Shown here: in pieces, positions 1 to 64,000 of the stretch
How positions within the stretch are numbered: position 1 is the stretch's first letter
How the letters are laid out: every line of letters begins with the position of its first letter
Assembly: GCF_055900595.2 (NCBI RefSeq)
Contig: NZ_CM148325.1
Direction: 5' to 3' (one strand)
DNA: 64,000 nt
The notes under the pieces: model-generated
Told to the model about the DNA's origin: nothing
The model's database searches: none
The model's input: the letters and a program-made list of their open reading frames with translations, nothing else
Made by a program: the position numbers and the translations under genes

Positions 1-2400
1 CTGCTCAATTTTGGCAATTGAGCTTAGCGGCACCACGCCACCGTCGCTGCTGGTCAGGCGGATAGTATCCAGCGCCGCGAGGCCTGGGGTATTTTCGGTG
101 TTGTGTTCCAGCACCACGCGATACTGGTTGGCCTGAGTATAAATAGTGGAAATCAGTCGCTGACCAAACGCGTTGTACAGGGCGTTATCGACGTCCGCCA
201 TGCTGATCCCCAGACGGCTGGCGCTGTCGCGATCAACATTGACATACGCCACCAGCCCTTTGTCCTGCCAGTCACTGGAGACATCAGAAAGCTGTGGCAG
301 CTGCTGGAGTTTTTCCACGAGTTGCGGCACCCAGGTGCTGAGCGCATCCAGCGATGTGGCCTGCAAGGTAAACTGGTACTGGGTGCGGCTGACCTGAGTA
401 TCGATAGTCAGATCCTGCGTTGGTTGAAGGAAGAGATCGACACCCGGCACTTTATCGACCGCCGATTGTAGACGGGAGATAACTTTTTGCACCCGGTCAT
501 CACGTTCATCCAGCGGTTTGAGGTTGATTTGTAAACGCGCACTGTTCAGTGATGGGTTAGTGCCATCAACGCCAACAAATGAGGTCAGACTTTGCACTGC
601 CGGATCCTGCAAAATCACATCCGCGACCTGGCGTTGCCGCTGGGCCATATTGGCAAAGGAGCTGGACTGCGGTGCCTGCAAAGTGCCCTGAATAATGCCG
701 TTGTCCTGTACCGGGAAGAAACCTTTCGGAATGAACACCCATAAGAGAACGCTCAGCAGCAGCGTGCTGAGCGCCACGCTTAAGGTCAGCCACGGATGAT
801 TCAGCACTTTCGTAAGTCCACGACCATAGGCGGCAATTATCCTGTCGAACATTTTTTCCGAGGCCCGGGAGAAGCGGTTCTGTTTACGCAGCGACTCCTG
901 GCTGAGCATCCGCGCGCACATCATCGGTGTCAGGGTCAGAGACACCACGGCTGAGATCAAAATCGCGACGGCCAGAGTAATAGCAAATTCGCGGAACAGT
1001 CGCCCGACGATATCGCCCATAAACAGCAGTGGGATCAACACCGCAATCAGTGAGAAGGTCAGCGAGATAATGGTAAAGCCGATTTCACCCGCGCCCTTGA
1101 GCGCCGCCGCCAACGGTTTTTCGCCTTTTTCGATATAGCGGGAAATGTTTTCGATCACCACGATGGCGTCATCGACCACGAATCCGGTGGCGATAGTTAA
1201 CGCCATCAGCGTCAGGTTATTGATTGAAAAATCGAGAAACACCATAACCGCAAAGGTGCCAATTAACGACAGCGGCACGGCGACGCCAGGAATGATAGTC
1301 GCCGGAATATTGCGCAAAAACAGGTAGATAATCATGACTACCAGCGCGATAGCCATCATCAATTCAAACTGGGTATCGTTGACCGATGCGCGGATATTGG
1401 TAGTGCGATCGGAAAGTACCGTCACTTTTACCGATTTCGGCAGACTCTCGGTGAGCTGTGGCAGCATCTGCCGGATGCTGTCGGCGGTGGAGATAATGTT
1501 AGCACCAGGCTGGCGCTGAACATTCATCACAATGGCCTGTTCTTTGTTCGCCCATGCGCCAAGCCAACTGTTTTCTGCGCCTTGTTCAACGGTTGCGACA
1601 TCACCAAGACGAATCGGCGCGCCGTTCTGGTAGGCAATAATTAGCTGGCGATACTCTTCGGCGGATTGCATCTGGTCGTTCGCGGAAAGGGTGACCGCGC
1701 GGGAAGGGCCGTCGAGGCTACCTTTAGCCGAGTTAACGTTAGCACCGGTAATGGCGGTGCGCACGGTTTCGCTGGTCAGGCCGAGGGCGGCAATCGCCTG
1801 GGCGTTAAGTTTGACGCGAACAGCCGGACGCTGACCGCCGGAAAGCGTCACCAGCCCGACGCCGGAAATCTGCGAGATCTTCTGCGCGACGCGGGTTTCC
1901 ACCATATCTTCCACTTGCGTCATCGGCATGGCGGTTGATGTGACGGCAAGCGTCATGATCGGCGGATCTGCCGGATTCACTTTGCTGTATACCGGAGGGT
2001 TAGGCAGATCGCTCGGCAACAGGTTAGTGGCGGCGTTAATCGCGGCCTGCACTTCCTGCTCGGCGACATCCAGCGGCAATGTTAGCTGGAATTGCAAGGT
2101 GATAACTGACGCGCCGCCGGAACTTTGCGATGACATCTGTTTCAGGCCAGACATCTGCCCAAATTGGCGTTCGAGCGGCGCAGTAACGGCGGAGGTCATG
2201 ACATCCGGGCTGGCGCCAGGGTAGAGCGTGACCACCTGAATGGTCGGATAGTCCACTTCCGGCAGCGCCGAAACGGGCAGGGCGCGATATCCGATAATCC
2301 CGGCGAGTAAGATCGCCACCATCAGCAGCGTGGTGGCAACAGGACGCATAATAAACAGGCGCGACGGACCGCCTGTGCTGCTCGGGGGTAACACCTGCAT
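1..2400 (-). CDS. mdtB: Multidrug efflux RND permease MdtB, N-terminal part; gene continues beyond window start
   Basis: Reverse-strand ATG at 2400-2398 reads [20 protein letters not shown], which I recognise as the MdtB N-terminus. It overlaps the mdtA stop (ATGA). No stop codon in window, hence absent from ORF track. Confidence 0.85.
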
Positions 2401-3647
2401 CAGGAGCGTGCTCCTTTTTTCGCGTATTCGCGGCTGGTGGCTTTCTCTTCCGAAGTGGTGGCGCTCTGGGCTTCCACTACTTCCACTTTCGCCCCTTCGG
2501 TCAGGCGATCAATGCCGTCTGTCACTACGCGGTCGCCCGCAGAAATACCTGCGCGGATAACCACTTTCTCACTGTCCTGAATGCCCGGCGTCACCAGATG
2601 TTTGCTGACCTTGTTTTCGCTATTCAGCACCCAGACAAAATGGCCTTCATTGCCCATTTGCAGGGCGGCAGTTGGGATCACCACGGCGTTTTGTTCGGTG
2701 TCGACTAACATACGCGCGTTAACAAACTGATTGGGAAACAGTGCATCATCCTGATTATTAAAGCGTGCTTTCACTTTAATCGTACCGGTAGTGGCATCGA
2801 TTTGGTTATCGAGACTTAACAGCGTGCCTTCACTTAATTTCTTCGAGTTGGTGCGATCCCAGGCTTCTACCACCAGCGGTTTTCCGGCTTTTTGCGCCTG
2901 CACAACGGTAGCGATATCGCTTTCCGGCAGGGTAAAGACTAAATCGATAGGGTGCGTCTGGGTGATCACCACAATCCCGGTGGTATCACCACTGGAGATT
3001 TGGTTACCAACATCAACCTGCTTGAGACCAACGCGACCATCGACTGGCGCGGTGATGCGGCTCCAGTCGAGTTGCAGCTGTGCGCTGGCGACGCTTGCTT
3101 CATCAGCCTTAATGGTGCCTTCGGTTTCACTGACCAGCGCCTGTTGGGCATCCAGTTCCTGACGGGAGACGAGATTGGTTTTTGCCAGTTGCTGATAACG
3201 CGCTAAATCACGGCGGGCGTTGGCAAGCGTGGCTTTATCTTTTGCCAGTTGGCCCTGGGCTTGTGCTAATGCAACTTTGAACTGGCTGGGGTCAATTTCT
3301 GCCAGTAAATCGCCTGCTTTGACCTGCTGACCCTCCTGGAAATGTAATGCCATCAGTTGACCATCTACGCGACTGCGCACCGTAACGGTGTTAGCAGCGG
3401 TAATCGTACCAAGCCCGGTGAGGTAACGCGGAACTGCCTGTTCTACGGCTGTCGCCGCCTGAACCGGGGCTAATGGGCCGGAACGCATACCACGGCGACC
3501 ACCCGCTGGCGATTGCTGCGCTTGCTTCGTCGCACCTGGCGCTGCGCTCTGGGATTCATTGCGGCCTTGCCAGAACCAGAAAGCGGCGATGGCGGCGATA
3601 ACCACCACGATTACGATTACCCAACGGGATTTATTACTGCCTTTCAT
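2400..3647 (-). CDS. mdtA: Multidrug efflux membrane fusion protein MdtA (415 aa)
   Basis: Track ORF 2400..3794 trimmed to ATG at 3647 ([23 protein letters not shown]...). HlyD/RND adaptor-like coiled-coil sequence; synteny with mdtB. Confidence 0.9.
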
Positions 3648-3875
3648 CGTTAAGAGTTTCTCTTCCTGAAACGTTTCGCGGAATGATACTAGTGTAGCCA
3701 GCCAATAAGGGAGAAAAATGGAGGAATTATGAAACACTGTCGGGAATCGTCTGAATGGCAGGCACTTTTGCGAGCACGCATCCAGTAATAACACAGGAAA
3801 CTATTTTATCTGCGCGTTAGCGATAGACTGCATTCAGGGCAAAAGGAGGTAGGCCGACGATTTCAGCGGGACGCT

Positions 3876-4018
3876 GAAACGGGAAAGCCCCTCCCGAGGA
3901 AGGGGCCTTAAATAAGGAAAGGGTCATGATGAAGTGGATCATCATCGTGGTGCTCTTAGTCGTTAGCTACCCAGCTTACTAAGACTACCAGGGCGGGGGA
4001 AACCCCGCTCAACCCTCA
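3876..4018 (-). ncRNA. sib: Sib-family antisense sRNA (antitoxin), copy 1; ends approximate
   Basis: Reverse-strand promoter: -35 TTGACA (4053..4048), 17-bp spacer, -10 TATTTT (4030..4025). Fully antisense to ibs copy 1. Hairpin 3887..3907 plus U-rich tract on the minus strand is the candidate terminator. Confidence 0.6.
3926..3982 (+). CDS. ibs: Ibs-family type I toxin peptide, copy 1 (MMKWIIIVVLLVVSYPAY)
   Basis: 18-codon hydrophobic ORF with ATGATG start and RBS-like aggaaagg upstream, inside the first 328-bp tandem repeat. Matches Ibs toxin family features. Confidence 0.75.
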   Translation: MMKWIIIVVLLVVSYPAY

Positions 4019-4203
4019 CTCCTGAAAATATGCCTTCACGGTCAGAATGTCAATCCGCAGGCTTTGCAGTCTGCGATCCTGCCAGCAAATATTCTTTGCG
4101 AGTCGTTACGCAATAATCACAGATGAAACTATTTTATCTACGCGTTAGCGATAGACTGCATTCAGGGCAAAAGGAGGTAGGCCGACGATTTCAGCGGGAC
4201 GCT

Positions 4204-4346
4204 GAAACGGGAAAGCCCCTCCCGAGGAAGGGGCCTTAAATAAGGAAAGGGTCATGATGAAGCTACTCATCATCGTGGTGCTCTTAGTCATTAGCTTACC
4301 GGCTTACTAAGACTACCAGGGCGGGGGAAACCCCGCTCTACCCTCA
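4204..4346 (-). ncRNA. sib: Sib-family antisense sRNA, copy 2; ends approximate
   Basis: Reverse-strand -35 TTGACA at 4381..4376 with -10 TACTTT at 4358..4353 (17-bp spacer). Antisense to ibs copy 2. Confidence 0.55.
4254..4310 (+). CDS. ibs: Ibs-family type I toxin peptide, copy 2 (MMKLLIIVVLLVISLPAY)
   Basis: Same architecture as copy 1, displaced exactly 328 bp. Confidence 0.75.
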   Translation: MMKLLIIVVLLVISLPAY

Positions 4347-4531
4347 CTCCTGAAAGTATGCTTTCACAATCAGATTGTCAATCCGCAGGCTTTGTAGTCT
4401 GCGATCCTGCCAGCAAATATTCTTTGCGAGACGTTACGCAATAATCACATGTGAAACTATTTTATCTGCAAGTTAGCGATAGACTGCTTGCATGGCGAAA
4501 GGAGGTAGGCCGCCGATTTCAGCGGGACGCT

Positions 4532-4675
4532 GAAACGGGAAAGCCCCTCCCGAGGAAGGGGCCTTAAATAAGGAAAGGGTCATGATGAAGCTACTCATCA
4601 TCGTGGTGCTCTTAGTTATTAGCTGGCCAGCTTACTAAGACTACCAGGGCGGGGGGAAACCCCGCTCTACCCTCA
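4532..4675 (-). ncRNA. sib: Sib-family antisense sRNA, copy 3; ends approximate
   Basis: Reverse-strand -35 TTGACA at 4710..4705; weaker -10 (TAACTT). Antisense to ibs copy 3. Confidence 0.5.
4582..4638 (+). CDS. ibs: Ibs-family type I toxin peptide, copy 3 (MMKLLIIVVLLVISWPAY)
   Basis: Third repeat unit, 328 bp after copy 2; same start context. Confidence 0.75.
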   Translation: MMKLLIIVVLLVISWPAY

Positions 4676-4856
4676 CTCCTGAAGTTATGTTACTCCACCC
4701 TTATTGTCAATCTGTAAGTCCACGTTCTTGCGGGGCGAATAGCAAAACCCTCTGCGCTTATGGGCCGAATTCTGAAAGTTGCTTTGCCTGCTCTTATTTC
4801 ATTGTTGCAGTCGGTATGATACCGGACCTCAATAATTCTCTAAGAAAGGATTTCTT

Positions 4857-5516
4857 ATGAGCGAACAAATCACGTTTGCCACCAGCGATTTTGCCAGTAA
4901 CCCGGAACCACGTTGCCCCTGCATTTTGCTGTTGGATGTTTCTGGTTCGATGAGTGGTAGACCTATTAATGAACTTAACGCCGGATTGGTTGCCTTTCGC
5001 GATGAGCTGCTTGCCGATTCGCTGGCTTTAAAAAGAGTGGAACTCGGTATTGTGACGTTCGGCCCGGTGCATGTGGAACAACCATTTACCAGCGCCGCTA
5101 ATTTTTTCCCGCCCATCCTGTTTGCCCAGGGCGATACACCAATGGGGGCCGCCATTACCAAAGCCCTGGATATGGTTGAGGAGCGCAAACGTGAGTATCG
5201 AGCCAATGGTATTTCCTATTATCGTCCGTGGATTTTCCTGATTACCGATGGCGCACCAACCGATGAGTGGCAGGCTGCTGCCAACAAGGTGTTTCAGGGG
5301 GAAGAAGATAAGAAGTTTGCCTTCTTTTCCATCGGTGTTCAGGGGGCGGATATGAAGACGCTGGCCCAAATCAGCGTTCGTCAGCCTTTGCCTCTTCAAG
5401 GATTACAATTCCGCGAACTGTTTAGCTGGTTATCCAGTTCGCTGCGTTCGGTTTCCCGCTCCACGCCGGGAACGGAAGTTGTACTGGAAGCGCCAAAAGG
5501 CTGGACGTCAGTGTGA
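4857..5516 (+). CDS. yegL: von Willebrand factor A domain protein YegL (219 aa)
   Basis: ATG at 4857 with RBS aaagga. MIDAS-like motif DVSGSM near the N-terminus. Confidence 0.9.
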
Positions 5517-6274
5517 GCTGGCGTCTGGTTTATGCATCAGCCGTTGGAACGTCGCACATCAGCGCTGACTTGTCTTGCCAGGATGCCTGCCAGATGCAGG
5601 TTGCCTGGCTAGAAGACCAGCAGCCATTATTGTCGGTATTTGTCGCTGATGGCGCAGGCAGCGTCTCGCAGGGAGGCGAAGGTGCGAAGCTTGCCGTCAA
5701 TGAAGCGATGGCTTATATATCGCAAAAAGTGCAGGGTGGGGAATTGGAGCTTAATGATGTCCTCGCCACGGATATTGTACTGACTATTCGTCAGCGACTT
5801 TTTGCCGAGGCAGAGGCCAAAGAATTAGCGGTTCGTGATTTTGCCTGCACATTTCTGGGACTGATTTCATCACCTAACGGCACATTGATTATGCAGATTG
5901 GCGATGGTGGCGTGGTGGTAGATTTGGGGCACGGTCTGCAATTGCCGCTCACGCCGATGGTGGGTGAATATGCCAACATGACGCATTTCATTACCGATGA
6001 AGATGCCGTTTCCAGACTGGAAATTTTCACCAGCACTGAGCGTGCGCATAGAGTTGCAGCATTTACGGATGGTATTCAGAGACTGGCGTTAAATATGCTG
6101 GATAATTCTCCGCATGTGCCTTTCTTTACCCCGTTTTTCAATGGACTGGCGTCAGCAACGCAGGAACAACTCGATTTATTACCTGAATTGTTAAAGCAGT
6201 TTTTGTCCAGCCCGGCGGTAAACGAGCGTACGGATGATGATAAAACGTTGGCACTGGCGCTGTGGACAGAATGA
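5513..6274 (+). CDS. yegK: PP2C-family serine/threonine phosphatase YegK/PphC (253 aa)
   Basis: GTG start at 5513 overlapping the yegL stop (GTGA); translation [15 protein letters not shown].... PP2C assignment is from family knowledge. Confidence 0.85.
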
Positions 6275-6338
6275 ACATCGCATGGCGGTTGAAGACAACG
6301 GTTCAACCGCCAGTTTAAGCAATCAATATAATGGCTGG

Positions 6339-6800
6339 CTAGCGAACTAATTTTGCTCTTAGCTCGTCGGCTTCTTCTTTTGGATAGGTGACCAATAAAG
6401 GATCAATGGTATAACCACCGTAAATTTTATCTCCGCGCGTATACATCCAGTCTGAAATATCTTCTTTCTTGATTTTCCACTCCTGGCCATATTCTACGTT
6501 TGTAACAATACCAGGGTCATTGCTTATTATACCAATAAACATGCCGTTAGAATAAGTGACATCCGTGAGCCAGAAATGCTCGGTTTCTCCGCGATCGGTT
6601 ATCGGGGCTTTGACTGCGAAAGTATCAGCATCTTTTTTATTCATAACTTCGATGAATTGATCGGTTTCTTTCCGCGCATGTTGAATGGCGTCAGACATCG
6701 CCTTTTTATCATAACCTCCTGTCACTAACGTATCCGAAATCTCACAATAGCTTGCGGTAGTAAAAAATAGCAGACTCAACATAAGTAATATCTTTTTCAT
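6339..6800 (-). CDS. yegJ: Exported DUF2314-type protein YegJ (153 aa) with N-terminal signal peptide
   Basis: ATG at 6800; N-terminus MKKILLMLSLLFFTTASYC is signal-peptide-like. Lower GC than neighbours. Confidence 0.8.
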   Translation of the reverse strand: MKKILLMLSLLFFTTASYCEISDTLVTGGYDKKAMSDAIQHARKETDQFIEVMNKKDADTFAVKAPITDRGETEHFWLTDVTYSNGMFIGIISNDPGIVTNVEYGQEWKIKKEDISDWMYTRGDKIYGGYTIDPLLVTYPKEEADELRAKLVR

Positions 6801-7000
6801 TTTTTCTCCAGAATCCCTGTGTAGTAAAAGTTAGCAAAAAACCTGTGGAAGTGAATCATTATCAGGTTGGAATTGAATTGTATCCTGATGAAATTGCATT
6901 ATCATTTTTATTCTTGAGTGGGACTCTTCCAATATAGAAATAATTATAATGGACAGTGTTATTATTCATAGAAATATAATATAACTGCCCTTGAAACATT

Positions 7001-8947
7001 ATGAAGACAAATATAAAAGTATTTACATCGACAGGTGAATTGACCACTCTCGGGCGTGAACTGGGCAAAGGCGGCGAAGGTGCGGTTTATGATATCGAGG
7101 AGTTTGTCGATAGCGTTGCCAAGATTTATCACACGCCGCCACCCGCCTTAAAACAGGATAAACTTGCCTTTATGGCTGCGACAGTTGACGCGCAGTTGCT
7201 GAATTATGTCGCCTGGCCGCAGGCAACGCTTCATAGTGGACGAGGTGGGAAGGTTATCGGTTTTATGATGCCGAAGGTTTCAGGTAAAGAACCGATTCAT
7301 ATGATCTATAGCCCGGCACATCGTCGTCAGAGTTACCCTCATTGTGCGTGGGATTTTCTCCTCTATGTTGCGCGCAATATTGCTTCATCTTTTGCTACGG
7401 TTCACGAGCACGGGCACGTCGTGGGTGACGTAAACCAGAACAGCTTTATGGTAGGCCGTGACAGCAAAGTGGTGTTGATTGATAGCGACTCCTTTCAGAT
7501 TAACGCCAATGGAACGCTGCATTTATGCGAAGTGGGCGTGTCGCATTTTACGTCGCCAGAGCTGCAAACCTTGCCATCATTTGTTGGCTTTGAACGCACA
7601 GAAAATCACGATAATTTTGGCCTTGCATTGCTGATTTTTCACGTATTGTTTGGTGGGCGGCATCCTTATTCTGGTGTGCCGCTTATCTCTGATGCGGGTA
7701 ATGCGCTGGAGACGGATATTGCCCATTTTCGTTATGCCTACGCGTCAGACAATCAGAGACGTGGCTTAAAACCGCCGCCACGATCGATTCCGCTATCGAT
7801 GTTACCGGGTGATGTTGCAGCCATGTTTCAGCAGGCGTTCACGGAAAGTGGCGTGGCAACCGGGCGTCCGACGGCAAAAGCGTGGGTTGCGGCACTGGAT
7901 TCTCTACGCCAACAATTAAAGAAATGTACCGTTTCAGCAATGCATGTTTACCCTGGTCATTTAACCGACTGCCCGTGGTGTACACTGGATAATCAAGGCG
8001 TTATCTATTTTATTGATCTTGGCGAAGAGGTGATTACCACCGGCGGTGATTTTGTGCTGGCGAAAGTCTGGGCGATGGTGATGGCGTCAGTAGCACCGCC
8101 AGCACTACAGTTACCATTACCCGATCATTTCCAACCGACTGGCAGGCCGCTTCCTTTAGGCCTGTTACGGCGTGAATACATCATTCTGATTGAGATCGCA
8201 CTGTCAGCGTTATCGCTGTTGCTTTGCGGCCTTCAGGCAGAACCGCGTTATATTATTTTGGTTCCTGTGCTGGCGGCTATCTGGATTATTGGCAGCCTGA
8301 CAAGCAAAGCGTACAAAGCAGAAATCCAGCAACGCCGTGAGGCGTTTAATCGCGCGAAAATGGACTATGACCATTTAGTCAGCCAGATCCAACAGTTGGG
8401 CGGGTTGGAAGGTTTTATCGCCAAACGGACGATGCTCGACAAAATGAAGGACGAAATTCTCGGTTTACCGGAAGAAGAAAAGCGCGCGGTGGCAGCACTT
8501 CACGACACCGCAAGGGAACGGCAGAAGCAGAAGTTTCTGGAGGGATTTTTTATTGATGTTGCCTCTATTCCCGGCGTTGGCCCTGCGCGTAAAGCGGCGT
8601 TACGGTCCTTTGGTATTGAAACGGCGGCAGACGTTACCCGACGGAGCGTTAAGCAAGTTAAAGGTTTTGGTGATCATCTGACCCAGGCGGTTATTGACTG
8701 GAAAGCGAGTTGCGAACGCCGTTTTGTGTTCAGGCCGAATGAAGCGATAATGCCAGCAGACAGACAAGCGGTAATGGCGAAAATGACCGCCAAACGACAT
8801 CGGCTGGAATCGGCGTTGACTGTCGGCGCGACAGAGTTGCAGCGATTCCGCCTTCATGCTCCTGCACGGACCATTCCGTTGATGGAACCATTACGTCAGG
8901 CAGCGGAGAAACTGGCTCAGGCGCAGGCTGATTTAAGCCGCTGCTGA
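7001..8947 (+). CDS. yegI: Atypical Ser/Thr protein kinase-like membrane protein YegI (648 aa)
   Basis: ATG at 7001. Gly-rich loop GKGGEGAVY, catalytic-loop-like HGHVVGDVNQNS, two hydrophobic TM segments (around aa 385-440), C-terminal helix-hairpin-helix motif IPGVGPARKAALRSFG. Confidence 0.9.
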   Translation: MKTNIKVFTSTGELTTLGRELGKGGEGAVYDIEEFVDSVAKIYHTPPPALKQDKLAFMAATVDAQLLNYVAWPQATLHSGRGGKVIGFMMPKVSGKEPIHMIYSPAHRRQSYPHCAWDFLLYVARNIASSFATVHEHGHVVGDVNQNSFMVGRDSKVVLIDSDSFQINANGTLHLCEVGVSHFTSPELQTLPSFVGFERTENHDNFGLALLIFHVLFGGRHPYSGVPLISDAGNALETDIAHFRYAYASDNQRRGLKPPPRSIPLSMLPGDVAAMFQQAFTESGVATGRPTAKAWVAALDSLRQQLKKCTVSAMHVYPGHLTDCPWCTLDNQGVIYFIDLGEEVITTGGDFVLAKVWAMVMASVAPPALQLPLPDHFQPTGRPLPLGLLRREYIILIEIALSALSLLLCGLQAEPRYIILVPVLAAIWIIGSLTSKAYKAEIQQRREAFNRAKMDYDHLVSQIQQLGGLEGFIAKRTMLDKMKDEILGLPEEEKRAVAALHDTARERQKQKFLEGFFIDVASIPGVGPARKAALRSFGIETAADVTRRSVKQVKGFGDHLTQAVIDWKASCERRFVFRPNEAIMPADRQAVMAKMTAKRHRLESALTVGATELQRFRLHAPARTIPLMEPLRQAAEKLAQAQADLSRC

Positions 8948-8959
8948 GCCATTTTTCAA

Positions 8960-10312
8960 TTAACGAAACACCACTTCAGCCCAACGTGCCAGCCCGGCGG
9001 TAACCGACCCAAAGTCATCGCCGCCTGCAATCGGAATGCCCGGCAACTGTTCTGCCAGCGCTTTTTTAATCAGCGGGGATCGGGCGCTACCACCAGTCAG
9101 ATAGATGACATCCGGTTTTTCCTGGGCGTTATCCAGCGCCAGTTGCACCTGTTCCAGAATTCGCGCCAGCGGCTGACTGAGGGCGTTTTCCAGCCCTTGT
9201 TGGCTAATCAGTGTTGCCAGCTCATCGCTGATAAACGGCAGCGATGCGCGGGTTTCCGCTGCGCTGGAAAGGGCGATTTTGCTCTCTTCCGCGCTGCGTA
9301 CCAGCCGATAACTTAAACGCTGACGCCAGACTTTCTGTAACAGGGCCACTTTCGCCGGTTCGCGGGCGTCGCGTACCAGGTCGTTAAGCAGACGACCGTT
9401 AGCACTACTGTAGAAATCACTCTGCGCAGGTACATCGTTGATGGCAACCGCATTCCACCACGGCAGAATCGGCAGGGCGATGCCTTTTTCGGTTTCGCCA
9501 CCCATGCCCAGTAACGGCATCAGGTTTTTAAACGCCAGCGCGATATCCAGATCGTTACCACCAATACGGCAACCACTATGACCCAGCAGGCTGGCTTCAC
9601 GATCGAGACGCGAACGCCACTGTGGCCCCATTAGCAGTAAAGAACAGTCAGTCGTACCACCACCAATATCCACCACCAGCACCCGTTTTTCTTCCTGCAA
9701 GGTGGCTTCGTAATCCAGCCCAGCCGCCACCGGCTCGTACTGGAATACCACATCCTTAAACCCGGCACGCTTCGCTGCGCGCTCCAGAATCCCTTGTGCC
9801 TGGGCGTTTGCTTCATCGCCGCCCAGCCCCTGGAAGTTGATCGGGCGACCAATCACCGCCTGGGTAATCGCTTCTGGCAATTGCGCCTGTGCCTGTTGGC
9901 GAATGTGCAGCATCATTGCGCAGACCAGATCCTCAAACAGCGCTACCTGCTGCGGTTTTAAGCCGCTGGCACCGAGGAACGATTTTGGTGATTTCACAAA
10001 CCACACTTCTTCCGGATCATCAATGTATTGTGCCAGTGAAGAAAGACCGAACTGCACGCTTTTCGCCGTGACATCGATATCTTCTTCGCGGTTATAACGA
10101 ATCGCCCGACGCAGCAGCGCCTGCGTTTCATCGTCGTCTGCCGGAACATCATGATGGCGGTACAGCCATTCGCTTACGGCTTCACGCGTTGGCGCGCAAA
10201 GCATTGAAGGCAGCAGCGTGCTGTCGTTTTCCATTTTTAGCAAATGCGGTTTACCGTCACGCATGACCGCCACTGAACAGTTTGCTGTACCGTAATCAAA
10301 ACCAATAAACAC
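8960..10312 (-). CDS. yegD: Hsp70-like (actin-fold ATPase) protein YegD (450 aa)
   Basis: Track ORF 8960..10375 trimmed to GTG at 10312 (VFIGFDYGTANCSVAV...). DxG ATPase motifs FIGFDYGT and DIGGGTTD. Confidence 0.85.
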   Translation of the reverse strand: MFIGFDYGTANCSVAVMRDGKPHLLKMENDSTLLPSMLCAPTREAVSEWLYRHHDVPADDDETQALLRRAIRYNREEDIDVTAKSVQFGLSSLAQYIDDPEEVWFVKSPKSFLGASGLKPQQVALFEDLVCAMMLHIRQQAQAQLPEAITQAVIGRPINFQGLGGDEANAQAQGILERAAKRAGFKDVVFQYEPVAAGLDYEATLQEEKRVLVVDIGGGTTDCSLLLMGPQWRSRLDREASLLGHSGCRIGGNDLDIALAFKNLMPLLGMGGETEKGIALPILPWWNAVAINDVPAQSDFYSSANGRLLNDLVRDAREPAKVALLQKVWRQRLSYRLVRSAEESKIALSSAAETRASLPFISDELATLISQQGLENALSQPLARILEQVQLALDNAQEKPDVIYLTGGSARSPLIKKALAEQLPGIPIAGGDDFGSVTAGLARWAEVVFR

Positions 10313-10445
10313 GAAATAATCCCCATGCCGGTGAAGAAGGGGCGTGACTTTAGCGAAATGTTGCCGTCGCGACAACCGGAATATGAAAGCAAAGCGCAGC
10401 GTCTGAATAACGTTTATGCTGAAAGCGGATAAACAAGGAGAAGCG

Positions 10446-11294
10446 ATGTATACCCTGAACTGGCAGCCGCCGTATGACTGGTCGTGGATATTGGGATTTC
10501 TCGCCGCCCGCGCGGTGAGCGGCGTGGAAACGGTCGCTGACGATTTTTATGCCCGTAGTCTGGCGGTGGGCGAATATCGCGGCGTGGTGACTGCTATTCC
10601 GGATATAGCCAGCCTTACTCTGCACATAAATTTAAGTGCAGGTTTAGAACCTGTTGCCGCTGAGTGCCTGGCGAAAATGAGCCGCCTGTTTGATCTGCAA
10701 TGTAACCCGCAGATTGTTAATGGGGCGTTGGGCGAGTTAGGCGCAGCGCGGCCCGGATTGCGTTTACCTGGTTGTGTTGATGCTTTTGAGCAGGGCGTGC
10801 GGGCGATTTTAGGCCAACTGGTGAGCGTGGCGATGGCGGCAAAATTGACCGCCAGAGTGGCACAGCTTTATGGCGAACGGCTGGATGATTTTCCGGAGTA
10901 TGTCTGCTTCCCCACGCCTCAGCGGCTGGCTGCAGCCGACCCGCAGGCATTAAAAGCGTTAGGTATGCCGTTGAAACGGGCAGAGGCACTGATTCATCTG
11001 GCAAATGCGGCGCTGGAGGGCACCTTACCAATGACAATACCGGGCGACGTAGAACAAGCGATGAAAACGCTGCAAACTTTTCCGGGTATCGGGCGCTGGA
11101 CGGCGAATTATTTCGCCTTGCGCGGCTGGCAGGCGAAAGATGTTTTTCTACCGGATGATTATCTGATTAAACAGCGATTTCCGGGAATGACACCGGCACA
11201 AATCCGCCGATATGCCGAGCGCTGGAAGCCCTGGCGTTCTTATGCGCTGTTGCATATCTGGTATACGGAAGGCTGGCAACCCGACGAAGCATGA
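10446..11294 (+). CDS. alkA: DNA-3-methyladenine glycosylase II AlkA (282 aa)
   Basis: ATG at 10446 (MYTLNWQPPYDWSW...); track ORF started 10 codons upstream. HhH-GPD glycosylase. Confidence 0.9.
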   Translation: MYTLNWQPPYDWSWILGFLAARAVSGVETVADDFYARSLAVGEYRGVVTAIPDIASLTLHINLSAGLEPVAAECLAKMSRLFDLQCNPQIVNGALGELGAARPGLRLPGCVDAFEQGVRAILGQLVSVAMAAKLTARVAQLYGERLDDFPEYVCFPTPQRLAAADPQALKALGMPLKRAEALIHLANAALEGTLPMTIPGDVEQAMKTLQTFPGIGRWTANYFALRGWQAKDVFLPDDYLIKQRFPGMTPAQIRRYAERWKPWRSYALLHIWYTEGWQPDEA

Positions 11295-11302
11295 CGTTGG
11301 TC

Positions 11303-11390
11303 GCCGGATGCGGTGCGAGCGCCTTATCCGGCCTGGGGAATGAGCGATTTGTAGGCATGATAAGACGCGTTAGCGTCGCATCAGGCAATG
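11303..11390. repeat. REP (palindromic unit) pair between alkA and yegE
   Basis: gccggatgcgg... and gcatgataagacgcg...cgtcgcatcaggc REP consensus-like palindromes. Confidence 0.7.
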
Positions 11391-11403
11391 GGCAAACGCT
11401 CCC

Positions 11404-14400
11404 TCAGTTAATCGCGAAATAACTGCTATTCACCAGCAAATCCAACGGTTGGGCATCGGCAATCACATCGCCATAAATCAGATCGACGCCGATGCCAGAA
11501 AGCGTATCCATCACTAAGGGTAAAACAACTGGCCCGGCGATAGTCTTCACCCCGAGTCGCTGAGCGTGCCCCTGAATAATCGTAATCAGCATCTCATCCA
11601 TCAAATTACCCTGCACGCTGGCGCATAGCTCACCGTCAAGTAGCAGGTAATCTGCCATATTCGCTTTCAGCGTGTTGAAAATTTGCAGATCGCGACCCAC
11701 CTGGCTGAGTACGATCCTGCAACCGGCCAGCCGCAGTTTTTGCACGCTTTCTGCGTGATCGATAACCGCTTCTGCCGGAATAATCAGATGTAATAACCGT
11801 GGTTGTAGAGGGCTATTTTCCAGCTGCTCAAGCAGTTCATTCACCAGCGCGGCGCTACTCAAACCGGCAACAGAAAGGGGGAGGGCGATGCTTAAGCCTT
11901 TACTGGCAATCGCTTTTGCGGTCTGCTGGAAAAATTCATGGAATACCCGGCGGTCAAGAGCATGGTTAAGCGCCGGATCACCGAAGCTACGACGAAATGT
12001 TTGTTCATCAAAAATCTCGCCTTCGCAACCCCAGAGTTTTAGTGATATCAACCACAAATTACGCGCTTCCGGGATCCGTGGCGAAGCGACGCCGTGGGCG
12101 ATCATCATCAACTGATTCTCTTTAATCATCCGCCACTGTTCATCAAGCGACATCGCCGCCCGTTCGCTATGTGCGGCAGCTTGCTGTGGTTCGTAAACCG
12201 TCACCCGGCCCCGTCCACCATTTTTGGAGGCATAACAGGCGATATCAGCCTGCGACATCACTTCAACCGCCTGATGATTGTTGTCATCAATCAAGGTAAT
12301 CCCGGCACTGGCACCTACCCGATGTACACGTCCTTCCCATATAAAGTGATAGTCATTCACGGCGCTGATAATGCGTGTAGCGATAAAACGCGCACTTTCG
12401 ACATTACAATCTGGCAGCAGCAGACCAAATTCATCGCCACCGAGTCGCGCAAGTACGTCGCTGGAGCGCAGCATACTCAGCATCAATGATGCCAGTTCGC
12501 GCAGCAAAGCGTCGCCAGCGGCGTGCCCGGCGCTGTCATTCACCGCTTTAAAGCGATCAAGATCGATAAACACCAGGGCATGTCGCTGATGTGTACTGTT
12601 TACCGTTTGCAGCAGGATGCGTAGTTGCTTCTCAAAACTGGCGCGATTGGCGAGATGCGTCAGTGCATCATGGGAGGCGCTGTAGCTCAGCTGGCGCAGC
12701 ATTTTGCGTGATTCGGTGACGTCCTGAATCACCAGAACCGAGCCTATATTGCTGCCGTCCAGAGTACTTAACGGCGTAATACTGTAATGCACGTCGTAGC
12801 TGCCGCCGCTCCGGCAGTGCAACACCACATCTTGTTCAATCGCAGAACGTGAGGTGTCGGCACTGTAAATGTTCTCCATTAATGGCCCGTTGTCGCCAAA
12901 AGTAATATGCAACACCGTCAGGAGCGGAACACCTAACGCTTCTTCCTGCGTCCAGCCGCTCATCTTCTCCGCCACTGGATTCATAAAGGTAATTTTCATC
13001 GCCATGTCAATACAGACCACGGCTTCGCCGATGGAATCCAGCGTAATGTGCAGGCGCTCTTTTTCCTGAAACAATGCCTCGTTAAGCTGTTTCACTTCGG
13101 TCATATCCATATTAATGCCGAGCAGGCGTTCGACTTCGCCTTCTTTATTCAGTACCCGGTTGGCGAGGGCGCGGATATGGCGAATACCGTCTTTCACGTT
13201 AATGCGAAATTCCAGTTTAAAGGGAGAGCGCGATTGCAATGAATCGCGAATTACTTTTTCGGCGTGCTGGCGATCTTCCGGCAGCACGCACTCGTACCAC
13301 ACCTGCCAGTTCGGTTTGATATGCGGAGGAATTTCATACAGCTCGAACATCCGCTTATCCCAGCTAAAAATATTCGGCTTTAGCTCCCACTCCCAGATGC
13401 CAATCCCGCCCGCTTCGTTAGCCAGCGTGATGCGCTCCATCAGTTGCTGGTTCACCTGTTCGGTGCGTTTTAGCTCGTTAATGTCTTCAATCTGAGCGAT
13501 AAAATAGAGCGGCGTACCATCGGTGTGGCGCACCAGTGAGACGGCAAGCAACGCCCAGACAACATCGCCATTGCGGTTGTAGTAGCGTTTTTCCATTGAA
13601 TAGGTGTTTATTTCACCACTTATCAGCTTTTCAACCTGTTGGAGATCTTTATTGAGATCCTCCGGCCAGGTCAGTTGCTGAAAGGTGAGTCCGCGCAGTT
13701 CTTCCTGACTGTAACCGAGAAACTGGCAGAGCGCTTTGTTGGATTGCAGCCATTGCCCCTCGGTGCCCACTAATGCCATGCCGATGGCGGAATATTCCAT
13801 CGCGTTCCGAAAGCGGGTTTCGCTTTCGGAAATGTGTTTGCGTTCCGCACGAAAGGCATACATCACCATCGTCATGATGTTGGCGGGCAGCAGGATCAGC
13901 AAAAACGGTAGCCACGGCATATGGCTCATCAGGTATGTACGCGGCGTAGCAAGCAGGGAGGGATCAGCGGCCATCATCAGTGACACCATCATCACCGTGG
14001 TAAGGAAGATCAAAAAGGCTTCCATTCGTGGCAGGCGCACGGCGCTCCACATCAACAGCACAATAATGAAAGTAAAAGGCCACGGCAGATACAGCATCGA
14101 AAGCCAACTTAACGTCAGTGTGATGGCTAACGTGAGCAGCGACTCAAAAAGCAACCTTGGGTTGCGATGGCGCAGCAGATAGTGTGGTTTAAATAACAAT
14201 CCCAGCGGCACCAGTGCCAGTGCGCCGATGGATTCTGACAGTACCCATATCAAAAATGCCCTGAGAGGATCGTCTCCGGGCGTCAGCAGGACAACCAGAA
14301 CACCCCCTAACAGAGGTGGAACAATGGCGCTACCGAGTGCCAGACGCAGCCAGTCAGCCAGATTTTGCAATGGGTTATACCACGGCAGCAATTTACGCAG

Positions 14401-14721
14401 CAGCACTGCCCCGACCACGGCTTCAACAATATTGATGGTCGTCCAGGTCATGTTCAGCGAACTGGTGGAAAAAAGCAGGATGGATGCAGCGATATTTCCC
14501 AGCGAGCAGCTCAGTGCAATCCCTGGCCACATGCGTCCGGCATGGCGATAAAACGCCACCATCATGATGGACGTCGGGAACCACAATGGGGCGAGTTGGG
14601 TGCCAAACTGCGAAAGCTCAAGCGAGAAAAGGGTAAAGATAAACGAGACTAAACCTAAACTGACCAGGTGAAGCAGCGGGTGGGGCAGGGCAATTAATAC
14701 ATGCTGTGATTGTTTGCTCAT
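11404..14721 (-). CDS. dgcE: Diguanylate cyclase DgcE/YegE (1105 aa): membrane MASE1-like N-terminus, PAS repeats, GGDEF, degenerate EAL
   Basis: ATG at 14721; GGDEF motif present (LARLGGDEFGLL); long hydrophobic N-terminus. Length matches K-12 YegE. Confidence 0.9.
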   Translation of the reverse strand: MSKQSQHVLIALPHPLLHLVSLGLVSFIFTLFSLELSQFGTQLAPLWFPTSIMMVAFYRHAGRMWPGIALSCSLGNIAASILLFSTSSLNMTWTTINIVEAVVGAVLLRKLLPWYNPLQNLADWLRLALGSAIVPPLLGGVLVVLLTPGDDPLRAFLIWVLSESIGALALVPLGLLFKPHYLLRHRNPRLLFESLLTLAITLTLSWLSMLYLPWPFTFIIVLLMWSAVRLPRMEAFLIFLTTVMMVSLMMAADPSLLATPRTYLMSHMPWLPFLLILLPANIMTMVMYAFRAERKHISESETRFRNAMEYSAIGMALVGTEGQWLQSNKALCQFLGYSQEELRGLTFQQLTWPEDLNKDLQQVEKLISGEINTYSMEKRYYNRNGDVVWALLAVSLVRHTDGTPLYFIAQIEDINELKRTEQVNQQLMERITLANEAGGIGIWEWELKPNIFSWDKRMFELYEIPPHIKPNWQVWYECVLPEDRQHAEKVIRDSLQSRSPFKLEFRINVKDGIRHIRALANRVLNKEGEVERLLGINMDMTEVKQLNEALFQEKERLHITLDSIGEAVVCIDMAMKITFMNPVAEKMSGWTQEEALGVPLLTVLHITFGDNGPLMENIYSADTSRSAIEQDVVLHCRSGGSYDVHYSITPLSTLDGSNIGSVLVIQDVTESRKMLRQLSYSASHDALTHLANRASFEKQLRILLQTVNSTHQRHALVFIDLDRFKAVNDSAGHAAGDALLRELASLMLSMLRSSDVLARLGGDEFGLLLPDCNVESARFIATRIISAVNDYHFIWEGRVHRVGASAGITLIDDNNHQAVEVMSQADIACYASKNGGRGRVTVYEPQQAAAHSERAAMSLDEQWRMIKENQLMMIAHGVASPRIPEARNLWLISLKLWGCEGEIFDEQTFRRSFGDPALNHALDRRVFHEFFQQTAKAIASKGLSIALPLSVAGLSSAALVNELLEQLENSPLQPRLLHLIIPAEAVIDHAESVQKLRLAGCRIVLSQVGRDLQIFNTLKANMADYLLLDGELCASVQGNLMDEMLITIIQGHAQRLGVKTIAGPVVLPLVMDTLSGIGVDLIYGDVIADAQPLDLLVNSSYFAIN

Positions 14722-15038
14722 TACCGCTTTATCCGCAAGACCTGGTCGCCAGTATTCGTTTCTGTGTTTATGCTAGTACAAAAGTTTTACATTTTATATG
14801 CGAATTGCTCATAAAGTGACGTAAAGGCGGATAATTTGCGCAACTGCGTATAACATTTTTTACCTTGTATAAAACTGATCAACGTAATTTGCCACCGGGA
14901 ATTCTTCGTCAACAATTAACTCTGAGCGCGCGGCAACGCTATTCGACTGGTATCAGGCGGATGAAATCCCTATAATTGCCGCGTTTGGCGCTTCGTCGCC
15001 CCCTTCCTAACATCCAGGTTAATCAGGTCGCTAAATAT

Positions 15039-15680
15039 ATGACTGATCAGTCTCATCAGTGCGTCATTATCGGTATCGCTGGCGCATCGGCTTCCGGCAA
15101 GAGTCTTATTGCCAGTACCCTTTATCGTGAATTACGTGAGCAAGTCGGTGATGAACACATCGGCGTAATTCCCGAAGACTGCTATTACAAAGATCAAAGC
15201 CATCTGTCGATGGAAGAACGCGTTAAGACCAACTACGACCATCCCAGCGCGATGGATCACAGCCTGCTGCTTGAGCATTTACAAGCATTGAAACGCGGCT
15301 CGGCAATTGACCTGCCGGTTTACAGCTATGTTGAACATACGCGTATGAAAGAAACGGTAAAGGTTGAGCCGAAGAAGGTCATCATTCTCGAAGGCATTTT
15401 GCTGCTGACGGATGCGCGTTTGCGTGATGAACTTAACTTCTCAATTTTCGTTGATACCCCGCTGGATATCTGCTTGATGCGCCGCATCAAGCGTGATGTT
15501 AACGAGCGTGGGCGTTCAATGGATTCCGTGATGGCGCAATATCAAAAAACCGTGCGCCCGATGTTTCTGCAATTCATTGAGCCTTCTAAACAATATGCGG
15601 ACATTATCGTGCCGCGCGGCGGGAAAAACCGCATCGCCATCGATATATTGAAAGCGAAAATAAGTCAGTTCTTTGAATAA
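15039..15680 (+). CDS. udk: Uridine/cytidine kinase Udk (213 aa)
   Basis: ATG at 15039 ([23 protein letters not shown]-loop); track ORF over-extended upstream. Confidence 0.92.
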
Positions 15681-15771
15681 GCTTGATAAATTGTGTACCG
15701 TTCAGTGATAACCTGGTATGCCCTTGACGTAATTGGCGTTAAGGGAGTGATGCACGAAAGGAGAAAATGCC

Positions 15772-16353
15772 ATGCGTCTGTGTGACCGAGATATTGAAGC
15801 CTGGCTTGATGAAGGCCGTTTGTCGATCAACCCACGTCCGCCAGTGGAGCGTATTAATGGCGCGACGGTGGATGTGCGCCTGGGCAATAAATTTCGTACC
15901 TTCCGTGGTCACACGGCAGCGTTTATCGATCTGAGCGGTCCCAAAGATGAAGTGAGCGCCGCGCTTGACCGCGTGATGAGCGATGAGATCGTACTCGATG
16001 AAAGCGAGGCGTTTTATCTTCACCCAGGAGAGCTGGCGCTGGCGGTGACGCTGGAGTCGGTGACGCTGCCAGCCGATCTGGTGGGATGGCTGGACGGTCG
16101 TTCCTCACTGGCGCGTCTGGGGCTTATGGTGCACGTCACCGCGCACCGTATCGATCCGGGCTGGTCTGGCTGCATTGTGCTGGAGTTCTACAACTCCGGT
16201 AAGCTGCCGCTGGCGCTGCGTCCGGGCATGTTAATTGGTGCGCTGAGCTTTGAGCCGCTTTCCGGCCCGGCGGCGCGACCTTACAACCGCCGTGAAGATG
16301 CGAAATATCGCAACCAGCAGGGCGCGGTAGCCAGCCGAATCGATAAAGACTAA
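15772..16353 (+). CDS. dcd: dCTP deaminase Dcd (193 aa)
   Basis: ATG at 15772, RBS aaaggag; [17 protein letters not shown].... Confidence 0.95.
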
Positions 16354-16374
16354 TTCAGGCCCATTGAGGATACC

Positions 16375-18228
16375 ATGAGACGATTTCTGACGACGCTGAT
16401 GATACTCCTGGTCGTGCTGGTGGCCGGGTTATCTGCGTTAGTGTTGCTGGTGAATCCGAATGATTTCCGCGACTATATGGTCAAGCAAGTTGCTGCACGT
16501 AGCGGTTATCAATTGCAGCTCGACGGGCCACTGCGTTGGCACGTCTGGCCGCAACTTAGTATCCTCTCCGGGCGAATGTCTCTCACTGCCCAGGGCGCGA
16601 GCCAGCCACTGGTTCGCGCAGACAACATGCGTCTGGACGTGGCGCTTTTACCACTGCTGAGTCATCAACTGAGCGTTAAGCAGGTGATGCTAAAAGGGGC
16701 AGTGATCCAACTGACGCCGCAGACGGAAGCGGTACGCAGCGAAGATGCCCCGGTTGCACCGCGCGACAATACCTTGCCGGATCTGTCAGACGATCGCGGA
16801 TGGTCGTTTGATATATCCAGTCTTAAGGTGGCGGACAGCGTGCTGGTGTTCCAGCATGAAGATGACGAGCAGGTGACAATCCGTAATATCCGCCTGCAAA
16901 TGGAACAAGATCCCCAACATCGTGGTTCATTTGAGTTCTCCGGGCGGGTTAATCGCGATCAGCGCGATCTCACGATATCCCTTAACGGTACGGTAGATGC
17001 TTCTGATTATCCGCATGATTTAACGGCGGCTATTGAACAAATTAACTGGCAGTTGCAGGGTGCCGATTTACCAAAACAAGGTATTCAGGGGCAGGGGAGT
17101 TTCCAGGCCCAGTGGCAGGAGTCACATAAACGCCTTTCATTTAACCAAATTAGTTTGACCGCCAATGACAGTACGCTGAGCGGGCAAGCACAGGTCACGC
17201 TGACAGAGAAACCGGAATGGCAGCTGAGACTGCAATTCCCGCAACTGAATCTTGACAACCTCATCCCGCTTAAAGAAACAGCGAACGGTGAAAACGGTGC
17301 CGCGCAGCAGGGGCAGAGCCAATCCACGTTGCCGCGCCCGGTCATTTCTTCGCGTATTGATGAACCGGCCTATCAGGGATTGCAAGGCTTTACGGCTGAT
17401 ATTTTGTTGCAGGCCAGTAACGTGCGCTGGCGCGGAATGAATTTTACAGACGTTGCCACGCAAATGACCAACAAGTCGGGTTTGCTGGAAATTACTCAAC
17501 TGCAGGGCAAGCTTAACGGTGGACAGGTTTCACTGCCGGGCACGCTGGATGCAACATCAACAAATCCGCGGATAAACTTCCAGCCACGGCTGGAAAACGT
17601 TGAGATTGGCACCATTCTGAAGGCGTTTAACTATCCGATTTCGTTGACCGGAAAGATGTCACTGGCTGGTGATTTCTCCGGTGCTGACATAGATGCCGAC
17701 GCATTCCGCCACAACTGGCAAGGACAGGCGCATGTCGAAATGACGGACACACGTATGGAAGGGATGAACTTCCAGCAGATGATTCAGCAAGCGGTAGAGC
17801 GTAATGGTGGTGATGTGAAGGCCGCTGAAAACTTCGATAACGTGACGCGTCTTGACCGCTTTACCACCGATTTGACGTTGAAGGATGGCGTTGTGACGTT
17901 AAACGACATGCAAGGTCAATCGCCTGTGCTGGCGCTGACAGGGGAAGGCATGTTGAATTTGGCAGATCAAACCTGCGACACCCAGTTTGATATTCGGGTC
18001 GTGGGTGGCTGGAACGGGGAAAGCAAACTGATTGATTTCCTCAAAGAAACGCCAGTACCGCTGCGGGTTTATGGCAACTGGCAGCAACTTAATTACAGTC
18101 TGCAAGTGGACCAGCTGCTACGCAAACATCTACAGGACGAAGCCAAACGTCGCCTGAATGACTGGGCCGAGCGGAATAAAGATTCCCGCAATGGCAAAGA
18201 TGTGAAGAAGTTGCTGGAGAAGATGTAA
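16375..18228 (+). CDS. asmA: Outer-membrane assembly protein AsmA (617 aa)
   Basis: ATG at 16375; N-terminal TM anchor MRRFLTTLMILLVVLVAG; length and synteny after dcd. Confidence 0.92.
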   Translation: MRRFLTTLMILLVVLVAGLSALVLLVNPNDFRDYMVKQVAARSGYQLQLDGPLRWHVWPQLSILSGRMSLTAQGASQPLVRADNMRLDVALLPLLSHQLSVKQVMLKGAVIQLTPQTEAVRSEDAPVAPRDNTLPDLSDDRGWSFDISSLKVADSVLVFQHEDDEQVTIRNIRLQMEQDPQHRGSFEFSGRVNRDQRDLTISLNGTVDASDYPHDLTAAIEQINWQLQGADLPKQGIQGQGSFQAQWQESHKRLSFNQISLTANDSTLSGQAQVTLTEKPEWQLRLQFPQLNLDNLIPLKETANGENGAAQQGQSQSTLPRPVISSRIDEPAYQGLQGFTADILLQASNVRWRGMNFTDVATQMTNKSGLLEITQLQGKLNGGQVSLPGTLDATSTNPRINFQPRLENVEIGTILKAFNYPISLTGKMSLAGDFSGADIDADAFRHNWQGQAHVEMTDTRMEGMNFQQMIQQAVERNGGDVKAAENFDNVTRLDRFTTDLTLKDGVVTLNDMQGQSPVLALTGEGMLNLADQTCDTQFDIRVVGGWNGESKLIDFLKETPVPLRVYGNWQQLNYSLQVDQLLRKHLQDEAKRRLNDWAERNKDSRNGKDVKKLLEKM

Positions 18229-18249
18229 GTCATCCAGATGATATATGCT

Positions 18250-18286
18250 GTAGGCCTGATAAGACGCGTAAGCGTCGCATCAGGCA
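18250..18286. repeat. REP element downstream of asmA
   Basis: gcctgataagacgcgtaagcgtcgcatcaggc palindrome. Confidence 0.75.
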
Positions 18287-18644
18287 ATCACGTAGATTAC
18301 TTTCAGCAAAGATGAATCATCTGTATAAGTAAGATACTTCAGCGAGGGTGTTGGTCCGGCTGTAAATCGCCGAATCGTTTCCTGTAGGCCGGGGCAGCCC
18401 ACATGGATGTGGGCTGAGGGCGCGTTTTACAGGGATGTTACCTCGCGCCCGTACCCGATAGCCGAAAGGAATAAGATGAGGGGACCGCGCTAGCGGCGAT
18501 TTACCGCCGGGAGCCCGGGTTGCCAGGGTGGTGGCGATTGAGCCACCCTGGCACGTTCACCGGCTTGAGCGTTCCAAAGTAGCGAGGAACATAAAGTGAA
18601 CGGAACAGCCTCTAATGTCACATACTCTCCCGGTTGAATGAAAC

Positions 18645-18682
18645 GCCTGATGCGACGCTTACGCGTCTTATCAGGCCTACAT
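18645..18682. repeat. REP element downstream of yegH (inverted relative to 18250..18286)
   Basis: gcctgatgcgacgcttacgcgtcttatcaggc palindrome. Confidence 0.75.
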
Positions 18683-18686
18683 ACCA

Positions 18687-20270
18687 TCACACCTCGTACT
18701 CCATCTCGCCATCCTTATGCAGCGGAATAATCTGCACCTTCTGCACGCGATGGCTTTCCACCTGCAACGTTTTAAGCAAATAATCCCCCACCTGAACTTC
18801 TTCGCCAGGTTTTGGAATACGCTGTAAATATTCCATCAACAGCCCGGCAATGGTGTGATATTCACGTTTTTCATCCAGCGGCAGCGGCACATATTGCACC
18901 AGATCTTCCAGCGGCATATGACCATTCGCCGTCCAGGAACCGTCGGCATTCTTCTGAATATCATGGCGGGCGTCGATCTCTTCCACTTCGTTCGGTAAGT
19001 TACCGGCAATGGTTTCAGTGACGTCACTTAATGTCACAATCCCTTCCACCGAGCCAAACTCATCCACCACAAAAGCAAAGTGTGTGCGGGCATTACGGAA
19101 CTGCTCCAGGGCAGGTAACAACGGTAAAGTTTCCGGGAACACCAGCGGTTGGCGAATCAACACCCGCAGGTTGAGCGGTTCGCCGCGCAGTGACTGTTGT
19201 AACAGGTCGATAACGTGAACGACACCGAGCAAATCTTCTGCATCATCGCCGTCGGTAACGACCAGACGCGTGTGCTGATTTCGCTCCAGCAGCTGGCGGA
19301 TCTCCTCTTCTGGCGCGTTGAGATCGATATGCTCAATATCGTGGCGCGACGTCATGATGCTGCTGACAGTACGCTGGTTAAGATTAAGTACCCGCTCAAT
19401 CATCCGCCGTTCCTGCGGATTAAAGATCTGCTGGTTACCATGATCCACCAGCATGGACGCGGTTTCGGCATCCAGTTCCGCATCTTCTTTTTGCCCGCTA
19501 AGCAGGCGCATTACCGCTTCGGTAGTCCGCTGGCGCAGTGTCTGGTTAGCGGAAAGAAAACGTCGCCGGTTAAAGATAGCCAACTGATTGAGCGCCTCGA
19601 TCATCACCGAGAAACCAATGGCAGCATACAGATAGCCTTTCGGAATGACGAAGCCGAAACCTTCCGCCACCAGGCTAAAGCCAATCATCAACAGGAAACT
19701 TAGGCAGAGTATGACGATGGTCGGGTGACTGTTAACAAATTGCGTTAACGGCTTGCTTGCCATCAGCATCAGGCTGATCGCGATAACAACGGCGGCCATC
19801 ATGACCAGTAAATGGTCGACCATCCCGACGGCAGTAATCACCGAGTCAAGTGAGAAGATGGCGTCCAGTACCACAATTTGCGTCACCACGCCCCAGAACT
19901 TCGCACCTTTGCGTTGCGTGGGGTTATTGCTGTCTTTCCCCTCCAGCCGTTCGTTCAACTCCATCGTGGCTTTGAACAGCAGGAAGAAACCACCAAACAG
20001 CATGATTAAGTCGCGGGCGCTAAAGGTAAACGAGCGGAAGCTGAACAGTGGTTGAGTCAGGGTGACCAGCCAGGAGATTGACGCCAGCAGTAACAGGCGC
20101 ATTAACATTGCCAGCAGCAGCCCGGTAACCCGTGCGCGGTCGCGCTGCTTCGGCGGTAGTTTTTCGGCGAGGATGGCAATAAAGACCAGGTTATCAATGC
20201 CGAGGACCAGTTCGATCACAATCAGCGTGATTAACCCGGCCCAGATAGACGGATCGGCAATCCATTCCAT
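18687..20270 (-). CDS. yegH: TerC-family membrane protein with CBS/CorC domains YegH (527 aa)
   Basis: Track ORF 18687..20336 trimmed to ATG at 20270 ([18 protein letters not shown]...). Confidence 0.88.
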
Positions 20271-20511
20271 AGTAAGTACAAAACCTATTCGTTGTATGAC
20301 AAATGTCACAATTCGATCATGGATAAATCGGGGCAAAAATGCAATGTTGCAGCACTATTTATCTCATATTATTTGAGGTTTATAACCTCACATTATCCCT
20401 GAATTAAAAGTGGTAATAATAAAACATTATTTAAGAAATATCGCATGTGGAGACACTATATTAAATATTGTCAACCTAAAGAAACTCCTAAAAACCATAT
20501 TGAATGACACT

Positions 20512-20525
20512 TAATATAATTCTTA
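20512..20525 (+). promoter_or_regulatory. Candidate RcsAB box upstream of wza
   Basis: taatataattctta matches about 10 of 14 positions of the RcsAB-box consensus as I recall it; position about 400 bp upstream of wza is plausible. Confidence 0.3.
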
Positions 20526-20710
20526 AAAATAGCCAATTGCCGAATTGTTACCTTGCCTGCTATTCCGTTAGCTGTAACACTTCCTCCTGCATTATGGGAA
20601 GCCAATATTCAATTACCATAATGCCACCTTATATCTGGAAAATTAATTCACGGAATAACGCTTTTTCATAATCAACTGCATGATGAAAGAGTTAGAAAAT
20701 CTAAACTAAA

Positions 20711-20750
20711 TCAGTGTATTGGTAGCTAAAAAGCCAGGGGCGGTAGCGTG
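20711..20750 (+). promoter_or_regulatory. JUMPStart element with ops site (GGCGGTAGCGTG at 20739..20750) in the wza leader
   Basis: Exact ops motif; cagtg...ggtagc...ggcggtagcgtg arrangement typical of RfaH-dependent polysaccharide operons. Confidence 0.8.
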
Positions 20751-20928
20751 TCTGGACGCCTGAGAGACCAGTCTGAATTATTCTGTCAATAGCCTGCGGA
20801 TGAAATCAATTTTTTTAGGACTGATGCCAGTTAAATTTTTATTCAATTAACTGCAAGGTAAATGTGCATGGCGACATTGCTATTAATAGTGCACAGGATA
20901 ATTACTCTGCCAAAGTGATAAATAAACA

Positions 20929-22068
20929 ATGATGAAATCCAAAATGAAATTGATGCCATTATTGGTGTCAGTAACCTTGATAAGCGGTTGCACAGTACTT
21001 CCGGGCAGCAATATGTCGACGATGGGTAAAGACGTCATCAAACAGCAGGATGCTGATTTCGATCTCGACAAAATGGTGAATGTTTATCCGCTGACCCCGC
21101 GCCTGATTGATCAATTACGCCCACGACCCAACGTCGCGCGCCCCAATATGACGCTGGAAAGCGAGATTGCCAATTATCAATATCGTGTCGGGCCGGGCGA
21201 CGTTCTTAATGTCACCGTCTGGGATCACCCGGAACTCACCACTCCAGCTGGTCAGTACCGCAGCTCCAGCGACACCGGCAACTGGGTACAGCCTGACGGC
21301 ACTATGTTCTACCCGTATATCGGCAAGGTTCACGTGGTGGGGAAAACGCTCGCTGAAATCCGCAGTGATATTACCGGGCGCTTAGCGACGTACATCGCTG
21401 ACCCGCAGGTGGACGTTAATATCGCCGCCTTCCGCTCGCAAAAAGCCTATATCTCCGGTCAGGTGAATAAATCCGGTCAACAGGCGATCACCAACGTACC
21501 ATTGACCATTCTCGACGCCATTAACGCCGCAGGTGGCCTGACCGATACCGCTGACTGGCGCAACGTGGTGCTAACACACAATGGTCGTGAAGAACGCATT
21601 TCTTTGCAGGCGCTGATGCAAAACGGCGACCTCAATCAGAACCGACTGCTTTACCCCGGCGATATTCTCTACGTGCCGCGTAATGATGATCTGAAAGTAT
21701 TTGTGATGGGTGAAGTGAAGAAACAGAGCACCCTGAAAATGGACTTTAGCGGCATGACCCTGACTGAAGCCCTGGGCAATGCTGAAGGCATCGACATGAC
21801 CACCTCCAACGCCAGCGGCATCTTTGTCATTCGTCCGCTGAAAGGCGAGGGCGGGCGTAACGGCAAGATTGCCAATATCTATCAGCTGGATATGTCCGAT
21901 GCCACGTCGCTGGTGATGGCGACAGAATTCCGCCTGCAGCCTTATGACGTGGTGTATGTCACCACCGCTCCGGTTTCCCGCTGGAACCGTCTGATCAATC
22001 AGTTGCTGCCAACTATTAGCGGTGTCCGTTACATGACGGATACAGCCAGCGACATTCATAACTGGTAA
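20929..22068 (+). CDS. wza: Outer membrane polysaccharide export lipoprotein Wza (379 aa)
   Basis: ATGATG start at 20929; lipoprotein signal [21 protein letters not shown]. Confidence 0.95.
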
Positions 22069-22073
22069 TCGTC

Positions 22074-22517
22074 ATGTTTAACAACATCTTAGTTGTCTGT
22101 GTCGGCAATATTTGCCGTTCCCCGACGGCGGAACGCTTACTGCAACGTTATCACCCTGAGCTGAAAGTAGAATCCGCTGGACTCGGCGCGCTGGTCGGTA
22201 AGGGCGCTGATCCTACCGCTATCAGCGTCGCCGCAGAACATCAACTGTCTCTGGAAGGTCACTGTGCACGGCAAATCAGCCGCCGCCTGTGTCGCAACTA
22301 CGACCTGATATTGACTATGGAAAAGCGCCATATCGAACGCTTATGCGAGATGGCACCTGAGATGCGCGGCAAAGTGATGCTGTTTGGTCACTGGGATAAC
22401 GAATGTGAAATCCCCGATCCGTATCGCAAAAGCCGGGAAACGTTTGCAGCGGTGTACACATTACTTGAACGGTCTGCCCGCCAGTGGGCGCAGGCATTGA
22501 ACGCAGAGCAGGTATAA
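22074..22517 (+). CDS. wzb: Low-molecular-weight protein-tyrosine phosphatase Wzb (147 aa)
   Basis: ATG at 22074; CX5R P-loop motif VCVGNICRS. Confidence 0.95.
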   Translation: MFNNILVVCVGNICRSPTAERLLQRYHPELKVESAGLGALVGKGADPTAISVAAEHQLSLEGHCARQISRRLCRNYDLILTMEKRHIERLCEMAPEMRGKVMLFGHWDNECEIPDPYRKSRETFAAVYTLLERSARQWAQALNAEQV

Positions 22518-22519
22518 CA

Positions 22520-24682
22520 ATGACAGAAAAAGTAAAACAACATGCCGCTCCGGTAACGGGCAGTGATGAAATCGATATTGGTCGCCTGGTCGGCACCGTC
22601 ATTGAAGCGCGCTGGTGGGTAATTGGCATCACCGCCGTATTCGCCCTCTGTGCCGTGGTTTACACCTTCTTCGCCACGCCGATATACAGCGCCGACGCAC
22701 TGGTACAAATCGAGCAAAACAGCGGCAATTCGTTAGTGAAGGATATCGGCTCGGCATTAGCCAACAAACCGCCAGCATCGGATGCTGAGATCCAGTTGAT
22801 TCGTTCGCGCCTGGTGCTTGGTAAAACGGTGGACGATCTCGACCTCGATATTGCGGTGAGCAAAAACACGTTCCCGATTTTCGGTGCGGGCTGGGATCGC
22901 CTGATGGGACGTCAGAACGAGACCGTAAAAGTGACCACCTTTAACCGTCCAAAAGAGATGGTGGATCAGGTGTTTACGCTTAATGTGCTGGACAACAAAA
23001 ACTACACTTTGAGCAGCGACGGCGGCTTTAGCGCTCGTGGGCAAGCGGGTCAGATGCTGAAAAAAGAAGGCGTCACGCTGATGGTTGAAGCCATTCACGC
23101 CAGCCCGGGCAGTGAGTTTACCGTCACTAAATACTCCACGCTGGGGATGATCAATCAACTGCAAAACAGCCTGACGGTAACAGAGAATGGCAAAGACGCT
23201 GGCGTACTGAGCCTGACATATACCGGTGAAGATCGCGAACAGATCCGCGATATTCTTAACAGTATCGCCCGTAACTATCAGGAACAAAATATTGAGCGCA
23301 AATCGGCGGAAGCGTCGAAAAGCCTCGCCTTCCTCGCGCAACAGTTACCAGAAGTACGCAGCCGCCTTGATGTTGCTGAAAACAAACTGAATGCCTTCCG
23401 TCAGGATAAAGATTCTGTTGATCTGCCGCTGGAAGCGAAAGCGGTGCTTGATTCAATGGTGAACATCGACGCGCAGTTGAACGAACTGACCTTTAAAGAG
23501 GCGGAAATCTCCAAGCTGTACACCAAAGTTCACCCGGCGTACCGCACGCTGCTGGAGAAACGTCAGGCGCTGGAAGAAGAGAAGGCCAAACTTAACGGTC
23601 GCGTAACGGCGATGCCGAAAACCCAGCAGGAGATTGTGCGTCTGACGCGCGATGTCGAGTCTGGGCAGCAGGTCTATATGCAACTGTTGAATAAAGAGCA
23701 GGAGCTGAAAATTACCGAGGCCAGCACCGTCGGCGATGTGCGTATTGTTGACCCGGCAATCACCCAGCCTGGCGTGCTGAAACCGAAGAAAGGGCTGATT
23801 ATTCTCGGCGCAATCATCCTCGGCCTGATGCTTTCTATCGTGGGTGTGCTGCTGCGCTCGTTGTTCAATCGCGGCATTGAAAGCCCGCAGGTGCTGGAAG
23901 AACACGGTATCAGCGTCTATGCCAGCATCCCGTTGTCGGAATGGCAGAAAGCGCGCGATAGCGTCAAAACCATCAAAGGGGTTAAACGCTATAAACAGAG
24001 CCAGCTACTGGCGGTGGGGAATCCAACCGATCTGGCGATTGAAGCCATCCGTAGTCTGCGTACCAGTTTGCACTTCGCGATGATGCAGGCACAGAACAAT
24101 GTGTTGATGATGACCGGGGTTAGCCCGTCAATCGGTAAAACCTTTGTCTGCGCCAACCTGGCGGCGGTCATTAGCCAGACCAATAAACGGGTGTTGTTGA
24201 TCGACTGTGATATGCGCAAAGGCTACACCCACGAGCTGTTGGGCACCAATAACGTCAATGGCCTGTCGGAAATTCTGATTGGTCAGGGCGATATTACTAC
24301 CGCTGCTAAACCCACTTCGATTGCCAAATTTGACCTGATCCCGCGCGGCCAGGTGCCGCCAAATCCTTCTGAACTGTTGATGAGCGAACGCTTTACCGAA
24401 CTGGTGAACTGGGCGAGTAAAAACTACGACCTGGTGTTGATTGATACGCCGCCGATTCTGGCTGTGACCGATGCCGCAATTGTCGGGCGTCACGTCGGAA
24501 CCACGTTAATGGTGGCGCGTTATGCGGTCAACACCTTGAAAGAAGTGGAAACCAGTCTGAGCCGCTTTGAGCAAAACGGTATTCCGGTGAAAGGGGTGAT
24601 TCTGAACTCTATCTTCCGCCGCGCCAGCGCGTATCAGGATTATGGCTATTACGAATACGAATATAAGTCGGACGCGAAATAA
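22520..24682 (+). CDS. wzc: Tyrosine autokinase / polysaccharide co-polymerase Wzc (720 aa)
   Basis: ATG at 22520 (MTEKVKQHAAPVTG...); Walker A GVSPSIGKT; Tyr-rich C-terminus YQDYGYYEYEYKSD. Confidence 0.95.
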   Translation: MTEKVKQHAAPVTGSDEIDIGRLVGTVIEARWWVIGITAVFALCAVVYTFFATPIYSADALVQIEQNSGNSLVKDIGSALANKPPASDAEIQLIRSRLVLGKTVDDLDLDIAVSKNTFPIFGAGWDRLMGRQNETVKVTTFNRPKEMVDQVFTLNVLDNKNYTLSSDGGFSARGQAGQMLKKEGVTLMVEAIHASPGSEFTVTKYSTLGMINQLQNSLTVTENGKDAGVLSLTYTGEDREQIRDILNSIARNYQEQNIERKSAEASKSLAFLAQQLPEVRSRLDVAENKLNAFRQDKDSVDLPLEAKAVLDSMVNIDAQLNELTFKEAEISKLYTKVHPAYRTLLEKRQALEEEKAKLNGRVTAMPKTQQEIVRLTRDVESGQQVYMQLLNKEQELKITEASTVGDVRIVDPAITQPGVLKPKKGLIILGAIILGLMLSIVGVLLRSLFNRGIESPQVLEEHGISVYASIPLSEWQKARDSVKTIKGVKRYKQSQLLAVGNPTDLAIEAIRSLRTSLHFAMMQAQNNVLMMTGVSPSIGKTFVCANLAAVISQTNKRVLLIDCDMRKGYTHELLGTNNVNGLSEILIGQGDITTAAKPTSIAKFDLIPRGQVPPNPSELLMSERFTELVNWASKNYDLVLIDTPPILAVTDAAIVGRHVGTTLMVARYAVNTLKEVETSLSRFEQNGIPVKGVILNSIFRRASAYQDYGYYEYEYKSDAK

Positions 24683-24692
24683 CGAGATCCGC

Positions 24693-24815
<123 letters not shown>

Positions 24816-24859
24816 CTTATAAACCGGCAGAACATCTCGATACTCCGGGAGAACAACCT

Positions 24860-25699
24860 ATGAAAGACAATCCGCTGATCTCAATCTATATGCCGACCTG
24901 GAACCGCCAACAACTGGCGATTCGGGCGATAAAATCGGTCCTGCGCCAGGACTACAGCAACTGGGAGATGATCATCGTGGATGATTGCTCCACCTCCTGG
25001 GAACAACTGCAACAGTACGTCACCGCCCTCAACGATCCGCGTATTACGTACATTCACAACGACATTAACAGCGGGGCGTGCGCGGTACGTAACCAGGCGA
25101 TTATGCTGGCACAAGGGGAATACATCACCGGGATCGATGACGACGATGAATGGACACCCAACCGCCTGAGCGTCTTCCTCGCCCATAAACAGCAACTGGT
25201 CACACATGCGTTCTTGTACGCCAACGACTACGTTTGCCAGGGCGAAGTTTATTCCCAACCGGCAAGCTTGCCGCTGTATCCCAAATCGCCGTATTCACGC
25301 CGCCTGTTCTACAAACGCAATATCATTGGTAATCAGGTCTTTACCTGGGCTTGGCGTTTCAAAGAGTGCTTGTTCGATACCGAACTGAAAGCGGCACAGG
25401 ATTACGACATCTTCCTGCGAATGGTGGTGGAGTACGGCGAACCGTGGAAAGTGGAAGAGGCGACGCAGATCCTGCATATCAATCACGGCGAAATGCAGAT
25501 CACCTCGTCACCGAAAAAATTCTCCGGGTACTTCCACTTTTATCGTAAGCACAAAGACAAATTCGACCGCGCCAGCAAGAAATATCAGTTGTTTACCCTC
25601 TACCAGATCCGCAATAAACGCATGACCTGGCGCACCTTGTTGACGCTGCTGTCGGTGCGTAACGGCAAACGTCTGGCTGATGGAATTCGGGGGCGCTAA
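24860..25699 (+). CDS. wcaA: Colanic acid glycosyltransferase WcaA (GT2, 279 aa)
   Basis: ATG at 24860; GT2 DxD context; synteny. Confidence 0.9.
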   Translation: MKDNPLISIYMPTWNRQQLAIRAIKSVLRQDYSNWEMIIVDDCSTSWEQLQQYVTALNDPRITYIHNDINSGACAVRNQAIMLAQGEYITGIDDDDEWTPNRLSVFLAHKQQLVTHAFLYANDYVCQGEVYSQPASLPLYPKSPYSRRLFYKRNIIGNQVFTWAWRFKECLFDTELKAAQDYDIFLRMVVEYGEPWKVEEATQILHINHGEMQITSSPKKFSGYFHFYRKHKDKFDRASKKYQLFTLYQIRNKRMTWRTLLTLLSVRNGKRLADGIRGR

Positions 25700-25701
25700 A
25701 G

Positions 25702-26190
25702 ATGCTGGAAGATCTGCGCGCCAACAGCTGGAGTTTACGCCCGTGCTGCATGGTTCTTGCCTATCGCGTTGCTCATTTTTGTTCAGTGTGGCGCAAAAAA
25801 AACGTCCTCAACAATCTGTGGGCGGCCCCGCTGTTGGTGCTGTATCGCATTATCACCGAATGCATTTTCGGTTATGAAATCCAGGCCGCCGCGACCATTG
25901 GCCGACGCTTTACTATCCATCACGGCTATGCCGTAGTGATCAATAAAAACGTGGTCGCGGGGGATGATTTCACCATTCGCCACGGCGTCACTATCGGCAA
26001 TCGTGGTGCCGATAACATGGCATGTCCACACATTGGCAACGGCGTCGAACTCGGTGCCAACGTCATTATTCTCGGCGATATCACGATTGGTAACAACGTT
26101 ACCGTGGGGGCGGGCAGCGTGGTGCTCGACGCAATCCCGGACAACGCGCTGGTGGTGGGAGAAAAAGCGCGAGTGAAGGTAATTAAATGA
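25702..26190 (+). CDS. wcaB: Colanic acid acetyltransferase WcaB (hexapeptide repeat, 162 aa)
   Basis: Left-handed beta-helix hexapeptide repeats in translation. Confidence 0.9.
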   Translation: MLEDLRANSWSLRPCCMVLAYRVAHFCSVWRKKNVLNNLWAAPLLVLYRIITECIFGYEIQAAATIGRRFTIHHGYAVVINKNVVAGDDFTIRHGVTIGNRGADNMACPHIGNGVELGANVIILGDITIGNNVTVGAGSVVLDAIPDNALVVGEKARVKVIK

Positions 26191-27404
26191 ATATTCTGCA
26201 ATTTAATGTGCGACTGGCGGAAGGCGGGGCGGCAGGTGTGGCGTTAGATCTCCACCAGCGCGCGCTGCAACAGGGGCTGGCGTCACATTTTGTCTACGGC
26301 TACGGCAAAGGCGGCAAAGAGAGCGTCAGCCATCAGAACTATCCGCAGGTCATCAAACATACGCCGCGGATGACCGCGATGGCGAACATTGCCCTGTTTC
26401 GTCTGTTTAATCGCGATCTGTTCGGCAATTTCAATGAGTTATATCGCACCATTACTCGCACACCGGGACCGGTGGTCCTGCATTTTCATGTGCTACACAG
26501 CTACTGGTTGAATCTTAAGAGCGTGGTGCGCTTTTGCGAAAAAGTGAAAAACCACAAACCGGACGTCACTCTGGTCTGGACGCTACACGATCACTGGAGC
26601 GTTACCGGACGCTGCGCCTTTACCGACGGTTGTGAAGGCTGGAAAACGGGCTGCCAGAAATGCCCGACCTTAAATAACTATCCGCCGGTGAAGATTGATC
26701 GCGCACACCAGCTGGTGGCGGGCAAACGCCAGTTATTCCGCGAGATGCTGGCGCTGGGCTGTCAGTTTATTTCCCCCAGCCAGCATGTGGCTGATGCTTT
26801 CAATAGTCTGTACGGTCCAGGGCGTTGCCGGATTATCAATAATGGCATTGATATGGCAACCGAAGCGATTCTGGCGGACTTGCCTCCGGTGCGCGAAACC
26901 CAGGGCAAGCCGAAAATCGCGGTGGTGGCGCATGACCTGCGTTACGACGGCAAAACTAACCAGCAACTGGTGCGCGAGATGATAGCGCTGGGCGACAAAA
27001 TCGAACTGCATACCTTCGGTAAGTTCTCGCCGTTCACCGCTGGCAACGTGGTTAATCACGGCTTTGAAACTGACAAGCGCAAGTTGATGAGCGCGCTCAA
27101 TCAGATGGATGCGCTGGTATTCAGTTCTCGCGTCGATAACTACCCGCTGATTTTGTGTGAGGCGCTATCGATTGGTGTGCCGGTGATTGCCACCCATAGC
27201 GATGCGGCGCGGGAAGTGCTGCAAAAATCCGGCGGTCAAACCGTCAGCGAAGAAGAGGTGCTGAAACTGGTGCAGTTAAGCAAACCGGAAATCGCGCAGG
27301 CGATATTTGGTACCACGCTGGCTGAGTTCAGCCAACGCAGCCGCGCCGCCTACAGTGGACAACAGATGCTGGAGGAGTATGTCAACTTCTATCAGAATCT
27401 GTAG
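26187..27404 (+). CDS. wcaC: Colanic acid glycosyltransferase WcaC (GT1, 405 aa)
   Basis: ATG at 26187 overlapping the wcaB stop. Confidence 0.9.
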   Translation: MNILQFNVRLAEGGAAGVALDLHQRALQQGLASHFVYGYGKGGKESVSHQNYPQVIKHTPRMTAMANIALFRLFNRDLFGNFNELYRTITRTPGPVVLHFHVLHSYWLNLKSVVRFCEKVKNHKPDVTLVWTLHDHWSVTGRCAFTDGCEGWKTGCQKCPTLNNYPPVKIDRAHQLVAGKRQLFREMLALGCQFISPSQHVADAFNSLYGPGRCRIINNGIDMATEAILADLPPVRETQGKPKIAVVAHDLRYDGKTNQQLVREMIALGDKIELHTFGKFSPFTAGNVVNHGFETDKRKLMSALNQMDALVFSSRVDNYPLILCEALSIGVPVIATHSDAAREVLQKSGGQTVSEEEVLKLVQLSKPEIAQAIFGTTLAEFSQRSRAAYSGQQMLEEYVNFYQNL

Positions 27405-28596
27405 CTACCTGCTGCTGCCGCTGATTTACCTGCTGGTTAACGTCAAAATCGCCCAGCTTGGCGAAAGTTTCCCCATCACCATCGTCACTTTTTTACCTGT
27501 CTTGTTACTGCTGTTTTTAGAGCGCATCAGCGTTAAAAAATTGATGATTGCCTTAGGGATTGGTGCGGGACTCACGGCGTTTAACTACCTGTTTGGTCAG
27601 TCGCTGGATGCCAGTAAATACGTCACTTCAACTATGCTGTTTGTCTATATTGTGATCATTATTGGCATGGTGTGGAGTATTCGTTTTAAAACAATTTCGC
27701 CACACAACTATCGCAAGATATTACGTTTCTTTTATCTGGTGGTGGGGCTGGTGGTGGCGCTGGCGGCGGTGGAGATGGCGCAAATTATCCTCACTGGCGG
27801 CAGCAGTATTATGGAGTCGATTTCGAAATATCTGATTTACAGCAACAGTTATGTGCTGAATTTCATTAAATTCGGCGGCAAGCGCACGACAGCACTTTAT
27901 TTCGAACCGGCATTTTTCGCTCTGGCATTAATCTCAATTTGGCTCAGCATCAAACAGTTTGGTATCAAAACGCCTAAAACCGATGCTATGATTCTCGCAG
28001 GGATAATATTATCCGGATCGTTTTCAGGGGTTATGACCTTTATCCTGTTTTATTTGTTGGAGTGGGCGTTTCAATATCTGAACAAAGAGGCGATTAAGAA
28101 AAAGTTACCGTTAGCATTGATTTCTCTGGCTGTATTCCTGGTTGGTGTGGTAATCGCGTTTCCTTATATTTCCACCCGCTTGGGCGATTTAGGTACGGAA
28201 GGATCGTCATCGTATTATCGTATTGTCGGTCCACTGGTGATGGTCGGTTATTCTTTGAGCCATATTGACGGTGTAGTCAGATTTGGCTCACTTTATGAAT
28301 ATGTCGCATCATTCGGAATATTTAACGGTGCGGATGTCGGAAAAACCATAGACAATGGTTTGTATCTGCTGATTATTTATTTTTCCTGGTTCGCAGTGCT
28401 TTTATCACTGTGGTACATGGGGAAAGTGATAAAAATGATGATCAACGCTTTTGGTGATAACCGCAATTTTCGCGTGCAATTATATCTTTTCACTCCGGTA
28501 TCGCTGTTTTTTACCGGTTCGATATTTAGCCCGGAATATGCATTTTTAATCGTCTGTCCGTTTATTTTGCGAAAAGCGTTAAATATTACGAGGTAA
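27379..28596 (+). CDS. wcaD: Colanic acid polymerase WcaD (Wzy-like, 405 aa)
   Basis: ATG at 27379 ([15 protein letters not shown]...); polytopic membrane protein; overlaps the wcaC 3' end by 26 bp. Confidence 0.88.
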
Positions 28597-28606
28597 GAAT
28601 AAGAAC

Positions 28607-29353
28607 ATGTTGCTTAGCATAATCACTGTCGCGTTTCGTAACCTCGAAGGGATAGTCAAAACACATGCCTCGCTGGCGCATCTGGCGCAGGCGGAAGATA
28701 TCAGCTTCGAATGGATTGTTGTCGATGGCGGTTCCAACGACGGCACCCGTGAGTATCTGGAAAATCTCAATGGTATCTTTAACCTACGCTTTGTCAGCGA
28801 GCCAGATAACGGTATCTACGACGCCATGAACAAAGGCATTGCGATGGCACAAGGCAAGTTCGCGTTGTTTCTCAATTCGGGCGATATTTTTCATCAGGAT
28901 GCCGCAAATTTTGTCCGTAAGTTAAAAATGCAAAAAGATAACATGATGATCACCGGCGATGCGCTGCTGGATTTTGGCGACGGGCATAAAATTAAACGTA
29001 GCGCCAAACCTGGCTGGTATATTTATCACAGCCTGCCCGCCAGTCATCAGGCGATATTTTTCCCTGTATCCGGCTTGAAAAAATGGCGTTATGACCTGGA
29101 ATATAAAGTTTCTTCCGACTACGCGCTGGCAGCCAAAATGTATAAAGCCGGTTATGCATTTAAAAAACTCAATGGCCTGGTGTCTGAATTTTCCATGGGT
29201 GGGGTATCTACCACCAATAATATGGAATTGTGTGCTGACGCGAAAAAAGTCCAACGACAAATATTACATGTGCCTGGCTTTTGGGCTGAATTATCCTGGC
29301 ATTTACGCCAACGTACTACCTCAAAGACGAAAGCCTTATATAACAAAAGCTGA
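28607..29353 (+). CDS. wcaE: Colanic acid glycosyltransferase WcaE (GT2, 248 aa)
   Basis: ATG at 28607; synteny. Confidence 0.9.
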
Positions 29354-29368
29354 ATATAAGGGAAAACG

Positions 29369-29917
29369 ATGCAGGATTTAAGTGGATTCTCGGTGCCGAA
29401 AGGGTTCCGGGGTGGCAACGCTATTAAAGTGCAATTGTGGTGGGCAGTACAGGCAACATTATTTGCCTGGTCGCCACAAGTATTGTATCGCTGGCGGGCA
29501 TTTTTATTACGTTTATTCGGCGCAAAAATAGGGAAAAACGTAGTTATTCGTCCGTCAGTAAAAATTACCTATCCGTGGAAATTAACCTTAGGTGATTACG
29601 CGTGGGTCGGCGATGACGTCAATTTATATACCCTCGGTGAAATAACCATTGGCGCACATTCGGTGATATCGCAAAAAAGTTATTTATGCACCGGTAGCCA
29701 CGACCATGCAAGTCAACATTTCACCATTAATGCTACGCCTATTGTGATTGGCGAGAAATGCTGGCTGGCAACCGATGTTTTTGTTGCCCCTGGCGTCACG
29801 ATTGGCGACGGCACCGTCGTGGGTGCACGAAGCAGTGTTTTTAAAACGCTTCCGGCAAATGTGGTTTGCCGGGGGAATCCCGCAGTGGTGATACGCGAAC
29901 GCGTTGAAACTGAATAA
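29369..29917 (+). CDS. wcaF: Colanic acid acetyltransferase WcaF (182 aa)
   Basis: Hexapeptide acyltransferase repeats. Confidence 0.9.
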   Translation: MQDLSGFSVPKGFRGGNAIKVQLWWAVQATLFAWSPQVLYRWRAFLLRLFGAKIGKNVVIRPSVKITYPWKLTLGDYAWVGDDVNLYTLGEITIGAHSVISQKSYLCTGSHDHASQHFTINATPIVIGEKCWLATDVFVAPGVTIGDGTVVGARSSVFKTLPANVVCRGNPAVVIRERVETE

Positions 29918-29943
29918 ATTCAAAAAATACAGAGGAATAAGAC

Positions 29944-31065
29944 ATGTCAAAAGTCGCTCTCATCACCGGTGTAACCGGACAAGACGGTTCTTACCTGGCA
30001 GAGTTTCTGCTGGAAAAAGGTTACGAGGTGCATGGTATTAAGCGTCGTGCATCGTCATTCAACACCGAGCGCGTGGATCACATTTATCAGGATCCGCACA
30101 CCTGCAACCCGAAATTCCATCTGCATTATGGCGACCTGAGTGATACCTCCAACCTGACACGCATTTTGCGTGAAGTGCAGCCGGATGAAGTGTATAACCT
30201 GGGCGCAATGAGCCACGTTGCGGTCTCTTTTGAGTCACCGGAATATACCGCAGACGTTGATGCGATGGGTACGCTGCGCCTGCTCGAGGCGATCCGCTTC
30301 CTCGGTCTGGAAAAGAAAACCCGTTTTTATCAGGCTTCCACCTCTGAACTGTACGGTCTGGTGCAGGAAATTCCGCAGAAAGAAACTACGCCGTTCTACC
30401 CGCGATCTCCGTATGCGGTCGCCAAACTGTACGCCTACTGGATCACCGTTAACTACCGCGAATCCTACGGCATGTACGCCTGTAACGGTATTCTCTTCAA
30501 CCATGAATCCCCGCGCCGCGGTGAAACCTTCGTTACCCGCAAAATCACCCGCGCAATCGCCAATATCGCCCAGGGGCTGGAGTCGTGCCTGTACCTCGGC
30601 AATATGGATTCCCTGCGTGACTGGGGCCATGCCAAAGACTACGTAAAAATGCAGTGGATGATGCTGCAACAGGAACAGCCGGAAGATTTCGTTATTGCTA
30701 CCGGCGTTCAGTACTCCGTACGTCAGTTCGTGGAAATGGCGGCAGCACAGTTGGGCATCAAACTGCGCTTTGAAGGCACGGGTGTTGAAGAGAAGGGCAT
30801 TGTGGTTTCCGTCACCGGGCATGACGCGCCGGGCGTTAAACCGGGTGATGTGATTATCGCCGTTGACCCGCGTTACTTCCGTCCGGCAGAAGTTGAAACG
30901 CTGCTCGGCGACCCGACCAAAGCGCACGAAAAACTGGGCTGGAAACCGGAAATCACCCTCAGAGAGATGGTGTCTGAAATGGTGGCTAATGACCTCGAAG
31001 CGGCGAAAAAACACTCTCTGCTGAAATCTCACGGCTACGACGTGGCGATCGCGCTGGAGTCATAA
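29944..31065 (+). CDS. gmd: GDP-mannose 4,6-dehydratase Gmd (373 aa)
   Basis: Rossmann GxxGxxG ([17 protein letters not shown]); length. Confidence 0.95.
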
Positions 31066-31067
31066 GC

Positions 31068-32033
31068 ATGAGTAAACAACGAGTTTTTATTGCTGGTCAT
31101 CGCGGGATGGTCGGTTCTGCCATCAGGCGGCAGCTCGAACAGCGCGGTGATGTGGAACTGGTATTACGCACCCGCGACGAGCTGAACCTGTTGGACAGCC
31201 GCGCGGTGCATGATTTCTTTGCCAGCGAACGCATTGACCAGGTCTATCTGGCGGCGGCGAAAGTGGGCGGCATTGTTGCTAACAACACCTATCCGGCGGA
31301 TTTCATCTACCAGAACATGATGATTGAGAGCAACATCATTCACGCCGCGCATCAGAACGACGTGAACAAACTGCTGTTTCTCGGATCGTCCTGTATCTAC
31401 CCGAAACTGGCAAAACAGCCGATGGCAGAAAGCGAGTTGTTGCAGGGCACGCTGGAGCCGACTAACGAGCCTTATGCTATTGCCAAAATCGCCGGGATCA
31501 AACTGTGCGAATCTTACAATCGCCAGTACGGACGAGATTACCGTTCAGTCATGCCGACCAACCTGTACGGGCCGCACGACAACTTCCACCCGAGTAATTC
31601 GCATGTGATCCCAGCATTGCTGCGCCGCTTCCACGAGGCGACGGCACAGAATGCACCGGACGTGGTGGTATGGGGCAGCGGTACACCGATGCGTGAATTC
31701 CTGCACGTCGATGATATGGCGGCGGCGAGCATTCATGTCATGGAGCTGGCGCATGAAGTCTGGCTGGAGAACACCCAGCCGATGCTGTCGCACATTAACG
31801 TCGGCACGGGCGTTGACTGCACCATCCGTGAACTGGCGCAAACCATCGCCAAAGTGGTGGGTTACAAAGGTCGGGTGGTTTTTGATGCCAGCAAACCGGA
31901 TGGTACGCCGCGCAAACTGCTGGATGTGACGCGCCTGCATCAGCTTGGCTGGTATCACGAAATCTCACTGGAAGCGGGGCTTGCCAGCACTTACCAGTGG
32001 TTCCTTGAGAATCAAGACCGCTTTCGGGGGTAA
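31068..32033 (+). CDS. fcl: GDP-L-fucose synthase Fcl/WcaG (321 aa)
   Basis: SDR-fold epimerase/reductase; immediately follows gmd. Confidence 0.95.
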
Positions 32034-32035
32034 TG

Positions 32036-32515
32036 ATGTTTTTACGTCAGGAAGACTTTGCCACGGTAGTGCGCTCCACTCCGCTTGTCTCTCTCGACTT
32101 TATTGTCGAGAACAGTCGCGGCGAGTTTCTGCTTGGCAAAAGAACCAACCGCCCGGCGCAGGGTTACTGGTTTGTGCCGGGAGGGCGCGTGCAGAAAGAC
32201 GAAACGCTGGAAGCCGCATTTGAGCGGCTGACGATGGCGGAACTGGGGCTGCGTCTGCCGATAACAGCAGGCCAGTTTTACGGTGTCTGGCAGCACTTTT
32301 ATGACGATAACTTCTCCGGCACGGATTTCACCACTCACTATGTGGTGCTCGGTTTTCGCTTCAGAGTAGCGGAAGAAGAACTGTTACTGCCGGATGAGCA
32401 GCATGACGATTACCACTGGCTGACGCCGGACGCACTGCTCGCCAGTGACAATGTTCACGCTAACAGCCGCGCCTATTTTCTCGCTGAGAAGCGTGCCGGA
32501 GTACCCGGATTATGA
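32036..32515 (+). CDS. gmm: GDP-mannose mannosyl hydrolase Gmm/NudD (159 aa)
   Basis: Second ATG of an ATGATG pair; Nudix protein. Confidence 0.88.
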
Positions 32516-33735
32516 AAATTCTGGTCTACGGCATTAACTACTCGCCGGAGTTAACCGGCATCGGCAAATACACCGGCGAGATGGTGGAATGGCTGGCGGC
32601 ACAAGGTCATGAGGTGCGGGTTATTACCGCACCGCCTTACTACCCGCAGTGGCAGGTGGGCGAGAACTATTCCGCCTGGCGCTACAAACGAGAAGAGGGG
32701 GCCGCCACGGTGTGGCGCTGCCCGCTGTACGTGCCAAAACAGCCGAGCACCCTGAAACGCTTGTTGCATCTCGGCAGTTTTGCCGTCAGCAGTTTCTTTC
32801 CACTGATGGCGCAACGTCGCTGGAAGCCGGATCGCATTATCGGCGTAGTGCCAACGCTGTTTTGCACGCCGGGAATGCGCCTGCTGGCGAAGCTCTCTGG
32901 TGCGCGTACCGTGCTGCATATTCAGGATTACGAAGTGGACGCCATGCTGGGGCTGGGCCTTGCCGGAAAAGGCAAAGGCGGCAAAGTGGCACAGCTGGCG
33001 ACGGCGTTCGAACGTAGCGGACTGCATAACGTCGATAACGTCTCCACGATTTCGCGTTCGATGATGAATAAAGCCATCGAAAAAGGCGTGGCGGCGGATA
33101 ACATCATTTTCTTCCCCAACTGGTCGGAAATCGCCCGTTTTCAGCATGTTGCAGACGCCGATGTTGATGCCCTTCGTAACCAGCTTGGCCTGCCGGATAA
33201 CAAAAAAATCATTCTTTACTCCGGCAATATTGGTGAAAAGCAGGGACTGGAAAACGTTATTGAAGCTGCCGATCGCCTGCGCGATGAACCGCTGATTTTT
33301 GCCATTGTCGGGCAGGGCGGCGGCAAAGCGCGGCTGGAAAAAATGGCGCAGCAGCGTGGACTGCGCAACATGCAATTTTTCCCGCTGCAATCGTATGACG
33401 CTTTACCCGCACTGCTGAAGATGGGCGATTGCCATCTGGTGGTGCAAAAACGCGGCGCGGCAGATGCCGTATTGCCGTCGAAACTGACCAATATTCTGGC
33501 AGTAGGCGGTAACGCGGTGATTACTGCTGAAGCCTACACAGAACTGGGGCAGCTTTGCGAAACCTTTCCGGGCATTGCGGTTTGCGTAGAACCGGAATCG
33601 GTCGAGGCGCTGGTGGCGGGGATTCGTCAGGCGCTTCTGCTACCCAAACACAACACGGTGGCACGTGAATATGCCGAACGCACGCTCGATAAAGAGAACG
33701 TGTTACGTCAATTTATAAATGATATTCGGGGATAA
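32512..33735 (+). CDS. wcaI: Colanic acid glycosyltransferase WcaI (GT1, 407 aa)
   Basis: ATG at 32512 overlapping the gmm stop. Confidence 0.9.
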
Positions 33736-33737
33736 TT

Positions 33738-35174
33738 ATGGCGCAGTCGAAACTCTATCCAGTTGTGATGGCAGGTGGCTCCGGTAGCCGCTTATGGCCG
33801 CTTTCCCGCGTACTTTACCCCAAGCAGTTTTTATGCCTGAAAGGCGATCTCACCATGCTGCAAACCACCATCTGCCGCCTGAACGGTGTGGAGTGCGAAA
33901 GCCCGGTGGTGATTTGCAATGAGCAGCACCGCTTTATTGTCGCGGAACAGCTGCGTCAACTGAACAAACTCACCAAGAACATTATTCTCGAACCGGCAGG
34001 GCGTAACACTGCACCTGCCATTGCGCTGGCGGCGCTGGCGGCAAAACGTCATAGCCCGGAGAGCGACCCGTTAATGCTGGTCTTGGCGGCGGATCATGTG
34101 ATTGCCGATGAAGACGCGTTCCGTGCCGCCGTGCGTAATGCCATGCCGTATGCCAAAGCGGGCAAGCTGGTGACCTTCGGCATTGTGCCGGATCTACCTG
34201 AAACCGGTTATGGCTATATTCGTCGCGGTGAAGTGTCGGAGGGTGAGCAGGATACGGTGGCCTTTGAAGTGGCGCAGTTTGTCGAAAAACCGAATCTGGA
34301 AACCGCTCAGGCCTATGTGGCAAGCGGCGAATATTACTGGAACAGCGGTATGTTCCTGTTCCGCGCCGGACGCTATCTCGAAGAACTGAAAAAATATCGC
34401 CCGGATATTCTCGATGCCTGTGAAAAAGCGATGAGCGCCGTCGATCCGGATCTCGATTTTATTCGTGTGGATGAAGAAGCGTTTCTCGCCTGCCCGGAAG
34501 AGTCGGTGGATTACGCGGTCATGGAACGTACGGCAGATGCCGTTGTGGTGCCGATGGATGCGGGCTGGAGTGATGTCGGTTCTTGGTCTTCATTATGGGA
34601 GATCAGCGCCCACACCGCCGAGGGCAACGTTTGCCACGGCGATGTGATTAATCACAAAACTGAAAACAGCTATGTGTACGCCGAATCTGGCCTGGTCACC
34701 ACCGTCGGGGTGAAAGATTTGGTGGTAGTGCAGACCAAAGATGCAGTGCTGATTGCCGACCGTAACGCGGTGCAGGATGTGAAAAAAGTGGTCGAGCAGA
34801 TCAAAGCCGATGGTCGCCATGAGCATCGGGTACATCGCGAAGTGTATCGTCCGTGGGGCAAATATGACTCTATCGACGCGGGCGACCGCTACCAGGTGAA
34901 ACGCATCACCGTGAAACCGGGCGAGGGCTTGTCGGTACAGATGCACCATCACCGCGCGGAACACTGGGTAGTGGTCGCGGGAACGGCAAAAGTCACTATT
35001 GACGGTGATATCAAACTGCTTGGTGAAAACGAGTCCATTTATATTCCGCTGGGGGCGACGCACTGCCTGGAAAACCCGGGGAAAATTCCGCTCGATTTAA
35101 TTGAAGTGCGGTCCGGCTCTTATCTCGAAGAGGATGATGTGGTGCGCTTCGCGGATCGCTACGGACGGGTGTAA
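33738..35174 (+). CDS. cpsB: Mannose-1-phosphate guanylyltransferase CpsB/ManC (478 aa)
   Basis: N-terminal nucleotidyltransferase motif [12 protein letters not shown]; C-terminal cupin. Confidence 0.95.
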
Positions 35175-35177
35175 ACG

Positions 35178-35285
<108 letters not shown>

Positions 35286-35366
35286 GAAACCGCGGTGTAA
35301 ATAACGACAAATATAAAATTGGCCGTTTCGGTCAGGGCCAACTATTGCCTGAAAAAGGGTAACGAC

Positions 35367-36737
35367 ATGAAAAAATTAACCTGCTTTAAAGCCTATGATA
35401 TTCGTGGAAAATTAGGCGAAGAACTGAATGAAGATATTGCCTGGCGCATTGGTCGCGCTTATGGCGAATTTCTCAAACCGAAAACCATTGTGTTAGGCGG
35501 TGATGTCCGCCTCACCAGCGAAACCTTAAAACTGGCGCTGGCGAAAGGTTTACAGGATGCGGGCGTCGATGTGCTGGATATTGGCATGTCCGGCACCGAA
35601 GAGATCTATTTCGCCACGTTCCATCTCGGTGTGGATGGCGGCATTGAAGTTACCGCCAGCCATAATCCGATGGATTATAACGGCATGAAGCTGGTGCGCG
35701 AAGGGGCTCGCCCGATCAGCGGTGATACCGGACTGCGCGATGTCCAGCGTCTGGCAGAAGCCAACGACTTTCCTCCCGTTGATGAAACCAAACGCGGTCG
35801 CTATCAGCAAATCAATCTGCGTGACGCTTACGTTGATCACCTGTTCGGTTATATCAACGTCAAAAACCTCACGCCGCTCAAGCTGGTGATCAACTCCGGG
35901 AACGGCGCAGCGGGTCCGGTGGTGGACGCTATCGAAGCCCGCTTTAACGCCCTCGGCGCTCCGGTGGAATTAATCAAAGTGCACAACACGCCGGACGGCA
36001 ATTTCCCCAACGGTATTCCTAACCCGCTGCTGCCGGAATGCCGCGACGACACCCGCAATGCGGTCATCAAACACGGCGCGGATATGGGCATTGCCTTTGA
36101 TGGCGATTTTGACCGCTGCTTCCTGTTTGACGAAAAAGGGCAGTTTATCGAAGGCTACTACATTGTCGGCCTGCTGGCAGAAGCGTTCCTCGAAAAAAAT
36201 CCCGGCGCGAAGATCATCCACGATCCACGTCTCTCCTGGAACACCGTTGATGTGGTGACTGCCGCTGGCGGCACGCCGGTGATGTCGAAAACCGGACACG
36301 CCTTTATTAAAGAACGTATGCGCAAGGAAGACGCCATCTACGGTGGCGAAATGAGCGCCCACCATTACTTCCGTGATTTCGCTTACTGCGACAGCGGCAT
36401 GATCCCGTGGCTGCTGGTCGCCGAACTGGTGTGCCTGAAAGATAAAACGCTGGGCGAACTGGTACGCGACCGGATGGCGGCGTTTCCGGCAAGCGGTGAG
36501 ATCAACAGCAAACTGGCGCAACCCGTTGAGGCGATTAACCGCGTGGAACAGCATTTTAGCCGTGAGGCGCTGGCGGTGGATCGCACCGATGGCATCAGCA
36601 TGACCTTTGCCGACTGGCGCTTTAACCTGCGCTCCTCCAACACCGAACCGGTGGTGCGGTTGAATGTGGAATCGCGCGGTGATGTGCCGCTGATGGAAGC
36701 GCGAACGCGAACTCTGCTGGCGTTGCTGAACGAGTAA
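35367..36737 (+). CDS. cpsG: Phosphomannomutase CpsG/ManB (456 aa)
   Basis: ATG at 35367 ([14 protein letters not shown]...); track ORF used an upstream TTG. Active-site context TASHNP. Confidence 0.95.
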
Positions 36738-36791
36738 TGTCGGATCTTCCCTTACCCCATTGCGGGTAAGGGGCTAATAACAGGAACAACG

Positions 36792-38186
36792 ATGACAAAT
36801 CTAAAAAAGCGCGAGCGAGCGAAAACCAATGCATCGTTAATCTCTATGGTGCAACGCTTTTCAGATATCACCATCATGTTTGCCGGACTATGGCTGGTTT
36901 GCGAAGTGAGCGGACTGTCATTCCTCTACATGCACCTGTTGGTGGCGCTGATTACGCTGGTGGTGTTCCAGATGCTGGGCGGCATCACCGATTTTTATCG
37001 CTCATGGCGCGGTGTTCGGGCAGCGACAGAATTTGCCCTGTTGCTACAAAACTGGACCTTAAGCGTGATTTTCAGCGCCGGACTGGTGGCGTTCAACAAT
37101 GATTTCGACACGCAACTGAAAATCTGGCTGGCGTGGTATGGGCTGACCAGCATCGGACTGGTGGTTTGCCGTTCATGTATTCGCATTGGGGCGGGCTGGC
37201 TGCGTAATCATGGCTATAACAAGCGCATGGTCGCGGTGGCGGGGGATTTAGCCGCCGGACAAATGCTGATGGAGAGCTTCCGTAATCAGCCGTGGTTAGG
37301 GTTTGAAGTGGTGGGTATATACCACGACCCGAAACCGGGCGGCGTTTCTAACGACTGGGCGGGCAATCTGCAACAGCTGGTCGAGGATGCGAAAGCGGGC
37401 AAGATTCATAACGTCTATATCGCGATGCAAATGTGCGACGGCGCGCGAGTGAAAAAACTGGTCCATCAACTGGCGGACACCACCTGTTCGGTGCTGCTGA
37501 TCCCCGATGTCTTTACCTTCAACATTCTCCATTCACGTCTCGAAGAGATGAACGGCGTTCCGGTGGTGCCGCTTTACGACACGCCGCTTTCCGGGGTTAA
37601 CCGCCTGCTCAAACGTGCGGAAGACATTGTGCTGGCGACGCTTATCCTGCTGCTGATCTCTCCGGTGCTGTGCTGTATTGCGCTGGCGGTGAAACTCAGT
37701 TCACCAGGACCGGTTATTTTCCGCCAGACTCGCTATGGCATGGATGGTAAACCGATCAAAGTGTGGAAGTTTCGTTCCATGAAAGTGATGGAGAACGACA
37801 AAGTCGTGACTCAGGCGACGCAGAACGATCCGCGCGTCACCAAAGTGGGGAACTTTCTGCGCCGCACCTCGCTGGATGAATTGCCGCAGTTTATCAATGT
37901 GCTGACCGGCGGGATGTCGATTGTCGGGCCACGTCCACACGCGGTGGCGCATAACGAACAGTATCGACAGCTCATTGAAGGCTACATGCTGCGCCATAAG
38001 GTGAAACCGGGCATTACCGGCTGGGCGCAGATTAACGGCTGGCGCGGCGAAACCGACACACTGGAGAAAATGGAAAAACGCGTCGAGTTCGACCTTGAGT
38101 ACATCCGCGAATGGAGCGTCTGGTTCGATATCAAAATCGTTTTCCTGACGGTGTTCAAAGGTTTCGTTAACAAAGCGGCATATTGA
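36792..38186 (+). CDS. wcaJ: UDP-glucose:undecaprenyl-phosphate glucose-1-phosphate transferase WcaJ (464 aa)
   Basis: Polyisoprenyl-phosphate hexose-1-phosphate transferase C-terminal domain; synteny. Confidence 0.92.
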   Translation: MTNLKKRERAKTNASLISMVQRFSDITIMFAGLWLVCEVSGLSFLYMHLLVALITLVVFQMLGGITDFYRSWRGVRAATEFALLLQNWTLSVIFSAGLVAFNNDFDTQLKIWLAWYGLTSIGLVVCRSCIRIGAGWLRNHGYNKRMVAVAGDLAAGQMLMESFRNQPWLGFEVVGIYHDPKPGGVSNDWAGNLQQLVEDAKAGKIHNVYIAMQMCDGARVKKLVHQLADTTCSVLLIPDVFTFNILHSRLEEMNGVPVVPLYDTPLSGVNRLLKRAEDIVLATLILLLISPVLCCIALAVKLSSPGPVIFRQTRYGMDGKPIKVWKFRSMKVMENDKVVTQATQNDPRVTKVGNFLRRTSLDELPQFINVLTGGMSIVGPRPHAVAHNEQYRQLIEGYMLRHKVKPGITGWAQINGWRGETDTLEKMEKRVEFDLEYIREWSVWFDIKIVFLTVFKGFVNKAAY

Positions 38187-38187
38187 T

Positions 38188-39666
38188 ATGAGCTTACGTG
38201 AAAAAACCATCAGCGGCGCGAAGTGGTCGGCGATTGCCACGGTGATCATCATCGGCCTCGGGCTGGTGCAGATGACCGTGCTGGCGCGGATTATCGACAA
38301 CCACCAGTTCGGCTTGCTGACTGTGTCGCTGGTAATCATCGCGCTGGCAGATACGCTTTCTGACTTCGGTATCGCTAACTCCATTATTCAGCGAAAAGAA
38401 ATCAGTCACCTGGAACTTACCACGTTGTACTGGCTGAACGTCGGGCTGGGGCTTGTGGTGTGCGTGGCGGTGTTTTTGTTGAGTGATGCCATTGGTGACG
38501 TGCTGAATAACCCGGACCTAGCACCGTTGATTAAAACATTGTCGCTGGCGTTTGTGGTGATCCCCCACGGGCAGCAGTTCCGCGCGTTGATGCAGAAGGA
38601 GCTGGAGTTCAACAAAATCGGCATGATCGAAACCAGCGCGGTGCTGGCGGGCTTCACTTTTACGGTGGTTAGCGCCCATTTCTGGCCGCTGGCGATGACC
38701 GCGATCCTCGGTTATCTGGTCAATAGTGCGGTGAGAACGCTGCTGTTTGGCTACTTTGGTCGAAAAATTTATCGCCCCGGTCTACATTTCTCGCTGGCGT
38801 CGGTGGCACCGAACTTACGCTTTGGTGCCTGGCTGACGGCGGACAGCATCATCAACTATCTCAACACCAACCTTTCAACGCTGGTGCTGGCGCGTATTCT
38901 CGGCGCGGGCGTGGCAGGGGGCTACAACCTGGCTTACAACGTGGCCGTTGTGCCGCCGATGAAGCTGAACCCCATCATCACCCGCGTGTTATTTCCGGCA
39001 TTCGCCAAAATTCAGGACGACACCGAAAAGCTGCGCGTGAACTTCTACAAGCTGCTGTCGGTGGTGGGGATTATCAACTTTCCGGCGCTGCTCGGGCTGA
39101 TGGTGGTGTCGAATAACTTTGTACCGCTGGTCTTTGGTGAGAAGTGGAACAGCATTATTCCGGTGCTGCAATTGCTGTGTGTGGTGGGTCTGCTGCGTTC
39201 CGTAGGTAACCCGATTGGTTCGCTGCTGATGGCGAAAGCGCGGGTCGATATCAGCTTTAAATTCAACGTATTCAAAACCTTTCTGTTTGTTCCGGCGATT
39301 GTTATTGGTGGGCAGATGGCGGGCGCAATCGGCGTCACGCTCGGTTTCCTGTTGGTGCAGATTATCAACACCATTCTGAGTTACTTCGTGATGATTAAAC
39401 CGGTTCTTGGTTCCAGTTATCGCCAGTACATCCTGAGTTTGTGGCTGCCGTTTTATCTCTCGCTGCCGACGCTGGTGGTCAGTTATGTGCTGGGCATTGT
39501 GCTGAAAGGGCAACTGGCGCTGGGGATGCTGCTGGCGGTGCAAATAGCCGCGGGCGTGCTGGCGTTTGTGGTGATGATTGTGCCGTCGCGCCATCCGCTG
39601 GTGGTGGAAGTGAAGCGTCAGTTTTGTCGCAGCGAAAAAATGAAAATGCTTTTACGGGCGGGGTGA
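38188..39666 (+). CDS. wzxC: Colanic acid repeat-unit flippase WzxC (492 aa)
   Basis: Polytopic membrane protein; synteny. Confidence 0.92.
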   Translation: MSLREKTISGAKWSAIATVIIIGLGLVQMTVLARIIDNHQFGLLTVSLVIIALADTLSDFGIANSIIQRKEISHLELTTLYWLNVGLGLVVCVAVFLLSDAIGDVLNNPDLAPLIKTLSLAFVVIPHGQQFRALMQKELEFNKIGMIETSAVLAGFTFTVVSAHFWPLAMTAILGYLVNSAVRTLLFGYFGRKIYRPGLHFSLASVAPNLRFGAWLTADSIINYLNTNLSTLVLARILGAGVAGGYNLAYNVAVVPPMKLNPIITRVLFPAFAKIQDDTEKLRVNFYKLLSVVGIINFPALLGLMVVSNNFVPLVFGEKWNSIIPVLQLLCVVGLLRSVGNPIGSLLMAKARVDISFKFNVFKTFLFVPAIVIGGQMAGAIGVTLGFLLVQIINTILSYFVMIKPVLGSSYRQYILSLWLPFYLSLPTLVVSYVLGIVLKGQLALGMLLAVQIAAGVLAFVVMIVPSRHPLVVEVKRQFCRSEKMKMLLRAG

Positions 39667-39694
39667 GTTGTTGTTTTCGGTTCCGACAACGGTT

Positions 39695-40172
39695 GCCGGG
39701 TGCAGCGTAAAACGCCTTATCCATCCTACGGTTCTGTGCTCGGGACCTGTAGGCCTGATAAGACGCGTCAGCGTCGCATCAGGCACTGAATGCCGGATGC
39801 GGTGTGAACGCCTTATCCGGCCTACGGTTCAGGGCTTGGATCTTGTAGGCCCGATAAGACGCGCCAGCGTCGCATCAGGCACTGAATGCCGGATGCGGCG
39901 TAAAACGCCTTATCCGGCCTACGGTTCTGTGCTCGGGTCTTGTAGGCCTGATAAGACGCGCCAGCGTCGCATCAGGCACTGAATGCCGGATGCGGCGTGA
40001 ACGCCTTATCCATCCTACGGTTCTGTGCTCGGGACCTGTAGGCCTGATAAGACGCGTCAGCGTCGCATCAGGCACTGAATGCCGGATGCGGCGTGAACGC
40101 CTTATCCGGCCTACGGTTCTGTGCTTGGATCTTGTAGGCCTGATAAGAGGCGTCAGCGTCGCATCAGGCAAA
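39695..40172. repeat. Large BIME array: about five tandem units (period about 94-101 bp) of alternating REP palindromes
   Basis: Repeated gcctgataagacgcg...cgtcgcatcaggc and gccggatgcggcg...gccttatccggcctacgg units between wzxC and wcaK. Confidence 0.85.
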
Positions 40173-40230
40173 AAGCGGCAACGAACAAAACAAACGCAGC
40201 CTCACCTGGCATCAAATTTATGAGGAAAAA

Positions 40231-41511
40231 ATGAAATTACTTATTCTGGGCAACCACACTTGCGGCAATCGTGGCGACAGCGCCATCCTGCGCGGCTTAC
40301 TTGATGCCATCAACATCCTCAATCCACAAGCCGAAGTGGACGTGATGAGCCGCTATCCGGTCAGTTCTTCCTGGCTGCTCAACCGCCCGGTAATGGGTGA
40401 TCCGCTGTTCCTTCAAATGAAACAACACAACAGCGCGGCGGGCGTTGTCGGGCGCGTTAAAAAAGTCCTCCGTCGCCGCTATCAGCACCAGGTACTGCTC
40501 TCGCGCGTCACCGACACTGGCAAGCTGCGTAATATCGCCATCGCCCAGGGATTCACCGACTTCGTGCGCCTGCTGTCAGGTTACGACGCCATTATCCAGG
40601 TCGGCGGATCGTTTTTTGTCGATCTCTATGGCGTGCCGCAGTTTGAACATGCACTTTGCACGTTTATGGCGAAAAAGCCGCTGTTTATGATTGGTCACAG
40701 TGTTGGCCCGTTCCAGGATGAGCAATTTAACCAACTGGCGAACTATGTTTTTGGTCACTGTGACGCGCTGATCCTGCGCGAATCGGTCAGCCTTGATTTG
40801 ATGAAACGCAGCAATATCACCACTGCAAAAGTGGAACATGGCGTCGATACTGCGTGGCTGGTCGATCACCACACCGAAGATTTCACCGCCAGCTATGCCG
40901 TCCAACACTGGCTGGACGTTGCCGCACAACAGAAAACGGTGGCAATTACCCTGCGCGAACTGGCACCGTTCGACAAACGTCTCGGCACCACTCAACAAGC
41001 GTATGAAAAAGCCTTTGCCGGGGTGGTCAATCGCATTCTCGACGAAGGCTATCAGGTTATTGCGCTCTCCACCTGTACGGGTATCGACAGCTATAACAAA
41101 GACGACCGCATGGTGGCGCTCAACCTGCGCCAGCACATCAGCGATCCTGCCCGTTACCACGTAGTGATGGATGAACTCAACGATCTGGAAATGGGCAAAA
41201 TTCTCGGAGCCTGTGAACTCACCGTCGGTACGCGCCTGCACTCCGCCATTATCTCAATGAACTTTGCTACTCCGGCGATTGCCATCAATTATGAACATAA
41301 ATCCGCCGGGATTATGCAGCAGCTGGGACTACCGGAGATGGCAATTGATATCCGTCATTTATTAGACGGCAGCCTGCAAGCGATGGTTGCGGATACCTTA
41401 GGCCAGCTTCCGGCGCTGAACGCACGACTTAGCGAAGCCGTCAGTCGTGAGCGTCAGACGGGAATGCAGATGGTGCAGTCCGTACTGGAACGCATCGGGG
41501 AGGTGAAATGA
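40231..41511 (+). CDS. wcaK: Colanic acid pyruvyltransferase WcaK (426 aa)
   Basis: ATG at 40231; synteny and length. Confidence 0.9.
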   Translation: MKLLILGNHTCGNRGDSAILRGLLDAINILNPQAEVDVMSRYPVSSSWLLNRPVMGDPLFLQMKQHNSAAGVVGRVKKVLRRRYQHQVLLSRVTDTGKLRNIAIAQGFTDFVRLLSGYDAIIQVGGSFFVDLYGVPQFEHALCTFMAKKPLFMIGHSVGPFQDEQFNQLANYVFGHCDALILRESVSLDLMKRSNITTAKVEHGVDTAWLVDHHTEDFTASYAVQHWLDVAAQQKTVAITLRELAPFDKRLGTTQQAYEKAFAGVVNRILDEGYQVIALSTCTGIDSYNKDDRMVALNLRQHISDPARYHVVMDELNDLEMGKILGACELTVGTRLHSAIISMNFATPAIAINYEHKSAGIMQQLGLPEMAIDIRHLLDGSLQAMVADTLGQLPALNARLSEAVSRERQTGMQMVQSVLERIGEVK

Positions 41512-42728
41512 AGGTCGGCTTCTTCTTATTGAAATTTCCGCTGTCGTCAGAAACCTTCGTTCTTAACCAAATCACTGCGTTTATTGATATGGGCTTTGAA
41601 GTGGAGATTGTCGCGCTGCAAAAAGGCGACACACAAAACACCCACGCGGCATGGACGAAATACAACCTTGCCGCCAGAACCCGCTGGTTACAGGACGAAC
41701 CTACGGGCAAAGTGGCGAAACTGCGCCACCGAGCCAGTCAGACCTTGCGCGGCATTCATCGTAAAAATACCTGGCAGGCGCTCAACCTCAAACGCTATGG
41801 TGCCGAGTCGCGGAACCTGATTTTGTCTGCCATTTGCGGTCAGGTCGCAACACCGTTTCGCGCCGATGTGTTCATCGCTCATTTTGGCCCGGCGGGGGTA
41901 ACCGCAGCAAAACTACGCGAACTGGGTGTCATTCGCGGCAAAATTGCCACTATTTTCCACGGCATTGATATTTCCAGTCGGGAAGTGCTCAACCATTACA
42001 CTCCCGAATATCAACAACTGTTTCGACGTGGCGACCTGATGTTACCGATAAGCGATCTGTGGGCCGGAAGGCTGCAAAAAATGGGCTGCCCGAGGGAAAA
42101 AATCGCCGTATCGCGCATGGGCGTAGATATGACGCGCTTTAGCCCGCGTCCGGTGAAAGCGCCCGCAACACCGCTGGAGATTATTTCCGTCGCACGCTTA
42201 ACCGAGAAAAAAGGCCTGCATGTGGCGATTGAAGCCTGCCGTCAGTTGAAAGAGCAGGGCGTGGCATTTCGCTATCGCATCCTCGGCATTGGCCCGTGGG
42301 AACGACGCCTGCGTACCCTCATCGAACAATATCAACTGGAAGATGTGGTAGAGATGCCTGGCTTTAAACCGAGCCATGAAGTGAAAGCGATGCTCGACGA
42401 CGCGGATGTCTTCCTGTTGCCATCGGTAACGGGCGCGGATGGTGATATGGAAGGCATTCCGGTAGCGCTCATGGAAGCGATGGCGGTCGGCATTCCAGTA
42501 GTTTCCACTCTGCATAGCGGAATACCGGAACTGGTGGAGGCCGATAAATCCGGCTGGCTGGTGCCTGAGAACGATGCTCGCGCACTGGCACAACGTCTGG
42601 CGGCATTTAGCCAACTGGACACTGACGAACTGGCTCCGGTTGTCAAAAGTGCGCGCGAAAAAGTCGAACACGATTTTAACCAGCAGGTGATCAATCGAGA
42701 ACTCGCCAGCTTGCTGCAGGCTTTATAG
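41508..42728 (+). CDS. wcaL: Colanic acid glycosyltransferase WcaL (GT1, 406 aa)
   Basis: ATG at 41508 overlapping the wcaK stop. Confidence 0.9.
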
Positions 42729-42738
42729 AGGAGAACGC

Positions 42739-44133
42739 ATGCCATTTAAAACACTCTCCCGACGCACCTTCCTGACGGCAAGCTCGGCGCTTGCCTTCCT
42801 CCATACCCCTTTCGCTCGCGCACTTCCCGCCCGACAAAGCGTTAACATTAACGACTACAACCCTCACGACTGGATCGCCTCATTTAAACAAGCCTTCAGC
42901 GAAGGGCAAACGGTCGTCGTGCCTGCTGGATTCGTTTGTGACAATATCAACACCGGCATCTTCATCCCTCCCGGCAAAACGTTACACATCCTTGGAAGCC
43001 TGCGCGGCAACGGCAGAGGGCGATTTGTCTTACAGGACGGCAGCCAGGTGACAGGGGAGGAGGGCGGCAGTATGCATAACATCACCCTGGATGTGCGTGG
43101 TTCTGACTGCACCATCAAAGGGCTGGCGATGAGCGGCTTTGGCCCGGTAACGCAGATTTATATCGGCGGCAAAAACAAACGGGTCATGCGCAACCTGACC
43201 ATCGATAACCTCACTGTCAGCCACGCTAATTACGCCATCTTACGCCAGGGATTTCATAACCAGATAATCGGTGCCAACATCACCAACTGTAAATTTAGTG
43301 ATTTACAGGGCGACGCCATTGAATGGAACGTGGCGATTAACGACCGTGATATTTTGATATCTGACCATGTCATCGAGCGCATCAACTGTACTAATGGCAA
43401 AATCAACTGGGGCATTGGCATAGGCCTTGCTGGAAGCACTTATGATAATAATTACCCGGAAGACCAGACAGTGAAAAACTTTGTCGTGGCGAATATCACG
43501 GGATCGGATTGTCGGCAGTTGATCCATGTTGAAAATGGCAAACATTTTGTTATCCGTAATATCAAAGCCCGCAATATCACGCCGGATTTCAGTAAGAAAG
43601 CAGGTATTGATAACGCGACGGTCGCTATTTACGGTTGTGACAATTTTGTGATTGATAATATTGAAATGATTAATAGCGCCGGAATGTTAATCGGCTATGG
43701 GGTAATTAAAGGCAAATATCTCTCGATACCGCAAAATTTCAGAGTGAATAATATTCAACTGGATAATACCCACCTTGCTTACAAATTGCGCGGCATCCAA
43801 ATCTCTGCCGGGAATGCCGTCTCCTTTGTGGCACTGACTAACATTGAGATGAAGCGTGCGTCGCTGGAGTTACACAACAAACCGCAACATCTTTTTATGC
43901 GTAATATCAAGGTGATGCAGGAATCCTCAATTGGACCCGCATTGAGCATGAACTTCGACATGCGCAAAGACGTTCGCGGCGTCTTTATGGCGAAAAAAGA
44001 AACACTGCTGTCACTTGCAAATGTTCATGCGGTGAATGAAAGAGGGCAAAGCTCCGTCGATATCGACAGGATTAATCACCATATTGTTAATGTGGAAAAG
44101 ATTAACTTTAGATTGCCGGAACGGAGAGAGTAG
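42739..44133 (+). CDS. wcaM: Colanic acid biosynthesis protein WcaM (464 aa) with Tat-like signal
   Basis: N-terminus [21 protein letters not shown] (twin-arginine-like); beta-helix-like repeats. Confidence 0.9.
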
Positions 44134-44307
44134 ATTTGCGACCATTCCTGGAAAAATGGAGCCATACTTAGGAACAATGCTACTGCAATCCACAACGAAG
44201 CGGCGTAACATCACAAGTAATTCAGTAATCAATTCAGGGTAATTGATGCTGGCGAAAAAAATCGAACAAGCTATAATTCAGCAACCATTTTACAGGTGGA
44301 TGAAATA

Positions 44308-45201
44308 ATGACGAATTTAAAAGCAGTTATTCCTGTAGCGGGTCTTGGGATGCATATGTTGCCTGCCACTAAGGCGATTCCCAAAGAGATGCTACCGATC
44401 GTCGACAAGCCAATGATTCAGTACATTGTTGACGAGATTGTGGCTGCAGGGATCAAAGAAATCCTCCTGGTAACTCACGCGTCCAAGAACGCGGTCGAAA
44501 ACCACTTCGACACCTCTTATGAATTAGAATCTCTTCTTGAGCAGCGCGTGAAGCGTCAACTGCTTGCGGAAGTGCAGTCCATCTGTCCACCGGGCGTGAC
44601 CATTATGAACGTGCGTCAGGGCGAACCTTTAGGTTTAGGCCACTCCATTTTATGTGCACGACCCGCCATTGGTGACAATCCATTTGTCGTGGTGCTGCCA
44701 GACGTTGTGATCGACGACGCCAGCGCCGACCCGCTGCGCTACAACCTTGCTGCCATGATTGCACGATTCAACGAAACGGGTCGTAGCCAGGTGCTGGCAA
44801 AACGTATGCCGGGTGACCTCTCTGAATACTCGGTCATCCAGACCAAAGAACCACTGGACCGTGAAGGTAAAGTCAGCCGCATTGTTGAATTTATCGAAAA
44901 ACCGGATCAGCCGCAGACGTTGGACTCAGACATCATGGCCGTTGGTCGCTATGTGCTTTCTGCCGATATTTGGCCGGAACTTGAATGCACGCAGCCAGGT
45001 GCATGGGGGCGTATTCAGCTGACTGATGCCATCGCTGAACTGGCGAAAAAACAGTCCGTTGATGCCATGCTGATGACAGGTGACAGCTACGACTGCGGTA
45101 AAAAAATGGGTTATATGCAGGCATTTGTGAAGTATGGACTACGCAACCTGAAAGAAGGGGCGAAGTTCCGTAAAGGGATTGAGAAGCTGTTAAGCGAATA
45201 A
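44308..45201 (+). CDS. galF: UTP-glucose-1-phosphate uridylyltransferase-like regulatory subunit GalF (297 aa)
   Basis: ATG at 44308 ([28 protein letters not shown]...); track ORF used an upstream GTG. Confidence 0.93.
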
Positions 45202-45458
45202 TGAAATCTGACCGGATGTAACGGTTGATAAGAAAATTATAACGGCAGTGAAGATTCGTGGCGAAAGTAATTTGTTGCGAATATTCCTGCCGTTGTTTTA
45301 TATAAACAATCAGAATAACAACGAGTTAGCAATAGGATTTTAGTCAAAGTTTTCCAGGATTTTCCTTGTTTCCAGAGCGGATTGGTAAGACAATTAGCGT
45401 TTGAATTTTTCGAGCTAAGCGCGAGTGGGTAACGCTCGTCACATCGTAGACATGCATG

Positions 45459-45497
45459 CAGTGCACTGGTAGCTGTAAAGCCTGGGGCGGTAGCGTG
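45459..45497 (+). promoter_or_regulatory. JUMPStart element with ops site (GGCGGTAGCGTG at 45486..45497) for the O-antigen operon
   Basis: Near-identical to the wza-leader JUMPStart at 20711..20750. Confidence 0.8.
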
Positions 45498-45505
45498 TCT
45501 AGGGG

Positions 45506-46796
45506 CAGGGAAAGATTATCAGAAGTACACTTTTTGTACTAAATAATTCGCATTTTATGTTCAAAAATTGAGATATCCCTCATTACCTAAAACTGTTTTT
45601 CACAGCTTATATATGATCAAATACTCCTTGCTTAAATAAGGAGAACAAAATGGAACTTAAAAAATTGATGGAACATATTTCTGTTATTCCCGATTACAGA
45701 CAAGCCTGGAAAGTGGAATATAATTTGTCGGATATTCTACTGTTGACTATTTGTGCCGTCATTTCTGGTGCAGAAGGCTGGGAAGATATAGAGGATTTTG
45801 GGGAAACACATCTCGATTTTTTGAAGCAATATGGTGATTTTGAAAATGGTATTCCTGTTCACGATACCATTGCCAGAGTTGTATCCTGTATCAGTCCTGC
45901 AAAATTTCACGAGTGCTTTATTAACTGGATGCGTGACTGCCATTCTTCAGATGATAAAGACGTCATTGCAATTGATGGAAAAACGCTCCGGCACTCTTAT
46001 GACAAGAGTCGCCGCAGGGGAGCGATTCATGTCATTAGTGCGTTCTCAACAATGCACAGTCTGGTCATCGGACAGATCAGGACGGATGAGAAATCCAATG
46101 AGATTACAGCTATCCCTGAACTTATTAACATGCTGGATATTAAAGGAAAAATCATCACAACTGATGCGATGGGTTGCCAGAAAGATATTGCAGAGAAGAT
46201 ACAAAAACAGGGAGGTGATTATTTATTCGCTGTAAAAGGAAACCAGGGGCGGCTAAATAAAGCCTTTGAGGAAAAATTTCCGCTGAAAGAATTAAATAAT
46301 CCAGAGCATGACAGTTACGCAATGAGTGAAAAGAGTCACGGCAGAGAAGAAATCCGTCTTCATATTGTTTGCGATGTCCCTGATGAACTTATTGATTTCA
46401 CGTTTGAATGGAAAGGACTGAAAAAATTATGTGTGGCAGCCTCCTTTCGGTCAATAATAGCAGAACAAAAGAAAGAGCCAGAAATGACGGTCAGATATTA
46501 TATCAGTTCTGCTGATTTAACCGCAGAGAAGTTCGCCACAGCAATCCGAAACCACTGGCACGTGGAGAATAAGCTGCACTGGCGTCTGGACGTGGTAATG
46601 AATGAAGACGACTGCAAAATAAGAAGAGGAAATGCAGCAGAATTATTTTCAGGGATACGGCACATCGCTATTAATATTTTGACGAATGATAAGGTATTCA
46701 AGGCAGGGTTAAGACGTAAGATGCGAAAAGCAGCCATGGACAGAAACTATCTGGCGTCAGTCCTTGCGGGGAGCGGGCTTTCGTAATCTTGCCCTG
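45506..46796 (+). mobile_element. ISAs1-family insertion sequence (H-repeat-like), about 1.29 kb
   Basis: Imperfect terminal inverted repeats: cagggaaagatta at 45506..45518, and cagggcaagatta as the reverse complement of 46784..46796. Encloses a single intact transposase ORF. Boundaries approximate. Confidence 0.75.
45650..46786 (+). CDS. ISAs1-family transposase (H-repeat-associated protein, 378 aa)
   Basis: ATG at 45650 with RBS aaggag. The sequence [50 protein letters not shown]... is characteristic of H-repeat/YhhI-family DDE transposases. Confidence 0.85.
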
Positions 46797-46864
46797 AATA
46801 AACAACTTATTGATTCATGTGAATAAGTTACTCGAATGATATCTGTTGTATATGGGGCACTTCA

Positions 46865-48109
46865 TTGAGCAAAACTAAACTAAATGTTCTTTACCTTGCA
46901 ATAAGTCAGGGTGCCAATTACCTACTGCCATTATTAATTTTTCCTTATCTTGTTAGAGTCATTGGTGTATCGAATTTTGGTGATCTGAGTTTTTCATTGA
47001 TAACTATACAAGTGTTGTTAATGGTTGTTGAATATGGTTTTGGATATAGTGGGACAAGAGAAATAGCACTAAATAACGATAAAAAATACCATTCTGAATT
47101 TTTTTGCGGTGTGGTGCTTGCTCGTTTTATATTAATGCTAATTGCAGCTATTATACTCATAATACTCTGTTTTTTTTATGTTTTTAACGACGTTAAGTAT
47201 TTGTTATGTGTTGGTTTTCTGTCCGTAATTGCAGGTGTTTTCAATCCAAATTGGTTTTTGCAAGGTAAGGAAATGATGAGTGTGATGGCTGTGCTGTCAC
47301 TATTTTCACGAGGCATAGCAGTCGTTGCAGTTTATCTAATTATAAAACCCGCAACGCCGATGTACATCAGTGCCTTATTATTGAGCATGCCATATATTTT
47401 GTATTCATTCTGTGGCGTTGCCTACTTACTTATTATCAAGGAGATTTTTTTATGTAGGCCACCGATAAAGAAAATTCAAGTAATTTTAAAAAATGGATTT
47501 CATTTTTTTTGTTCAACACTTGCGACTAGTGCATACACAATGTTGACCCCTCTTGTATTGGGTGGCGTATCTGGAAAGTTTGATGTAGGCATCTTTAACT
47601 CAGCTAACATGATCAAACAAGGTTTGGCTGGACTTGCATCACCATTAGTCCAAGCTTTTTATCCAAGAATTAACATTTTGCAAAGAGAGAATCCATATAT
47701 TGCAAACTTAAAATCTAGAATGATTCTTAAATACTTGCTTGTTTTTTACATGGCTTTAGCAATGCCATTTTTACTTTTTGCCAACCAATTATCATTATTA
47801 ATATTCGGCATGAAAGGTGAAGTAATTGCAGGTGCAATGCAATTAATGACATTGCTTCCTATATTCATAGGTTTTAATACAGTTGTCGGGTTACTTGTAT
47901 TAGTACCTAATGGGATGCAAAAACAGTATTTCAAATCTATTTTCCTAGGAACTATTACTTGTTTAAGCATAGTTTATCCAGCATGTAAATATTATGGAGC
48001 AACGGGTGCGATTGTGAGTCTTATTGTAGCTGAAATTTTCGTTGGCATGGGAATGCTTAAACAATTCATTAAAGTAAATAAAACTGTATGTAGGCCTCAT
48101 AAATTATGA
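46865..48109 (+). CDS. wzx: O-antigen flippase Wzx (about 414 aa); start codon uncertain (TTG at 46865)
   Basis: Polytopic membrane protein, low GC; first gene after the JUMPStart/IS. No in-frame ATG upstream. Confidence 0.8.
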   Translation: MSKTKLNVLYLAISQGANYLLPLLIFPYLVRVIGVSNFGDLSFSLITIQVLLMVVEYGFGYSGTREIALNNDKKYHSEFFCGVVLARFILMLIAAIILIILCFFYVFNDVKYLLCVGFLSVIAGVFNPNWFLQGKEMMSVMAVLSLFSRGIAVVAVYLIIKPATPMYISALLLSMPYILYSFCGVAYLLIIKEIFLCRPPIKKIQVILKNGFHFFCSTLATSAYTMLTPLVLGGVSGKFDVGIFNSANMIKQGLAGLASPLVQAFYPRINILQRENPYIANLKSRMILKYLLVFYMALAMPFLLFANQLSLLIFGMKGEVIAGAMQLMTLLPIFIGFNTVVGLLVLVPNGMQKQYFKSIFLGTITCLSIVYPACKYYGATGAIVSLIVAEIFVGMGMLKQFIKVNKTVCRPHKL

Positions 48110-49092
48110 ATATCTCGGTAATAATATCTGTTTGGAAACGCCCAGTTCAATTAGAATTGATTCTCTCTGAGCTCGATTCTCAGGCTAAAGACAATAGTCT
48201 ACACCTAGAAGTAATTGTTTCCGATAGTCATAGTGGTAAAGAAATTGATGATGTAGTTGCTGATAATATTCATAAAAAGAAAAATATTAATATTATCCAT
48301 CAACATACTAAAAATATACTCTCCGCTAAGCGCAATTTCGGAGCATCCCTAGCCCATGGGGATTATTTAATATTTCTTGATGATGATTGTATACCCGCAA
48401 GTGGATATATATCATCGTTGCTGAACTATTTAAAAAAAATGAATAGTAAAAGCGTATTATGTGGGGAAGTTAGATTCGAAAATGAACTCATTGAGACCAG
48501 CAATTACTATCGCTACAGGAACTCTTTACACCCTAAGTTTAGTGATAGTCATGATATCTCTATGAATGCCTGGACTTTTGTCGCAATGAATTGTGTTCTT
48601 GATAGAAAGGCATTTTCATCAGGTATAGTTTCATATAATGAAAATTTTATTGGTTATGGTTGTGAAGATCATGAGTTTGGGTGGCAACTTGAAAAAAATG
48701 ACTTCAAAATTATTTTTGCTGATTTTAAAATATTACATCACGAATACAGTGGCGATATAGAAGGATATACAAAAAAAATTCGTGCTACAGCACGTGATGG
48801 TATGAATGTATTAAGCAAAGTAAGACCTGAAATGTTTTCTACTAATAAAAAATTATTCCTGGTTGAGAAAATATTTAGTAAACACAAAACGTTTAGTAAA
48901 ATATGCCAATCAATATTTTTCAATAAATTTATTTTTAAAAAAATAATACAATTTTTAAAAAAAACAGATGCAAATAAAAAACTCTATTTCCCAATTCTTT
49001 ACAGATATGTGTTGATTTCGGCATATATACATGGTATTGGAGAGCGTGGCACCTCAAAAACAGATGAATTGCTTAAGAACTGGTATATATAG
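48106..49092 (+). CDS. Family-2 glycosyltransferase of the O-antigen cluster (328 aa)
   Basis: ATG at 48106 overlapping the wzx stop; GT2-like N-terminus with DDD motif (IFLDDDCIP). Confidence 0.8.
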   Translation: MNISVIISVWKRPVQLELILSELDSQAKDNSLHLEVIVSDSHSGKEIDDVVADNIHKKKNINIIHQHTKNILSAKRNFGASLAHGDYLIFLDDDCIPASGYISSLLNYLKKMNSKSVLCGEVRFENELIETSNYYRYRNSLHPKFSDSHDISMNAWTFVAMNCVLDRKAFSSGIVSYNENFIGYGCEDHEFGWQLEKNDFKIIFADFKILHHEYSGDIEGYTKKIRATARDGMNVLSKVRPEMFSTNKKLFLVEKIFSKHKTFSKICQSIFFNKFIFKKIIQFLKKTDANKKLYFPILYRYVLISAYIHGIGERGTSKTDELLKNWYI

Positions 49093-49141
49093 ATGATGCT
49101 ATCTTCATTTATTAAGACATTTGTATGGAAGGTAAAAGACA

Positions 49142-50320
49142 ATGAAGTATAATGCATTGATGGCTTTTTTATTATTTTTTGTTGTTTTTTTTAGATTGTC
49201 GCTGATAATACCTTTCTTATATTTGGCATTTATTCCTGCATTTTTTGGTATTATGTATTTAGTGCGTAATTTTATGATTACTATGGGCAATGGATTGGTA
49301 TCTATAGATCGTAAAAATTTGTTGCTGTTATCTATATTCATAATTATTTTTTTATTTTGTATGGTTTTCGATTCGTTTCAAAAAAGCCAATCTTTTCAAA
49401 GCTATTTCACCGTTAGATTATTTATGTTGTTTTTATTTTCATTTGTTCCTGCGTATTATTTAGTAAATAGATTCATAAAGGGTGACTTGAAATTAATGGA
49501 GCGAATATTAGTGTATTCTCTCTGGGTTCAAATAGTTATTTTTTTTGGTATGTATATAAGTCCAGAGTTAAAAAGATTGTTATATACTTTCTTTGGTATG
49601 TCTGACTCAGTTAATCTTTGGGAACAAAATGCTAAAGTAAGAGGATTTGGGTTGTCGGGTGAAATAAATTTCATGACACCATTTTTGATGATCTATATGT
49701 CATTTTTTATGATGAAAAGGCGTTATGCTTTAATTACTTTAATTTGTCTTACTCAAATCGTAAATTCTAACATGGCTGTGATTGCAGCCATTATTGGTAT
49801 CGGTTGCTCTAGACTTAATATTAATATAAAAATTGCAACAGTATTGGTTTTGGGAGTTTTAGTTTATAGCTTAGGAGCGGTGTTCTTCCCTCGATTTTAT
49901 GATGAGTTCGTTTCTGGAGATGGCACAAGAACTCTGGATATCTTATTACAGCAACATGTGTTTGTTGTAGGTAATTTAGATTTTTTTAATATTATATTTG
50001 GATTACAGCAAAACATATCTTCATCAATCCCCGATATTAAACAAAGTTCGGATATGGGCTGGGTTATACTGTTTAATTACGGTGGGTTAACATTTATTAC
50101 ACTCTTTTTATTTTTAATCTTTACTATTTCTATTGCGACATTTGGAATGACATATCAAGCAATTATATGGATGTTAATTGGGATAATTTTCAATACCAAA
50201 GGTTTAGTTTTAGGATCTAACGGCTATTTCTTTCTATCTTTTATATATATGTTTTTGAATAGAGTAACACTTAGTGGACAGAGTTCAATTACTAATAAGT
50301 TAGGCCAAGTAAGTAAATAG
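49142..50320 (+). CDS. wzy: O-antigen polymerase Wzy (392 aa)
   Basis: Highly hydrophobic multi-TM protein, very AT-rich; position between the GT and sugar-synthesis genes. Confidence 0.75.
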   Translation: MKYNALMAFLLFFVVFFRLSLIIPFLYLAFIPAFFGIMYLVRNFMITMGNGLVSIDRKNLLLLSIFIIIFLFCMVFDSFQKSQSFQSYFTVRLFMLFLFSFVPAYYLVNRFIKGDLKLMERILVYSLWVQIVIFFGMYISPELKRLLYTFFGMSDSVNLWEQNAKVRGFGLSGEINFMTPFLMIYMSFFMMKRRYALITLICLTQIVNSNMAVIAAIIGIGCSRLNINIKIATVLVLGVLVYSLGAVFFPRFYDEFVSGDGTRTLDILLQQHVFVVGNLDFFNIIFGLQQNISSSIPDIKQSSDMGWVILFNYGGLTFITLFLFLIFTISIATFGMTYQAIIWMLIGIIFNTKGLVLGSNGYFFLSFIYMFLNRVTLSGQSSITNKLGQVSK

Positions 50321-50361
50321 CTTCCAGAGTATATTTGTCAATAATTTGAGGTTCGGTTATT

Positions 50362-51396
50362 ATGTTTTCATCTAAAACACTGTTAATTACTGGTGGTACT
50401 GGCTCTTTCGGGAATGCTGTATTAAATAGATTTCTTGATACAGATATTGCAGAAATCCGTATATTTAGTCGTGATGAAAAAAAACAAGATGATATGCGGA
50501 AAAAATACAATAATCAAAAATTAAAGTTCTATATTGGTGATGTCAGAGATTACCGTAGTATTTTGAATGCGACTCGCGGTGTTGATTTTATATATCATGC
50601 AGCGGCACTTAAGCAAGTTCCATCATGTGAATTTCATCCTATGGAAGCCGTTAAAACTAATATCCTTGGTACGGAAAATGTTCTTGAAGCAGCTATAGCG
50701 AATGAAGTGAAGAGGGTTGTATGCCTAAGTACTGATAAAGCTGTATACCCGATTAACGCAATGGGTATTTCAAAAGCTATGATGGAAAAGGTCATGGTCG
50801 CGAAATCCCGTAATGTTGATCGCAATAAAACAGTAATATGTGGTACCCGTTATGGGAATGTTATGGCATCTCGCGGTTCAGTTATTCCATTATTTGTTGA
50901 TCTTATTAGAGCGGGCAAGCCACTCACAATAACTGATCCTAATATGACCCGCTTTATGATGACTCTTGAGGATGCGGTAGATTTAGTTCTTTATGCGTTT
51001 GAACATGGTAATAATGGTGATATCTTTGTGCAAAAAGCACCTGCAGCAACTATTGACACATTAGCTATTGCTTTAAAGGAATTACTAAATGTTCCAGACC
51101 ATCCGGTAAATGTCATTGGAACGCGTCATGGCGAGAAATTATATGAAGCTCTACTTAGTCGTGAGGAAATGATCGCTGCTATAGATATGGGTGATTATTA
51201 CCGTGTCCCGCCAGATCTTCGTGACCTTAATTATGGCAAATATGTTGAGCAAGGTGATAGCCGAATATCTGAAATAGAAGATTATAACTCTCATAATACT
51301 CAACGGTTAGATGTTGAAGGCATGAAAGAGCTCTTGCTAAAATTAGCCTTTATTCGAGCAATTCGTGCTGGTGAAAAATATAATCTGGATTCATGA
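50362..51396 (+). CDS. fnlA: UDP-GlcNAc 4,6-dehydratase/5-epimerase FnlA (344 aa)
   Basis: N-terminus MFSSKTLLITGGTGSFG; CapE/WbjB-type SDR. Confidence 0.88.
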   Translation: MFSSKTLLITGGTGSFGNAVLNRFLDTDIAEIRIFSRDEKKQDDMRKKYNNQKLKFYIGDVRDYRSILNATRGVDFIYHAAALKQVPSCEFHPMEAVKTNILGTENVLEAAIANEVKRVVCLSTDKAVYPINAMGISKAMMEKVMVAKSRNVDRNKTVICGTRYGNVMASRGSVIPLFVDLIRAGKPLTITDPNMTRFMMTLEDAVDLVLYAFEHGNNGDIFVQKAPAATIDTLAIALKELLNVPDHPVNVIGTRHGEKLYEALLSREEMIAAIDMGDYYRVPPDLRDLNYGKYVEQGDSRISEIEDYNSHNTQRLDVEGMKELLLKLAFIRAIRAGEKYNLDS

Positions 51397-51397
51397 T

Positions 51398-52501
51398 ATG
51401 AAAATATTAGTTACTGGTGCAAATGGTTTTATTGGTCGTAATTTATGTTTGAGGCTTGAGGAACTTGGTTATAAAGATCTTATTAGAATCGATCGAGAAT
51501 CAACGAAGCAAGATCTTGAACAAGGCTTACAGGATGCCGATTTTATTTATCACTTAGCTGGTATCAATAGACCTAAGACTGATGATGAGTTTATTTCTGG
51601 AAACAGTGATTTAACAAAGCATATAGTTGAGTATCTCCTTTCTATTGGTAAGAATACACCAATTATGCTAAGTTCTTCGATACAAGCTGAACTTAATAAT
51701 GCTTATGGGGTTAGCAAAGCTGTAGCTGAAAGCTATGTCCAAAAATATGCTGCTGCTAGTGGTTCTTCGTATTATATTTTCAGATATCCAAACGTTTTTG
51801 GTAAATGGTGTAAGCCAAACTATAATTCTTTTATAGCAACTTTTTGCTACAATATTTCCAATGATATTGAGATTACTATCAATGATGCATCAGCGCCAGT
51901 CAAACTGGTCTATATTGATGATGTTTGTACTGATGCTATAGCTCTTCTCTCTGGGACGGTTGAAAGCGGATATAAAGTTGTTGCACCAATTTATTCAACA
52001 ACAGTTGGTGAAGTTGCAGAATTAATTTATAGCTTCAAAAATAGCCGTTCCACCCTGATCACAGAGGCTGTCGGGGCGGGATTTACCCGTGCATTGTATT
52101 CTACATGGCTGAGTTATTTACCAGCAGAGAAGTTTGCGTACAAGGTACCTTTTTATGGGGATGCCCGCGGAGTCTTTTGTGAGATGTTGAAAACGCCTTC
52201 AGCGGGGCAGTTTTCATTTTTTACTGCTCACCCTGGTATTACGCGTGGCGGACATTACCATCACAGTAAAAATGAGAAGTTTTTGGTCATTCGAGGTCAG
52301 GCATGCTTTAAATTTGAACATGTGATTACCGGTGAGCGATATGAACTGCAAGTTTCATCGGGTGAGTTTAAGATTGTTGAAACAGTTCCTGGTTGGACAC
52401 ATGACATTACAAATATTGGAACTGATGAATTAATAGTCATGCTCTGGGCAAATGAAATTTTCAACCGTGATGAGCCCGATACTATTGCGAGACCTCTATA
52501 A
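51398..52501 (+). CDS. fnlB: UDP-L-FucNAc pathway reductase/3-epimerase FnlB (367 aa)
   Basis: ATG at 51398 (MKILVTGANGFIGRNL...), 2 nt after the fnlA stop; C-terminal cupin-like extension. Confidence 0.85.
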   Translation: MKILVTGANGFIGRNLCLRLEELGYKDLIRIDRESTKQDLEQGLQDADFIYHLAGINRPKTDDEFISGNSDLTKHIVEYLLSIGKNTPIMLSSSIQAELNNAYGVSKAVAESYVQKYAAASGSSYYIFRYPNVFGKWCKPNYNSFIATFCYNISNDIEITINDASAPVKLVYIDDVCTDAIALLSGTVESGYKVVAPIYSTTVGEVAELIYSFKNSRSTLITEAVGAGFTRALYSTWLSYLPAEKFAYKVPFYGDARGVFCEMLKTPSAGQFSFFTAHPGITRGGHYHHSKNEKFLVIRGQACFKFEHVITGERYELQVSSGEFKIVETVPGWTHDITNIGTDELIVMLWANEIFNRDEPDTIARPL

Positions 52502-53631
52502 TGAAAAAATTAAAAGTTATGTCTGTTGTTGGAACCCGTCCTGAGATTATCCGTTTGTCGAGGGTTCTTGCTAAGTTTGATGAATACTGCGAGCATATTA
52601 TTGTCCATACTGGTCAAAATTATGATTACGAATTAAATGAAGTGTTCTTCAATGACTTGGGTGTTCGAAAACCTGATTATTTTTTAAATGCAGCGGGTAA
52701 AAATGCGGCGGAAACCATTGGCCAGGTTATTATTAAGGTAGATGAAGTATTAGAAATCGAAAAACCTGAAGCAATACTGGTATTGGGCGATACGAATTCA
52801 TGTATTTCTGCCATTCCGGCCAAACGCCGTAAAGTGCCTATATTTCATATGGAAGCAGGTAACCGGTGTTTCGATCAACGCGTGCCTGAAGAAACCAACA
52901 GACGTATTGTTGACCATACGGCTGATATCAATATGACCTACAGTGATATTGCTCGTGAATATCTCTTGGCTGAAGGTATCCCAGCTGATCGGATCATAAA
53001 AACTGGTAGCCCTATGTTTGAGGTTCTTTCATATTATATGCCCCAAATTGATGGTTCAGATGTGCTATCGCGTTTGAATCTACAGTCTGGTGAGTTTTTT
53101 GTAGTAAGTGCGCATCGTGAAGAGAATGTTGATTCGCCAAAACAGCTCGTAAAGCTTGCGAACATTCTAAATACTGTTGCTGAAAAATATAATCTTCCAG
53201 TTATTGTCTCCACACACCCAAGGACACGTAACCGAATCCGTGAGCAAGGAATTGAATTTCATTCAAATATAAATCTACTAAAACCATTGGGTTTCCATGA
53301 TTATAACCACTTGCAGAAGAACTCACGAGCTGTGCTTTCAGATAGCGGTACTATCACTGAAGAGTCATCCATCATGAATTTCCCAGCGGTAAACATCCGG
53401 GAAGCGCATGAGCGTCCGGAAGGCTTTGAGGAAGCATCCGTCATGATGGTGGGGTTAGAGTGTGAACGCGTATTACAAGCGCTGGATATTCTGGCAACAC
53501 AACCGAGAGGTGAAGTCCGTCTTTTACGTCAGGTTAGTGATTACAGCATGCCAAATGTGTCGGATAAAGTTGTCAGAATTGTTCACTCTTACACAGATTA
53601 TGTTAAGAGAGTCGTCTGGAAAGAATATTGA
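52501..53631 (+). CDS. fnlC: UDP-N-acetylglucosamine/UDP-L-PneNAc 2-epimerase FnlC (376 aa)
   Basis: ATG at 52501 overlapping the fnlB stop; non-hydrolysing 2-epimerase fold (MKKLKVMSVVGTRPEIIRL...). Confidence 0.88.
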   Translation: MKKLKVMSVVGTRPEIIRLSRVLAKFDEYCEHIIVHTGQNYDYELNEVFFNDLGVRKPDYFLNAAGKNAAETIGQVIIKVDEVLEIEKPEAILVLGDTNSCISAIPAKRRKVPIFHMEAGNRCFDQRVPEETNRRIVDHTADINMTYSDIAREYLLAEGIPADRIIKTGSPMFEVLSYYMPQIDGSDVLSRLNLQSGEFFVVSAHREENVDSPKQLVKLANILNTVAEKYNLPVIVSTHPRTRNRIREQGIEFHSNINLLKPLGFHDYNHLQKNSRAVLSDSGTITEESSIMNFPAVNIREAHERPEGFEEASVMMVGLECERVLQALDILATQPRGEVRLLRQVSDYSMPNVSDKVVRIVHSYTDYVKRVVWKEY

Positions 53632-54842
53632 TGAAACTTGCTTTAATCATAGATGATTACCTGCCCAACAGTACTCGTGTTGGTGCAAAAATGTTTCATG
53701 AACTTGCTCAAGAATTTATCCAGCGTGGGCACGATGTTACGGTAATTACTCCTGGTACGGGCATGCAAGAAGAGATTTCTTTTGATACCTTTCAGGGGGT
53801 AAAAACATGGCGTTTTAAAAGCGGGCCGCTCAAGGATGTAAGTAAAATTCAGCGAGCGATCAATGAAACGCTTTTGTCCTATCGGGCGTGGAAAGCCATC
53901 AAAAAATGGGTAAAAAAAGAGACCTTTGAGGGGGTGATTTATTATTCACCTTCCATATTCTGGGGGCATTTAGTTAAAAAAATTAAAGCTCGTTGCCAAT
54001 GTCCTGCTTATCTTATTTTAAGAGATATGTTTCCACAATGGGTAATTGATGCAGGAATGCTTAATGCTGGTTCCCCAATAGAACGCTACTTTCGTCTTTT
54101 TGAAAAAATATCTTATCGTCAGGCAAATTTTATTGGACTTATGTCTGATAAGAATCTTGATGTTTTTCGGAAAGATAATAAAGGCTATCCGTGCGAAGTT
54201 TTGCGTAATTGGGCCTCCCTAACACCAACGATCATACCCAAGGATTATATACCACTACGTAAGCGACTTGGCCTAGAGGATAAAACCATTTTCTTCTATG
54301 GTGGAAACATAGGTCATGCACAGGACATGACAAACTTGATGCGACTTGTGAGAAACATGGCAGCATATCCTCAAGCTCATTTCCTATTTATTGGCCAGGG
54401 GGATGAAGTTGAATTAATTAATTCATTAGCCTCTGAGTGGGCATTGACGAATTTCACCTATTTGCCCTCGGTTAATCAGGATGAATTTAAGTTCATTTTG
54501 TCGGAAATGGATATCGGCTTGTTTTCTCTTTCCGCTAGACACTCTTCCCATAATTTTCCTGGTAAGTTATTAGGCTATATGGTTCAGTCGCTACCTATTT
54601 TAGGTAGCGTAAATGCCGGAAATGATTTGCTCGACATTGTCAATCAAAATAATGCCGGATTAATCCATGTCAATGGTGAGGATGATAAATTATGTCAATC
54701 TGCGCTATTAATGTTGCATGATATTGATGTGCGCCGGCAACTTGGTTCGGGGGCGAATATATTGTTGAAAGAACAATTCTCCGTTGAGTCTGCGGCACAG
54801 ACGATAGAAATGAGGTTGGAGGCATGCAATGCGATTAATTGA
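53631..54842 (+). CDS. wbuB: L-FucNAc transferase WbuB (GT1/GT4, about 403 aa)
   Basis: ATG at 53631 overlapping the fnlC stop (TGATG); GT4-type glycosyltransferase following fnlABC. Confidence 0.82.
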   Translation: MKLALIIDDYLPNSTRVGAKMFHELAQEFIQRGHDVTVITPGTGMQEEISFDTFQGVKTWRFKSGPLKDVSKIQRAINETLLSYRAWKAIKKWVKKETFEGVIYYSPSIFWGHLVKKIKARCQCPAYLILRDMFPQWVIDAGMLNAGSPIERYFRLFEKISYRQANFIGLMSDKNLDVFRKDNKGYPCEVLRNWASLTPTIIPKDYIPLRKRLGLEDKTIFFYGGNIGHAQDMTNLMRLVRNMAAYPQAHFLFIGQGDEVELINSLASEWALTNFTYLPSVNQDEFKFILSEMDIGLFSLSARHSSHNFPGKLLGYMVQSLPILGSVNAGNDLLDIVNQNNAGLIHVNGEDDKLCQSALLMLHDIDVRRQLGSGANILLKEQFSVESAAQTIEMRLEACNAIN

Positions 54843-55227
54843 TAATGACCAACTCGACGAATTATATGATCAAGCCGGGCAATCGGAACGTTTACGTTCC
54901 CACCTTATGATGCACGGCTCGCATCAAGAAAAGGTACAGCGTTTACTTATTGCATTAGTAAAGGGCAGCTATGTTGAACCGCATTATCACGAACTTCCTC
55001 ATCAGTGGGAAATGTTCATTGTTATGGAGGGGCAACTTAAGGTTTGTTTATATGGTAGAAATGGTGAGGTTATAAAGCAATTTATAGCAGGAGATAATAC
55101 TGGAATAAGCATTGTGGAGTTTTCTCCGGGCGATATACACAGTGTCGAATGCCTATCTCCGCGTGCTCTTATGGTGGAAGTTAAGGAGGGGCCATTTGAC
55201 CCTTCTTTTGCAAAATCGTTCGTGTGA
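54829..55227 (+). CDS. wbuC: WbuC, small cupin-like protein of unknown function (132 aa)
   Basis: ATG at 54829 overlapping the wbuB 3' end; conserved partner of fnlABC/wbuB clusters. Confidence 0.75.
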   Translation: MRLIDNDQLDELYDQAGQSERLRSHLMMHGSHQEKVQRLLIALVKGSYVEPHYHELPHQWEMFIVMEGQLKVCLYGRNGEVIKQFIAGDNTGISIVEFSPGDIHSVECLSPRALMVEVKEGPFDPSFAKSFV

Positions 55228-55343
55228 TGCTTGTCTAAAGTACATCTTCTGCTATCTACCCAAGCTAAACCTGAGTTAACATCCATACCATATTTCAAGC
55301 TGCGCATATCTTGCGCGGTGACCACCCCTGACAGGAGTAAACA

Positions 55344-56750
55344 ATGTCAAAGCAACAGATCGGCGTCGTCGGTATGGCAGTGATGGGGCGCAATCTTGCG
55401 CTTAACATCGAAAGCCGTGGTTATACCGTCTCTATTTTCAACCGTTCCCGTGAAAAGACGGAAGAAGTGATTGCCGAAAATCCAGGCAAAAAACTGGTTC
55501 CTTACTATACGGTGAAAGAGTTCGTTGAATCTCTGGAAACGCCTCGTCGCATCCTGTTAATGGTTAAAGCAGGTGCAGGCACGGATGCTGCTATTGATTC
55601 CCTCAAACCATATCTCGATAAAGGTGACATCATCATTGATGGTGGTAACACCTTCTTCCAGGACACTATTCGTCGTAACCGTGAGCTTTCTGCAGAAGGC
55701 TTTAACTTCATCGGTACCGGTGTTTCCGGCGGTGAAGAGGGGGCGCTGAAAGGGCCTTCCATTATGCCTGGTGGGCAGAAAGAAGCCTATGAACTGGTTG
55801 CTCCGATCCTGACCAAAATCGCCGCCGTTGCTGAAGATGGCGAACCGTGCGTTACCTATATTGGTGCCGATGGCGCGGGTCACTATGTGAAGATGGTTCA
55901 CAACGGTATTGAATACGGTGATATGCAACTGATTGCTGAAGCCTATTCTCTGCTTAAAGGTGGCCTGAATCTTTCCAACGAAGAACTGGCGCAGACGTTT
56001 ACCGAGTGGAATAACGGTGAACTGAGCAGCTACCTGATCGACATCACCAAAGACATCTTCACTAAAAAAGATGAAGACGGTAACTACCTGGTTGATGTGA
56101 TCCTGGATGAAGCGGCTAACAAAGGTACCGGTAAATGGACCAGCCAGAGCGCGCTTGATCTCGGCGAACCGCTGTCGCTGATTACCGAGTCTGTGTTTGC
56201 ACGATACATCTCTTCTCTGAAAGAGCAGCGTGTTGCCGCATCTAAAGTTCTTTCTGGTCCGCAAGCGCAGCCTGCTGGCGACAAAGGTGAATTCATCGAA
56301 AAAGTTCGCCGTGCGCTGTATCTGGGTAAAATCGTTTCTTACGCTCAGGGCTTCTCTCAGCTACGCGCTGCGTCTGAAGAGTACAACTGGGATCTGAACT
56401 ACGGTGAAATCGCGAAGATTTTCCGTGCTGGCTGCATCATCCGTGCGCAGTTCCTGCAGAAAATCACCGATGCTTATGCCGAAAATCCGCAGATCGCTAA
56501 CCTGTTGCTGGCTCCTTACTTCAAGCAAATTGCCGATGACTACCAGCAGGCGCTGCGCGATGTCGTCGCTTACGCAGTACAGAACGGTATCCCGGTGCCG
56601 ACCTTCGCCGCTGCTGTTGCCTATTACGACAGCTACCGCGCCGCTGTTCTGCCTGCGAACCTGATCCAGGCACAGCGTGACTATTTCGGTGCGCATACTT
56701 ATAAGCGCATTGATAAAGAAGGTGTGTTCCATACTGAATGGCTGGATTAA
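55344..56750 (+). CDS. gnd: 6-phosphogluconate dehydrogenase (decarboxylating) Gnd (468 aa)
   Basis: [27 protein letters not shown]...; higher GC than the upstream O-antigen genes. Confidence 0.97.
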
Positions 56751-56777
56751 TCTGATTTAACCAACAATAAAATTGAG

Positions 56778-56808
56778 GCCCGGCGTATATTGCACCGGGC
56801 TTTTTTTT
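56778..56808 (+). terminator. Rho-independent terminator of gnd
   Basis: Hairpin gcccgg...ccgggc followed by TTTTTTTT at 56801..56808. Confidence 0.8.
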
Positions 56809-56989
56809 GCCAATTATCTTATAGACTAAATTTCACTGCTTAATATTAACTTAATAAATATCAGCTATTCTTATAAAGAAAATCTGAATTGTTTTTCGTT
56901 GCGTTGACCATCGAACAACGTAGCGTTAAAACTTTTAGCTCTTATCAGGATGCTAAAAACATCATGATTCACAGTTAAGTTAATTCTGA

Positions 56990-58165
<1,176 letters not shown>

Positions 58166-58310
58166 CATCTTGTTATCAGGGCTATTTACGCCCTGATTGT
58201 CTTTTGTTACCTCCGCAATAATTCATTATTTTTATCGCTTATCCTATAGCATTCACGGGGATTATCGCTAAACTATGTGGACTTGGAAATTTCCGTCAGT
58301 TAGGGTAATG

Positions 58311-59288
58311 ATGAGAGTAGAAAATAATAATGTTTCTGGGCAAAACCATGACCCGGAACAGATTGATTTGATTGATTTACTAGTGCAGTTGTGGCGTGGC
58401 AAGATGACAATCATCATTTCCGTCATTGTGGCTATTGCCCTGGCTATTGGATATTTGGCAGTAGCGAAGGAGAAATGGACGTCAACAGCAATTATCACTC
58501 AGCCCGACGTGGGGCAAATTGCTGGCTATAACAATGCCATGAATGTTATCTATGGTCAGGCTGCGCCGAAAGTATCGGATTTACAGGAAACGTTGATTGG
58601 TCGCTTCAGTTCTGCCTTCTCTGCATTAGCAGAAACGCTGGATAATCAGGAAGAGCCAGAAAAGCTTACCATCGAACCTTCTGTTAAGAACCAGCAATTA
58701 CCATTGACTGTTTCTTATGTTGGGCAAACTGCAGAGGGCGCACAAATGAAGTTGGCCCAATACATTCAGCAAGTTGACGATAAAGTGAATCAAGAGCTAG
58801 AAAAGGATCTCAAGGACAACATTGCTCTGGGACGGAAAAACTTGCAGGACTCTTTAAGAACGCAGGAAGTGGTTGCGCAGGAGCAGAAAGATCTGCGTAT
58901 CCGTCAGATTCAGGAAGCGTTGCAGTATGCGAATCAGGCGCAGGTGACAAAGCCGCAGATTCAGCAGACACAGGACGTAACCCAAGATACTATGTTCCTT
59001 TTGGGGAGCGAAGCGCTGGAGTCGATGATTAAGCACGAGGCGACTCGTCCGTTGGTGTTCTCATCAAACTACTATCAGACTCGTCAAAACCTGCTGGATA
59101 TCGAAAGCTTAAAAGTTGATGATCTTGATATTCATGCTTACCGCTATGTGATGAAACCGACGTTACCTATTCGTCGCGATAGCCCGAAAAAGGCAATTAC
59201 CTTGATTCTGGCGGTGCTGCTGGGCGGCATGGTTGGCGCGGGGATTGTGTTGGGGCGTAATGCTCTGCGTAATTACAACGCGAAGTAA
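58311..59288 (+). CDS. wzzB: O-antigen chain-length determinant WzzB (about 325 aa; start could be ATG at 58308)
   Basis: MRVENNNVSGQNHDPEQIDLIDL...; PCP-1 family with N- and C-terminal TM segments. Track ORF begins 12 codons upstream. Confidence 0.9.
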   Translation: MRVENNNVSGQNHDPEQIDLIDLLVQLWRGKMTIIISVIVAIALAIGYLAVAKEKWTSTAIITQPDVGQIAGYNNAMNVIYGQAAPKVSDLQETLIGRFSSAFSALAETLDNQEEPEKLTIEPSVKNQQLPLTVSYVGQTAEGAQMKLAQYIQQVDDKVNQELEKDLKDNIALGRKNLQDSLRTQEVVAQEQKDLRIRQIQEALQYANQAQVTKPQIQQTQDVTQDTMFLLGSEALESMIKHEATRPLVFSSNYYQTRQNLLDIESLKVDDLDIHAYRYVMKPTLPIRRDSPKKAITLILAVLLGGMVGAGIVLGRNALRNYNAK

Positions 59289-59305
59289 TCTTTGCAGCTT
59301 TAAAG

Positions 59306-59372
59306 AAAACGGGCAGGGTGGTGACACCTTGCCCGTTTTTTTTGCCGGATGCGACAACAACATCGCATCCGC
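59306..59372. terminator. Bidirectional terminator region between convergent wzzB and the his operon
   Basis: Hairpin cgggcagggtg...caccttgcccg flanked by A-run and T-run, followed by a second hairpin ggatgcga...tcgcatcc. Confidence 0.75.
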
Positions 59373-59384
59373 TTACCCCGCAAC

Positions 59385-59989
59385 TCACTGATGCCGTTTA
59401 CGCAGGTTCTCAATTACTGTCGTTAAATCCAGATCCTGATCCTGCAACAGCACCAGCAGGTGATACATCAAATCAGATGCCTCGTTGGTCAGCTCAAAGC
59501 GGTCATGTACAGTCGCGGCCAGTGCGGTTTCCACGCCTTCTTCGCCCACTTTCTGCGCAATGCGTTTGGTGCCGCTGGCATACAGTTTGGCAGTGTAAGA
59601 GGTTTCCGGGTCGGCAGATTTGCGTTCGGCGAGCAGTTGTTCCAGTTGATAAAGGAACAGCCACTGGTGAGCGGTGTCGCCGAAGCAGCTGCTGGTGCCT
59701 TTGTGGCAGGTCGGGCCGATGGGATTCGCCAGCAACAGTAACGTGTCGTTGTCGCAGTCCGGCGTAATATTTACTACGTTGAGGAAATTGCCCGACGTTT
59801 CGCCTTTGGTCCACAGTCGCTGTTTAGTGCGCGAGAAGAAGGTGACTTTGCCGCTTTCGATGGTTTTATCTAAGGCTTCCGGGTTCATATAGCCCAGCAT
59901 TAACACTTCACCGGATACCGCGTGTTGCACAATCACCGGCATAAGTCCGTCGGTTTTTTCCCAGTCCAGTTCGCGGCGTTGTTGTTCTG

Positions 59990-59996
<7 letters not shown>
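59385..59996 (-). CDS. hisI: Bifunctional phosphoribosyl-AMP cyclohydrolase / phosphoribosyl-ATP pyrophosphatase HisIE (203 aa)
   Basis: ATG at 59996; [25 protein letters not shown].... Confidence 0.96.
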
Positions 59997-62074
<2,078 letters not shown>

Positions 62075-62075
<1 letters not shown>

Positions 62076-63141
62076 TACAGCACTCCTTTCGACGAGGGCA
62101 GGGTGTCGCCTTCCACGCGGATGGCCTGGCGCAGGGTGCGACCAAAGGCTTTGAACAGGCTCTCTACACGGTGATGATCGTTTTTACCTTTGGTTTTCAG
62201 GTGCAGGGTCACGCCCATGGTGTATGAGAGCGAACGGAAGAAGTGCTCGATCATCTCGGTGCTGAGATCGCCCACGCGCTGGTAGGTAAATTCAGCTTTA
62301 TATTCCAGGTGCGGGCGACCAGATATATCCAGCGCGCAGCGGGCAAGGCATTCGTCCATCGGCAGCACAAAACCAAAGCGGCAAATACCGCGTTTGTCGC
62401 CGAGGGCGATTTTTAACGCTTCGCCCAGCGCCAGGCCGGTATCTTCGACGGTGTGGTGATCGTCGATATAGAGGTCGCCTTTGACGTTGATTTCCATGCG
62501 GAAACCGCCGTGGGTGGCGATCTGATCCAGCATGTGATCAAAGAAGCCAACGCCGGTATTAATCTTGCTGCCACCTTCACGATCCAGCCACACCTGGACG
62601 TCAATTTGCGTCTCTTTGGTGTTGCGCACTACATGGGCGTAACGGTCTCGTTTAGTGAGTTGCTCGCCAATCATCGGCCAGTTCAGGGTTTCGCGGTCGT
62701 AGCGTAAACCATTAATGCCCATGTTTTCCGCCAGTTGAATGTCGGTCGCGCGATCGCCAATCACATAACTGTTAGCGCGATCCATCGCTTGCTCAGCGAG
62801 ATAACGCTCCACCAGTTTTACTTTCGGCTTACGGCAGTCGCACTCATCGGCGGGCAGGTGCGGACAAATCAGCACTTCATCAAACTGTACGCCTTGCGAG
62901 GTGAAGATCTGCATCATCAGGTTGTGCGGGCCATCGAAATCCGCCTGTGGGAAACTTTGTGTTCCCAGACCATCCTGATTAGTGATCATCACCAGCTTGT
63001 AGCCCGCTTTTTGCAGCTTCAGCAGTTCCGGGATCACGCCCGGTTCAAAGGCGAGTTTGTCAAAACGGTCCACCTGAAAATCACTCGGCGGTTCGCTAAT
63101 CAGGGTTCCATCGCGATCGATAAAAAGATACTTCTGACTCA

Positions 63142-63142
<1 letters not shown>
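62075..63142 (-). CDS. hisB: Bifunctional histidinol-phosphatase / imidazoleglycerol-phosphate dehydratase HisB (355 aa)
   Basis: ATG at 63142 ([14 protein letters not shown]...); track ORF used the TTG one codon upstream. Confidence 0.95.

Positions 63143-64000
<858 letters not shown>

Follow-up and report, generated by a model that had tools for sequence, protein, structure and literature searches.

The RcsAB box has the consensus TaAGaatatTCctA, as quoted in PMC4325325, and reviews and structural papers print this consensus without the wza site (PMC4325325 for the consensus). Two RcsAB boxes, including the one termed box1, are located upstream of E. coli rcsA (PMC11879457), and at Klebsiella pneumoniae galF (cps P1) the footprinted RcsAB box is TAAGATTATTCTCA (PMC3438125, citing Wehland & Bernhard, 2000). 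For the RcsB box of flhDC P1, the sequence TAGGAAAAATCTTA and the pattern TN(G/A)GAN4TC(T/C)NA have been given (PMC7913699).

The described system closest to the DNA studied here is the wza region of E. coli K-12 MG1655, which is the same locus with the same gene order. To our knowledge, one RcsAB box has been described at the wza promoter. The K-12 cps (wza) promoter was reportedly studied by Stout 1996 (J Bacteriol 178:4273), and Wehland & Bernhard 2000 (J Biol Chem 275:7013) is said to contain RcsAB box work including wza.

In this study, the region upstream of wza was analysed within a window of 64,000 nucleotides, the whole stretch of DNA under consideration. The locus is very probably the standard, already-known control region of the colanic-acid (cps/wca) operon, and is called ordinary because it has essentially the same sequence as its K-12 counterpart. 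An earlier note had proposed an Rcs/RfaH-type control region for this operon, which was broadly right, all of the elements being identical in K-12; since the arrangement is the textbook one for colanic acid, the finding was real and recognised correctly in outline, without novelty. The only mildly new reading is a conserved architecture of three boxes.

The yegH-wza region and its predicted promoter

Gene order in the window is K-12-like (asmA, yegH, the colanic-acid cluster, galF, the O-antigen cluster, gnd, ugd, wzz and his). The yegH gene, of the TerC family according to RefSeq, lies on the - strand with its ATG at 20270, and the ATG of wza is at 20929. The window is E. coli DNA, and identity across 20270-20940 is 100% with strain M160133 and 95-96% with K-12-type strains. 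The gap and the gene downstream of it are as follows.

20271..20928, no strand given: yegH-wza intergenic region, 658 bp of non-coding, AT-rich DNA, from the ORFs and the RefSeq annotation of M160133
20929..22068, + strand: wza, first gene of the colanic-acid operon, a 379-aa ORF; in RefSeq the identical gene is named Wza, with wzb and wzc next in order

GC content is 25-39% across 20300-20950 compared with 50-60% in the adjoining genes, in agreement with the AT-rich character previously claimed for the DNA upstream of wza.

Loci in other Enterobacteriaceae were fetched via their Wza gene (n=80), and for a phylogenetic footprint the region upstream of ops was aligned in 75 loci from around 20 enterobacterial genera, with per-position counts on 76 sequences. 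The genera in the alignment include Escherichia, Citrobacter, Salmonella, Enterobacter, Lelliottia, Kosakonia, Phytobacter, Atlantibacter, Siccibacter, Trabulsiella, Cedecea and Buttiauxella. Four blocks (20468-93, 20510-29, 20552-59 and 20568-81) are near-invariant in the 75 loci, and the DNA in between is not. The two blocks nearest to wza hold the following predicted promoter features.

20553..20558, + strand: predicted -35 hexamer TTGCCT, within CTTGCCTG (20552-20559), which is invariant in 73-76 of 76 sequences
20573..20581, + strand: predicted extended -10, TG-T-AACACT (TG 20573-20574, AACACT 20576-20581)
20568-20581: conserved island of the -10 region, TTAGCTGYAACAAT
20588..20589, + strand: predicted transcription start, placed from the -10 position; conservation collapses directly downstream

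The conserved segment 20553-20581 is thus predicted to be a weak extended -10 sigma-70 promoter with a 17-bp spacer. The TTG of the -35, the TG, A(-11) and T(-7) are shared by 75-76 of the 76 sequences, and most genera have AACAAT where the window has AACACT. TTGCCT-17-AACACT agrees with the sigma-70 consensus at 7 of 12 positions, plus the TG, in E. coli and at 8 of 12 in most genera. A generic consensus scan of the region for promoters and terminators found none, the TTGCCT/AACACT pair included; its silence on the promoter is attributable to there being only 7-8 of 12 consensus positions, which fits a strictly activator-dependent promoter. The -10 and -35, which the earlier note could not place with confidence, are both positioned (as predictions) by the footprinting. 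Many genomes carry a PGAP-annotated 49-aa 'hypothetical protein' over the promoter, which is taken as spurious. A full-text literature search with the candidate start-site coordinates returned nothing relevant.

Since the comparative data put the conserved promoter at 20553-20581, the leader would be about 340 nt long, not 590. The leader of about 590 bp first described for this region therefore holds as a non-coding, AT-rich gap (658 bp in all), of which only some 340 nt would be leader and the remainder promoter and upstream DNA. With +1 predicted at 20588, which corresponds to K-12 2137584, ops would lie at +152 to +163 and the three candidate boxes, (c), (b) and (a), would be centred at around -70, -105 and -150.

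Candidate RcsAB boxes upstream of the promoter

Three box-like sequences precede the predicted promoter, each coinciding with an island of conservation.

20432..20445, + strand: box (a), TAAGAAATATCGCA, a conserved pseudo-palindrome of RcsB type, at about -150 relative to the predicted start
20468..20493, + strand: block (b), TTGTCAACCTAAAGAAACTCCTAAAA, with the box frame at 20477-20490 reading TAAAGAAACTCCTA, about -105 from the predicted start
20510..20529, + strand: block (c), CTTAATATAATTCTTAAAAA, holding at 20512-20525 the box TAATATAATTCTTA of the earlier note, about -70
20432-20445: cross-genus island (a), consensus TAGGAWATATCGCA, a conservation island exactly box-sized (14-15 bp)
20468-20493: cross-genus island (b), TTGTCAAYATMAAKAAAWTCCTAAAA, near-invariant in 76 sequences
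20510-20529: cross-genus island (c), CTTAATATTAWTCTTAAAAR, near-invariant across genera

The resemblance to an RcsAB box first pointed out at 20512-20525 is real, box (c) matching TaAGaatatTCctA at 10 of 14 positions (4 mismatches), though no better than chance by itself. When the intergenic region was scanned with TaAGaatatTCctA, no site was found at up to 3 mismatches, and a limit of 4 mismatches gave 3 matches, compared with an expectation of 1.5 from shuffles (p~0.24). The likeness of box (c) is by itself no evidence because shuffled AT-rich DNA gives as many matches. It is the conservation across genera, together with the fixed spacing, that lifts box (c) above chance. Positions 20511-20528 are more than 90% conserved at 16 of 18 positions (76 sequences), the exceptions being 20513 (87%) and the A/T-variable 20520, and among the three boxes (c) is the most strongly conserved. 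Box (c) is centred some 70 bp before the predicted start, and its distance from the -35 (30-31 bp) is fixed in 68 of 68 loci; 59 loci have 31 bp and nine have 30 bp between block (c) and the -35 anchor.

The best three + strand matches to the consensus in the intergenic region are boxes (b), (c) and (a), which fall on the three conserved islands. Box (a) has all six upper-case consensus positions (T1, A3, G4, T10, C11 and A14), yet 5 mismatches overall; of 70 anchored loci, 50 have at its position a site fitting TN(A/G)GA-N4-T(C/T)NNA, with 36-38 bp from there to the TGTCAA anchor of block (b) downstream. Box (b) departs from the consensus at 4 positions; its right half, TCCTA, is perfect. Box (c) has T1, A3, T10, C11 and A14 and departs from the most-conserved positions at position 4 only, where 70 of 76 sequences, those of Escherichia among them, have T in place of G. 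The presumed bona fide sites themselves carry consensus mismatches, three in the Klebsiella galF box and four in TAAGGATTATCCGA upstream of rcsA, the latter being presumably a published RcsAB box. Boxes (b) and (c) of wza share with the second rcsA box a signature, TC[CT][TG]AAAA, which recurs at two places upstream of yjbE, an Rcs-regulated gene, and may be read as an RcsB half-site plus an A-tract.

Spacing is equally regular. Block (b) is followed by block (c) at 35-36 bp in every scored locus, and the -35 and -10 anchors are 18 bp apart, with a 17-bp spacer in 68 of 68 loci scored. The distance between the -10 and ops anchors is variable (155-192 bp). Rigid box and promoter spacing followed by a variable -10-to-ops distance is the pattern of a putative phased activator-promoter module and, beyond it, an unconstrained transcribed spacer.

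The comparative data support box (c) as a putative operator-like element, and it is probably a genuine RcsAB-type site. The chance that it is also the published wza box falls just short of even. All three boxes are identical in MG1655, so whichever site was footprinted in K-12 is also present unchanged here. Among the papers searched in full text, none prints the 14-mers of the three wza boxes on either strand.

A competing assignment, to which we give somewhat less than an even chance, is that the published footprinted box is (b) at 20477-20490 or (a) at 20432-20445, and that (c) is a secondary site for RcsAB, RcsB or another factor. Box (a) alone has all of the most-conserved consensus positions (T1, A3, G4, T10, C11, A14); it also fits the RcsB pattern TN(G/A)GAN4TC(T/C)NA with one deviation and lies on a conservation island exactly the size of a box. 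Box (b), with its perfect TCCTA right half, equals (c) in its match to the consensus, and far-upstream RcsAB sites have a precedent at about -170 of rcsA. Against this assignment, box (c) is the nearest of the three to two reported RcsAB-bound sites (11-12 of 14 positions for galF, and a 12-mer shared with rcsA box1), is the most strongly conserved, and stands closest to the promoter at a rigid distance.

It is quite unlikely that block (c) is instead the wza -10, with TATAAT at 20515-20520 as the hexamer, a start at about 20527, a leader of about 400 nt and 20546-20590 as leader RNA. The hexamer is perfect, the want of a recognisable -35 would be expected of an activator-dependent promoter, and boxes (b) and (a) would then fall at about -44 and -89. 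However, TATAAT occurs in three Escherichia sequences only; the other genera have TATTAA (43 of 76, without the critical final T) or, for the remainder, TATTAT, while the whole 20-bp block is still invariant. Downstream, TTGCCT-17-TGnAACAAT keeps its -11A, -7T and TG invariant, and immediately beyond it conservation falls away, as is characteristic of a start site. TATAAT was therefore rejected as the -10, being an Escherichia-only variant within an otherwise invariant block.

That sequence (c) is a chance resemblance in AT-rich DNA with no regulatory role, as its 4 consensus mismatches and the equally frequent matches in shuffles might suggest, is hardly credible against a block that is near-invariant over about 20 genera while its flanks diverge, stands at a fixed distance from the promoter, and has a 12-mer in common with the DNA upstream of rcsA that was reached in only 4.8% of shuffles.

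The three boxes, held at rigid spacing and centred near -150, -105 and -70, raise the possibility, put at somewhat less than an even chance, that colanic-acid activation might need a multi-dimer RcsA-RcsB nucleoprotein complex and not a single heterodimer. This suggestion follows from the presence of three boxes at fixed spacing in around 20 genera, from the (b)/(c) pair mirroring the two-box layout of rcsA, and from the occurrence of the TC[CT][TG]AAAA signature at rcsA and yjbE as well.

JUMPstart, ops and the wza leader

Downstream of the predicted start, the transcribed region would comprise the following features.

20592..20708, + strand: early leader, variable, a rare allele; unconserved across genera and variable in length
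20712..20750, + strand: JUMPstart element, 39 bp (Rfam RF01707, 57.3 bits, E=2.3e-12, model positions 1-38 of 38)
20739..20750, + strand: ops GGCGGTAGCGTG, exact, on the non-template strand, about +152 to +163 from the predicted start
20776..20928, + strand: distal leader, conserved at about 20776-20838 and about 20880-20928, the middle being less conserved

The exact ops claimed at 20739..20750 was confirmed on the + strand; GGCGGTAGCGTG on the wza-coding strand is an exact copy of the 12-nt ops GGCGGTAGnnTG. The JUMPStart-like element that had been described around it proved to be a full-length match to RF01707 in an Infernal search, above the gathering score of 35. The only other ops copy in the 64-kb window is at 45486-45497, and a second JUMPstart (RF01707, 49.6 bits) was found at 45459-45497, between galF and the O-antigen genes; at up to one mismatch, the window holds 2 ops matches against 0.30 expected. 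JUMPstart is conserved in all genera examined; of 80 related loci, 75 carry GGCGGTAG ahead of wza at a distance of about 190 bp. In the window, 179 bp separate the ops from the wza ATG, and the predicted promoter lies about 150 bp upstream of the ops, which would thus be in the transcribed leader.

Almost all differences from K-12 fall within the early leader at 20592-20708. Of 4818 E. coli genomes, only 11 are at least 99% identical across 20585-20715, and 4780 are 80-90% identical there. The allele is closest to that of E. whittamii (94%, compared with 83% for K-12).

Conservation is strong in the distal leader and extends over the last 40 nt ahead of the wza ATG. The hairpins predicted by RNAalifold in the leader were limited to those of JUMPstart and ops and an invariant one at 20901-20919 in the distal part; they showed no covariation or compensatory changes in the alignment. 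An upstream ORF, from an ATG at 20800 or 20824 to a TAA at 20850, was considered and rejected as unconserved, with a stop in Salmonella and ATG changed to ATA in several genera. No Shine-Dalgarno sequence was found within 20 nt of the wza ATG. RfaH helps couple translation, and a wza gene lacking a Shine-Dalgarno sequence fits such a role.

Sequence, conservation, spacing and K-12 identity, all of them observed, can be joined in the following scheme. Three putative RcsAB/RcsB-type boxes stand at fixed spacing before a predicted weak sigma-70 promoter. With the Rcs phosphorelay on and RcsA stable, RcsA-RcsB would bind to boxes, which of them being a matter of prediction, and RNA polymerase would be recruited; the position of the -70 box is compatible with class-I-type activation. 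Transcription would begin near 20588, a start site inferred from the promoter, and would proceed through about 150 nt of unconstrained leader before RNA polymerase pauses at JUMPstart/ops. RfaH, on which dependence is predicted from the ops, would then load on the exposed non-template ops, and the modified complex would resist Rho-dependent termination and silencing over the 23-kb operon. RfaH would probably also aid the translation of wza, in view of its missing Shine-Dalgarno sequence.

The strain retains an intact and presumably Rcs/RfaH-controlled colanic-acid operon, and the region otherwise matters little beyond annotation. Useful by-products of the comparison are a comparative promoter map (the placement of -35 and -10, and a leader of about 340 nt), the recognition that three RcsAB-like boxes, not one, are kept at fixed spacing, and a strongly conserved distal leader without a Shine-Dalgarno sequence.

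Comparison with known systems

Box (c) agrees with the Klebsiella galF box TAAGATTATTCTCA at 11 of 14 positions, or 12 of 14 for the TAATATTATTCTTA variant found in Phytobacter, Kosakonia and others. Klebsiella galF has the same genomic position as Pwza, divergent from yegH, as seen in a K. quasipneumoniae locus identified via its YegH ortholog, in which the published galF box is present (L084 4421-4408). However, the Klebsiella yegH-galF intergenic DNA is GC-rich and cannot be aligned with the AT-rich wza region, the module of box plus TTGCCT/AACAAT is absent, and JUMPstart lies at a separate promoter before wzi. Orthology of the wza and Klebsiella galF promoters was rejected, since the intergenic DNA is not alignable, and for the same reason the likeness between galF and box (c) is one of site type.

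Compared with the RcsB pattern (PMC7913699), wza box (a) fits save for one base, whereas boxes (b) and (c) have the TC(T/C)NA half but are without the G of the left half-site. The missing left-half G in (b) and (c) would fit a half that is bound by RcsA rather than RcsB.

The 12-mer TTAATATAATTC is identical at the position of K-12 rcsA box1 (PMC11879457) and at wza box (c), and 20 of 25 aligned bases match between rcsA and box (c). At rcsA, box1 is followed after 34 bp by the second box, TAAGGATTATCCGA, an arrangement like that of the wza (b)/(c) pair, which is about 35 bp apart. In both promoters an A-tract comes after the right half-site, the sequences being TCCGAAAAA at rcsA and, at wza, TCTTAAAAA and TCCTAAAAA. 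The two box types come in opposite order in the two genes, and the boxes lie around 140-170 bp from the start at rcsA compared with a predicted -70 and -105 or so at wza.

With respect to the JUMPstart/ops of O-antigen and other RfaH-dependent operons (RF01707), the wza element is a full-length covariance-model match with an identical 12-nt ops, and shows no notable difference; here some 150 nt of leader precede the ops, and about 180 nt separate it from the first codon.

Compared with K-12 itself, the 117-bp early-leader patch at 20592-20708 is about 83% identical, and scattered single-base differences are found outside it (e.g. 20379, 20381, 20539, 20551, 20757 and 20764). All the elements discussed above are base-for-base identical in MG1655, namely boxes (a), (b) and (c) at 2137727-40, 2137682-95 and 2137647-60, the -35/-10 at 2137591-619, and JUMPstart with ops at 2137422-60.

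The leader of wza

The early part of the wza leader (20592-20708) is a rare, mosaic allele. It shares around 83% identity with K-12 between flanks that are near-identical to K-12, and just 11 out of 4818 E. coli genomes carry it at 99% identity or higher. Its nearest relative is found in Escherichia whittamii, which suggests that recombination brought a short segment into a spacer not under constraint. Some of the approximately 600 genomes lacking a match are explained by a natural loss of this entire region; in E. coli KE51 (NZ_CP141080.1) a deletion has removed the colanic-acid cluster from wza through most of wcaL, and IS1 directly adjoins yegH.

In some 20 genera both ends of the distal leader (20776-20928) are strongly conserved, and the 40 nt upstream of the wza ATG belong to the conserved part. 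Despite this conservation no Shine-Dalgarno sequence precedes the wza ATG, and no covariation was seen across 20776-20928. The distal leader contains the following:

20817-20820 and 20895-20898, AGGA motifs
20901-20919, invariant hairpin AUUACU-CUGCCAA-AGUGAU

The yegH side and the opposite strand

Further features were recognized on the yegH side of the wza control region or on its opposite strand:

20152-20159, in the yegH coding sequence and antisense to yegH, 8-mer GGCGGTAG, the ops core minus its terminal TG
20295-20310, minus strand (reverse complement), CRP-like palindrome TGTGACATTTGTCATA
20317-20345, minus strand (reverse complement), candidate yegH promoter TTGCAT-17-CATGAT
20471-20605, minus strand, 49-aa 'hypothetical protein' WP_162829205.1 annotated by PGAP (337-486 in locus L086)

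The candidate promoter, which is conserved in Klebsiella too, is likely that of yegH, and the palindrome lies just downstream of it. The 8-mer occurs in Escherichia and Salmonella loci as well and is probably a coding-sequence coincidence. WP_162829205.1, annotated by PGAP in many E. coli genomes, overlaps the predicted wza promoter and its RcsAB-like boxes on the opposite strand, and probably represents a spurious ORF call.

Other RNA elements and the O-antigen JUMPstart

Elsewhere in the window, further RNA elements were identified:

3911-4053, 4239-4381 and 4567-4710, minus strand, three tandem copies of SIB RNA (Sib antitoxin), 136-140 bits each
35313-35362, plus strand, algC RNA motif
39752-40111, minus strand, four naRNA4/REP-type matches in the colanic-acid cluster
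45459-45497, second JUMPstart (RF01707, 49.6 bits)

The naRNA4/REP-type matches lie within the gap between the ORFs at 38188-39666 and 40231-41511. ORF 35319-36737 is listed with a TTG start at 35319, which the algC motif overlaps; its real start may be further downstream. The second JUMPstart, which follows galF (44296-45201) and precedes the O-antigen gene cluster, contains an exact ops at 45486-45497 and is expected to be the RfaH site of the rfb operon.

Likeness to the yjbE upstream region

ATCCTAAAA occurs twice upstream of the Rcs-regulated yjbE of K-12 (343-359 and 481-495 in locus L087), one copy forming TGAGGTTAATCCTA, with four mismatches to the RcsAB consensus. This pair bears the same half-site-plus-A-tract signature as wza boxes (b) and (c), at 20477-20490 and 20512-20525, and the second rcsA box.

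Follow-up and report, generated by a model that had tools for sequence, protein, structure and literature searches.

The colanic acid capsule genes wcaC and wcaD of E. coli share a 26-nt overlap that is genuine, ancient and kept by selection. In our reading, to which we assign a probability of about three in four, the junction is a maintained one at which wcaD starts from the ATG at 27379 and is probably translated in a manner coupled to wcaC, through a mechanism that involves a Shine-Dalgarno sequence (SD) and a predicted RNA hairpin. The window analyzed is a stretch of 64,000 nucleotides from contig NZ_CM148325.1 of NCBI RefSeq assembly GCF_055900595.2, and the features that bear on this reading are collected in Table 1.

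Table 1 Features at the wcaC/wcaD junction (positions are those of the window)
Feature	Position	Strand	Description	Basis
wcaC coding sequence	26187..27404	+	Colanic acid galactosyltransferase, GT4 family; 405 aa; TAG at 27402-27404	ORF list, RefSeq, TIGR04015
wcaD coding sequence	27379..28596	+	Colanic acid polymerase, Wzy-type; 405 aa; ATG at 27379-27381	Sequence, RefSeq, TIGR04010
Dual-coding overlap, 26 nt	27379..27404	+	First 8 wcaD codons and 2 nt; final 8 wcaC codons and stop	
Rejected upstream in-frame start candidates (TTG and GTG)	27307..27357	+	Poorly conserved; upstream frame not protein-like	
Ultra-conserved island, 42 nt	27363..27404	+	CAGATGCTGGAGGAGTATGTC...CTGTAG; lowest diversity in wcaC-wcaD	
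wcaD Shine-Dalgarno GGAGGAG	27371..27377	+	Within wcaC codons Leu-Glu-Glu; 1-3 nt spacer to ATG	
Predicted RNA hairpin	27362..27402	+	SD in 5' arm, AUG in loop, 3' arm reaching the wcaC stop	
Hairpin 5' arm (predicted)	27362-27378		ACAGAU.GCUGGAGGAGU; contains the SD	
Hairpin apical loop (predicted)	27379-27384		AUGUCA; start codon within	
Hairpin 3' arm (predicted)	27385-27402		ACUUCU.AUCAG.AAUCUGU; ends on first base of the wcaC stop codon	

The start of wcaD within wcaC

An earlier note on this DNA had placed the wcaD ATG inside the 3' end of wcaC, with an overlap of 26 bp in different frames, and on this the sequence, the ORF list and the RefSeq annotation agree. Both sequence and ORF list put wcaD in the +1 frame relative to wcaC, and the mechanically called ORF of the wcaD frame begins upstream, at the TTG at 27307. 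The overlap is already in the reference annotation: it is found in K-12 MG1655 (wcaD 2129661-2130878, wcaC 2130853-2132070) and in strain M160133, which is 100% identical, and the arrangement is an ordinary and well understood one. The earlier description of the remaining junctions of the cluster, as mostly 1-4 bp overlaps or short gaps, is also borne out. From wza to wcaM there are 19 junctions, including three overlaps of 4 nt (wcaB/C, gmm/wcaI and wcaK/L), 11 gaps of 1-26 nt and four bigger gaps (54, 177, 192 and 564 nt), and wcaC/wcaD is the only long overlap among them. The two genes are co-directional within this cluster, behind a single JUMPstart element, and like coupled gene pairs they share an operon and have an overlapping stop and start.

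Both products can be identified over their full length. WcaC scores 896 bits against the NCBIfam WcaC equivalog TIGR04015 (cutoff 785), with residues 1-405 aligned to positions 1-405 of the 405 in the profile, C-terminus included, and Pfam GT4 domains are found in it. WcaD scores 872 bits against the NCBIfam WcaD equivalog TIGR04010 (cutoff 590), with residues 1-404 aligned to profile positions 1-404 of 404, N-terminus included. NCBIfam was used for WcaD, as a Pfam scan with a set lacking PF27321 gave no match to this protein.

Conservation was assessed in 81 loci from different Enterobacteriaceae species, with window diversity and codon counts given for 79 species. The ATG, the 26-nt length of the overlap and the TAG are identical in all 81 loci, so this is no ORF artefact produced by chance; conservation of the overlap across the family was a check that the earlier note had proposed, and the overlap passed it unchanged. 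The WcaD N-terminus, MS(R/T)SIR(I/V)CSYLLLP, is conserved across 16 genera, and residues 1-8 have a majority identity of 0.94. For the wcaD frame, the amino-acid conservation value is 0.57 before the ATG, against 0.94 and 0.88 after it, and codons 10-55 have the periodicity of coding sequence (pi of 0.196/0.057/0.467 at codon positions 1/2/3).

Long overlaps that arise from a wrong choice of start are a recognized artefact class in prokaryotic annotation, and the earlier note had allowed for a true wcaD start outside wcaC. Such a start could lie downstream, for example at Met56 (+165; ATG 27544..27546, + strand), or upstream, at TTG 27307 (-72) or GTG 27355 (-24). The upstream reach of the mechanical ORF can be counted in favor of this explanation, as can the failure of cell-free profiling, described below, to see initiation at the annotated ATG. 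However, the downstream ATG is present in only 70 of the 81 loci and the codons that precede it (10-55) are coding, while the upstream TTG and GTG occur in only 53 and 49 loci, respectively; between the annotated ATG and +165, intermediate starts each occur in at most 37 of the 81 loci. In two loci an upstream candidate is lacking altogether. The in-frame stop 5' of the ATG shifts between -42 and -231 among loci and lies at most 60 nt upstream in eight of them. Against a wrong start there is also the protein-level conservation of codons 1-55, the cell-free data set, which lists no alternative initiation site within -30..+153, and four distant pairs whose polymerase gene starts within the wcaC homologue or at its very end. 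We consider a wrongly annotated start very improbable, and the alternative of a start outside wcaC is refuted. Judged from these comparisons, WcaD is translated from the ATG at 27379, 26 nt before the wcaC stop.

Among more distant homologues, the overlap measures 4, 14, 20 and 23 nt in WcaC/WcaD pairs that are 27-47% identical, and the homologue P0141, a fragment at 51% identity, has a 26-nt overlap according to gene calls. The overlapping arrangement is ancient.

The +1 relation between the frames could also suggest programmed +1 ribosomal frameshifting that yields a WcaC-WcaD fusion protein, and the SD-like element just upstream superficially resembles the stimulator of prfB. However, 27379-27404 contains no prfB-like slippery +1 site (CUU UGA), wcaC ending in CAG AAU CUG UAG, and wcaD has a conserved ATG and an SD of its own. 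Fusion proteins of ~810 aa are absent among 179 + 227 homologues, and some species have stops in the wcaD frame 42-60 nt upstream of the ATG. With neither a slippery motif nor homologues of fusion length, a frameshift site was rejected, and we regard this explanation as almost certainly wrong.

Conservation and predicted structure around the ribosome-binding site

The island listed in Table 1 has a pi of 0.037 against a median of 0.223 and is the lowest 42-nt window of the 2.4-kb wcaC-wcaD span (79 species). The four codons CAG, CTG, GAG and TAT upstream of the ATG are all invariant in these species; in the remainder of wcaC, just 1 of 168 codons for invariant amino acids is invariant at the codon level. 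Among E. coli genomes, an 80-mer around the junction is found unchanged in 3167 of 4736, compared with 9 of 4731 for a control 80-mer taken 100 nt upstream. In wcaD, a second window of low diversity (27929-27970) mostly reflects invariant residues that have only one or two codons.

Several constraints can be recognized in the island. The Cys8 codon of wcaD is TGT in 79/79 loci, by which the wcaC stop is retained, since TGC would abolish it; the next stop in the wcaC frame lies at least 33 nt (at least 11 codons) downstream. The SD is invariant except for its one variable synonymous site, 27377 (G/A). Its duplex with the 16S 3' tail, calculated at -9.3 kcal/mol with a spacer of 2, is the third strongest of the 20 cluster starts. 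Spacers of 1-3 nt between SD and AUG are suboptimal. The freezing of synonymous sites upstream of the ATG points to the ribosome-binding site GGAGGAG and perhaps to the hairpin. On the sequences compared, conservation at the junction exceeds what two protein-coding constraints would need; dual coding together with the SD accounts for most of the invariance. Outside the SD core, the invariant sites include 27365, with which the CAG codon ends, and 27369, with which the CTG codon begins.

RNA folding predicts a hairpin that places the SD in its 5' arm and the AUG in its loop. Taken alone it has a fold energy of -16.4 kcal/mol, and its z is -2.2 in a 120-nt context. The hairpin is predicted in 20/20 sequence variants, at -10 to -17 kcal/mol, and the RNAalifold consensus is the same hairpin. 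Positions 27365 and 27369 are both paired in the single-sequence fold, while the consensus pairs 27365 and leaves 27369 unpaired. In the alignment, 99.2% of cells pair and two-sided changes number zero, so covariation gives the hairpin no proof; with both arms invariant, compensatory changes are missing. At the two common variable sites of the island, pairing is kept through one-sided changes, from U-A to U-G and from G-U to A-U. Shuffle controls for the hairpin were uninformative. Among the 20 cluster starts, the region from -30 to +30 of wcaD has the most negative energy (-20.1 kcal/mol), with wcaI (-19.8) and wcaB (-19.3) near, and the pairing probability of its start region, 0.74, is second to that of wzxC (0.76). 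Junctions of the distant WcaC/WcaD homologues have no significant hairpin (z = -1.25 to +0.79), meaning that the predicted structure, if functional, would be specific to this lineage.

Invariance beyond coding needs might instead mark the site of a trans-acting regulator, either CsrA or a small RNA, that controls synthesis of the polymerase in place of a coupling device acting in cis. CsrA recognizes GGA at ribosome-binding sites, and two GGA motifs lie at 27372-27377. These motifs are in the predicted stem, however, not in its loop. Scanned against Rfam at a permissive threshold, the junction matched no family or known element, and literature searches found no link of wcaD to such regulation. 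A regulator of this kind has, in our estimate, very little chance of being the explanation.

Coupling of wcaD translation to wcaC

Published cell-free initiation profiling by INRI-seq (PMC9825163, Tables S2-S4) includes a synthetic K-12 wcaD transcript, spanning -30..+153, whose junction sequence matches the window exactly. This transcript was present at 96.7 CPM yet gave 0 start footprints in 5/5 replicates, and no alternative initiation site is listed for it (PMC9825163). Neighbors of similar abundance were detected, wcaA with values of 21-32 and wcaE with 90-121 (PMC9825163). In our own count, INRI-seq was silent for all four cluster genes with an overlapping start versus 4 of the 16 others (one-sided Fisher p ~0.014). 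The zero signal on the isolated wcaD start is consistent with wcaC-dependent translation of the gene; it is moderate evidence only, since ~30% of all E. coli genes go undetected by INRI-seq (PMC9825163). In vivo Ribo-RET values in Table S2 of the same study are zero for the entire cluster (PMC9825163), and the TRAINSPOTTER N-terminomics data hold no WcaD peptide; neither data set is informative on the wcaD start, because the cluster was unexpressed under the conditions used. Literature searches on the wcaC/wcaD overlap or the wcaD start codon returned no paper that addresses either.

A ribosome could also initiate on wcaD independently, using the strong SD of the gene itself, with conservation reflecting the two coding constraints plus the SD and with the hairpin as an incidental feature. 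The strength of the SD duplex is in keeping with this, as are the lack of covariation support for the hairpin, its absence as a significant structure in distant homologues and the frequency with which genes escape INRI-seq. In addition, a strong SD could permit a degree of independent initiation in living cells, in which the region is held open in any case by ribosomes translating wcaC. Against this stand the absence of footprints in every replicate with the transcript present, the suboptimal spacer, and the invariance in 79 species of 27365 and 27369, which lie outside the SD core, set against the 1/168 background. Moreover, the SD has a predicted pairing probability of 0.97 in a model of the INRI-seq transcript. 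Independent initiation is, on balance, an unlikely account of the junction.

The earlier note had argued that the longer overlap implies tight translational coupling. Coupling is the best explanation that we can offer, with indirect support from the embedded SD and its frozen sites, the predicted hairpin and the INRI-seq silence of the isolated start. The argument from length, on the other hand, is unsound. Coupling efficiency generally drops as the distance between stop and start increases (2025 review, PMC12548453), and the cluster genes with 4-nt overlaps are equally silent in INRI-seq.

Coupling could operate as follows. In free mRNA, the SD and its flank (27362-27378) would pair with wcaD codons 3-8 (27385-27402), a stretch that doubles as the end of the wcaC coding sequence, and leave the AUG in the loop; the spacer between SD and AUG is, moreover, very short. 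A ribosome completing wcaC would open the hairpin and pause at the foot of the 3' arm, on the UAG, and the SD would be left single-stranded. WcaD synthesis could then begin by either of two routes. The terminating ribosome may go back ~23 nt to the AUG, by termination-reinitiation or scanning, or a 30S subunit may bind the exposed SD, as in coupling by RNA unfolding. The expected outcome would be a membrane polymerase made only alongside WcaC and at a fixed low ratio to it.

A stricter form of this idea, which we put forward tentatively and think somewhat doubtful, is that the island acts as an obligate coupling switch. The wcaD ribosome-binding site would be closed unless a ribosome terminates on wcaC, and the polymerase would come only from such ribosomes. 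If this is true, the adjacency and overlap of the two genes down to ~27% protein identity, despite rearrangement of the rest of the cluster, would further suggest that WcaC and WcaD need to be produced together at the membrane, perhaps assembling co-translationally into a glycosyltransferase-polymerase complex.

Significance and comparison with known systems

The start-codon question is settled for the widely annotated wcaD. Its long overlap with wcaC does not stem from faulty annotation, and WcaD should therefore be expressed and modelled from the Met at 27379. Care must be taken in the engineering of colanic-acid and other Wzy-dependent clusters, as splitting wcaC from wcaD is likely to alter or abolish polymerase synthesis. 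The same can be expected from recoding the last 14 wcaC codons, or from a stop or polar insertion in wcaC. The overlap reveals no new kind of biology; it does offer the debate on coupling at overlaps far longer than 4 nt a clean natural case for which cell-free data are published.

Termination-reinitiation has been described at overlapping gene pairs of the ATGA or TGATG type (Huber et al. 2019, PMC6728339; review PMC12548453). As in these classical pairs, wcaC and wcaD run in the same direction in a single operon, the second gene starts inside the first or at its end, the SD is inside the upstream coding sequence and the isolated downstream start is silent. The classical 4-nt form is used at three other junctions of the colanic-acid cluster. 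Classical overlaps measure 1 or 4 nt, whereas that of wcaC/wcaD measures 26 nt, so a terminating ribosome would have to go back ~23 nt; for this pair, coupling is also something that we infer. A published frequency for E. coli overlaps of at least 20 nt was sought in PMC6728339 and not found there.

Both mechanisms of coupling are documented, and long overlaps have precedents in the coat-lysis pairs of phages MS2 (-50 nt) and fr (-38 nt) (PMC12548453). Back-scanning to the nearest start is also documented, and rpmI-rplT is a case of coupling by RNA unfolding (PMC12548453). These systems share with wcaC/wcaD a long out-of-frame overlap and a start that is closed by structure and freed by nearby termination, as is predicted for wcaD. 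They were established by experiment, whereas the wcaC/wcaD hairpin is a prediction. The phage overlaps are also longer and serve as a lysis timer, while wcaC/wcaD belongs to a chromosomal biosynthetic operon.

Mis-annotated long overlaps resemble the junction in two respects, an overlap far above the usual 1-4 nt and several candidate starts in the mechanical ORF. They differ in that the start, length and stop of wcaC/wcaD are invariant in 81 species, the WcaD residues encoded in the overlap are conserved as protein and no downstream start is conserved. The wzy polymerase genes of O-antigen and capsule clusters are generally described as poorly expressed. WcaD can be compared with these, being a Wzy-type polymerase of the Wzx/Wzy pathway whose autonomous initiation is undetectable in vitro. 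In contrast to a weak ribosome-binding site alone, the SD of wcaD is strong but predicted to be sequestered, and WcaD output would follow from coupling to the preceding glycosyltransferase.

The wcaC/wcaD overlap and the wcaD start codon

Translational coupling of overlapping genes is textbook knowledge. The earlier note had described a 26-bp overlap in which the wcaD ATG lies within the 3' end of wcaC, and every detail of this is borne out by the raw sequence and by RefSeq, with wcaD in the +1 frame relative to wcaC. The same boundaries are found in the RefSeq annotations of the identical strain M160133 and of K-12 MG1655 (wcaD 2129661-2130878, wcaC 2130853-2132070), and both proteins match their NCBIfam equivalogs end to end (WcaD, residues 1-404 on the 404-position profile TIGR04010; WcaC, residues 1-405 on the 405 positions of TIGR04015). 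The overlap is therefore already known, being present in reference annotation and curated family models. By megablast, 4796 of 5426 complete E. coli genomes contain the region. The stretch from wza to wcaM has 19 junctions, of which this is the sole long overlap; the others are mostly short, as had been noted, with three 4-nt overlaps, 11 gaps of 1-26 nt and four larger gaps. What our analysis adds is comparative proof that wcaD starts at ATG 27379, a frozen 42-nt island, a predicted hairpin that would sequester the wcaD ribosome-binding site, the finding that overlap of WcaC and WcaD genes is deeply conserved, and a link between the wcaD start and existing INRI-seq data.

Features in and around the wcaC/wcaD junction and elsewhere in the window
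Feature	Position	Strand	Remarks
wcaC ORF	26187-27404		405 aa; TAG stop 27402-27404; ORF list and raw sequence
wcaD	27379-28596		405 aa; ORF list and raw sequence
wcaC/wcaD overlap	27379-27404		26 nt common to both frames
wcaD Shine-Dalgarno (SD) sequence, GGAGGAG	27371-27377	+	duplex with 16S tail -9.3 kcal/mol
Predicted RNA hairpin	27362-27402	+	from folding of the region
naRNA4 (Rfam) matches	39752-40111	minus	in wzxC-wcaK gap
JUMPstart/ops	20712-20750		upstream of wza; known cis element
JUMPstart/ops	45459-45497		upstream of O-antigen cluster; known cis element
algC RNA motif	35313-35362		just before cpsG; known cis element
ISAs1-family transposase	45650-46786		closely follows galF where the O-antigen region begins; annotation of identical strain M160133

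To the window were added 80 WcaD-encoding loci from different Enterobacteriaceae species (genera include Salmonella, Citrobacter, Enterobacter, Lelliottia, Kosakonia, Buttiauxella, Cedecea, Mangrovibacter and Atlantibacter), giving 81 loci; the 80 share 69-81% nucleotide identity with the window across 480 nt spanning the junction. Conservation of the overlap across Enterobacteriaceae, a check proposed with the original observation, proved complete, with the ATG, the 26-nt overlap and the TAG in the same place in 81/81 loci. No conserved alternative wcaD start was found among the in-frame candidates of these loci. Upstream, counting from the A of the ATG, a TTG at -72 occurs in 53 loci and a GTG at -24 in 49, the in-frame stop varies in position from -42 to -231, and two loci have no upstream in-frame start candidate at all. 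Downstream, each in-frame start occurs in at most 37 loci before the ATG at +165, itself present in 70. Majority-residue conservation in the wcaD frame is 0.57 over the 15 codons preceding the island, 0.94 over codons 1-8 and 0.88 over codons 10-55. Diversity at positions 1, 2 and 3 of codons 10-55 is 0.196, 0.057 and 0.467, a periodicity that is the signature of a translated frame; since the wcaC stop precedes these codons and the next conserved ATG follows them, initiation must fall within wcaC, no later than 27404. The N-terminus MS(R/T)SIR(I/V)CSYLLLP is kept in 16 genera. The invariant ATG, the lack of a conserved alternative and the coding signature in codons 10-55 refute, on comparative grounds, the suggestion that the true wcaD start lies outside wcaC, and a wrong annotated start is very unlikely. 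One homologue record (L029, CACSKA010000001.1), filed under Chryseobacterium sp. 18061, has a wcaC-wcaD locus resembling that of Citrobacter (WcaD identity 91%) and is probably mislabelled or contaminated.

Few WcaD relatives with less than 50% identity emerged when 1.84 billion representative proteins were searched. In the recovered DNA contexts the upstream gene is a WcaC homologue (37-47% identity) and the polymerase starts in or on its end; at one homologue locus, L084, the upstream neighbour differs. The overlap is 14 nt in L082 (WcaD identity 44%; rest of cluster rearranged), 20 nt in L086 (33%; AAGGAG 7 nt before the ATG and an in-frame stop immediately upstream), 23 nt in L085 (27%), 4 nt in L083 (29%; GTGA) and, from gene calls only, 26 nt on the fragmentary contig of the homologue P0141 (51%). 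The motif M-L-x-E-Y-x-x-x-Y-x-x-L-stop is retained at the WcaC C-terminus, and the position of the polymerase start shifts along this motif. Because these distant pairs also overlap, the arrangement is much older than Enterobacteriaceae, which have their own version of it, 26 nt long and frozen in sequence. WcaC also carries a four-cysteine motif, GRCAF-DGC--W---C--CP, in its N-terminal GT4 domain (residues ~141-160, window about 26607-26666), retained in alignments of homologues down to 38% identity, which suggests a metal-binding insertion.

A frozen island and a predicted hairpin

Across 79 species, positions 27363-27404 (-16 to +25) form the lowest-diversity 42-nt window in the 2.4-kb wcaC-wcaD span (pi = 0.037 vs a median of 0.223). 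Dual coding explains the constraint downstream of the ATG. For instance, wcaD Cys8 is TGT in 79/79 loci because TGC would destroy the wcaC stop, adding at least 11 residues to WcaC. Upstream of the ATG, where wcaC alone is coding, the codons CAG, CTG, GAG and TAT are invariant (4/4), compared with 1 of 168 invariant-amino-acid codons in the rest of wcaC and 13 of 212 in wcaD outside the overlap, so the nucleotide sequence as such, RNA or DNA, is under selection. The SD, whose duplex is the third strongest in the cluster and which lies just 1-3 nt from the ATG, accounts for part of this selection; the synonymous sites 27365 and 27369, also frozen, fall outside its core. That the island is a site for a trans-acting regulator is highly improbable. 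Within E. coli, 3167 of 4736 genomes share an identical 80-mer around the junction, compared with 9 of 4731 for a control 80-mer 100 nt upstream. Further into wcaD, the codon run TCA TTC GGA ATH TTT AAC GGT (28309-28329; S311-G317 in an invariant protein motif) is nucleotide-invariant in 79 species, the Ile third base excepted, including four-fold sites in two Gly codons and one Ser codon, a synonymous constraint without explanation.

Folding predicts a hairpin whose 5' arm, ACAGAU.GCUGGAGGAGU, contains the SD, and whose 3' arm, ACUUCU.AUCAG.AAUCUGU, is formed by wcaD codons 3-8, which are also the last wcaC codons. The apical loop would hold the AUG, and the final pair would use the U of the wcaC UAG. 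The E. coli hairpin by itself is predicted at -16.4 kcal/mol; the same structure is predicted in 20/20 sequence variants among the 81 loci (-10 to -17 kcal/mol) and is the RNAalifold consensus. Of the 20 cluster starts, wcaD has the lowest fold energy from -30 to +30 (-20.1 kcal/mol, with wcaI at -19.8 and wcaB at -19.3 near) and, at 0.74, the second highest pairing probability after wzxC (0.76). The two common island polymorphisms retain pairing (U-A to U-G at -12/+18; G-U to A-U at -2/+8). No compensatory double changes were found in the hairpin, both arms being invariant, and shuffle controls are uninformative for the same reason. Folding of the distant homologue junctions found no significant structure. 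The hairpin fits all the observations, yet is unproven. At 27384-27386, E. coli (window and K-12) has AAC where most other genera have TCG, a change of all three bases of one wcaC codon that replaces Ser with Asn in WcaC and Arg3 with Thr in WcaD, and adds a G-C and a U-A pair atop the predicted hairpin (-16.4 vs about -12 to -14 kcal/mol).

A separate observation concerns the wzxC-wcaK gap (39667-40230), which holds four tandem REP/BIME-type repeats matching Rfam naRNA4, a repeat with ~30 copies in each E. coli genome. At 564 nt the gap is longer here than in K-12 (275 nt), so the array is expanded in the window.

In vitro initiation and probable coupling to wcaC

In INRI-seq, all start regions of K-12 were synthesized, pooled and translated in vitro in the presence of retapamulin, with one transcript per start region comprising 30 nt upstream and 153 nt of ORF (Hör et al. 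2022, PMC9825163). The K-12 junction sequence is identical to that of the window. Transcript abundance for wcaD was 96.7 CPM, yet its annotated start had 0 footprints in 5/5 replicates, and wcaD is absent from the table of alternative initiation sites; similarly abundant neighbours gave signal (wcaA 21-32, wcaE 90-121 CPM) (PMC9825163). When this exact transcript is modelled, the hairpin forms with an SD pairing probability of 0.97. All four cluster genes with an overlapping start (wcaC, wcaD, wcaI, wcaL) were silent, compared with 4 of 16 others (one-sided Fisher p ~0.014; the wcaC transcript was scarce, 4 CPM). Coupling may be a principle of design throughout this operon. The 4-nt-overlap genes wcaC, wcaI and wcaL start at 26187, 32512 and 41508, and strongly structured start regions also occur at wcaB, wcaI and wcaL. 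About 30% of all genes went undetected in INRI-seq, and its authors report that undetected starts carry stronger predicted structure (PMC9825163). Independent initiation of wcaD, with the hairpin incidental, is possible, if rather unlikely. Neither in vivo Ribo-RET nor an N-terminomics data set holds any cluster signal, because the cluster is unexpressed under standard conditions.

The junction combines a fixed start, an overlap, an embedded SD, constraint beyond coding and no autonomous initiation in vitro, and we infer that wcaD translation is coupled to wcaC. Alternatively, a +1 frameshift could make a WcaC-WcaD fusion; this is excluded for practical purposes, as a slippery site is absent at the overlap, homologues include no fusion-length protein, and in-frame stops precede the wcaD ATG in some species. 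The rationale for coupling may be that it holds the membrane polymerase, which is of the Wzy type, to a low and constant proportion of the glycosyltransferase, and that the polymerase is never produced alone. These findings can be used in the annotation and refactoring of polysaccharide clusters, but would not surprise a specialist.

A ribosome on the last wcaC codons, pausing at the UAG, would keep the 3' arm in its mRNA channel, leaving the SD single-stranded. The terminating ribosome could then shift back ~23 nt to the AUG, aided by SD/anti-SD pairing, or a 30S subunit could load onto the exposed SD; both routes are described in a 2025 review (PMC12548453). Coupling efficiency usually drops with distance (PMC12548453), so the length of an overlap is not itself evidence of tighter coupling, and the earlier note's step from a longer overlap to tight coupling is unsound on its own. 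Precedents are found in the fr and MS2 coat-lysis junctions, with -38 and -50 nt spacing (PMC12548453).

Follow-up and report, generated by a model that had tools for sequence, protein, structure and literature searches.

The window analyzed here, a stretch of 64,000 nt from contig NZ_CM148325.1 (NCBI RefSeq assembly GCF_055900595.2), carries a colanic acid operon in which wzxC, with wcaJ on its 5' side, is separated from wcaK by an untranslated gap of 564 bp (39667-40230) that houses a tandem repeat array. According to the NCBIfam models wcaK, wcaL and wcaM follow the array, with a GalF gene after wcaM, so that the operon is split before its last three genes, as the original prediction for this sequence had stated. 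Tandem Repeats Finder (TRF) reported one array at 39694-40170 (period 96, 4.9 copies, 90% matches, no indels, score 775), with unit lengths of 97, 96, 97, 96, and 91 nt. The predicted array of about five units and ~480 bp (39695-40172) is real, although its limits are those given by TRF, and the alternating REP palindromes are arranged in tandem as claimed but with a period of 96-97 nt instead of 94-101 bp.

The REPs were parsed with blastn-short using the Y, Z2, and Z1 consensus sequences, which served solely as probes. Ten REPs were resolved, Y on the forward strand alternating with Z2 on the reverse strand, five of each. This assignment is backed by REP325, which the same probes type as alternating Y/Z2, matching its description as Y + Z2 by Qian et al. 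(2015). The foot tetranucleotides CTAC and GTAG occur five times each at the expected positions, and the REPs are joined by a head-to-head linker of 5 nt (CTGAA, joining a Z2 head to a Y head) and a G/U-rich tail-to-tail linker of 19 nt. The features of the locus are listed below; all REPs were placed by probe match, and their hairpin energies were obtained by folding of the sense RNA.

20739..20750, + strand: ops element GGCGGTAGCGTG in JUMPStart, ~180 nt 5' of wza, presumed RfaH loading site (exact sequence match)
38188..39666, + strand: wzxC, colanic acid flippase, upstream gene (NCBIfam NF007773, 832 bits, equivalog)
39661..39693, + strand: left arm of the flanking stem, with the wzxC TGA (39664-39666) and the left copy of the bracketing repeat, CCGACAACG (folding)
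39694..40170, no strand assigned: BIME-2 array of five Y/Z2 units (TRF, REP parsing, unit comparison)
39694..39728, + strand: Y REP 1, degenerate, CCATCC on the foot side, hairpin of -8.6 kcal/mol
39749..39785, - strand: Z2 REP 1, -21.9 kcal/mol
39791..39825, + strand: Y REP 2, -19.4 kcal/mol
39845..39881, - strand: Z2 REP 2, -17.2 kcal/mol
39887..39922, + strand: Y REP 3, -22.1 kcal/mol
39942..39978, - strand: Z2 REP 3, identical to the consensus probe, -21.9 kcal/mol
39984..40018, + strand: Y REP 4, weakened, CCATCC, -12.9 kcal/mol
40038..40074, - strand: Z2 REP 4, -21.9 kcal/mol
40080..40114, + strand: Y REP 5, identical to the consensus probe, -21.3 kcal/mol
40134..40170, - strand: Z2 REP 5, -18.7 kcal/mol
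40171..40207, + strand: right arm of the flanking stem (…CGAACAAAACAAAC…CCTCACC) and right copy of the bracketing repeat, GCGGCAACG (folding)
40222-40225, + strand: wcaK Shine-Dalgarno GAGG (sequence)
40231..41511, + strand: wcaK, pyruvyl transferase, downstream gene (NCBIfam TIGR04006, 937 bits, equivalog)
41508..44133, + strand: wcaL and wcaM, the final operon genes, 3' of the array (NCBIfam TIGR04005, NF007517)

Three open reading frames span the array (104 aa at 39668-39982 and 77 aa at 39990-40223 on the + strand, 98 aa at 39875-40171 on the - strand); they gave no Pfam matches and were treated as repeat artefacts, not as genes. Repeat-derived ORFs are sometimes annotated as proteins, e.g., yahH under a REP-like match. 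Other REPs were seen in the window: two more clusters within the colanic acid operon, at 24698-24797 (wzc/wcaA gap) and 35176-35277 (cpsB/cpsG gap), and, outside of it, a Y/Z2 pair at 11303-11387 beside a dgcE-like gene as well as two Z2 (18250-18286 and 18645-18680) between asmA and a yegH-like gene.

Judged by its sequence, the feature is a BIME-2 element of the REP/REPIN family of non-autonomous repeats. Ton-Hoang (2012), summarising the Gilson/Bachellier classes, describes BIME-2 as z2 and y REPs in tandem with a short S linker and a strain-variable unit number; the array shows alternating inverted Y/Z2 with GTAG/CTAC feet and imperfect stems, a tandem arrangement with a short head-to-head linker, and 0-6 units among strains. 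It is also extragenic like the rest of the family, from which nothing essential sets it apart, the allele in the window having five units of which two carry weakened Y REPs (39694 and 39984). With BIME-1 (RIB/RIP) it shares the Y REP and the position at a gene end, whereas the Z1 partner, the conserved L linker with an IHF site, and the occurrence as single copies are all missing. Binding of IHF was, in the same 2012 account, a property of BIME-1, with its Z1 + Y REPs and L linker; the Z1 probe had zero matches in the array, and the IHF core WATCAANNNNTTR had none at 0 or 1 mismatch across 39667-40230, where 0.78 would be expected at one mismatch. An IHF-binding BIME-1 identity was therefore rejected, and of the expectation that such arrays bind IHF and gyrase only the second half is retained, as plausible for the BIME-2 class: in a subset of these elements there is an enrichment of gyrase cleavage sites, for the most part at Y REPs and irrespective of transcription (Sutormin 2019). 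In the part of the supplement text of that study that was accessible wzxC and wcaK are not named; by analogy with the class, the array is a probable candidate gyrase site at the DNA level. The array also falls outside the rule cited from Liang et al. (2015) for REPs that down-regulate translation, by which the REP lies no more than 15 nt from the stop codon of the gene before it: the first REP here begins 27 nt past the wzxC TGA.

An inverted-repeat search with a maximum distance of 60 returned no matches over the array because REP stems are short and imperfect, and ViennaRNA folding was used in its place. The sense RNA folds at -296.3 kcal/mol compared with -214 ± 7.7 kcal/mol for shuffled sequences (z = -10.7), which excludes a structure arising by chance; the antisense RNA is less stable by ~35 kcal/mol. 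Of the ten local hairpins, eight lie between -17 and -22 kcal/mol, the exceptions being the two weakened Y REPs (-8.6 and -12.9 kcal/mol), and internal mismatches make the predicted REP stems imperfect. A hairpin followed by a U-tract, i.e., an intrinsic terminator, was absent from 39000-40230, the sole match being inside wcaK; neither an internal sigma-70 promoter consensus for wcaK nor a promoter consensus for transcription antisense to the operon at the array was found. A non-REP hairpin starting within the wzxC stop codon holds the array itself in its loop. This flanking hairpin has an energy of -31.5 kcal/mol in the empty allele (L005, 655-741), and in occupied alleles pairing between the flanks is retained (cofold at -28.8 kcal/mol vs. 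-22.9 ± 3.2 kcal/mol for shuffles). A direct repeat of 8-9 bp, CGGCAACG, brackets the array and could be either an insertion footprint or the microhomology through which a deletion produced the 'empty' allele.

In order to compare unit numbers among strains, the window sequence was used as a query against 5,426 complete E. coli genomes, flank-to-flank spans were recorded, and representatives were parsed for REPs. The spans step by ~96 bp, and the parsed alleles have 0-6 units, the number being strain-variable as predicted:

ESDR8: gap of 71 bp, 0 REPs, 0 units
O157:H7: gap of 179 bp, 2 REPs, 1 unit
K-12 MG1655: gap of 275 bp, 4 REPs, 2 units
CE-O153H30: gap of 371 bp, 6 REPs, 3 units
Ecol_542: gap of 468 bp, 8 REPs, 4 units
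window allele: gap of 564 bp, 10 REPs, 5 units
AGR4587: gap of 563 bp, 10 REPs, 5 units
LF82: gap of 660 bp, 12 REPs, 6 units
ET490: gap of 661 bp, 12 REPs, 6 units

A second, systematic sample of 60 genomes was drawn by querying with the empty allele, which kept array length from driving the ranking. Here, no units were found in 8 genomes, one in 13, two in 14, three in 4, four in 7, five in 7, six in 3, and more than six in none; three genomes had the B-type allele described below, and one further row matched wzxC in part only. With the two samples combined, two units are the commonest state and the 5-unit allele is present in about 12% of E. coli genomes; ~13% are without any insert at wzxC-wcaK. 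Unit number was uniform within clones (one in all sampled O157:H7, two in K-12 derivatives, four in the single ST131 genome), and it represents slow variation at the level of lineages, not phase variation. Within the window allele, the closest pairs of units are 1 and 4 (5 differences) and 2 and 5 (6 differences), an offset of three units at which identity is 0.90 (offset 289), and the K-12 allele, which like that of O157:H7 shares the locus, flanks, and unit type, is shorter than that of the window by exactly 289 bp, i.e., three units. Both observations suggest that blocks of three units were exchanged unequally, and we infer unequal recombination or slippage among the units as the likeliest cause of the change in array length. 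REPs at this position are said to have been noted already in Stevenson's original account of the K-12 cluster from 1996. Insertions and deletions of REPs in the wcaK-wzxC gap among O157 strains were reported by Iguchi et al. 2011 (PMC3158064); BIME-2 arrays, their copy-number variation between strains, and REP indels at this very junction are already published.

The junction was also surveyed across Enterobacteriaceae by scanning species-representative genomes with WcaK as the query, which gave 80 loci (L012-L091) in which it was scored just 5' of position 1501. The wzxC-wcaK gap mostly measures 14-40 bp (e.g., TTTTAAGAGGTCATT), and the ancestral gap was likely ~15 nt. A structured insert of at least 60 bp was present at wzxC/wcaK in 26 of 77 species, compared with none at the neighbouring junctions wcaK/wcaL (4-nt overlap, 0/80) and wcaL/wcaM (median 11 nt, 0/77). 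REP-type inserts were found in Escherichia and some Citrobacter, BoxC-like palindromes in Pluralibacter, Pseudenterobacter, Lelliottia, Phytobacter, and others, as well as in E. coli B/BL21, and a single ERIC-like element in strain RIT691. The names BoxC and ERIC reflect our own recognition of these inserts, and no Rfam family matched either the BoxC-like or the ERIC-like ones. In E. coli BL21(DE3) the REP array is replaced by an unrelated gap of 161 bp with a BoxC-like palindrome (L006, 668-828); this insert belongs to a repeat dispersed through E. coli genomes, at a median of 15 places in each, in agreement with published BoxC counts, and the B-type allele, in which the context of the wcaK ribosome site resembles that of other genera (TTTTGAGGTCATA), occurs in ~5% of E. 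coli genomes. Two loci of the comparison have particularities of their own. The apparent 99-bp gap of Trabulsiella odontotermitis strain 01 (L036) consists of wzxC C-terminal coding sequence past a premature stop or frameshift, the true gap being ~26 bp as in L048, and in E. coli IH5 (L010, NZ_CP168949.1, 5085085-5087990) a wcaK fragment lies amid truncated intS, peptidase, and pilV pseudogenes and looks chimeric or misassembled, not like a real allele.

RfaH is expected to exclude NusG and to suppress Rho. The ops element upstream of wza would place the polymerase transcribing the array under its influence, and the use of JUMPStart-RfaH antitermination by the colanic acid operon has been published (PMC9976346). 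Published expression-array values for MG1655, which carries the 2-unit allele, under colicin M are log2 7.12 for wza, 4.82 for wcaJ, 4.45 for both wzxC and wcaK, 3.63 for wcaL, and 2.71 for wcaM; induction, in these fold-changes, falls gradually along the operon with no step from wzxC to wcaK. In the same data there is a step from wzc to wcaA (6.72 to 5.7 log2), which exceeds the nil step at wzxC/wcaK. Our literature search found no papers tying wzxC or wcaK to Rho-dependent termination or RNA-seq. The window has a second JUMPStart/ops (45486-45497), directly 3' of which lies an ISAs1-family transposase ORF (45650-46786), at the head of an O-antigen cluster that contains fnlA (50362-51396).

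We know of no ops site for the operon of REP325, the nearest relative of the array to have been studied. REP325, or the naRNA1-6 array, lies between yjdM and yjdN (Qian 2015; Harris 2026), and has in common with the wzxC-wcaK array a tandem Y/Z2 structure inside an operon, a similar size (12 vs. 10 hairpins), and a match to the naRNA4 model. The window thus holds the REP325-type arrangement of a long Y/Z2 array between same-strand tandem genes of one operon, while the matching polarity and C-rich linkers in the transcript are missing: read in the sense of the transcript, REP325 is Y-, Z2+ and the wzxC-wcaK array is Y+, Z2-, i.e., inverted. The two further differ in period (100 bp in REP325, 96 in the array), in linkers (11 + 17 nt, the latter C-rich, vs. 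5 + 19 nt, the latter G/U-rich), and in the sense C/G ratio (1.27 vs. 0.91, making the array G-rich). In a preprint from the laboratory of Qian 2015, REP325 stabilised the upstream yjdM mRNA and lowered yjdN 8-10 fold, with a partial Rho dependence seen only with the full 12 hairpins, 2-4 being insufficient (Harris 2026). The same preprint reports that, genome-wide, tandem gene pairs with a REP are biased toward the upstream gene; REP orientation is outside its scope. Smaller REP stabilisers, with one to three REPs and measured effects, are known from malE-malF and hisJ-hisQ (Newbury 1987 and Stern 1988, both as cited in later work). The array resembles them in placing intercistronic REP hairpins within an operon, 5' of less-needed genes, and differs in having ten REPs.

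We favour, with moderate confidence, a composite role over that of a strong terminator: the array would act as a hairpin barrier and a spacer, with weak attenuation, and would likely be a gyrase site. Once transcribed, the sense RNA would carry the ten hairpins indicated by folding, which, by analogy with the known stabilisers and with REP325, may block 3'-to-5' exonucleases and so protect the wza...wzxC mRNA upstream, and as an untranslated spacer the array may uncouple wcaK physically from the translation of wzxC. Read-through into wcaKLM is predicted to be only weakly attenuated because the array is inverted with respect to REP325, its sense RNA is G-rich and not C-rich, and RfaH should be on the polymerase; specifically, Rho would act weakly since C-rich unstructured segments are missing from the transcript and polymerase modified by RfaH withstands Rho, the RfaH dependence of the operon being taken from the literature. 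Any effect on the downstream genes would probably be small. As DNA, the array would probably be a gyrase site like other BIME-2 elements. Overall, it would be a repeat that a permissive junction tolerates and whose quantitative effects are small, and not a dedicated switch. Counting against weak attenuation, ten hairpins may attenuate more, given the Rho dependence of the 12-hairpin REP325, and NusG relaxes the C>G rule for Rho; moreover, ten hairpins could act unlike the four of the K-12 allele, to which the expression data apply.

The original prediction held that such arrays can act as mRNA stabilisers or partial terminators and could set the ratio of wcaKLM to upstream expression. REP325 provides a precedent for it, and a REP325-like partial terminator, working partly through Rho and with unit number setting that ratio, would agree with the 8-10 fold lowering of the gene downstream of another intra-operon Y/Z2 array that is Rho-dependent only when long, with the 564 nt of untranslated RNA bearing ten hairpins, and with the genome-wide upstream bias in REP-containing tandem pairs. 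We nevertheless regard it as unlikely here, because the array is inverted, its linkers are G/U-rich instead of C-rich and its C/G ratio is below that of REP325, an intrinsic terminator is missing, ops/RfaH should exclude NusG and suppress Rho, and wzxC and wcaK are induced equally in MG1655 with its two units. At the other extreme, a purely neutral or selfish repeat, with no measurable effect on expression or topology and a drifting copy number, would account for the range of 0-6 units, for the E. coli genomes with none, for the short gap in most Enterobacteriaceae, and for the lack of an expression step in K-12, and the position of the wcaK Shine-Dalgarno sequence within the gap makes the junction structurally permissive. 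The lack of inserts in ~13% of E. coli and in most other genera fits neutrality as well as a small effect. That the repeat does nothing at all is still rather unlikely in our estimation, as ten hairpins of about -20 kcal/mol should hardly be invisible to exonucleases (REP-stabiliser literature; Harris 2026), and three repeat families recur at wzxC/wcaK compared with 0 of 77-80 species at the neighbouring junctions.

The array might also be a recombination junction or hot spot aiding the exchange of the adjacent O-antigen region, as Iguchi et al. saw, along with the REP indels, a shift in similarity at wcaK-wzxC, and the two sides of the array differ in how far they diverge from the window in AGR4587 (11 vs. 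29 differences per 600 nt) and O157 (10 vs. 20). This asymmetry lends their idea weak backing; divergence was symmetric in seven of the nine alleles compared and nothing shows that REPs cause breakpoints instead of merely marking them, so we consider such a role quite improbable and dropped the notion of a strong recombination junction, the asymmetry appearing in two of nine comparisons only. Finally, the Rfam family RF02564 (naRNA4, derived from REP325) had four full-length matches on the - strand with 71.6-79.7 bits, over the gathering score of 59.5, which would suit nucleoid-associated RNAs that condense the chromosome with HU. These strong matches are antisense to the operon, where an antisense promoter consensus is lacking, and the operon-sense + strand reaches only 42.2-55.4 bits, a strand bias that follows from the polarity opposite to REP325. 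The matches reflect sequence kinship and not an naRNA gene, as the model simply recognises any Y/Z2 pair; moreover, nucleoid compaction by REP325/naRNA4 was not reproduced (Harris 2026). The reading as an naRNA4 gene was dropped, and a function of this kind appears exceedingly improbable.

The recurrence of inserts at wzxC/wcaK could reflect selection for a break at this junction or, equally, its permissiveness, with the wcaK ribosome-binding site in the gap. A bolder proposal, which we put forward as rather improbable, is that the junction is a selected 'decoupling point' colonised independently by at least three unrelated palindromic families, where the 0-6 units of E. coli would be a slow evolutionary dial on wcaKLM dosage or upstream mRNA stability, and the inverted, G-rich polarity would make the array an RfaH-compatible stabiliser instead of a terminator and a natural orientation control for REP325.

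As a discovery the array is of little weight, being a known kind of element at a locus with reported polymorphism. Its value lies in the natural alleles that E. coli offers at a single position inside an RfaH-controlled operon, with 0-6 units and a polarity opposite to that of REP325; this series could help to settle how orientation, length, and antitermination shape the effects of REPs on mRNA. In addition, that different repeat families have repeatedly settled at this junction is relevant to the question of whether elements of this kind insert at sites that tolerate them or at sites where they bring a benefit.

Follow-up and report, generated by a model that had tools for sequence, protein, structure and literature searches.

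Insertion sequences (IS) of the ISAs1 family have been implicated in the exchange of O-antigen clusters, both as IS1358 in the rfb regions of Vibrio cholerae O1 and O139 and as the H-repeat remnant in the Escherichia coli O157 cluster. These elements lie in another species or at other positions than the IS of the O15 locus analysed here, and are likened to it by description, not by sequence. The O15 cluster was reportedly first sequenced by Beutin et al. in 2005, in J Clin Microbiol. The IS within it is well known and is annotated in about a hundred RefSeq genomes. A full-text literature search returned no relevant account of O15 with an H-repeat or ISAs1 element; the 2005 O15 cluster paper lay outside its scope.

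In E. coli, the replacement of O clusters has been described as driven by IS elements (PMC4379981), and ISAs1 remnants occur in newly described O clusters (PMC9705854). In Salmonella enterica group D2, according to the summary of Xiang et al. (1994) given in PMC3715488, a remnant H-repeat is found at an O-antigen recombination junction. As summarised there, the D2 element resembles that of O15 in lying exactly where DNA of different origin meets, and was proposed as mediator of the join. The D2 element is a remnant in mid-cluster, between D1-type and E-type genes, whereas the O15 element is complete and lies at the 5' edge, beside the ops site. The model proposed for Salmonella D2 and V. cholerae is extended here by three unrelated O clusters (O15, O88 and O3) that diverge at the right end of an H-repeat. 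That O15, O88 and O3 have in common an H-repeat block abutting ops adds modestly to this known picture, and the comparison of the three serogroups is mildly useful for understanding O-antigen cluster swaps.

The ISEc1 element of the O15 locus

The DNA analysed (the window) was a stretch of 64,000 nucleotides from RefSeq assembly GCF_055900595.2, contig NZ_CM148325.1. It was identified as carrying the E. coli O15 O-antigen locus from the RefSeq annotation of a matching strain: in a megablast search of 5,426 complete E. coli genomes, the region was 100% identical over 1901 bp to strain M160133, in which the two ORFs are named 'ISAs1 family transposase' and 'O15 family O-antigen flippase'. The features of the region are listed in Table 1.

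Table 1. Features of the galF–wzx region, in coordinates of the window
Feature	Position	Strand	Basis or remark
galF	44296-45201	+	upstream of JUMPStart
JUMPStart, 39 nt	45459-45497	+	Rfam RF01707, full model, 49.6 bits (gathering score 35), E=9e-10
ops site GGCGGTAGCGTG	45486-45497	+	exact pattern match, inside JUMPStart
8-bp spacer TCTAGGGG	45498-45505	+	between the 12-nt ops and the IS
ISEc1-like IS, 1291 bp	45506-46796	+	ends set by many independent copies
Left terminal inverted repeat CAGGGAAAGATTA, 13 nt	45506-45518	+	inverted-repeat pair and end-motif search
Predicted 7-bp hairpin pairing the transposase Shine-Dalgarno (TAAGGAG, 45637-45643) with CTCCTTG	45624-45643	+	minimum-free-energy fold
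Transposase gene, ATG start, 378 aa, uninterrupted	45650-46786	+	ORF listing, domain matches, YhhI alignment
Nested-insertion site ACAAGCCTGG	45700-45709	+	unoccupied in the window; the nested IS follows the equivalent of 45709
Right terminal inverted repeat CAGGGCAAGATTA, 13 nt, complete	46784-46796	-	inverted-repeat pair and end-motif search
O15-specific leader, 68 bp	46797-46864	+	between IS and wzx
wzx, O15 O-antigen flippase, first O-antigen gene	46865-48109	+	RefSeq annotation of the identical M160133 stretch

An initial annotation, made from the letters alone, had placed an ISAs1-family (H-repeat) element between JUMPStart/ops and the first O-antigen gene, and the positions in Table 1 bear out this layout. 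The leader belongs to the JUMPStart/ops type: the JUMPStart holds ops (GGCGGTAGnnTG), the RfaH loading signal, and the O15 genes lie downstream on the same strand. The ops pattern was found at two sites only in the window, the second (20739-20750) being ahead of the colanic-acid cluster, which is upstream of the O15 locus. The wzx ORF has a TTG start and encodes 414 aa; it is followed by genes for a glycosyltransferase, the O15 wzy, fnlA, wbjC, wecB, more transferases, gnd, ugd, wzzB and the his operon. The G+C content was about 0.40-0.43 in the IS, 0.31-0.36 in wzx and 0.50-0.55 in galF.

The element is a complete ISEc1, an ISAs1-family IS also called the E. coli 'H-repeat'. Its 378-aa product matched the equivalog model for ISAs1 family transposases, NCBIfam NF033564, with 415.9 bits (cut-off 70 bits; E=1e-124), and contained the Pfam domains DDE_Tnp_1_assoc (PF13808, N-terminal) and DDE_Tnp_1 (PF01609). 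It aligned over its full length and free of gaps with YhhI of a K-12-type strain (369/378 identical, 98%), which carries the RefSeq label 'ISAs1-like element ISEc1 family transposase'. These matches confirm the initial family assignment, and the claim that the transposase ORF is intact and oriented like the operon likewise held, the gene being on the + strand as is wzx. With one 378-aa ORF in 1291 bp and short inverted repeats, the element has the structure of its family (expected size ~1.2-1.4 kb).

The yhhI copy of ISEc1, at RhsB of E. coli K-12, has the same 1291-bp length and the same ends as the O15 copy, and the two are 96.8% identical in DNA (96.8-97.5% across the Rhs-linked copies). 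They differ in location: the yhhI copy is at the end of an Rhs element, whereas the O15 copy is inside an O-antigen operon leader. The boundaries first proposed for the IS proved exact, since dozens of independent ISEc1 copies, in unrelated contexts of E. coli genomes, matched precisely query positions 101-1391, that is 45506-46796. An extra 12 bp of left flank seemingly common to the yhhI copy and the window agreed at 8/12 positions on direct reading, and was set aside as a chance BLAST extension.

The terminal inverted repeats, described at first as imperfect and of 13 bp, are complementary at 12/13 positions. A degenerate motif for these ends was matched exactly at the two IS ends only, within the 64-kb window, in which 0.32 matches with up to one mismatch are expected by chance. 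The JUMPStart, ops, IS and repeats are all far beyond chance.

Occurrence, target site and later changes at O15 loci

The O15 wzx was present in 99 of the 5,426 complete genomes, at full length in 98. Both IS junctions were found in every one of the genomes with an intact O15 wzx (98/98), which answers the comparison of galF–wzx junctions that had been proposed at the outset; the left-junction 40-mer and the right-junction 40-mer each matched 98 genomes and nothing else. More broadly, a galF end with an IS nearby was found in 158 genomes, of which ~139 were assigned to a serogroup (98 O15, 25 O88 and ~16 O3). No genome among the 5,426 covered the joined O15 flanks, and in metagenomes the sole contig with the O15 right flank was colinear with the window, IS included, and offered no empty site either. 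Alignment to an empty site, named in the initial annotation as a test of the boundaries, thus has no such site on record to draw upon. A relative of the O15 wzx was likewise absent from 100,044 species-representative genomes. The presence of the IS in all 98 loci, with no empty site, makes it a fixed, ancestral part of the O15 locus, probably inherited rather than recently inserted. For the window itself the IS is of little consequence; every O15 locus has it as a regular, annotated component, and the serogroup is recognised with the IS in place.

No target-site duplication was found at the O15 IS, as the initial annotation had already noted: the left flank TGTCTAGGGG and the right flank AATAAACAAC are identical at 2/10 positions, so that the flanking duplication expected of an ISAs1-family element is absent. 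None was seen at the three other resident copies examined. That the family makes duplications is evident from a sister element at the same locus. In 63 of 98 O15 genomes, a second, distinct ISAs1-family element (1291 bp, 95.7% identical) was nested inside the resident IS and flanked by a 10-bp duplication of ACAAGCCTGG; in locus L003, this 10-mer was present on both sides as a perfect repeat. The duplication of the O15 copy was therefore lost or never made. Its absence is informative, yet it is not specific evidence, because most old ISEc1 copies beside Rhs elements also lack duplications; in this respect the Rhs copies and the O15 copy are alike.

The single-IS form seen in the window is the minority form (about 35 genomes). 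Further rearrangements were observed in individual strains. NCTC86 carried the nested IS and was missing 158 bp beside the nested copy; in PS1Phumofeces1 the IS pair had collapsed to a 204-bp fragment and one hybrid IS; and PKF4 had a deletion from the IS into wzx. IS-adjacent deletions thus do occur at the O15 locus, the 158-bp loss of NCTC86 being the case beside the nested IS. The IS is tolerated there, as judged from its presence in 98/98 intact loci and from the doubled 2.6-kb version being common.

Junctions of the O15, O88 and O3 loci

Similarity to the region broke off exactly where ops ends in most E. coli genomes; O15, O88 and O3 were the exceptions. The O88 (25 genomes; locus L011) and O3 (~16 genomes; locus L013) loci had a JUMPStart by Rfam match, followed by ops, TCTAGGGG, 77 more bp and an ISAs1 copy in operon orientation, after which came serogroup genes unrelated to each other. 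They are thus like the O15 locus in having ops with TCTAGGGG, the same IS orientation, and serogroup-specific genes from the right IS end onwards. They differ in that O88 and O3 keep the 77 bp and have shortened right ends, with the transposase gene split in O3, whereas O15 has a complete copy and none of the 77 bp.

The right IS end of O15 is complete, ending in CTTGCCCTG and followed directly by AATAAAC; the O88 copy is 3 bp short at this end and the O3 copy about 9 bp. Beyond the right end the DNA was unrelated among the three serogroups, with no similarity of the 68-bp leader to the O88 or O3 flanks, and the right-junction 40-mer and wzx matched O15 genomes only. The sequence common to the three loci extends from galF over ops and the H-repeat block as far as the right IS end, or to a few bases short of it. 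Because the serogroup-specific DNA starts at the right IS end in all three, the IS appears to mark the left boundary of O-specific DNA. The suggestion in the initial annotation that the IS may mark a recombination junction is supported by this arrangement, and fares better than its companion idea of an effect on expression.

On the left side, the 84-bp stretch in O88 and O3 opens with CTAGGGGAAGATCATC, a slightly diverged left end resembling that of the IS (IRL-like). In these loci, ops and the ISAs1 copy are separated by one base, a 16-bp old H-repeat end and some 68 bp of other DNA, in that order. In the alignment the O15 spacer TCTAGGGG consists of T and CTAGGGG, the first 7 bp of the old H-repeat end, with the next 77 bp absent. 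The spacer is accordingly read as a stump left by the left end of an older H-repeat, so that H-repeat-derived DNA begins 1 bp after ops. The pattern of ops followed by TCTAGGGG was absent from the species-representative genomes, and no genome covered the joined O88 flanks as an empty site.

Some 2,300 genomes have a better-preserved version of the stretch, CAGGGAAAGATCACCG followed by GTGTGCC, upstream of their Rhs-linked H-repeats; there it continues into 120 nt that match RF01999, a model of a group II intron domain, with 81.8 bits. GTGTG is the usual 5' end of group II introns, and an E. coli group II intron has been described inside H-rpt. Since the sequence after the 16-bp IS end starts with GTGTG, and since the Rhs-linked version matches RF01999, the 84-bp block may be what remains of an H-repeat into which an intron had inserted. 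A search of viral contigs for a full-length copy of the suspected intron was negative.

These junctions bear on the simplest account of the IS, in which ISEc1 jumped into an already assembled O15 leader and its duplication decayed or was never made. Such a jump would leave two complete ends and an intact transposase gene, as observed; the sister element did transpose into the O15 locus, and in another serogroup an IS1 sits 3 bp after ops, so the spot can receive IS insertions. We nevertheless consider plain transposition very improbable, given flanks that agree at 2/10 positions only, the lack of an empty site in the 5,426 genomes or the metagenome contig, and a left 8 bp that the H-repeat-derived O88/O3 block has and ordinary leaders lack. 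The statement that the IS was inserted 8 bp downstream of ops is thus correct as to the gap, but a simple insertion into the O15 leader is not borne out, there being no empty site and the spacer itself looking like H-repeat remnant. A simple deletion by recombination of the IRL-like stump with the true IRL was also considered; it predicts a junction beginning TCTAGGGAAAGAT, the observed one being TCTAGGGGCAGGGAAAGAT, and was rejected.

Between two O15 forms, identity was 100% over the first 204 bp of the IS, 96.1% over its remainder and 99.7% in wzx, and the variant IS positions formed a patchwork of alleles common to other genomic copies. The divergence of the IS bulk relative to wzx, together with these patchwork alleles, makes it evident that homologous recombination through the IS also played a role. 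The O15, O88 and Rhs copies are about equally distant from one another (96.8-97.5%), so that orthology of the O15 and O88 copies is not demonstrable; gene conversion among IS copies is likely. The mosaic identity and the hybrid IS of PS1Phumofeces1, which reflects homologous recombination between IS copies at this very place, would also suit a purely passive role, in which nothing depends on the transposase and the IS, being present in several O loci and in many genomic copies, lets RecA-dependent recombination reshuffle O-antigen genes and convert its own sequence. Homologous exchange within the IS does not, however, account for the 3 to 9 bp by which the right ends differ in O88 and O3, or for the 77 bp missing on the left of O15, for which illegitimate or transposase-mediated events are needed, and we regard a wholly passive patch as unlikely.

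Possible read-through and proposed origin of the block

The transcript that picks up RfaH at ops would have to read through the IS, as its orientation permits, and the transposase would be the first ORF on this RfaH-modified transcript. No terminator-like hairpin was detected on the + strand of the IS (two were found on the - strand), and on the + strand of the 68-bp leader there was neither a promoter-like nor a terminator-like site. G exceeds C on the + strand along the whole IS, which would make it poor for Rho loading. Read-through by the operon transcript is plausible on these features. No second ops was found 3' of the IS.

A 7-bp hairpin sequestering the transposase Shine-Dalgarno (Table 1) was predicted by folding. 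The fold was indistinguishable from that of shuffled sequence (z=-0.12), and a control element over the transposase ribosome-binding site was therefore rejected; the hairpin is at most a possible translational brake.

All ISAs1 copies at these loci (O15 resident, O15 nested, O88 and O3) have the same orientation, passable by a transcript from ops, which is what selection for operon expression would leave. This uniformity, the fixation of the IS in all O15 loci and the PKF4 deletion from the IS into wzx could also be taken to mean that the IS is kept for O15 expression, as a promoter, an RfaH-tuning leader or a rearrangement switch. An IS-borne outward promoter into wzx was rejected, however, as none was found at the right IS end or in the leader, and promoter-like matches were at chance level (6 found, 5.0 expected). 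Moreover, the locus tolerates doubled, deleted and collapsed forms of the IS, and in O3 the transposase gene is split and the IS end shortened. The O3 damage and the tolerated variants look like marks of neutral decay rather than of conserved function, and co-option as a regulator seems extremely unlikely.

On balance, we favour as the probable reading that the IS is the fixed remainder of an H-repeat block abutting ops and common to O15, O88 and O3, which marks the left O-specific boundary and is read through. The IS probably served as a break or homology point by which the O15 genes were joined to the conserved galF–JUMPStart region. A three-step order of events is proposed with moderate confidence. 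In an ancestral locus an H-repeat would have inserted 1 bp behind ops, later to be degraded and overlaid by another copy. Different O-specific gene sets would then have been joined at the right IS end via IS-associated illegitimate events. In the O15 line, finally, an adjacent deletion would have removed 77 bp on the left. Deletion mediated by the IS end would be the simplest route for this loss, and would leave the intact left end 8 bp from ops without a target duplication. Together these steps would account for a stump common to the three serogroups, for the lack of a duplication and for there being no empty site. Neither a donor nor an intermediate was found, and no O15 locus keeping the 77 bp, so the direction of events rests on parsimony.

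A bolder version, which we find quite doubtful, would treat the H-repeat block behind ops as a portable 'adaptor': an ISAs1 element at ops+1 would repeatedly have captured or exchanged entire O-antigen gene sets at its right end. As the transposase would be the first ORF of an RfaH-driven transcript, expression of the O-antigen operon would stimulate rearrangements there. This version would cover O15, O88, O3 and perhaps about 19 further genomes not assigned to a serogroup.

In practical terms, rough or non-typeable variants may plausibly arise through the IS, as the PKF4 deletion into wzx illustrates. The O15 galF–wzx interval occurs in at least four sizes, which affects typing by long PCR and assembly from short reads.

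Nested ISAs1 copies within the resident element

A second ISAs1 element, 95.7% identical to the resident ISEc1-like copy (window 45506-46796), was found inside the latter in 63 of the 98 O15 genomes. The nested element is bounded by a 10-bp duplication, ACAAGCCTGG, and the equivalent site in the window lies at 45700-45709. Derived arrangements were also detected: NCTC86 carries a nested form with an adjacent deletion of 158 bp, and in PS1Phumofeces1 the pair has collapsed to a 204-bp fragment and one hybrid IS. H-repeat-type elements thus transpose in nature, and the nested O15 copies, with their duplication and derived forms, are direct evidence of it. The coordinates of the nested copies, and those of an 84-bp segment described below, are listed in the table.

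Coordinates of nested ISAs1 copies and of the 84-bp segment
Feature	Locus	Coordinates	Background
Nested ISAs1 element	L003	9305-10595	other O15 genome
Nested ISAs1 element	L002	6512-7802	other O15 genome
Nested/derived ISAs1 form	L016		other O15 genome
84-bp segment	L011	7300-7383	O88
84-bp segment	L013	6053-6136	O3
84-bp segment region	L014	3004-3208	Rhs-linked
84-bp segment	L015	3001-3084	Rhs-linked

The resident IS of the window and that of L003 were identical over the first 204 bp, and the remaining 1.1 kb differed at 32 sites and by an 11-bp insertion (96.1% identity). The adjoining wzx is 99.7% identical between the same two O15 forms. Such a mosaic of identity suggests gene conversion of the resident IS from other IS copies.

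IS copies near galF and the 84-bp segment

The end of galF and an ISEc1-like copy were located close together in 158 complete E. coli genomes, about 139 of which were assigned (98 O15, 25 O88 and about 16 O3); the remaining 19 or so may represent additional serogroups in which an IS lies close to the JUMPStart. In the O88 and O3 loci, a diverged copy of the 84-bp segment is found directly 3' of ops. The segment consists of the 16-bp left end of an H-repeat followed by sequence beginning GTGTG, and where it is Rhs-linked, in about 2,300 genomes, it continues into a 120-nt match (81.8 bits) to RF01999, a model of group II introns. Judged from this arrangement, the segment resembles what would be left of an H-repeat into which an intron had inserted. 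No full-length copy of the suspected group II intron was found in the viral contigs searched.

Other insertions and deletions at O-antigen loci

Another IS immediately follows ops in a different serogroup: in strain FACU 2024, whose O-antigen cluster has rmlB first, an IS1A lies 3 bp downstream of ops on the opposite strand (L004 4238-4270). In the O15 locus of strain PKF4 (L010 4861-6471), the resident IS lacks its 3' part and wzx its first 774 bp; this strain is presumably an O-antigen-negative deletion variant.

Further features of the window

The fnlA gene (50362-51396) is an intact ORF of 344 aa, and matches fnlA of strain 22a, where the gene is likewise intact, at 1033 of 1035 positions. 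In the RefSeq annotation fnlA is frameshifted in M160133 and NCTC86; the window therefore differs from the M160133 record at this gene and is not its base-for-base equal. The exact ops, GGCGGTAGCGTG, occurs a second time in the window (20739-20750), about 180 bp upstream of the ORF that heads the colanic-acid cluster (20929-22068); it represents the JUMPStart that this operon would be expected to have. The 12-mer AACTTATTGATT was found twice, within the transposase gene (46386-46397) and in the O15 leader (46804-46815). CAACTTATTGAT also belongs to the IS1 terminal repeat of L004, which accounts for the BLAST extension across the artificial join of the O15 flanks. The 12-mer is AT-rich, and its repetition is probably due to chance.

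Follow-up and report, generated by a model that had tools for sequence, protein, structure and literature searches.

An O15-Type O-Antigen Gene Cluster at the galF–gnd Locus of Escherichia coli

The stretch of DNA analysed here (64 kb, hereafter 'the window') very probably carries the O-antigen gene cluster of Escherichia coli serogroup O15, a Wzx/Wzy-dependent locus at the usual galF–gnd site. We place the probability of this reading, including the biosynthetic pathway proposed below, at roughly 93%. The cluster has been described before, as have its sugar pathway and repeat unit; the locus is an ordinary one and holds no new biology. Its recognition allows the source strain to be typed as O15, a serogroup of clinical relevance among extraintestinal E. 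coli. Both the ExPEC9V and the ExPEC10V bioconjugate vaccine candidates include the O15 polysaccharide as a component (PMC11813929). A wider, though small, use of the sequence lies in its mosaic architecture, in the ISAs1 element found at JUMPstart in nearly all O15 genomes examined, and in the existence of a Citrobacter counterpart.

Serogroup Assignment

The assignment follows from the 5' part of the cluster. Of 5426 complete E. coli genomes, 99 have a counterpart at least 99% identical at the nucleotide level to the segment comprising wzx, a family 2 glycosyltransferase gene (GT2), and wzy (3456 bp). In all 99, NCBI annotates the flippase and the polymerase as 'O15 family', and the set includes strains that are called O15:H12 or O15:H18. 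No further genome of the 5426 matched this segment at the megablast level, and neither did any other serogroup. When the region from galF to gnd was used as the query, at least 80% of it was covered in 99 genomes. The initial annotation had named no serogroup; matching wzx and wzy to complete E. coli genomes leads to O15, which we take to be an L-FucNAc-containing serogroup.

The window differs from the O15 strain M160133 by three substitutions and one indel over 64 kb, and the gene tables of the two are identical in content and order. Compared with the E. coli O15 cluster in general, the gene order, the flanks, and the position of ISAs1 upstream of wzx are all the same, and no substantive difference was found. 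That cluster is said to have been described by Beutin et al. in 2005, in J Clin Microbiol 43:703. The serogroup-wide collections of Iguchi 2015 (PMC4379981) and DebRoy 2016 (PMC4732683) contain it as well.

Cluster Organisation and Base Composition

Eight intact genes in a single orientation, spanning positions 46865–55227, lie between galF and gnd (Table 1). The open reading frames and the family searches agree with the content given in the initial annotation (wzx, GT2, wzy, fnlABC, wbuB, and wbuC), with Wzy recognised from annotation and topology, and a check of the reading frames found all eight to be intact. That annotation had also described a cluster devoid of rml genes and equipped with two glycosyltransferases. 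Both statements hold: no rml gene lies between galF and gnd, and GT2 and WbuB are the only transferases. The chain-length regulator gene wzzB lies outside the cluster, with which it shares a pathway.

Table 1. Features of the O-antigen locus and its surroundings, with positions in the window.
Feature	Position	Strand	Assignment	Evidence and properties
galF	44308..45201	+	Conserved 5' flank of O-antigen locus	TIGR01105, 685.7 bits; annotation of identical genome
JUMPstart	45459..45497	+	Contains ops motif GGCGGTAGCGTG (45486-45497)	Rfam RF01707, 49.6 bits (gathering score 35)
ISAs1	45506..46796	+	ISAs1-family (ISEc1-like, 'H-repeat') element, 1291 bp	NF033564, 415.9 bits; PF01609/PF13808
wzx	46865..48109	+	O15 O-unit flippase	414 aa, TTG start; PF01943, E 6.9e-33; about 12 hydrophobic segments
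GT2	48106..49092	+	GT2 glycosyltransferase	328 aa; GT-A fold, DDD motif; PF00535, E 2.5e-19
wzy	49142..50320	+	Putative O15 O-antigen polymerase	392 aa; polytopic membrane protein, about 9 hydrophobic segments
fnlA	50362..51396	+	UDP-GlcNAc 4,6-dehydratase/5-epimerase, step 1	TIGR04130, 757.6 bits (cut-off 730), 1-337/337
fnlB	51398..52501	+	Reductase (wbjC/cap5F type), step 2	NF047837, 551.7 bits (cut-off 500)
fnlC	52501..53631	+	Non-hydrolysing UDP-sugar 2-epimerase, step 3, predicted to give UDP-L-FucNAc	PF02350, E 1.7e-93
wbuB	53631..54842	+	GT4-type (GT-B fold) predicted L-FucNAc transferase	PF00534/PF13439
wbuC	54829..55227	+	Cupin-fold protein	TIGR04366, 143 bits (cut-off 42)
gnd	55344..56750	+	Conserved 3' flank of O-antigen locus	Annotation of identical genome
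wzzB	58311..59288	+	O-antigen chain-length regulator	Annotation of near-identical genome M160133

The cluster has a GC content of 36.1%, compared with 49.5% for the whole window and about 51% for its flanks (50.9% in galF and 50.5% in gnd), in keeping with the AT-richness remarked on earlier. Within it, GC content is 31.3% across wzx–GT2–wzy versus 39.6% across fnlA–wbuC, and wzy has the lowest value of any gene in the cluster (29.3%). Two parts make up this mosaic cluster: a serogroup-specific 5' part (wzx–GT2–wzy, 31% GC) and, joined to it, a 3' fnlABC–wbuBC cassette (40% GC). This cassette, located beside gnd, is common to several other E. coli serogroups.

The Repeat Unit and Its Assembly

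The serogroup-specific part encodes the flippase, the putative polymerase, and one of the two transferases. The wzx region is 100% identical to one annotated 'O15 family O-antigen flippase'. No Pfam or NCBIfam model matched Wzy when E values of up to 10 were admitted; in identical genomes it is named 'O15 family O-antigen polymerase' by NCBI, and related clusters keep it at the same position.

GT2 shows a weak additional match to Glyco_transf_7C. Among solved structures, it has partial matches to N-terminal GT-A domains only (the PglI glucosyltransferase and chondroitin synthase), which are uninformative on its donor; the closest, PglI, is aligned over the N-terminal half only (E 2.7e-10). Homologues of GT2 occur in Citrobacter and Aeromonas within the same wzx–GT2–wzy–fnlABC block, which is present in Citrobacter portucalensis, C. 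cronae, and Aeromonas veronii. The recurrence of this block in other genera supports the prediction that the GT2 acceptor contains L-FucNAc. GT2 would then add the third sugar, β-D-Gal, onto L-FucNAc. The choice of Gal as the donor sugar comes from the reported O15 structure; the sequence itself does not show the donor.

Full-text searches of the literature turned up no paper in which the O15 repeat unit is written out. This unit was reportedly determined by Perepelov et al. in 2011 as →2)-β-D-Gal-(1→3)-α-L-FucNAc-(1→3)-β-D-GlcNAc-(1→, and we take it to be a plain linear trisaccharide of Gal, L-FucNAc, and GlcNAc. The initial annotation had predicted a trisaccharide containing L-FucNAc and initiated by WecA, which agrees with this structure.

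Assembly can be proposed to proceed as follows. WecA, encoded outside the window, would start the unit by placing GlcNAc-P on undecaprenyl phosphate, to which WbuB would then add L-FucNAc. GT2, which has an inverting fold, would add a β-linked housekeeping sugar, namely D-Gal from UDP-Gal if the reported O15 structure is followed. UDP-Gal would require no gene in the cluster. The trisaccharide unit would be flipped by Wzx and polymerised by Wzy, with WzzB setting the chain length, and WaaL, also encoded outside the window, would ligate the chain to the lipid A-core.

The repeat might instead comprise more than three sugars, or bear side groups, through the action of genes located outside the cluster, such as gtr-type prophage genes or O-acetyltransferases. 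Modification genes of this kind are widespread in E. coli and are not known to lie in the galF–gnd cluster, and our view is limited to 64 kb of the genome, both of which leave room for a larger unit. However, the open reading frame list and family searches detected neither an acetyltransferase nor an additional transferase in the cluster, and the reported O15 structure is linear and carries three sugars. A larger or decorated repeat is therefore very unlikely, and the linear trisaccharide is the reading adopted here.

The Upstream Region and Expression of the Cluster

The functional locus begins upstream of position 46865, at JUMPstart, and includes an ISAs1 insertion. Both features lie just outside the span delimited by the initial annotation. 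JUMPstart, with its ops motif located by pattern match, is the signal through which RfaH brings about antitermination in the O-antigen operon. The ISAs1 element, which runs in the direction of the operon, separates JUMPstart from wzx. It is bounded by 13-nt terminal inverted repeats (45506–45518 and 46784–46796) and encodes an intact transposase of 378 aa (45650–46786). Transcription is expected to begin upstream of JUMPstart/ops and, with RfaH, would pass through the co-oriented element into wzx.

The insertion was considered as a strain-specific feature, an idea that was rejected: the junction between ISAs1 and wzx occurs in 98 genomes, compared with 99 in which the O15 segment is present. 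The junction between JUMPstart and the element is found in 172 genomes, which means that other serogroups carry it too. In the O30 and O2/O50 genomes inspected, the ISAs1 copies lie elsewhere in the locus.

An insertion in this position raises the alternative that the cluster is present but unexpressed, in a rough or semi-rough strain, through either a polar effect of ISAs1 or slippage in a tract of eight adenines (A8) in fnlA. The element does place 1.3 kb between the ops element and wzx. Against a polar effect, it is co-oriented with the operon, no terminator-like site was found on its + strand, and the genomes that share the ISAs1–wzx junction include strains serotyped as O15, so the insertion is compatible with O15 expression.

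The A8 tract occupies positions 50476–50483. Three checked O15 assemblies (M160133, AGR6137, and NCTC86) have seven or nine adenines here together with an annotated frameshift, the near-identical M160133 having seven, and in one other O15 assembly fnlA is disrupted by IS1. In the window, by contrast, fnlA is full length with eight adenines, as it is in at least 94 of the 99 O15 genomes. The fnlB and fnlC genes are likewise intact, which disposes of the concern, raised by the initial annotation, that the fnl genes might be pseudogenes. Taken together, silence of the cluster is highly improbable, and an expressed O15 antigen remains the preferred reading. The tract is interrupted in the fnlA copies of O26, O108, O118/O151, and Citrobacter. 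A role for the uninterrupted A8 tract as a switch, in which slippage would shut down and restore production of the O15 antigen, is very unlikely.

The fnlABC–wbuBC Cassette

By sequence, FnlA, FnlB, and FnlC are full length and belong to the family of three enzymes that together turn UDP-GlcNAc into UDP-L-FucNAc. In addition to the family matches in Table 1, FnlA matches PDB entry 4j2o (E 1.7e-190), and FnlC scores 220.8 bits against TIGR00236 (cut-off 210.15). The start of fnlB is placed at the ATG at 51398, as in the NCBI annotation of an identical genome, while its longest open reading frame runs from a GTG at 51365. Similar enzymes are found in other genera. The Cap5/8 E–F–G proteins of Staphylococcus aureus include full-length counterparts of FnlA (CapE, E 1.9e-150) and FnlB (Cap5F, E 4.1e-101), both of known structure, and NCBI names the FnlB gene wbjC; Pseudomonas aeruginosa has the corresponding WbjB–C–D pathway to UDP-L-FucNAc. 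These enzymes belong to capsule or O-antigen loci in which the transferases and initiating sugars differ from those of O15. The P. aeruginosa O11 locus presumably has a similar gene order, wzx–GT2–wzy–wbjBCD–GT4.

The WbuB protein shares 99% amino acid identity with that of O118/O151, 87% with O108, 86% with O29, and 72% with O26. WbuB proteins of homology group HG5 share 51–99% pairwise identity and have been assigned the L-FucNAc-α1,3-GlcNAc linkage (PMC7685785); at 72–99% identity to these four proteins, the WbuB of the window falls within that range. Transferases of this group attach L-FucNAc, or a close relative of this sugar, to GlcNAc, and the WbuB of the window probably makes L-FucNAc-α1,3-GlcNAc-PP-undecaprenol. 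The constant companion of wbuB is wbuC, which adjoins it in O26, O118/O151, O108, O29, and O145.

It is extremely improbable that the fnl product is another 2-acetamido-2,6-dideoxy-L-hexose (L-QuiNAc, L-RhaNAc, L-PneNAc, or L-FucNAm) and that the repeat lacks L-FucNAc, since FnlA, the WbjC-type reductase, and the 2-epimerase all score above equivalog cut-offs, and the cluster is that of O15, for which L-FucNAc is the reported sugar. Related cassettes in O118/O151 and O145 do lead to L-FucNAm, and WbuB-group enzymes of O98, O123, and O181 transfer L-QuiNAc-type sugars (PMC7685785). However, O118/O151 carries three additional genes immediately upstream of fnlA (amidotransferase, HisH-like, and HisF-like) for the acetamidino form, and their absence from the window fits plain L-FucNAc.

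Related Clusters in E. coli and Citrobacter

The initial annotation had likened the cluster to that of O26, in which the order is rmlBDAC–wzx–wzy–wbuA–fnlABC–wbuB–wbuC. The resemblance holds for the 3' cassette, which adjoins gnd in the same order in both, with amino acid identities of 90% for FnlA, 72% for FnlB, 90% for FnlC, 72% for WbuB, and 71% for WbuC, and 74% identity across fnlABC at the DNA level. Each cluster also pairs one GT2 enzyme with WbuB. The resemblance does not extend further: O26 has four rml genes and a wzx–wzy–GT2 order, wzx is only 23% identical at the amino acid level, and GT2 and wzy have no tblastn match in O26 at E 1e-3. O26 was consequently rejected as the closest relative, as the relatedness is confined to the 3' cassette.

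Within E. coli, the fnlA–wbuC cassette is closest to the copies in O118/O151 (98.5% nucleotide identity) and O145 (94.6%). They likewise adjoin gnd, but the 5' halves of both clusters are unrelated to that of the window.

Taken as a whole, the cluster has its nearest relative in C. portucalensis, at 87.7% nucleotide identity. This relative is collinear from wzx to wbuC and also lies between galF and gnd, with individual genes 82.5–93.7% identical at the nucleotide level and 80–96% at the amino acid level. The Citrobacter locus has no ISAs1 element, and a truncated rmlB remnant follows JUMPstart instead. Its flanks are more diverged than the cluster itself (73% nucleotide identity in wcaM, 80% in galF, and 75% in ugd). 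This near-complete counterpart illustrates the exchange of O-antigen loci between genera.

The O15 O-antigen cluster

The gene cluster between galF and gnd is, on sequence comparison, the known O-antigen cluster of Escherichia coli serogroup O15, and this serogroup is the piece missing from the interpretation in the initial annotation. The assignment rests on the match of the wzx-GT2-wzy segment to genomes annotated as O15, and on the near-identity of the window to the O15 strain M160133. Among 5426 complete E. coli genomes, 99 carry the segment at 99% identity or more, and no others match at that level. In the matching genomes, the NCBI names of its products are 'O15 family O-antigen flippase' and 'O15 family O-antigen polymerase', and O15:H12 or O15:H18 forms part of several strain names. 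Over 64 kb, three substitutions and one single-base indel separate the window from M160133. That strain is a urine isolate from New York. The O15 cluster was reportedly first sequenced by Beutin et al. in 2005, and also belongs to the full serogroup collections of Iguchi (2015) and DebRoy (2016). All the findings described here have either been described already or are routine for E. coli O-antigen loci.

An ORF scan from galF to gnd recovered nine ORFs, all co-oriented. The first encodes an ISAs1-family transposase, while the remaining eight occupy exactly positions 46865-55227. The observations of the initial annotation hold in all respects: the ORFs, with family assignments for all but wzy, recover the same set of eight genes (see table), rml genes are absent from galF to gnd, and the cluster is AT-rich (36.1% GC; galF 50.9%, gnd 50.5%, whole window 49.5%). 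GC content is 31% in the 5' part, wzx-GT2-wzy.

Features of the O-antigen locus and other elements of the window
Feature	Position	Strand	Description or evidence
Sib/Ibs modules	3911-4710		Rfam SIB_RNA, 136-140 bits each
JUMPstart (second)	20712-20750		
algC RNA motif	35313-35362		
Tandem array	39694-40170		4.9 copies of a 96-bp unit; four Rfam naRNA4 (REP-derived) matches, minus strand
galF	44308-45201		
JUMPstart with ops motif	45459-45497	+	Rfam RF01707, 49.6 bits
ISAs1/ISEc1-like element	45506-46796	+	1291 bp; 13-nt terminal inverted repeats; intact 378-aa transposase
Transposase ORF	45650-46786	+	ISAs1 family
wzx	46865-48109	+	PF01943
GT2	48106-49092	+	PF00535
wzy	49142-50320	+	~9 hydrophobic segments; without model match
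fnlA	50362-51396	+	TIGR04130, 757.6 bits (cut-off 730), full length
fnlA A8 tract	50476-50483		
fnlB	51398-52501	+	NF047837, 551.7 bits (cut-off 500)
fnlC	52501-53631	+	TIGR00236, 220.8 bits (cut-off 210.15)
wbuB	53631-54842	+	GT4-type fold
wbuC	54829-55227	+	TIGR04366, 143 bits (cut-off 42)
gnd	55344-56750		
wzzB	58311-59288	+	chain-length regulator

Predicted repeat unit

The interpretation in the initial annotation, a trisaccharide repeat containing L-FucNAc, is supported. Judged by sequence, the UDP-L-FucNAc pathway is complete, with an intact gene for each of its three enzymes, and the solved structures matched by FnlA (4j2o, E 1.7e-190; CapE, E 1.9e-150) and FnlB (Cap5F, E 4.1e-101) belong to the same pathway. 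WbuB is 72-99% identical to its counterparts in O26, O29, O108, and O118/O151, a homology group that has been assigned to the L-FucNAc-alpha1,3-GlcNAc linkage (PMC7685785). Besides WbuB, the cluster encodes only one transferase (GT2), in line with the two glycosyltransferases originally counted, and carries no further sugar-synthesis gene.

From established knowledge of Wzx/Wzy-dependent synthesis, we infer that WecA, encoded elsewhere, would begin the unit with GlcNAc, that WbuB would add L-FucNAc, and that GT2 would add a sugar whose precursor comes from housekeeping genes, yielding a trisaccharide. The unit would then be flipped by Wzx and polymerised by Wzy, with chain length set by WzzB. 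The O15 repeat is reportedly ->2)-beta-D-Galp-(1->3)-alpha-L-FucpNAc-(1->3)-beta-D-GlcpNAc-(1-> (Perepelov et al., 2011), and the third sugar, added by GT2, is therefore presumably Gal. Both the inverting type of the GT2 enzyme and the lack of a dedicated sugar gene in the cluster are consistent with a beta-linked Gal. Plain L-FucNAc also fits better than its acetamidino form, because the amidotransferase, HisH-like, and HisF-like genes that lie directly upstream of the 98.5%-identical fnl cassette in O118/O151 are absent here.

Integrity of fnlA

The fnl genes, whose inactivation the initial annotation had named as refuting its interpretation, are not pseudogenes in the window, where fnlA is in frame with an A8 homopolymer tract, as it is in at least 94 of the 99 O15 genomes. 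The tract is A7 in strains M160133 and AGR6137 and A9 in NCTC86, and fnlA is annotated as frameshifted in all three; NZ_OZ489144.2 and NZ_LT601384.1 have a 1-base length difference within a 100-bp stretch around the tract. Such variants of plus or minus one base could reflect sequencing or assembly errors at the homopolymer, or genuine slippage with loss of the O antigen. E. coli THO-008 has an otherwise O15-type cluster in which IS1 has truncated fnlA at its 5' end (L017 591-1288), and the product of fnlA is likewise labelled only 'polysaccharide biosynthesis protein' in two further assemblies, STN0717-11 and ECO_2_R. These three are probably O-antigen-negative variants.

Mosaic structure and relatives in other genera

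The cluster is a mosaic of an O15-specific 5' part and a 3' cassette common to other serogroups. Within E. coli, wzx-GT2-wzy is specific to O15. The fnlABC-wbuB-wbuC cassette, which adjoins gnd, also occurs in O118/O151 (98.5% nucleotide identity), O145 (94.6%), O108 and O29 (both ~80%), and O26 (74% over fnlABC; 71-90% at the amino acid level). The proposed resemblance to an O26 cluster lacking rml genes thus holds for architecture and the 3' cassette, but not for wzx (23% amino acid identity), for GT2 and wzy (no detectable similarity), or for gene order.

The nearest relative of the entire cluster is a complete, collinear O15-type cluster between galF and gnd in Citrobacter portucalensis (L004 6336-17641). 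It is 87.7% identical to the window in nucleotide sequence overall (82.5-93.7% per gene), while identity falls to 73-80% in wcaM, galF, and ugd on its flanks. Higher similarity in the cluster than in the chromosomal backbone is the signature of exchange between genera. A more distant wzx-GT2-wzy-fnlABC block is found in Citrobacter cronae and Aeromonas veronii (L006 7752-15761, L008 7768-15753), with 42-53% amino acid identity for Wzx, GT2, and Wzy. Downstream of the block in these two species come a different GT4, a small Bac_transf initiating transferase, a DegT aminotransferase, and a PglF-like dehydratase. These downstream genes would serve another initiating sugar, and the loci suggest the same outer disaccharide with a different initiating sugar beneath.

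Upstream region and other features of the window

The JUMPstart upstream of wzx and the ISAs1 element, which starts 8 bp downstream of it in the operon's orientation, were both missed in the initial annotation. Because the junction between the element and wzx occurs in 98 genomes, compared with 99 carrying the O15 wzx-GT2-wzy segment, the element is almost fixed in the O15 locus of E. coli and would be compatible with O15 expression. No terminator-like site was found on its + strand, and no obvious target-site duplication surrounds it. The junction between JUMPstart and the IS is present in more genomes, 172, and is therefore shared by some other serogroups. The C. portucalensis locus, in contrast, lacks the IS and carries in its place, after JUMPstart, a truncated rmlB remnant (82 N-terminal amino acids).

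Elsewhere in the window, the colanic acid operon has a JUMPstart of its own upstream of wza, and an algC RNA motif lies upstream of cpsG. The tandem array is located between wzxC and wcaK of the colanic acid cluster, and three tandem Sib antitoxin RNA/Ibs type I toxin modules lie between mdtA and yegL.

Follow-up and report, generated by a model that had tools for sequence, protein, structure and literature searches.

Three enzymes are reportedly enough in vitro for the synthesis of UDP-L-FucNAc and UDP-L-QuiNAc, as described by Kneidinger et al. in 2003 and Mulrooney et al. in 2005, and to our knowledge no fourth activity is required for either nucleotide sugar. One described system to which WbuC can be compared is the C-terminal Zn cupin domain of CapF/FnlB/WbjC (PF14667, Polysacc_synt_C; PDB 2ZKL, 3ST7, 3VHR, and 4YRD). 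In these proteins, the cupin domain is the reported C3-epimerase half of a bifunctional enzyme, with His290 of CapF serving as a Zn ligand (PMC5393024; PMC3699295). WbuC itself belongs to an already catalogued family (NCBIfam TIGR04366; Pfam DUF6016, PF19480), and our findings hold nothing unexpected to a specialist, the family being known. The first-pass annotation regarded the function of wbuC as undefined, in agreement with the published literature on wbuC, DUF6016, and TIGR04366, in which no functional study turned up.

In the window, a stretch of 64,000 nucleotides from contig NZ_CM148325.1 (assembly GCF_055900595.2), wbuC is the last gene of the Escherichia coli O15 O-antigen cluster, which runs galF-ops-ISAs1-wzx-GT2-wzy-fnlA-fnlB-fnlC-wbuB-wbuC-gnd (Table 1). 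The product is 100% identical to the RefSeq CDS WP_021547562.1, annotated as "WbuC family cupin fold metalloprotein." The upstream genes comprise the UDP-L-FucNAc module and wbuB, whose HG5/WbuB glycosyltransferase group has been described (PMC7685785). PF14667 spans residues 265-374 of FnlB, indicating that the reductase of this locus has its own cupin domain. The ORF had been placed with its start inside the 3' end of wbuB, and the coordinates bear this out, with an overlap of 14 nt because wbuB stops at position 54842. This arrangement suggests translational coupling, and many orthologous loci show a comparable overlap (e.g., L004-L009, L015, L017, and L021), with the WbuB match running ~10 nt beyond the WbuC start. 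A terminator scan found no intrinsic terminator between wbuC and gnd.

Table 1. Features of the wbuC region, in window coordinates
Feature	Position	Strand	Description	Basis
fnlA-fnlB-fnlC	50362..53631	+	UDP-L-FucNAc synthesis genes	HMM matches
fnlA	50362-51396	+		TIGR04130 FnlA, 757 bits
fnlB	51398-52501	+	SDR plus C-terminal cupin domain	NF047837, 552 bits
fnlC	52501-53631	+		TIGR00236 wecB-type, 221 bits
wbuB	53631..54842	+	GT4 glycosyltransferase, directly 5' of wbuC, L-FucNAc transferase group	Pfam Glycos_transf_1, Glyco_transf_4; RefSeq annotation
GGAGG	54818..54822	+	Shine-Dalgarno-like, inside wbuB, 6 nt 5' of the wbuC ATG	Read from sequence
wbuC CDS	54829..55227	+	WbuC-family cupin	ORF listing, 132 aa plus stop, ATG start
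wbuC start/wbuB end overlap	54829..54842	+	14 nt	ORF coordinates
N-terminal conserved segment	54889..54942	+	R21-R38 with R21, R23, H29, Q37	96-100% conserved across family
Cupin motif 1	54964..55032	+	G46-G68 GSYVEPHYHELPHQWEMFIVMEG, predicted ligands H52, H54, E61	Alignment of 101 sequences
Cupin motif 2	55111..55152	+	Residues 95-108 IVEFSPGDIHSVEC, predicted ligand H104	Alignment of 101 sequences

Our profile search matched WbuC to TIGR04366 ("WbuC family cupin fold metalloprotein") at 143 bits (E = 4.6e-42; cutoff 42), with residues 3-131 aligned to model positions 1-127 of 132. The O15 protein resembles this family in having the length of the 132-position model and in ending an fnlABC-wbuB set. 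Homologue searching returned 336 close homologues and 1096 cluster representatives at E <= 1e-3. The dN/dS of wbuC against orthologues from other genera was ~0.04-0.07, similar to that of fnlB (0.08), with the wbuC estimate resting on only three pairs because synonymous sites were saturated in most. These values indicate purifying selection, and the gene is genuine far beyond chance. A chance frame or a decaying, non-functional remnant might be imagined, given that the ORF is small, overlaps its upstream neighbor, has no assigned role, and has been passed over by the O-antigen literature, including the main review of E. coli O-antigens, which does not mention it once. However, the strength of the HMM score (E = 4.6e-42), the full-length homologues in the hundreds, the invariant catalytic residues, a dN/dS of ~0.05, and the confident predicted fold effectively refute this idea, leaving it next to no probability.

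The structure prediction that had been proposed as a check produced a confident result: the AlphaFold model of WbuC is a cupin (double-stranded beta-helix) barrel with an N-terminal helix, at a pLDDT of 97.3. Across 101 diverse family members, down to ~30% identity, R23, H52, H54, E61, G68, H104, and G121 were invariant, and R21, H29, Q37, Y48, E117, and K119 were at least 90% conserved. This pattern predicts that H52, H54, E61, and H104 form a 3-His/1-Glu site, from which we infer binding of a divalent metal. The His/Glu-rich, cupin-like motif that had been recognized earlier, EPHYHELPHQWEMFIV at residues 50-65, thus stands with respect to H52, H54, and E61, which are invariant, and falls with respect to H58, which is not. 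The first-pass annotation had not included a second motif (PGDIHSVE), which supplies the fourth predicted ligand, H104.

Several comparisons link WbuC to the CapF/FnlB cupin domain. In a Foldseek search with the WbuC model, CapF had the highest query TM-score (0.66), and alignment of the WbuC profile with the FnlB-cupin profile (hhalign) returned E = 1e-5 with a probability of 61%. In the hhalign column map, H52/H54/E61/G68 of WbuC align to H286/H288/E293/G300 of FnlB, and a phmmer alignment equates FnlB H286/H288/E293 with CapF H288/H290/E295; H104 aligns to FnlB H335, which is CapF H337. WbuC therefore carries the His/His/Glu/His set at the positions of the CapF Zn site (H288/H290/E295/H337). 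R21 pairs with R257 of the FnlB cupin and Q37 with its Q271, so that the metal tetrad and both of these residues all fall on positions that are 100% conserved in FnlB. In fnl loci lacking WbuC, the only weak matches of the WbuC HMM were FnlB cupin domains. There are also differences. The two cupins share only ~18-21% identity, the spacing from H-x-H to Glu is six residues in WbuC versus four in CapF/FnlB, and R23, H29, Y48, E117, and K119, conserved in WbuC, have no counterpart in FnlB. WbuC is a free-standing single domain of 132 aa, whereas the CapF/FnlB cupin is fused to an N-terminal SDR 4-reductase domain. PF14667 scored WbuC at 16.5 bits (E = 0.009), under the gathering threshold of 28.7, and reached E < 0.01 in only 13 of the 101 family members.

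Other cupins were structurally about as near to WbuC as CapF, including thiol dioxygenases, quercetinase, oxalate oxidase, and sugar isomerases; the structural neighbors also included KdgF, a cupin processing unsaturated sugars, and aldose/ketose isomerases. A PDB sequence search found no solved close relative of WbuC. The nearest solved proteins by sequence profile were not CapF but Mn oxalate decarboxylases, bicupins with a best E of ~1e-5. Oxalate decarboxylase/oxidase, Ni-quercetinase, cupin-type phosphoglucose/phosphomannose isomerases, and cysteine dioxygenase, all 3-His/1-Glu or 3-His cupins, are 10-20% identical to WbuC, none of their Pfam families matches it above threshold, and no genomic context ties it to their substrates. 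Several specific assignments were rejected. The profile of RmlC-like NDP-sugar 3,5-epimerases (PF00908) gave no match, and that of FdtA-type ketoisomerases (PF05523) matched 8 of the 101 family members weakly and O15 WbuC not at all; both enzyme types use metal-independent His/Tyr or His catalytic residues, whereas WbuC has a full metal tetrad. A thiol dioxygenase (CDO/ADO) would be expected to combine a 3-His iron site lacking Glu with a match to the family HMM, a combination that WbuC does not show: CDO lacks the Glu ligand, whereas WbuC has E61.

The genomic distribution of the family divides into two forms. O15 WbuC belongs to a short subgroup (131-138 aa) that lacks the ~30-aa C-terminal tail (W-A-P-x-E plus helix) of most family members. 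Our locus census was queried with a 15-sequence WbuC alignment and is therefore biased toward closer relatives. It detected fnlA/fnlC or qnlA/qnlC homologues at 46 loci, and at every one of these WbuC lies just 3' of the module, in most cases behind a WbuB-like GT4. The 46 loci come from Enterobacterales, Vibrionales, Alteromonadales, Sphingomonadales, an Alistipes MAG, and an Erysipelotrichia MAG, and 40 or more loci have the fnlABC-wbuB-wbuC order of the O15 window. The earlier expectations that the ORF would be conserved in related clusters and would typically accompany fnlABC-wbuB are thus upheld, since every short-form WbuC in the census loci lies behind fnlABC or qnlABC, in most cases with wbuB in between; in one locus (L026), it directly follows fnlC. 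WbuC occurs with both reductase types, the cupin-bearing FnlB and the cupin-less RmlD-like form. Among E. coli genomes, a wbuC-like gene was found in 395 and an fnlC-like gene in 421, and both of the divergent fnlC-like E. coli loci that were inspected also have WbuC. Searching six-frame translations with the family HMM showed that WbuC is absent from the qnl loci of Vibrio cholerae, Providencia rettgeri, and Vibrio vulnificus, and fnl loci in Cupriavidus, Giesbergeria, and a MAG likewise lack it. WbuC is therefore optional in fnl and qnl loci. The qnl reductase of V. cholerae, P. rettgeri, and V. vulnificus is RmlD-like and has no cupin domain; these loci, lacking both, exclude WbuC as an obligate C3-epimerase cupin for cupin-less reductases.

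Long-form relatives (153-172 aa) make up most of the family and are mostly free-standing. Clustering of their neighborhoods gave no shared neighbors, no Pfam family occurred in more than two of the 78 flanking genes surveyed, and no sugar genes were seen among the genes flanking free-standing copies; the conserved chemistry therefore need not involve L-FucNAc/L-QuiNAc-type sugars. The long forms include "orf477/wbuC" 3' of blaCTX-M-15/-55 and "wbuC" 3' of mcr-9, both mobilized as passengers from Kluyvera- or Buttiauxella-type chromosomes. Both were in the 101-sequence alignment and share the NCBIfam family and the invariant residues with O15 WbuC; they differ from it in their length of 158 aa, in being only 31-32% identical, and in being unlinked to fnl. 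Two fusions were discarded as Rosetta-stone evidence. The only SDR+WbuC fusion found (P0225) was a singleton on a 1.8-kb contig, and a WbuC+NUDIX fusion (P0228) was a singleton on a contig of <2 kb; their partners are a YfcH-like SDR and a MutT-like NUDIX, and therefore neither points to nucleotide sugars.

Our best guess, offered with low confidence, is that WbuC may be an accessory enzyme, a metal-dependent epimerase/isomerase with UDP-4-keto-6-deoxy-HexNAc intermediates as its substrates; both substrate and reaction we infer by analogy. It would be a single-domain, translationally coupled, non-essential enzyme of UDP-2-acetamido-2,6-dideoxy-L-hexose pathways, serving L-FucNAc at the O15 locus and L-QuiNAc/L-RhaNAc elsewhere. 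Its metal would bind the 4-keto and 3-hydroxyl oxygens of the UDP-4-keto-6-deoxy-HexNAc made by FnlA/QnlA and stabilize an enediolate, allowing epimerization or isomerization adjacent to the keto group, in the manner reported for the CapF/FnlB Zn cupin. What the cell would gain is not a new sugar but a faster flux or the recovery of off-pathway keto-sugar by-products. The CapF/FnlB likeness, the invariant site, the fnl/qnl context, and the dN/dS count in favor of an accessory enzyme. Counting against it are the sufficiency of three enzymes, the cupin domain already present in FnlB of the O15 locus, the absence of WbuC from some qnl/fnl loci, and the long form unlinked to sugar genes, along with the WbuC-specific residues, the sub-threshold PF14667 score, the structural nearness of other cupins, and a sequence profile nearest to Mn oxalate decarboxylases.

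Several of these points can be read differently. WbuC could be a metal-dependent cupin (e.g., dioxygenase, decarboxylase, hydratase, or lyase) whose substrate is a common small molecule with no relation to nucleotide-sugar intermediates, the short form being a captured copy that travels with fnlABC-wbuB and has no part in O-antigen structure. We consider this rather unlikely, even though most family members stand free of conserved neighbors or nearby glycan genes, paralogues are carried as chromosomal passengers next to Kluyvera-derived blaCTX-M and to mcr-9, and the conserved catalytic set does not differ between linked and unlinked forms. In structure and sequence, WbuC also has cysteine, ergothioneine, and ADO dioxygenases, Ni-quercetinase, and Mn oxalate decarboxylase/oxidase among its nearest neighbors. 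Moreover, the O15 repeat unit presumably contains three sugars, all of which the other cluster genes would account for, leaving the unit explained without wbuC. A mere traveler, however, would not readily explain why the position of WbuC is kept in several orders and phyla despite deep divergence (39-86% identity) and with two different pathway variants, why translational coupling is retained, why dN/dS is as low as 0.04-0.07, or why long-form copies have apparently been recruited independently into fnl/qnl loci (L042-L045, L050, L071, L079, L080, and L087).

The near-constant placement of wbuC directly after a WbuB-type GT4 gene, overlapping its stop codon, and the similar divergence rates of WbuB and WbuC, both faster than those of FnlA and FnlC, would also fit a role for WbuC beside the L-FucNAc/L-QuiNAc glycosyltransferase as a non-catalytic or regulatory partner, such as a small metal-binding adaptor that stabilizes WbuB or hands over the UDP-sugar. 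This role appears improbable: L026, L036, and L071 have WbuC without an adjacent WbuB orthologue, and the invariant 3-His/1-Glu set, with conserved Arg, Lys, Tyr, and Glu in free-standing homologues of 30% identity, argues for catalysis. WbuB orthologues (61-62% identity) without WbuC in V. cholerae and Providencia speak against it as well and rule out an obligate partnership. Still less probable is an action after UDP-L-FucNAc synthesis, in which WbuC would clear by-products of the FnlC/WecB-type 2-epimerase (2-acetamido-glycal plus UDP) or interconvert finished UDP-L-HexNAc epimers. Linkage to fnl as well as qnl modules, which have FnlA-like and FnlC-like enzymes in common and differ in reductase type, would suit such a step, as would the L026 arrangement directly after fnlC and the KdgF-type cupins and aldose/ketose isomerases among the structural neighbors; yet the idea leans on general knowledge of the WecB mechanism, and free-standing long forms have no WecB-type neighbor.

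L-FucNAc-containing O-antigens occur in major pathogens (O26, O145, O4, O25a, and O15), and O-antigen clusters are transplanted for glycoconjugate/OMV vaccines with wbuC included by default (PMC11705740). Whether wbuC affects yield or fidelity bears on whether engineers can drop the gene. Because a paralogue adjoins blaCTX-M and mcr-9, few "unknown" genes are sequenced as often in clinical microbiology as those of this family, and a biochemical activity would fill a small but very visible annotation gap. A bolder form of the accessory-enzyme proposal, which we regard as doubtful, is that bacterial 2-acetamido-2,6-dideoxy-L-hexose pathways have an unrecognized fourth enzyme in WbuC, which would work as a stand-alone, metal-dependent counterpart of the CapF cupin epimerase and would steer or salvage UDP-4-keto-6-deoxy-HexNAc intermediates. 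If this were true, the ubiquitous orf477/wbuC copies beside blaCTX-M and mcr-9 would, by extension, encode an enzyme of nucleotide-sugar (envelope precursor) metabolism and would not be inert cargo.

Over the query, the O-antigen locus in E. coli strain M160133 was 100% identical to the window. Its RefSeq gene order, namely galF, an ISAs1 transposase, O15-family wzx, GT2, O15-family wzy, fnlA, wbjC (fnlB), wecB-type fnlC, GT4, WP_021547562.1 (named "WbuC family cupin fold metalloprotein"), gnd, ugd, and wzzB, agreed with HMM scans of the window, which recovered FnlA, FnlB (NF047837, 552 bits, plus a PF14667 domain at the C-terminus), FnlC (TIGR00236), the GT4 gene wbuB, and gnd. The wbuC region of M160133 is 100% identical to that of the window; RefSeq annotates the M160133 fnlA as a frameshifted pseudogene, and the window copy is intact. 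The ISAs1-family transposase gene has the JUMPStart/ops element near galF on one side and wzx on the other, and thus lies within the O-antigen operon leader, and M160133 carries it in the identical place. The G+C content falls to 0.30-0.36 over window positions 47000-52000 (wzx, GT2, wzy, fnlA, and fnlB), is ~0.40-0.42 over fnlC, wbuB, and wbuC, and reaches ~0.47 on either side, around galF and gnd, consistent with a mosaic of blocks with differing origins.

As the first-pass annotation had proposed, a 132-aa ORF begins inside the 3' end of wbuB; its coordinates were exact, and because wbuB ends at 54842, the overlap is 14 nt. No intrinsic terminator was predicted in the wbuC-gnd interval. Compared with orthologues from other genera, wbuC showed a dN of 0.07-0.12, a dS of >1.3, and a dN/dS of 0.04-0.07 (only three pairs being unsaturated), on par with the ~0.08 of fnlB. 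This ratio indicates a genuine gene under purifying selection, and the prospect of a spurious ORF is negligible. An antisense ORF overlapping both the spacer before gnd and the 3' half of wbuC probably reflects a chance reading frame.

Coordinates of wbuC, neighboring features of the window, and features of compared loci
Feature	Coordinates	Strand	Remark
wbuC ORF	54829-55227	+	ATG start, 132 aa
GGAGG	54818-54822	+	6 nt ahead of wbuC ATG
Antisense ORF	55002-55325	-	107 aa, GTG start
ops 8-mer GGCGGTAG	45486-45493		
ISAs1-family transposase gene	45650-46786	+	378 aa; NF033564, 416 bits
fnlA, window	50362-51396		344 aa; TIGR04130, 757 bits
fnlA, M160133	L001 7764-8797		pseudogene
Plasmid "wbuC" copies	L002 4001-4477; L003 5001-5477		long form
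WbuC, E. coli UTME-3	L087 9348-9866		172 aa, long form
SDR-WbuC fusion P0225	L084 241-1575		444 aa
WbuC-NUDIX fusion P0228	L085 66-1049		327 aa
ORF after WbuB orthologue, Providencia rettgeri	L091 9239-9769		176 aa

By its profile scores, WbuC is a bona fide member of the curated TIGR04366/DUF6016 family, as RefSeq also annotates it: it scored 143 bits on NCBIfam TIGR04366 (cupin_WbuC; cutoff 42), Pfam DUF6016 covered its N-terminal half, and Cupin_2, Cupin_1, DUF1971, and PF14667 matched below threshold. A collection of 5.8 billion proteins held 336 close homologues, and 1096 representatives of 50% clusters matched at E <= 1e-3. In an alignment of 101 family sequences reaching down to ~30% identity, R23, H52, H54, E61, G68, H104, and G121 were invariant, while A16, R21, H29, Q37, Y48, P51, E117, K119, and P122 were at least 90% conserved. 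The H52-x-H54-x6-E61 motif together with H104 corresponds to the classic cupin motif-1/motif-2 ligands, a predicted 3-His/1-Glu metal site. The His/Glu-rich motif initially flagged as cupin-like, EPHYHELPHQWEMFIV (residues 50-65), thus holds three of the invariant residues, but its H58 is unconserved. Structure prediction, which had been suggested as a check, bore out the fold: the AlphaFold2 model built from the 101-sequence alignment (pLDDT 97.3, pTM 0.88) starts with a helix and continues as a barrel of nine strands.

No close relative of WbuC was found among solved structures; the best match to the family profile was to Mn oxalate decarboxylases (E ~2e-5), followed by the TehB N-domain, FdtA ketoisomerase, and L-ribose isomerase. 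In S. aureus, FnlB has the orthologue CapF, whose C-terminal cupin domain contains a Zn that is essential and reportedly carries out epimerization before C4 is reduced by the SDR domain (PMC5393024, PMC3699295). The window FnlB cupin domain aligned to CapF residues 248-365 at E = 3.5e-30, and WbuC aligned to a profile of 158 FnlB cupins at E = 1.1e-5 (probability 61%). The aligned columns, all 100% conserved in FnlB, pair WbuC H52, H54, E61, and H104 with FnlB H286, H288, E293, and H335 (CapF H288, H290, E295, and H337), and R21, Q37, and G68 with FnlB R257, Q271, and G300. In contrast, FnlB lacks counterparts to WbuC R23, H29, Y48, E117, and K119. These WbuC-only residues and the sub-threshold PF14667 score indicate that WbuC, although like the CapF cupin in fold and predicted metal site, belongs to a separate family.

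An alignment of 15 WbuC sequences, used to scan GTDB with each species represented by a single genome, gave 80 loci, which were searched by tblastn with the window FnlA, FnlB, FnlC, and WbuB. The expectation that wbuC accompanies fnlABC-wbuB clusters held well: all assessable matches of at least 39% identity lay just downstream of a fnlA-like and fnlC-like pair, usually directly after a WbuB-like GT4 and often with the same start/stop overlap. Two seeming exceptions (L027 and L037) are truncated where their contigs end; in V. furnissii (L026) WbuC directly follows fnlC, and in Shewanella (L036) other genes intervene. FnlB is missing from eight linked loci. In one of these, L016, the fnlA-like and fnlC-like genes stand ~900 nt apart, and the gene between them specifies a 291-aa RmlD-like SDR that has no cupin domain. 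By inference the remaining seven are built alike and would then represent the qnlABC (L-QuiNAc/L-RhaNAc) arrangement. The order FnlA-like, cupin-less RmlD-like reductase of ~290 aa, FnlC-like, GT4, and WbuC was assigned to L016, L019, L031, L032, L034, L042, L043, L050, L087, and L089. The association therefore extends to 2-acetamido-2,6-dideoxy-L-hexose pathways in general. For E. coli O antigens, the corresponding glycosyltransferases have been assigned to one homology group moving L-FucNAc, L-FucNAm, or L-QuiNAc onto GlcNAc (PMC7685785). By blastn, 395 of 5,426 complete E. coli genomes contained wbuC-like DNA and 421 contained fnlC-like DNA. Two divergent fnlC-like loci were inspected, and in both a WbuC annotation follows the GT4; in one, a qnl-type cluster, the protein is a long form of 172 aa.

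Extending every match to its stop codon separated two length classes sharing the conserved catalytic set. All assessable short forms (131-138 aa) were fnl/qnl-linked. Long forms (153-172 aa), which bear an additional C-terminal W-A-P-x-E segment and helix, occurred within nine fnl/qnl loci (L042-L045, L050, L071, L079, L080, and E. coli L087) and in ~35 free-standing copies, around which no common neighbors were found and no Pfam family was enriched among 78 flanking genes. The plasmid genes called wbuC (PMC8386418) beside blaCTX-M-55 and mcr-9.1 encode long forms of 158 aa that share just 31-32% identity with the window WbuC; tblastn located such copies, many truncated, on 2,680 PLSDB plasmids. 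On the simplest reading, fnl/qnl cassettes took up a free-standing long-form enzyme that subsequently lost its tail, and the UTME-3 protein, a long form in a qnl-type O-antigen cluster, looks like an evolutionary intermediate linking free-standing long forms to short cluster-linked ones. Two metagenomic proteins, joining WbuC to a YfcH-like SDR (P0225) or a MutT-like NUDIX domain (P0228), occurred once each on contigs of <2 kb and could be genuine fusions or assembly/gene-calling artefacts.

Loci were also sampled independently of WbuC. Sampling through RmlD-like QnlB reductases recovered Aeromonas media with WbuC and V. cholerae, Providencia rettgeri, and V. vulnificus without it; sampling through FnlB cupin domains recovered Cupriavidus, Giesbergeria, and one MAG, all lacking it. 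The family HMM on six-frame translations upheld these absences, matching only FnlB cupin domains weakly (E = 0.007-0.04). V. cholerae and Providencia retain WbuB orthologues at 61-62% identity, which rules out WbuC as an obligate WbuB partner, and the three WbuC-less qnl loci rule it out as a stand-in for a missing FnlB cupin. A looser role assisting WbuB, next to which the gene usually lies, is unlikely. In Providencia rettgeri, an unrelated ORF occupies the expected place of WbuC; it weakly matches the C-terminal part of SDR/3-beta-HSD models and may be a gene remnant.

The metal tetrad and the Arg, Arg, His, Gln, Tyr, Glu, and Lys residues conserved in very distant homologues argue for an enzyme. 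Linkage to two pathway variants sharing the FnlA-type 4-keto intermediate, combined with the one-to-one metal-site match to the CapF/FnlB epimerase domain, suggests metal-assisted enediolate epimerization or isomerization. Our best single guess, a tentative one, is that WbuC may act as a dispensable helper epimerase/isomerase on UDP-4-keto-6-deoxy-HexNAc. Confidence is low because WbuC is optional, a cupin domain is already present in FnlB, most family members lack a sugar context, and CapF is no nearer in structure than dioxygenase-type cupins. WbuC could instead be a captured enzyme whose substrate is unrelated, a possibility we regard with some doubt, and an enzyme acting after the pathway or on a by-product seems improbable. 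Work by Kneidinger et al. in 2003 and Mulrooney et al. in 2005, which PMC3699295 and PMC7685785 cite, reportedly showed that UDP-L-FucNAc and UDP-L-QuiNAc can be made in vitro with just three enzymes.

The first-pass annotation called the function of WbuC undefined, and the searched literature indeed gave no reported function; in the main review of E. coli O antigens the protein goes unmentioned. The family itself is already known (TIGR04366/DUF6016). To it, the present analysis adds the invariant predicted 3-His/1-Glu site and its map onto CapF, the wider association with qnl-type clusters, the optional nature of WbuC, and the split between short and long forms, which ties WbuC to the "orf477" of AMR plasmids.
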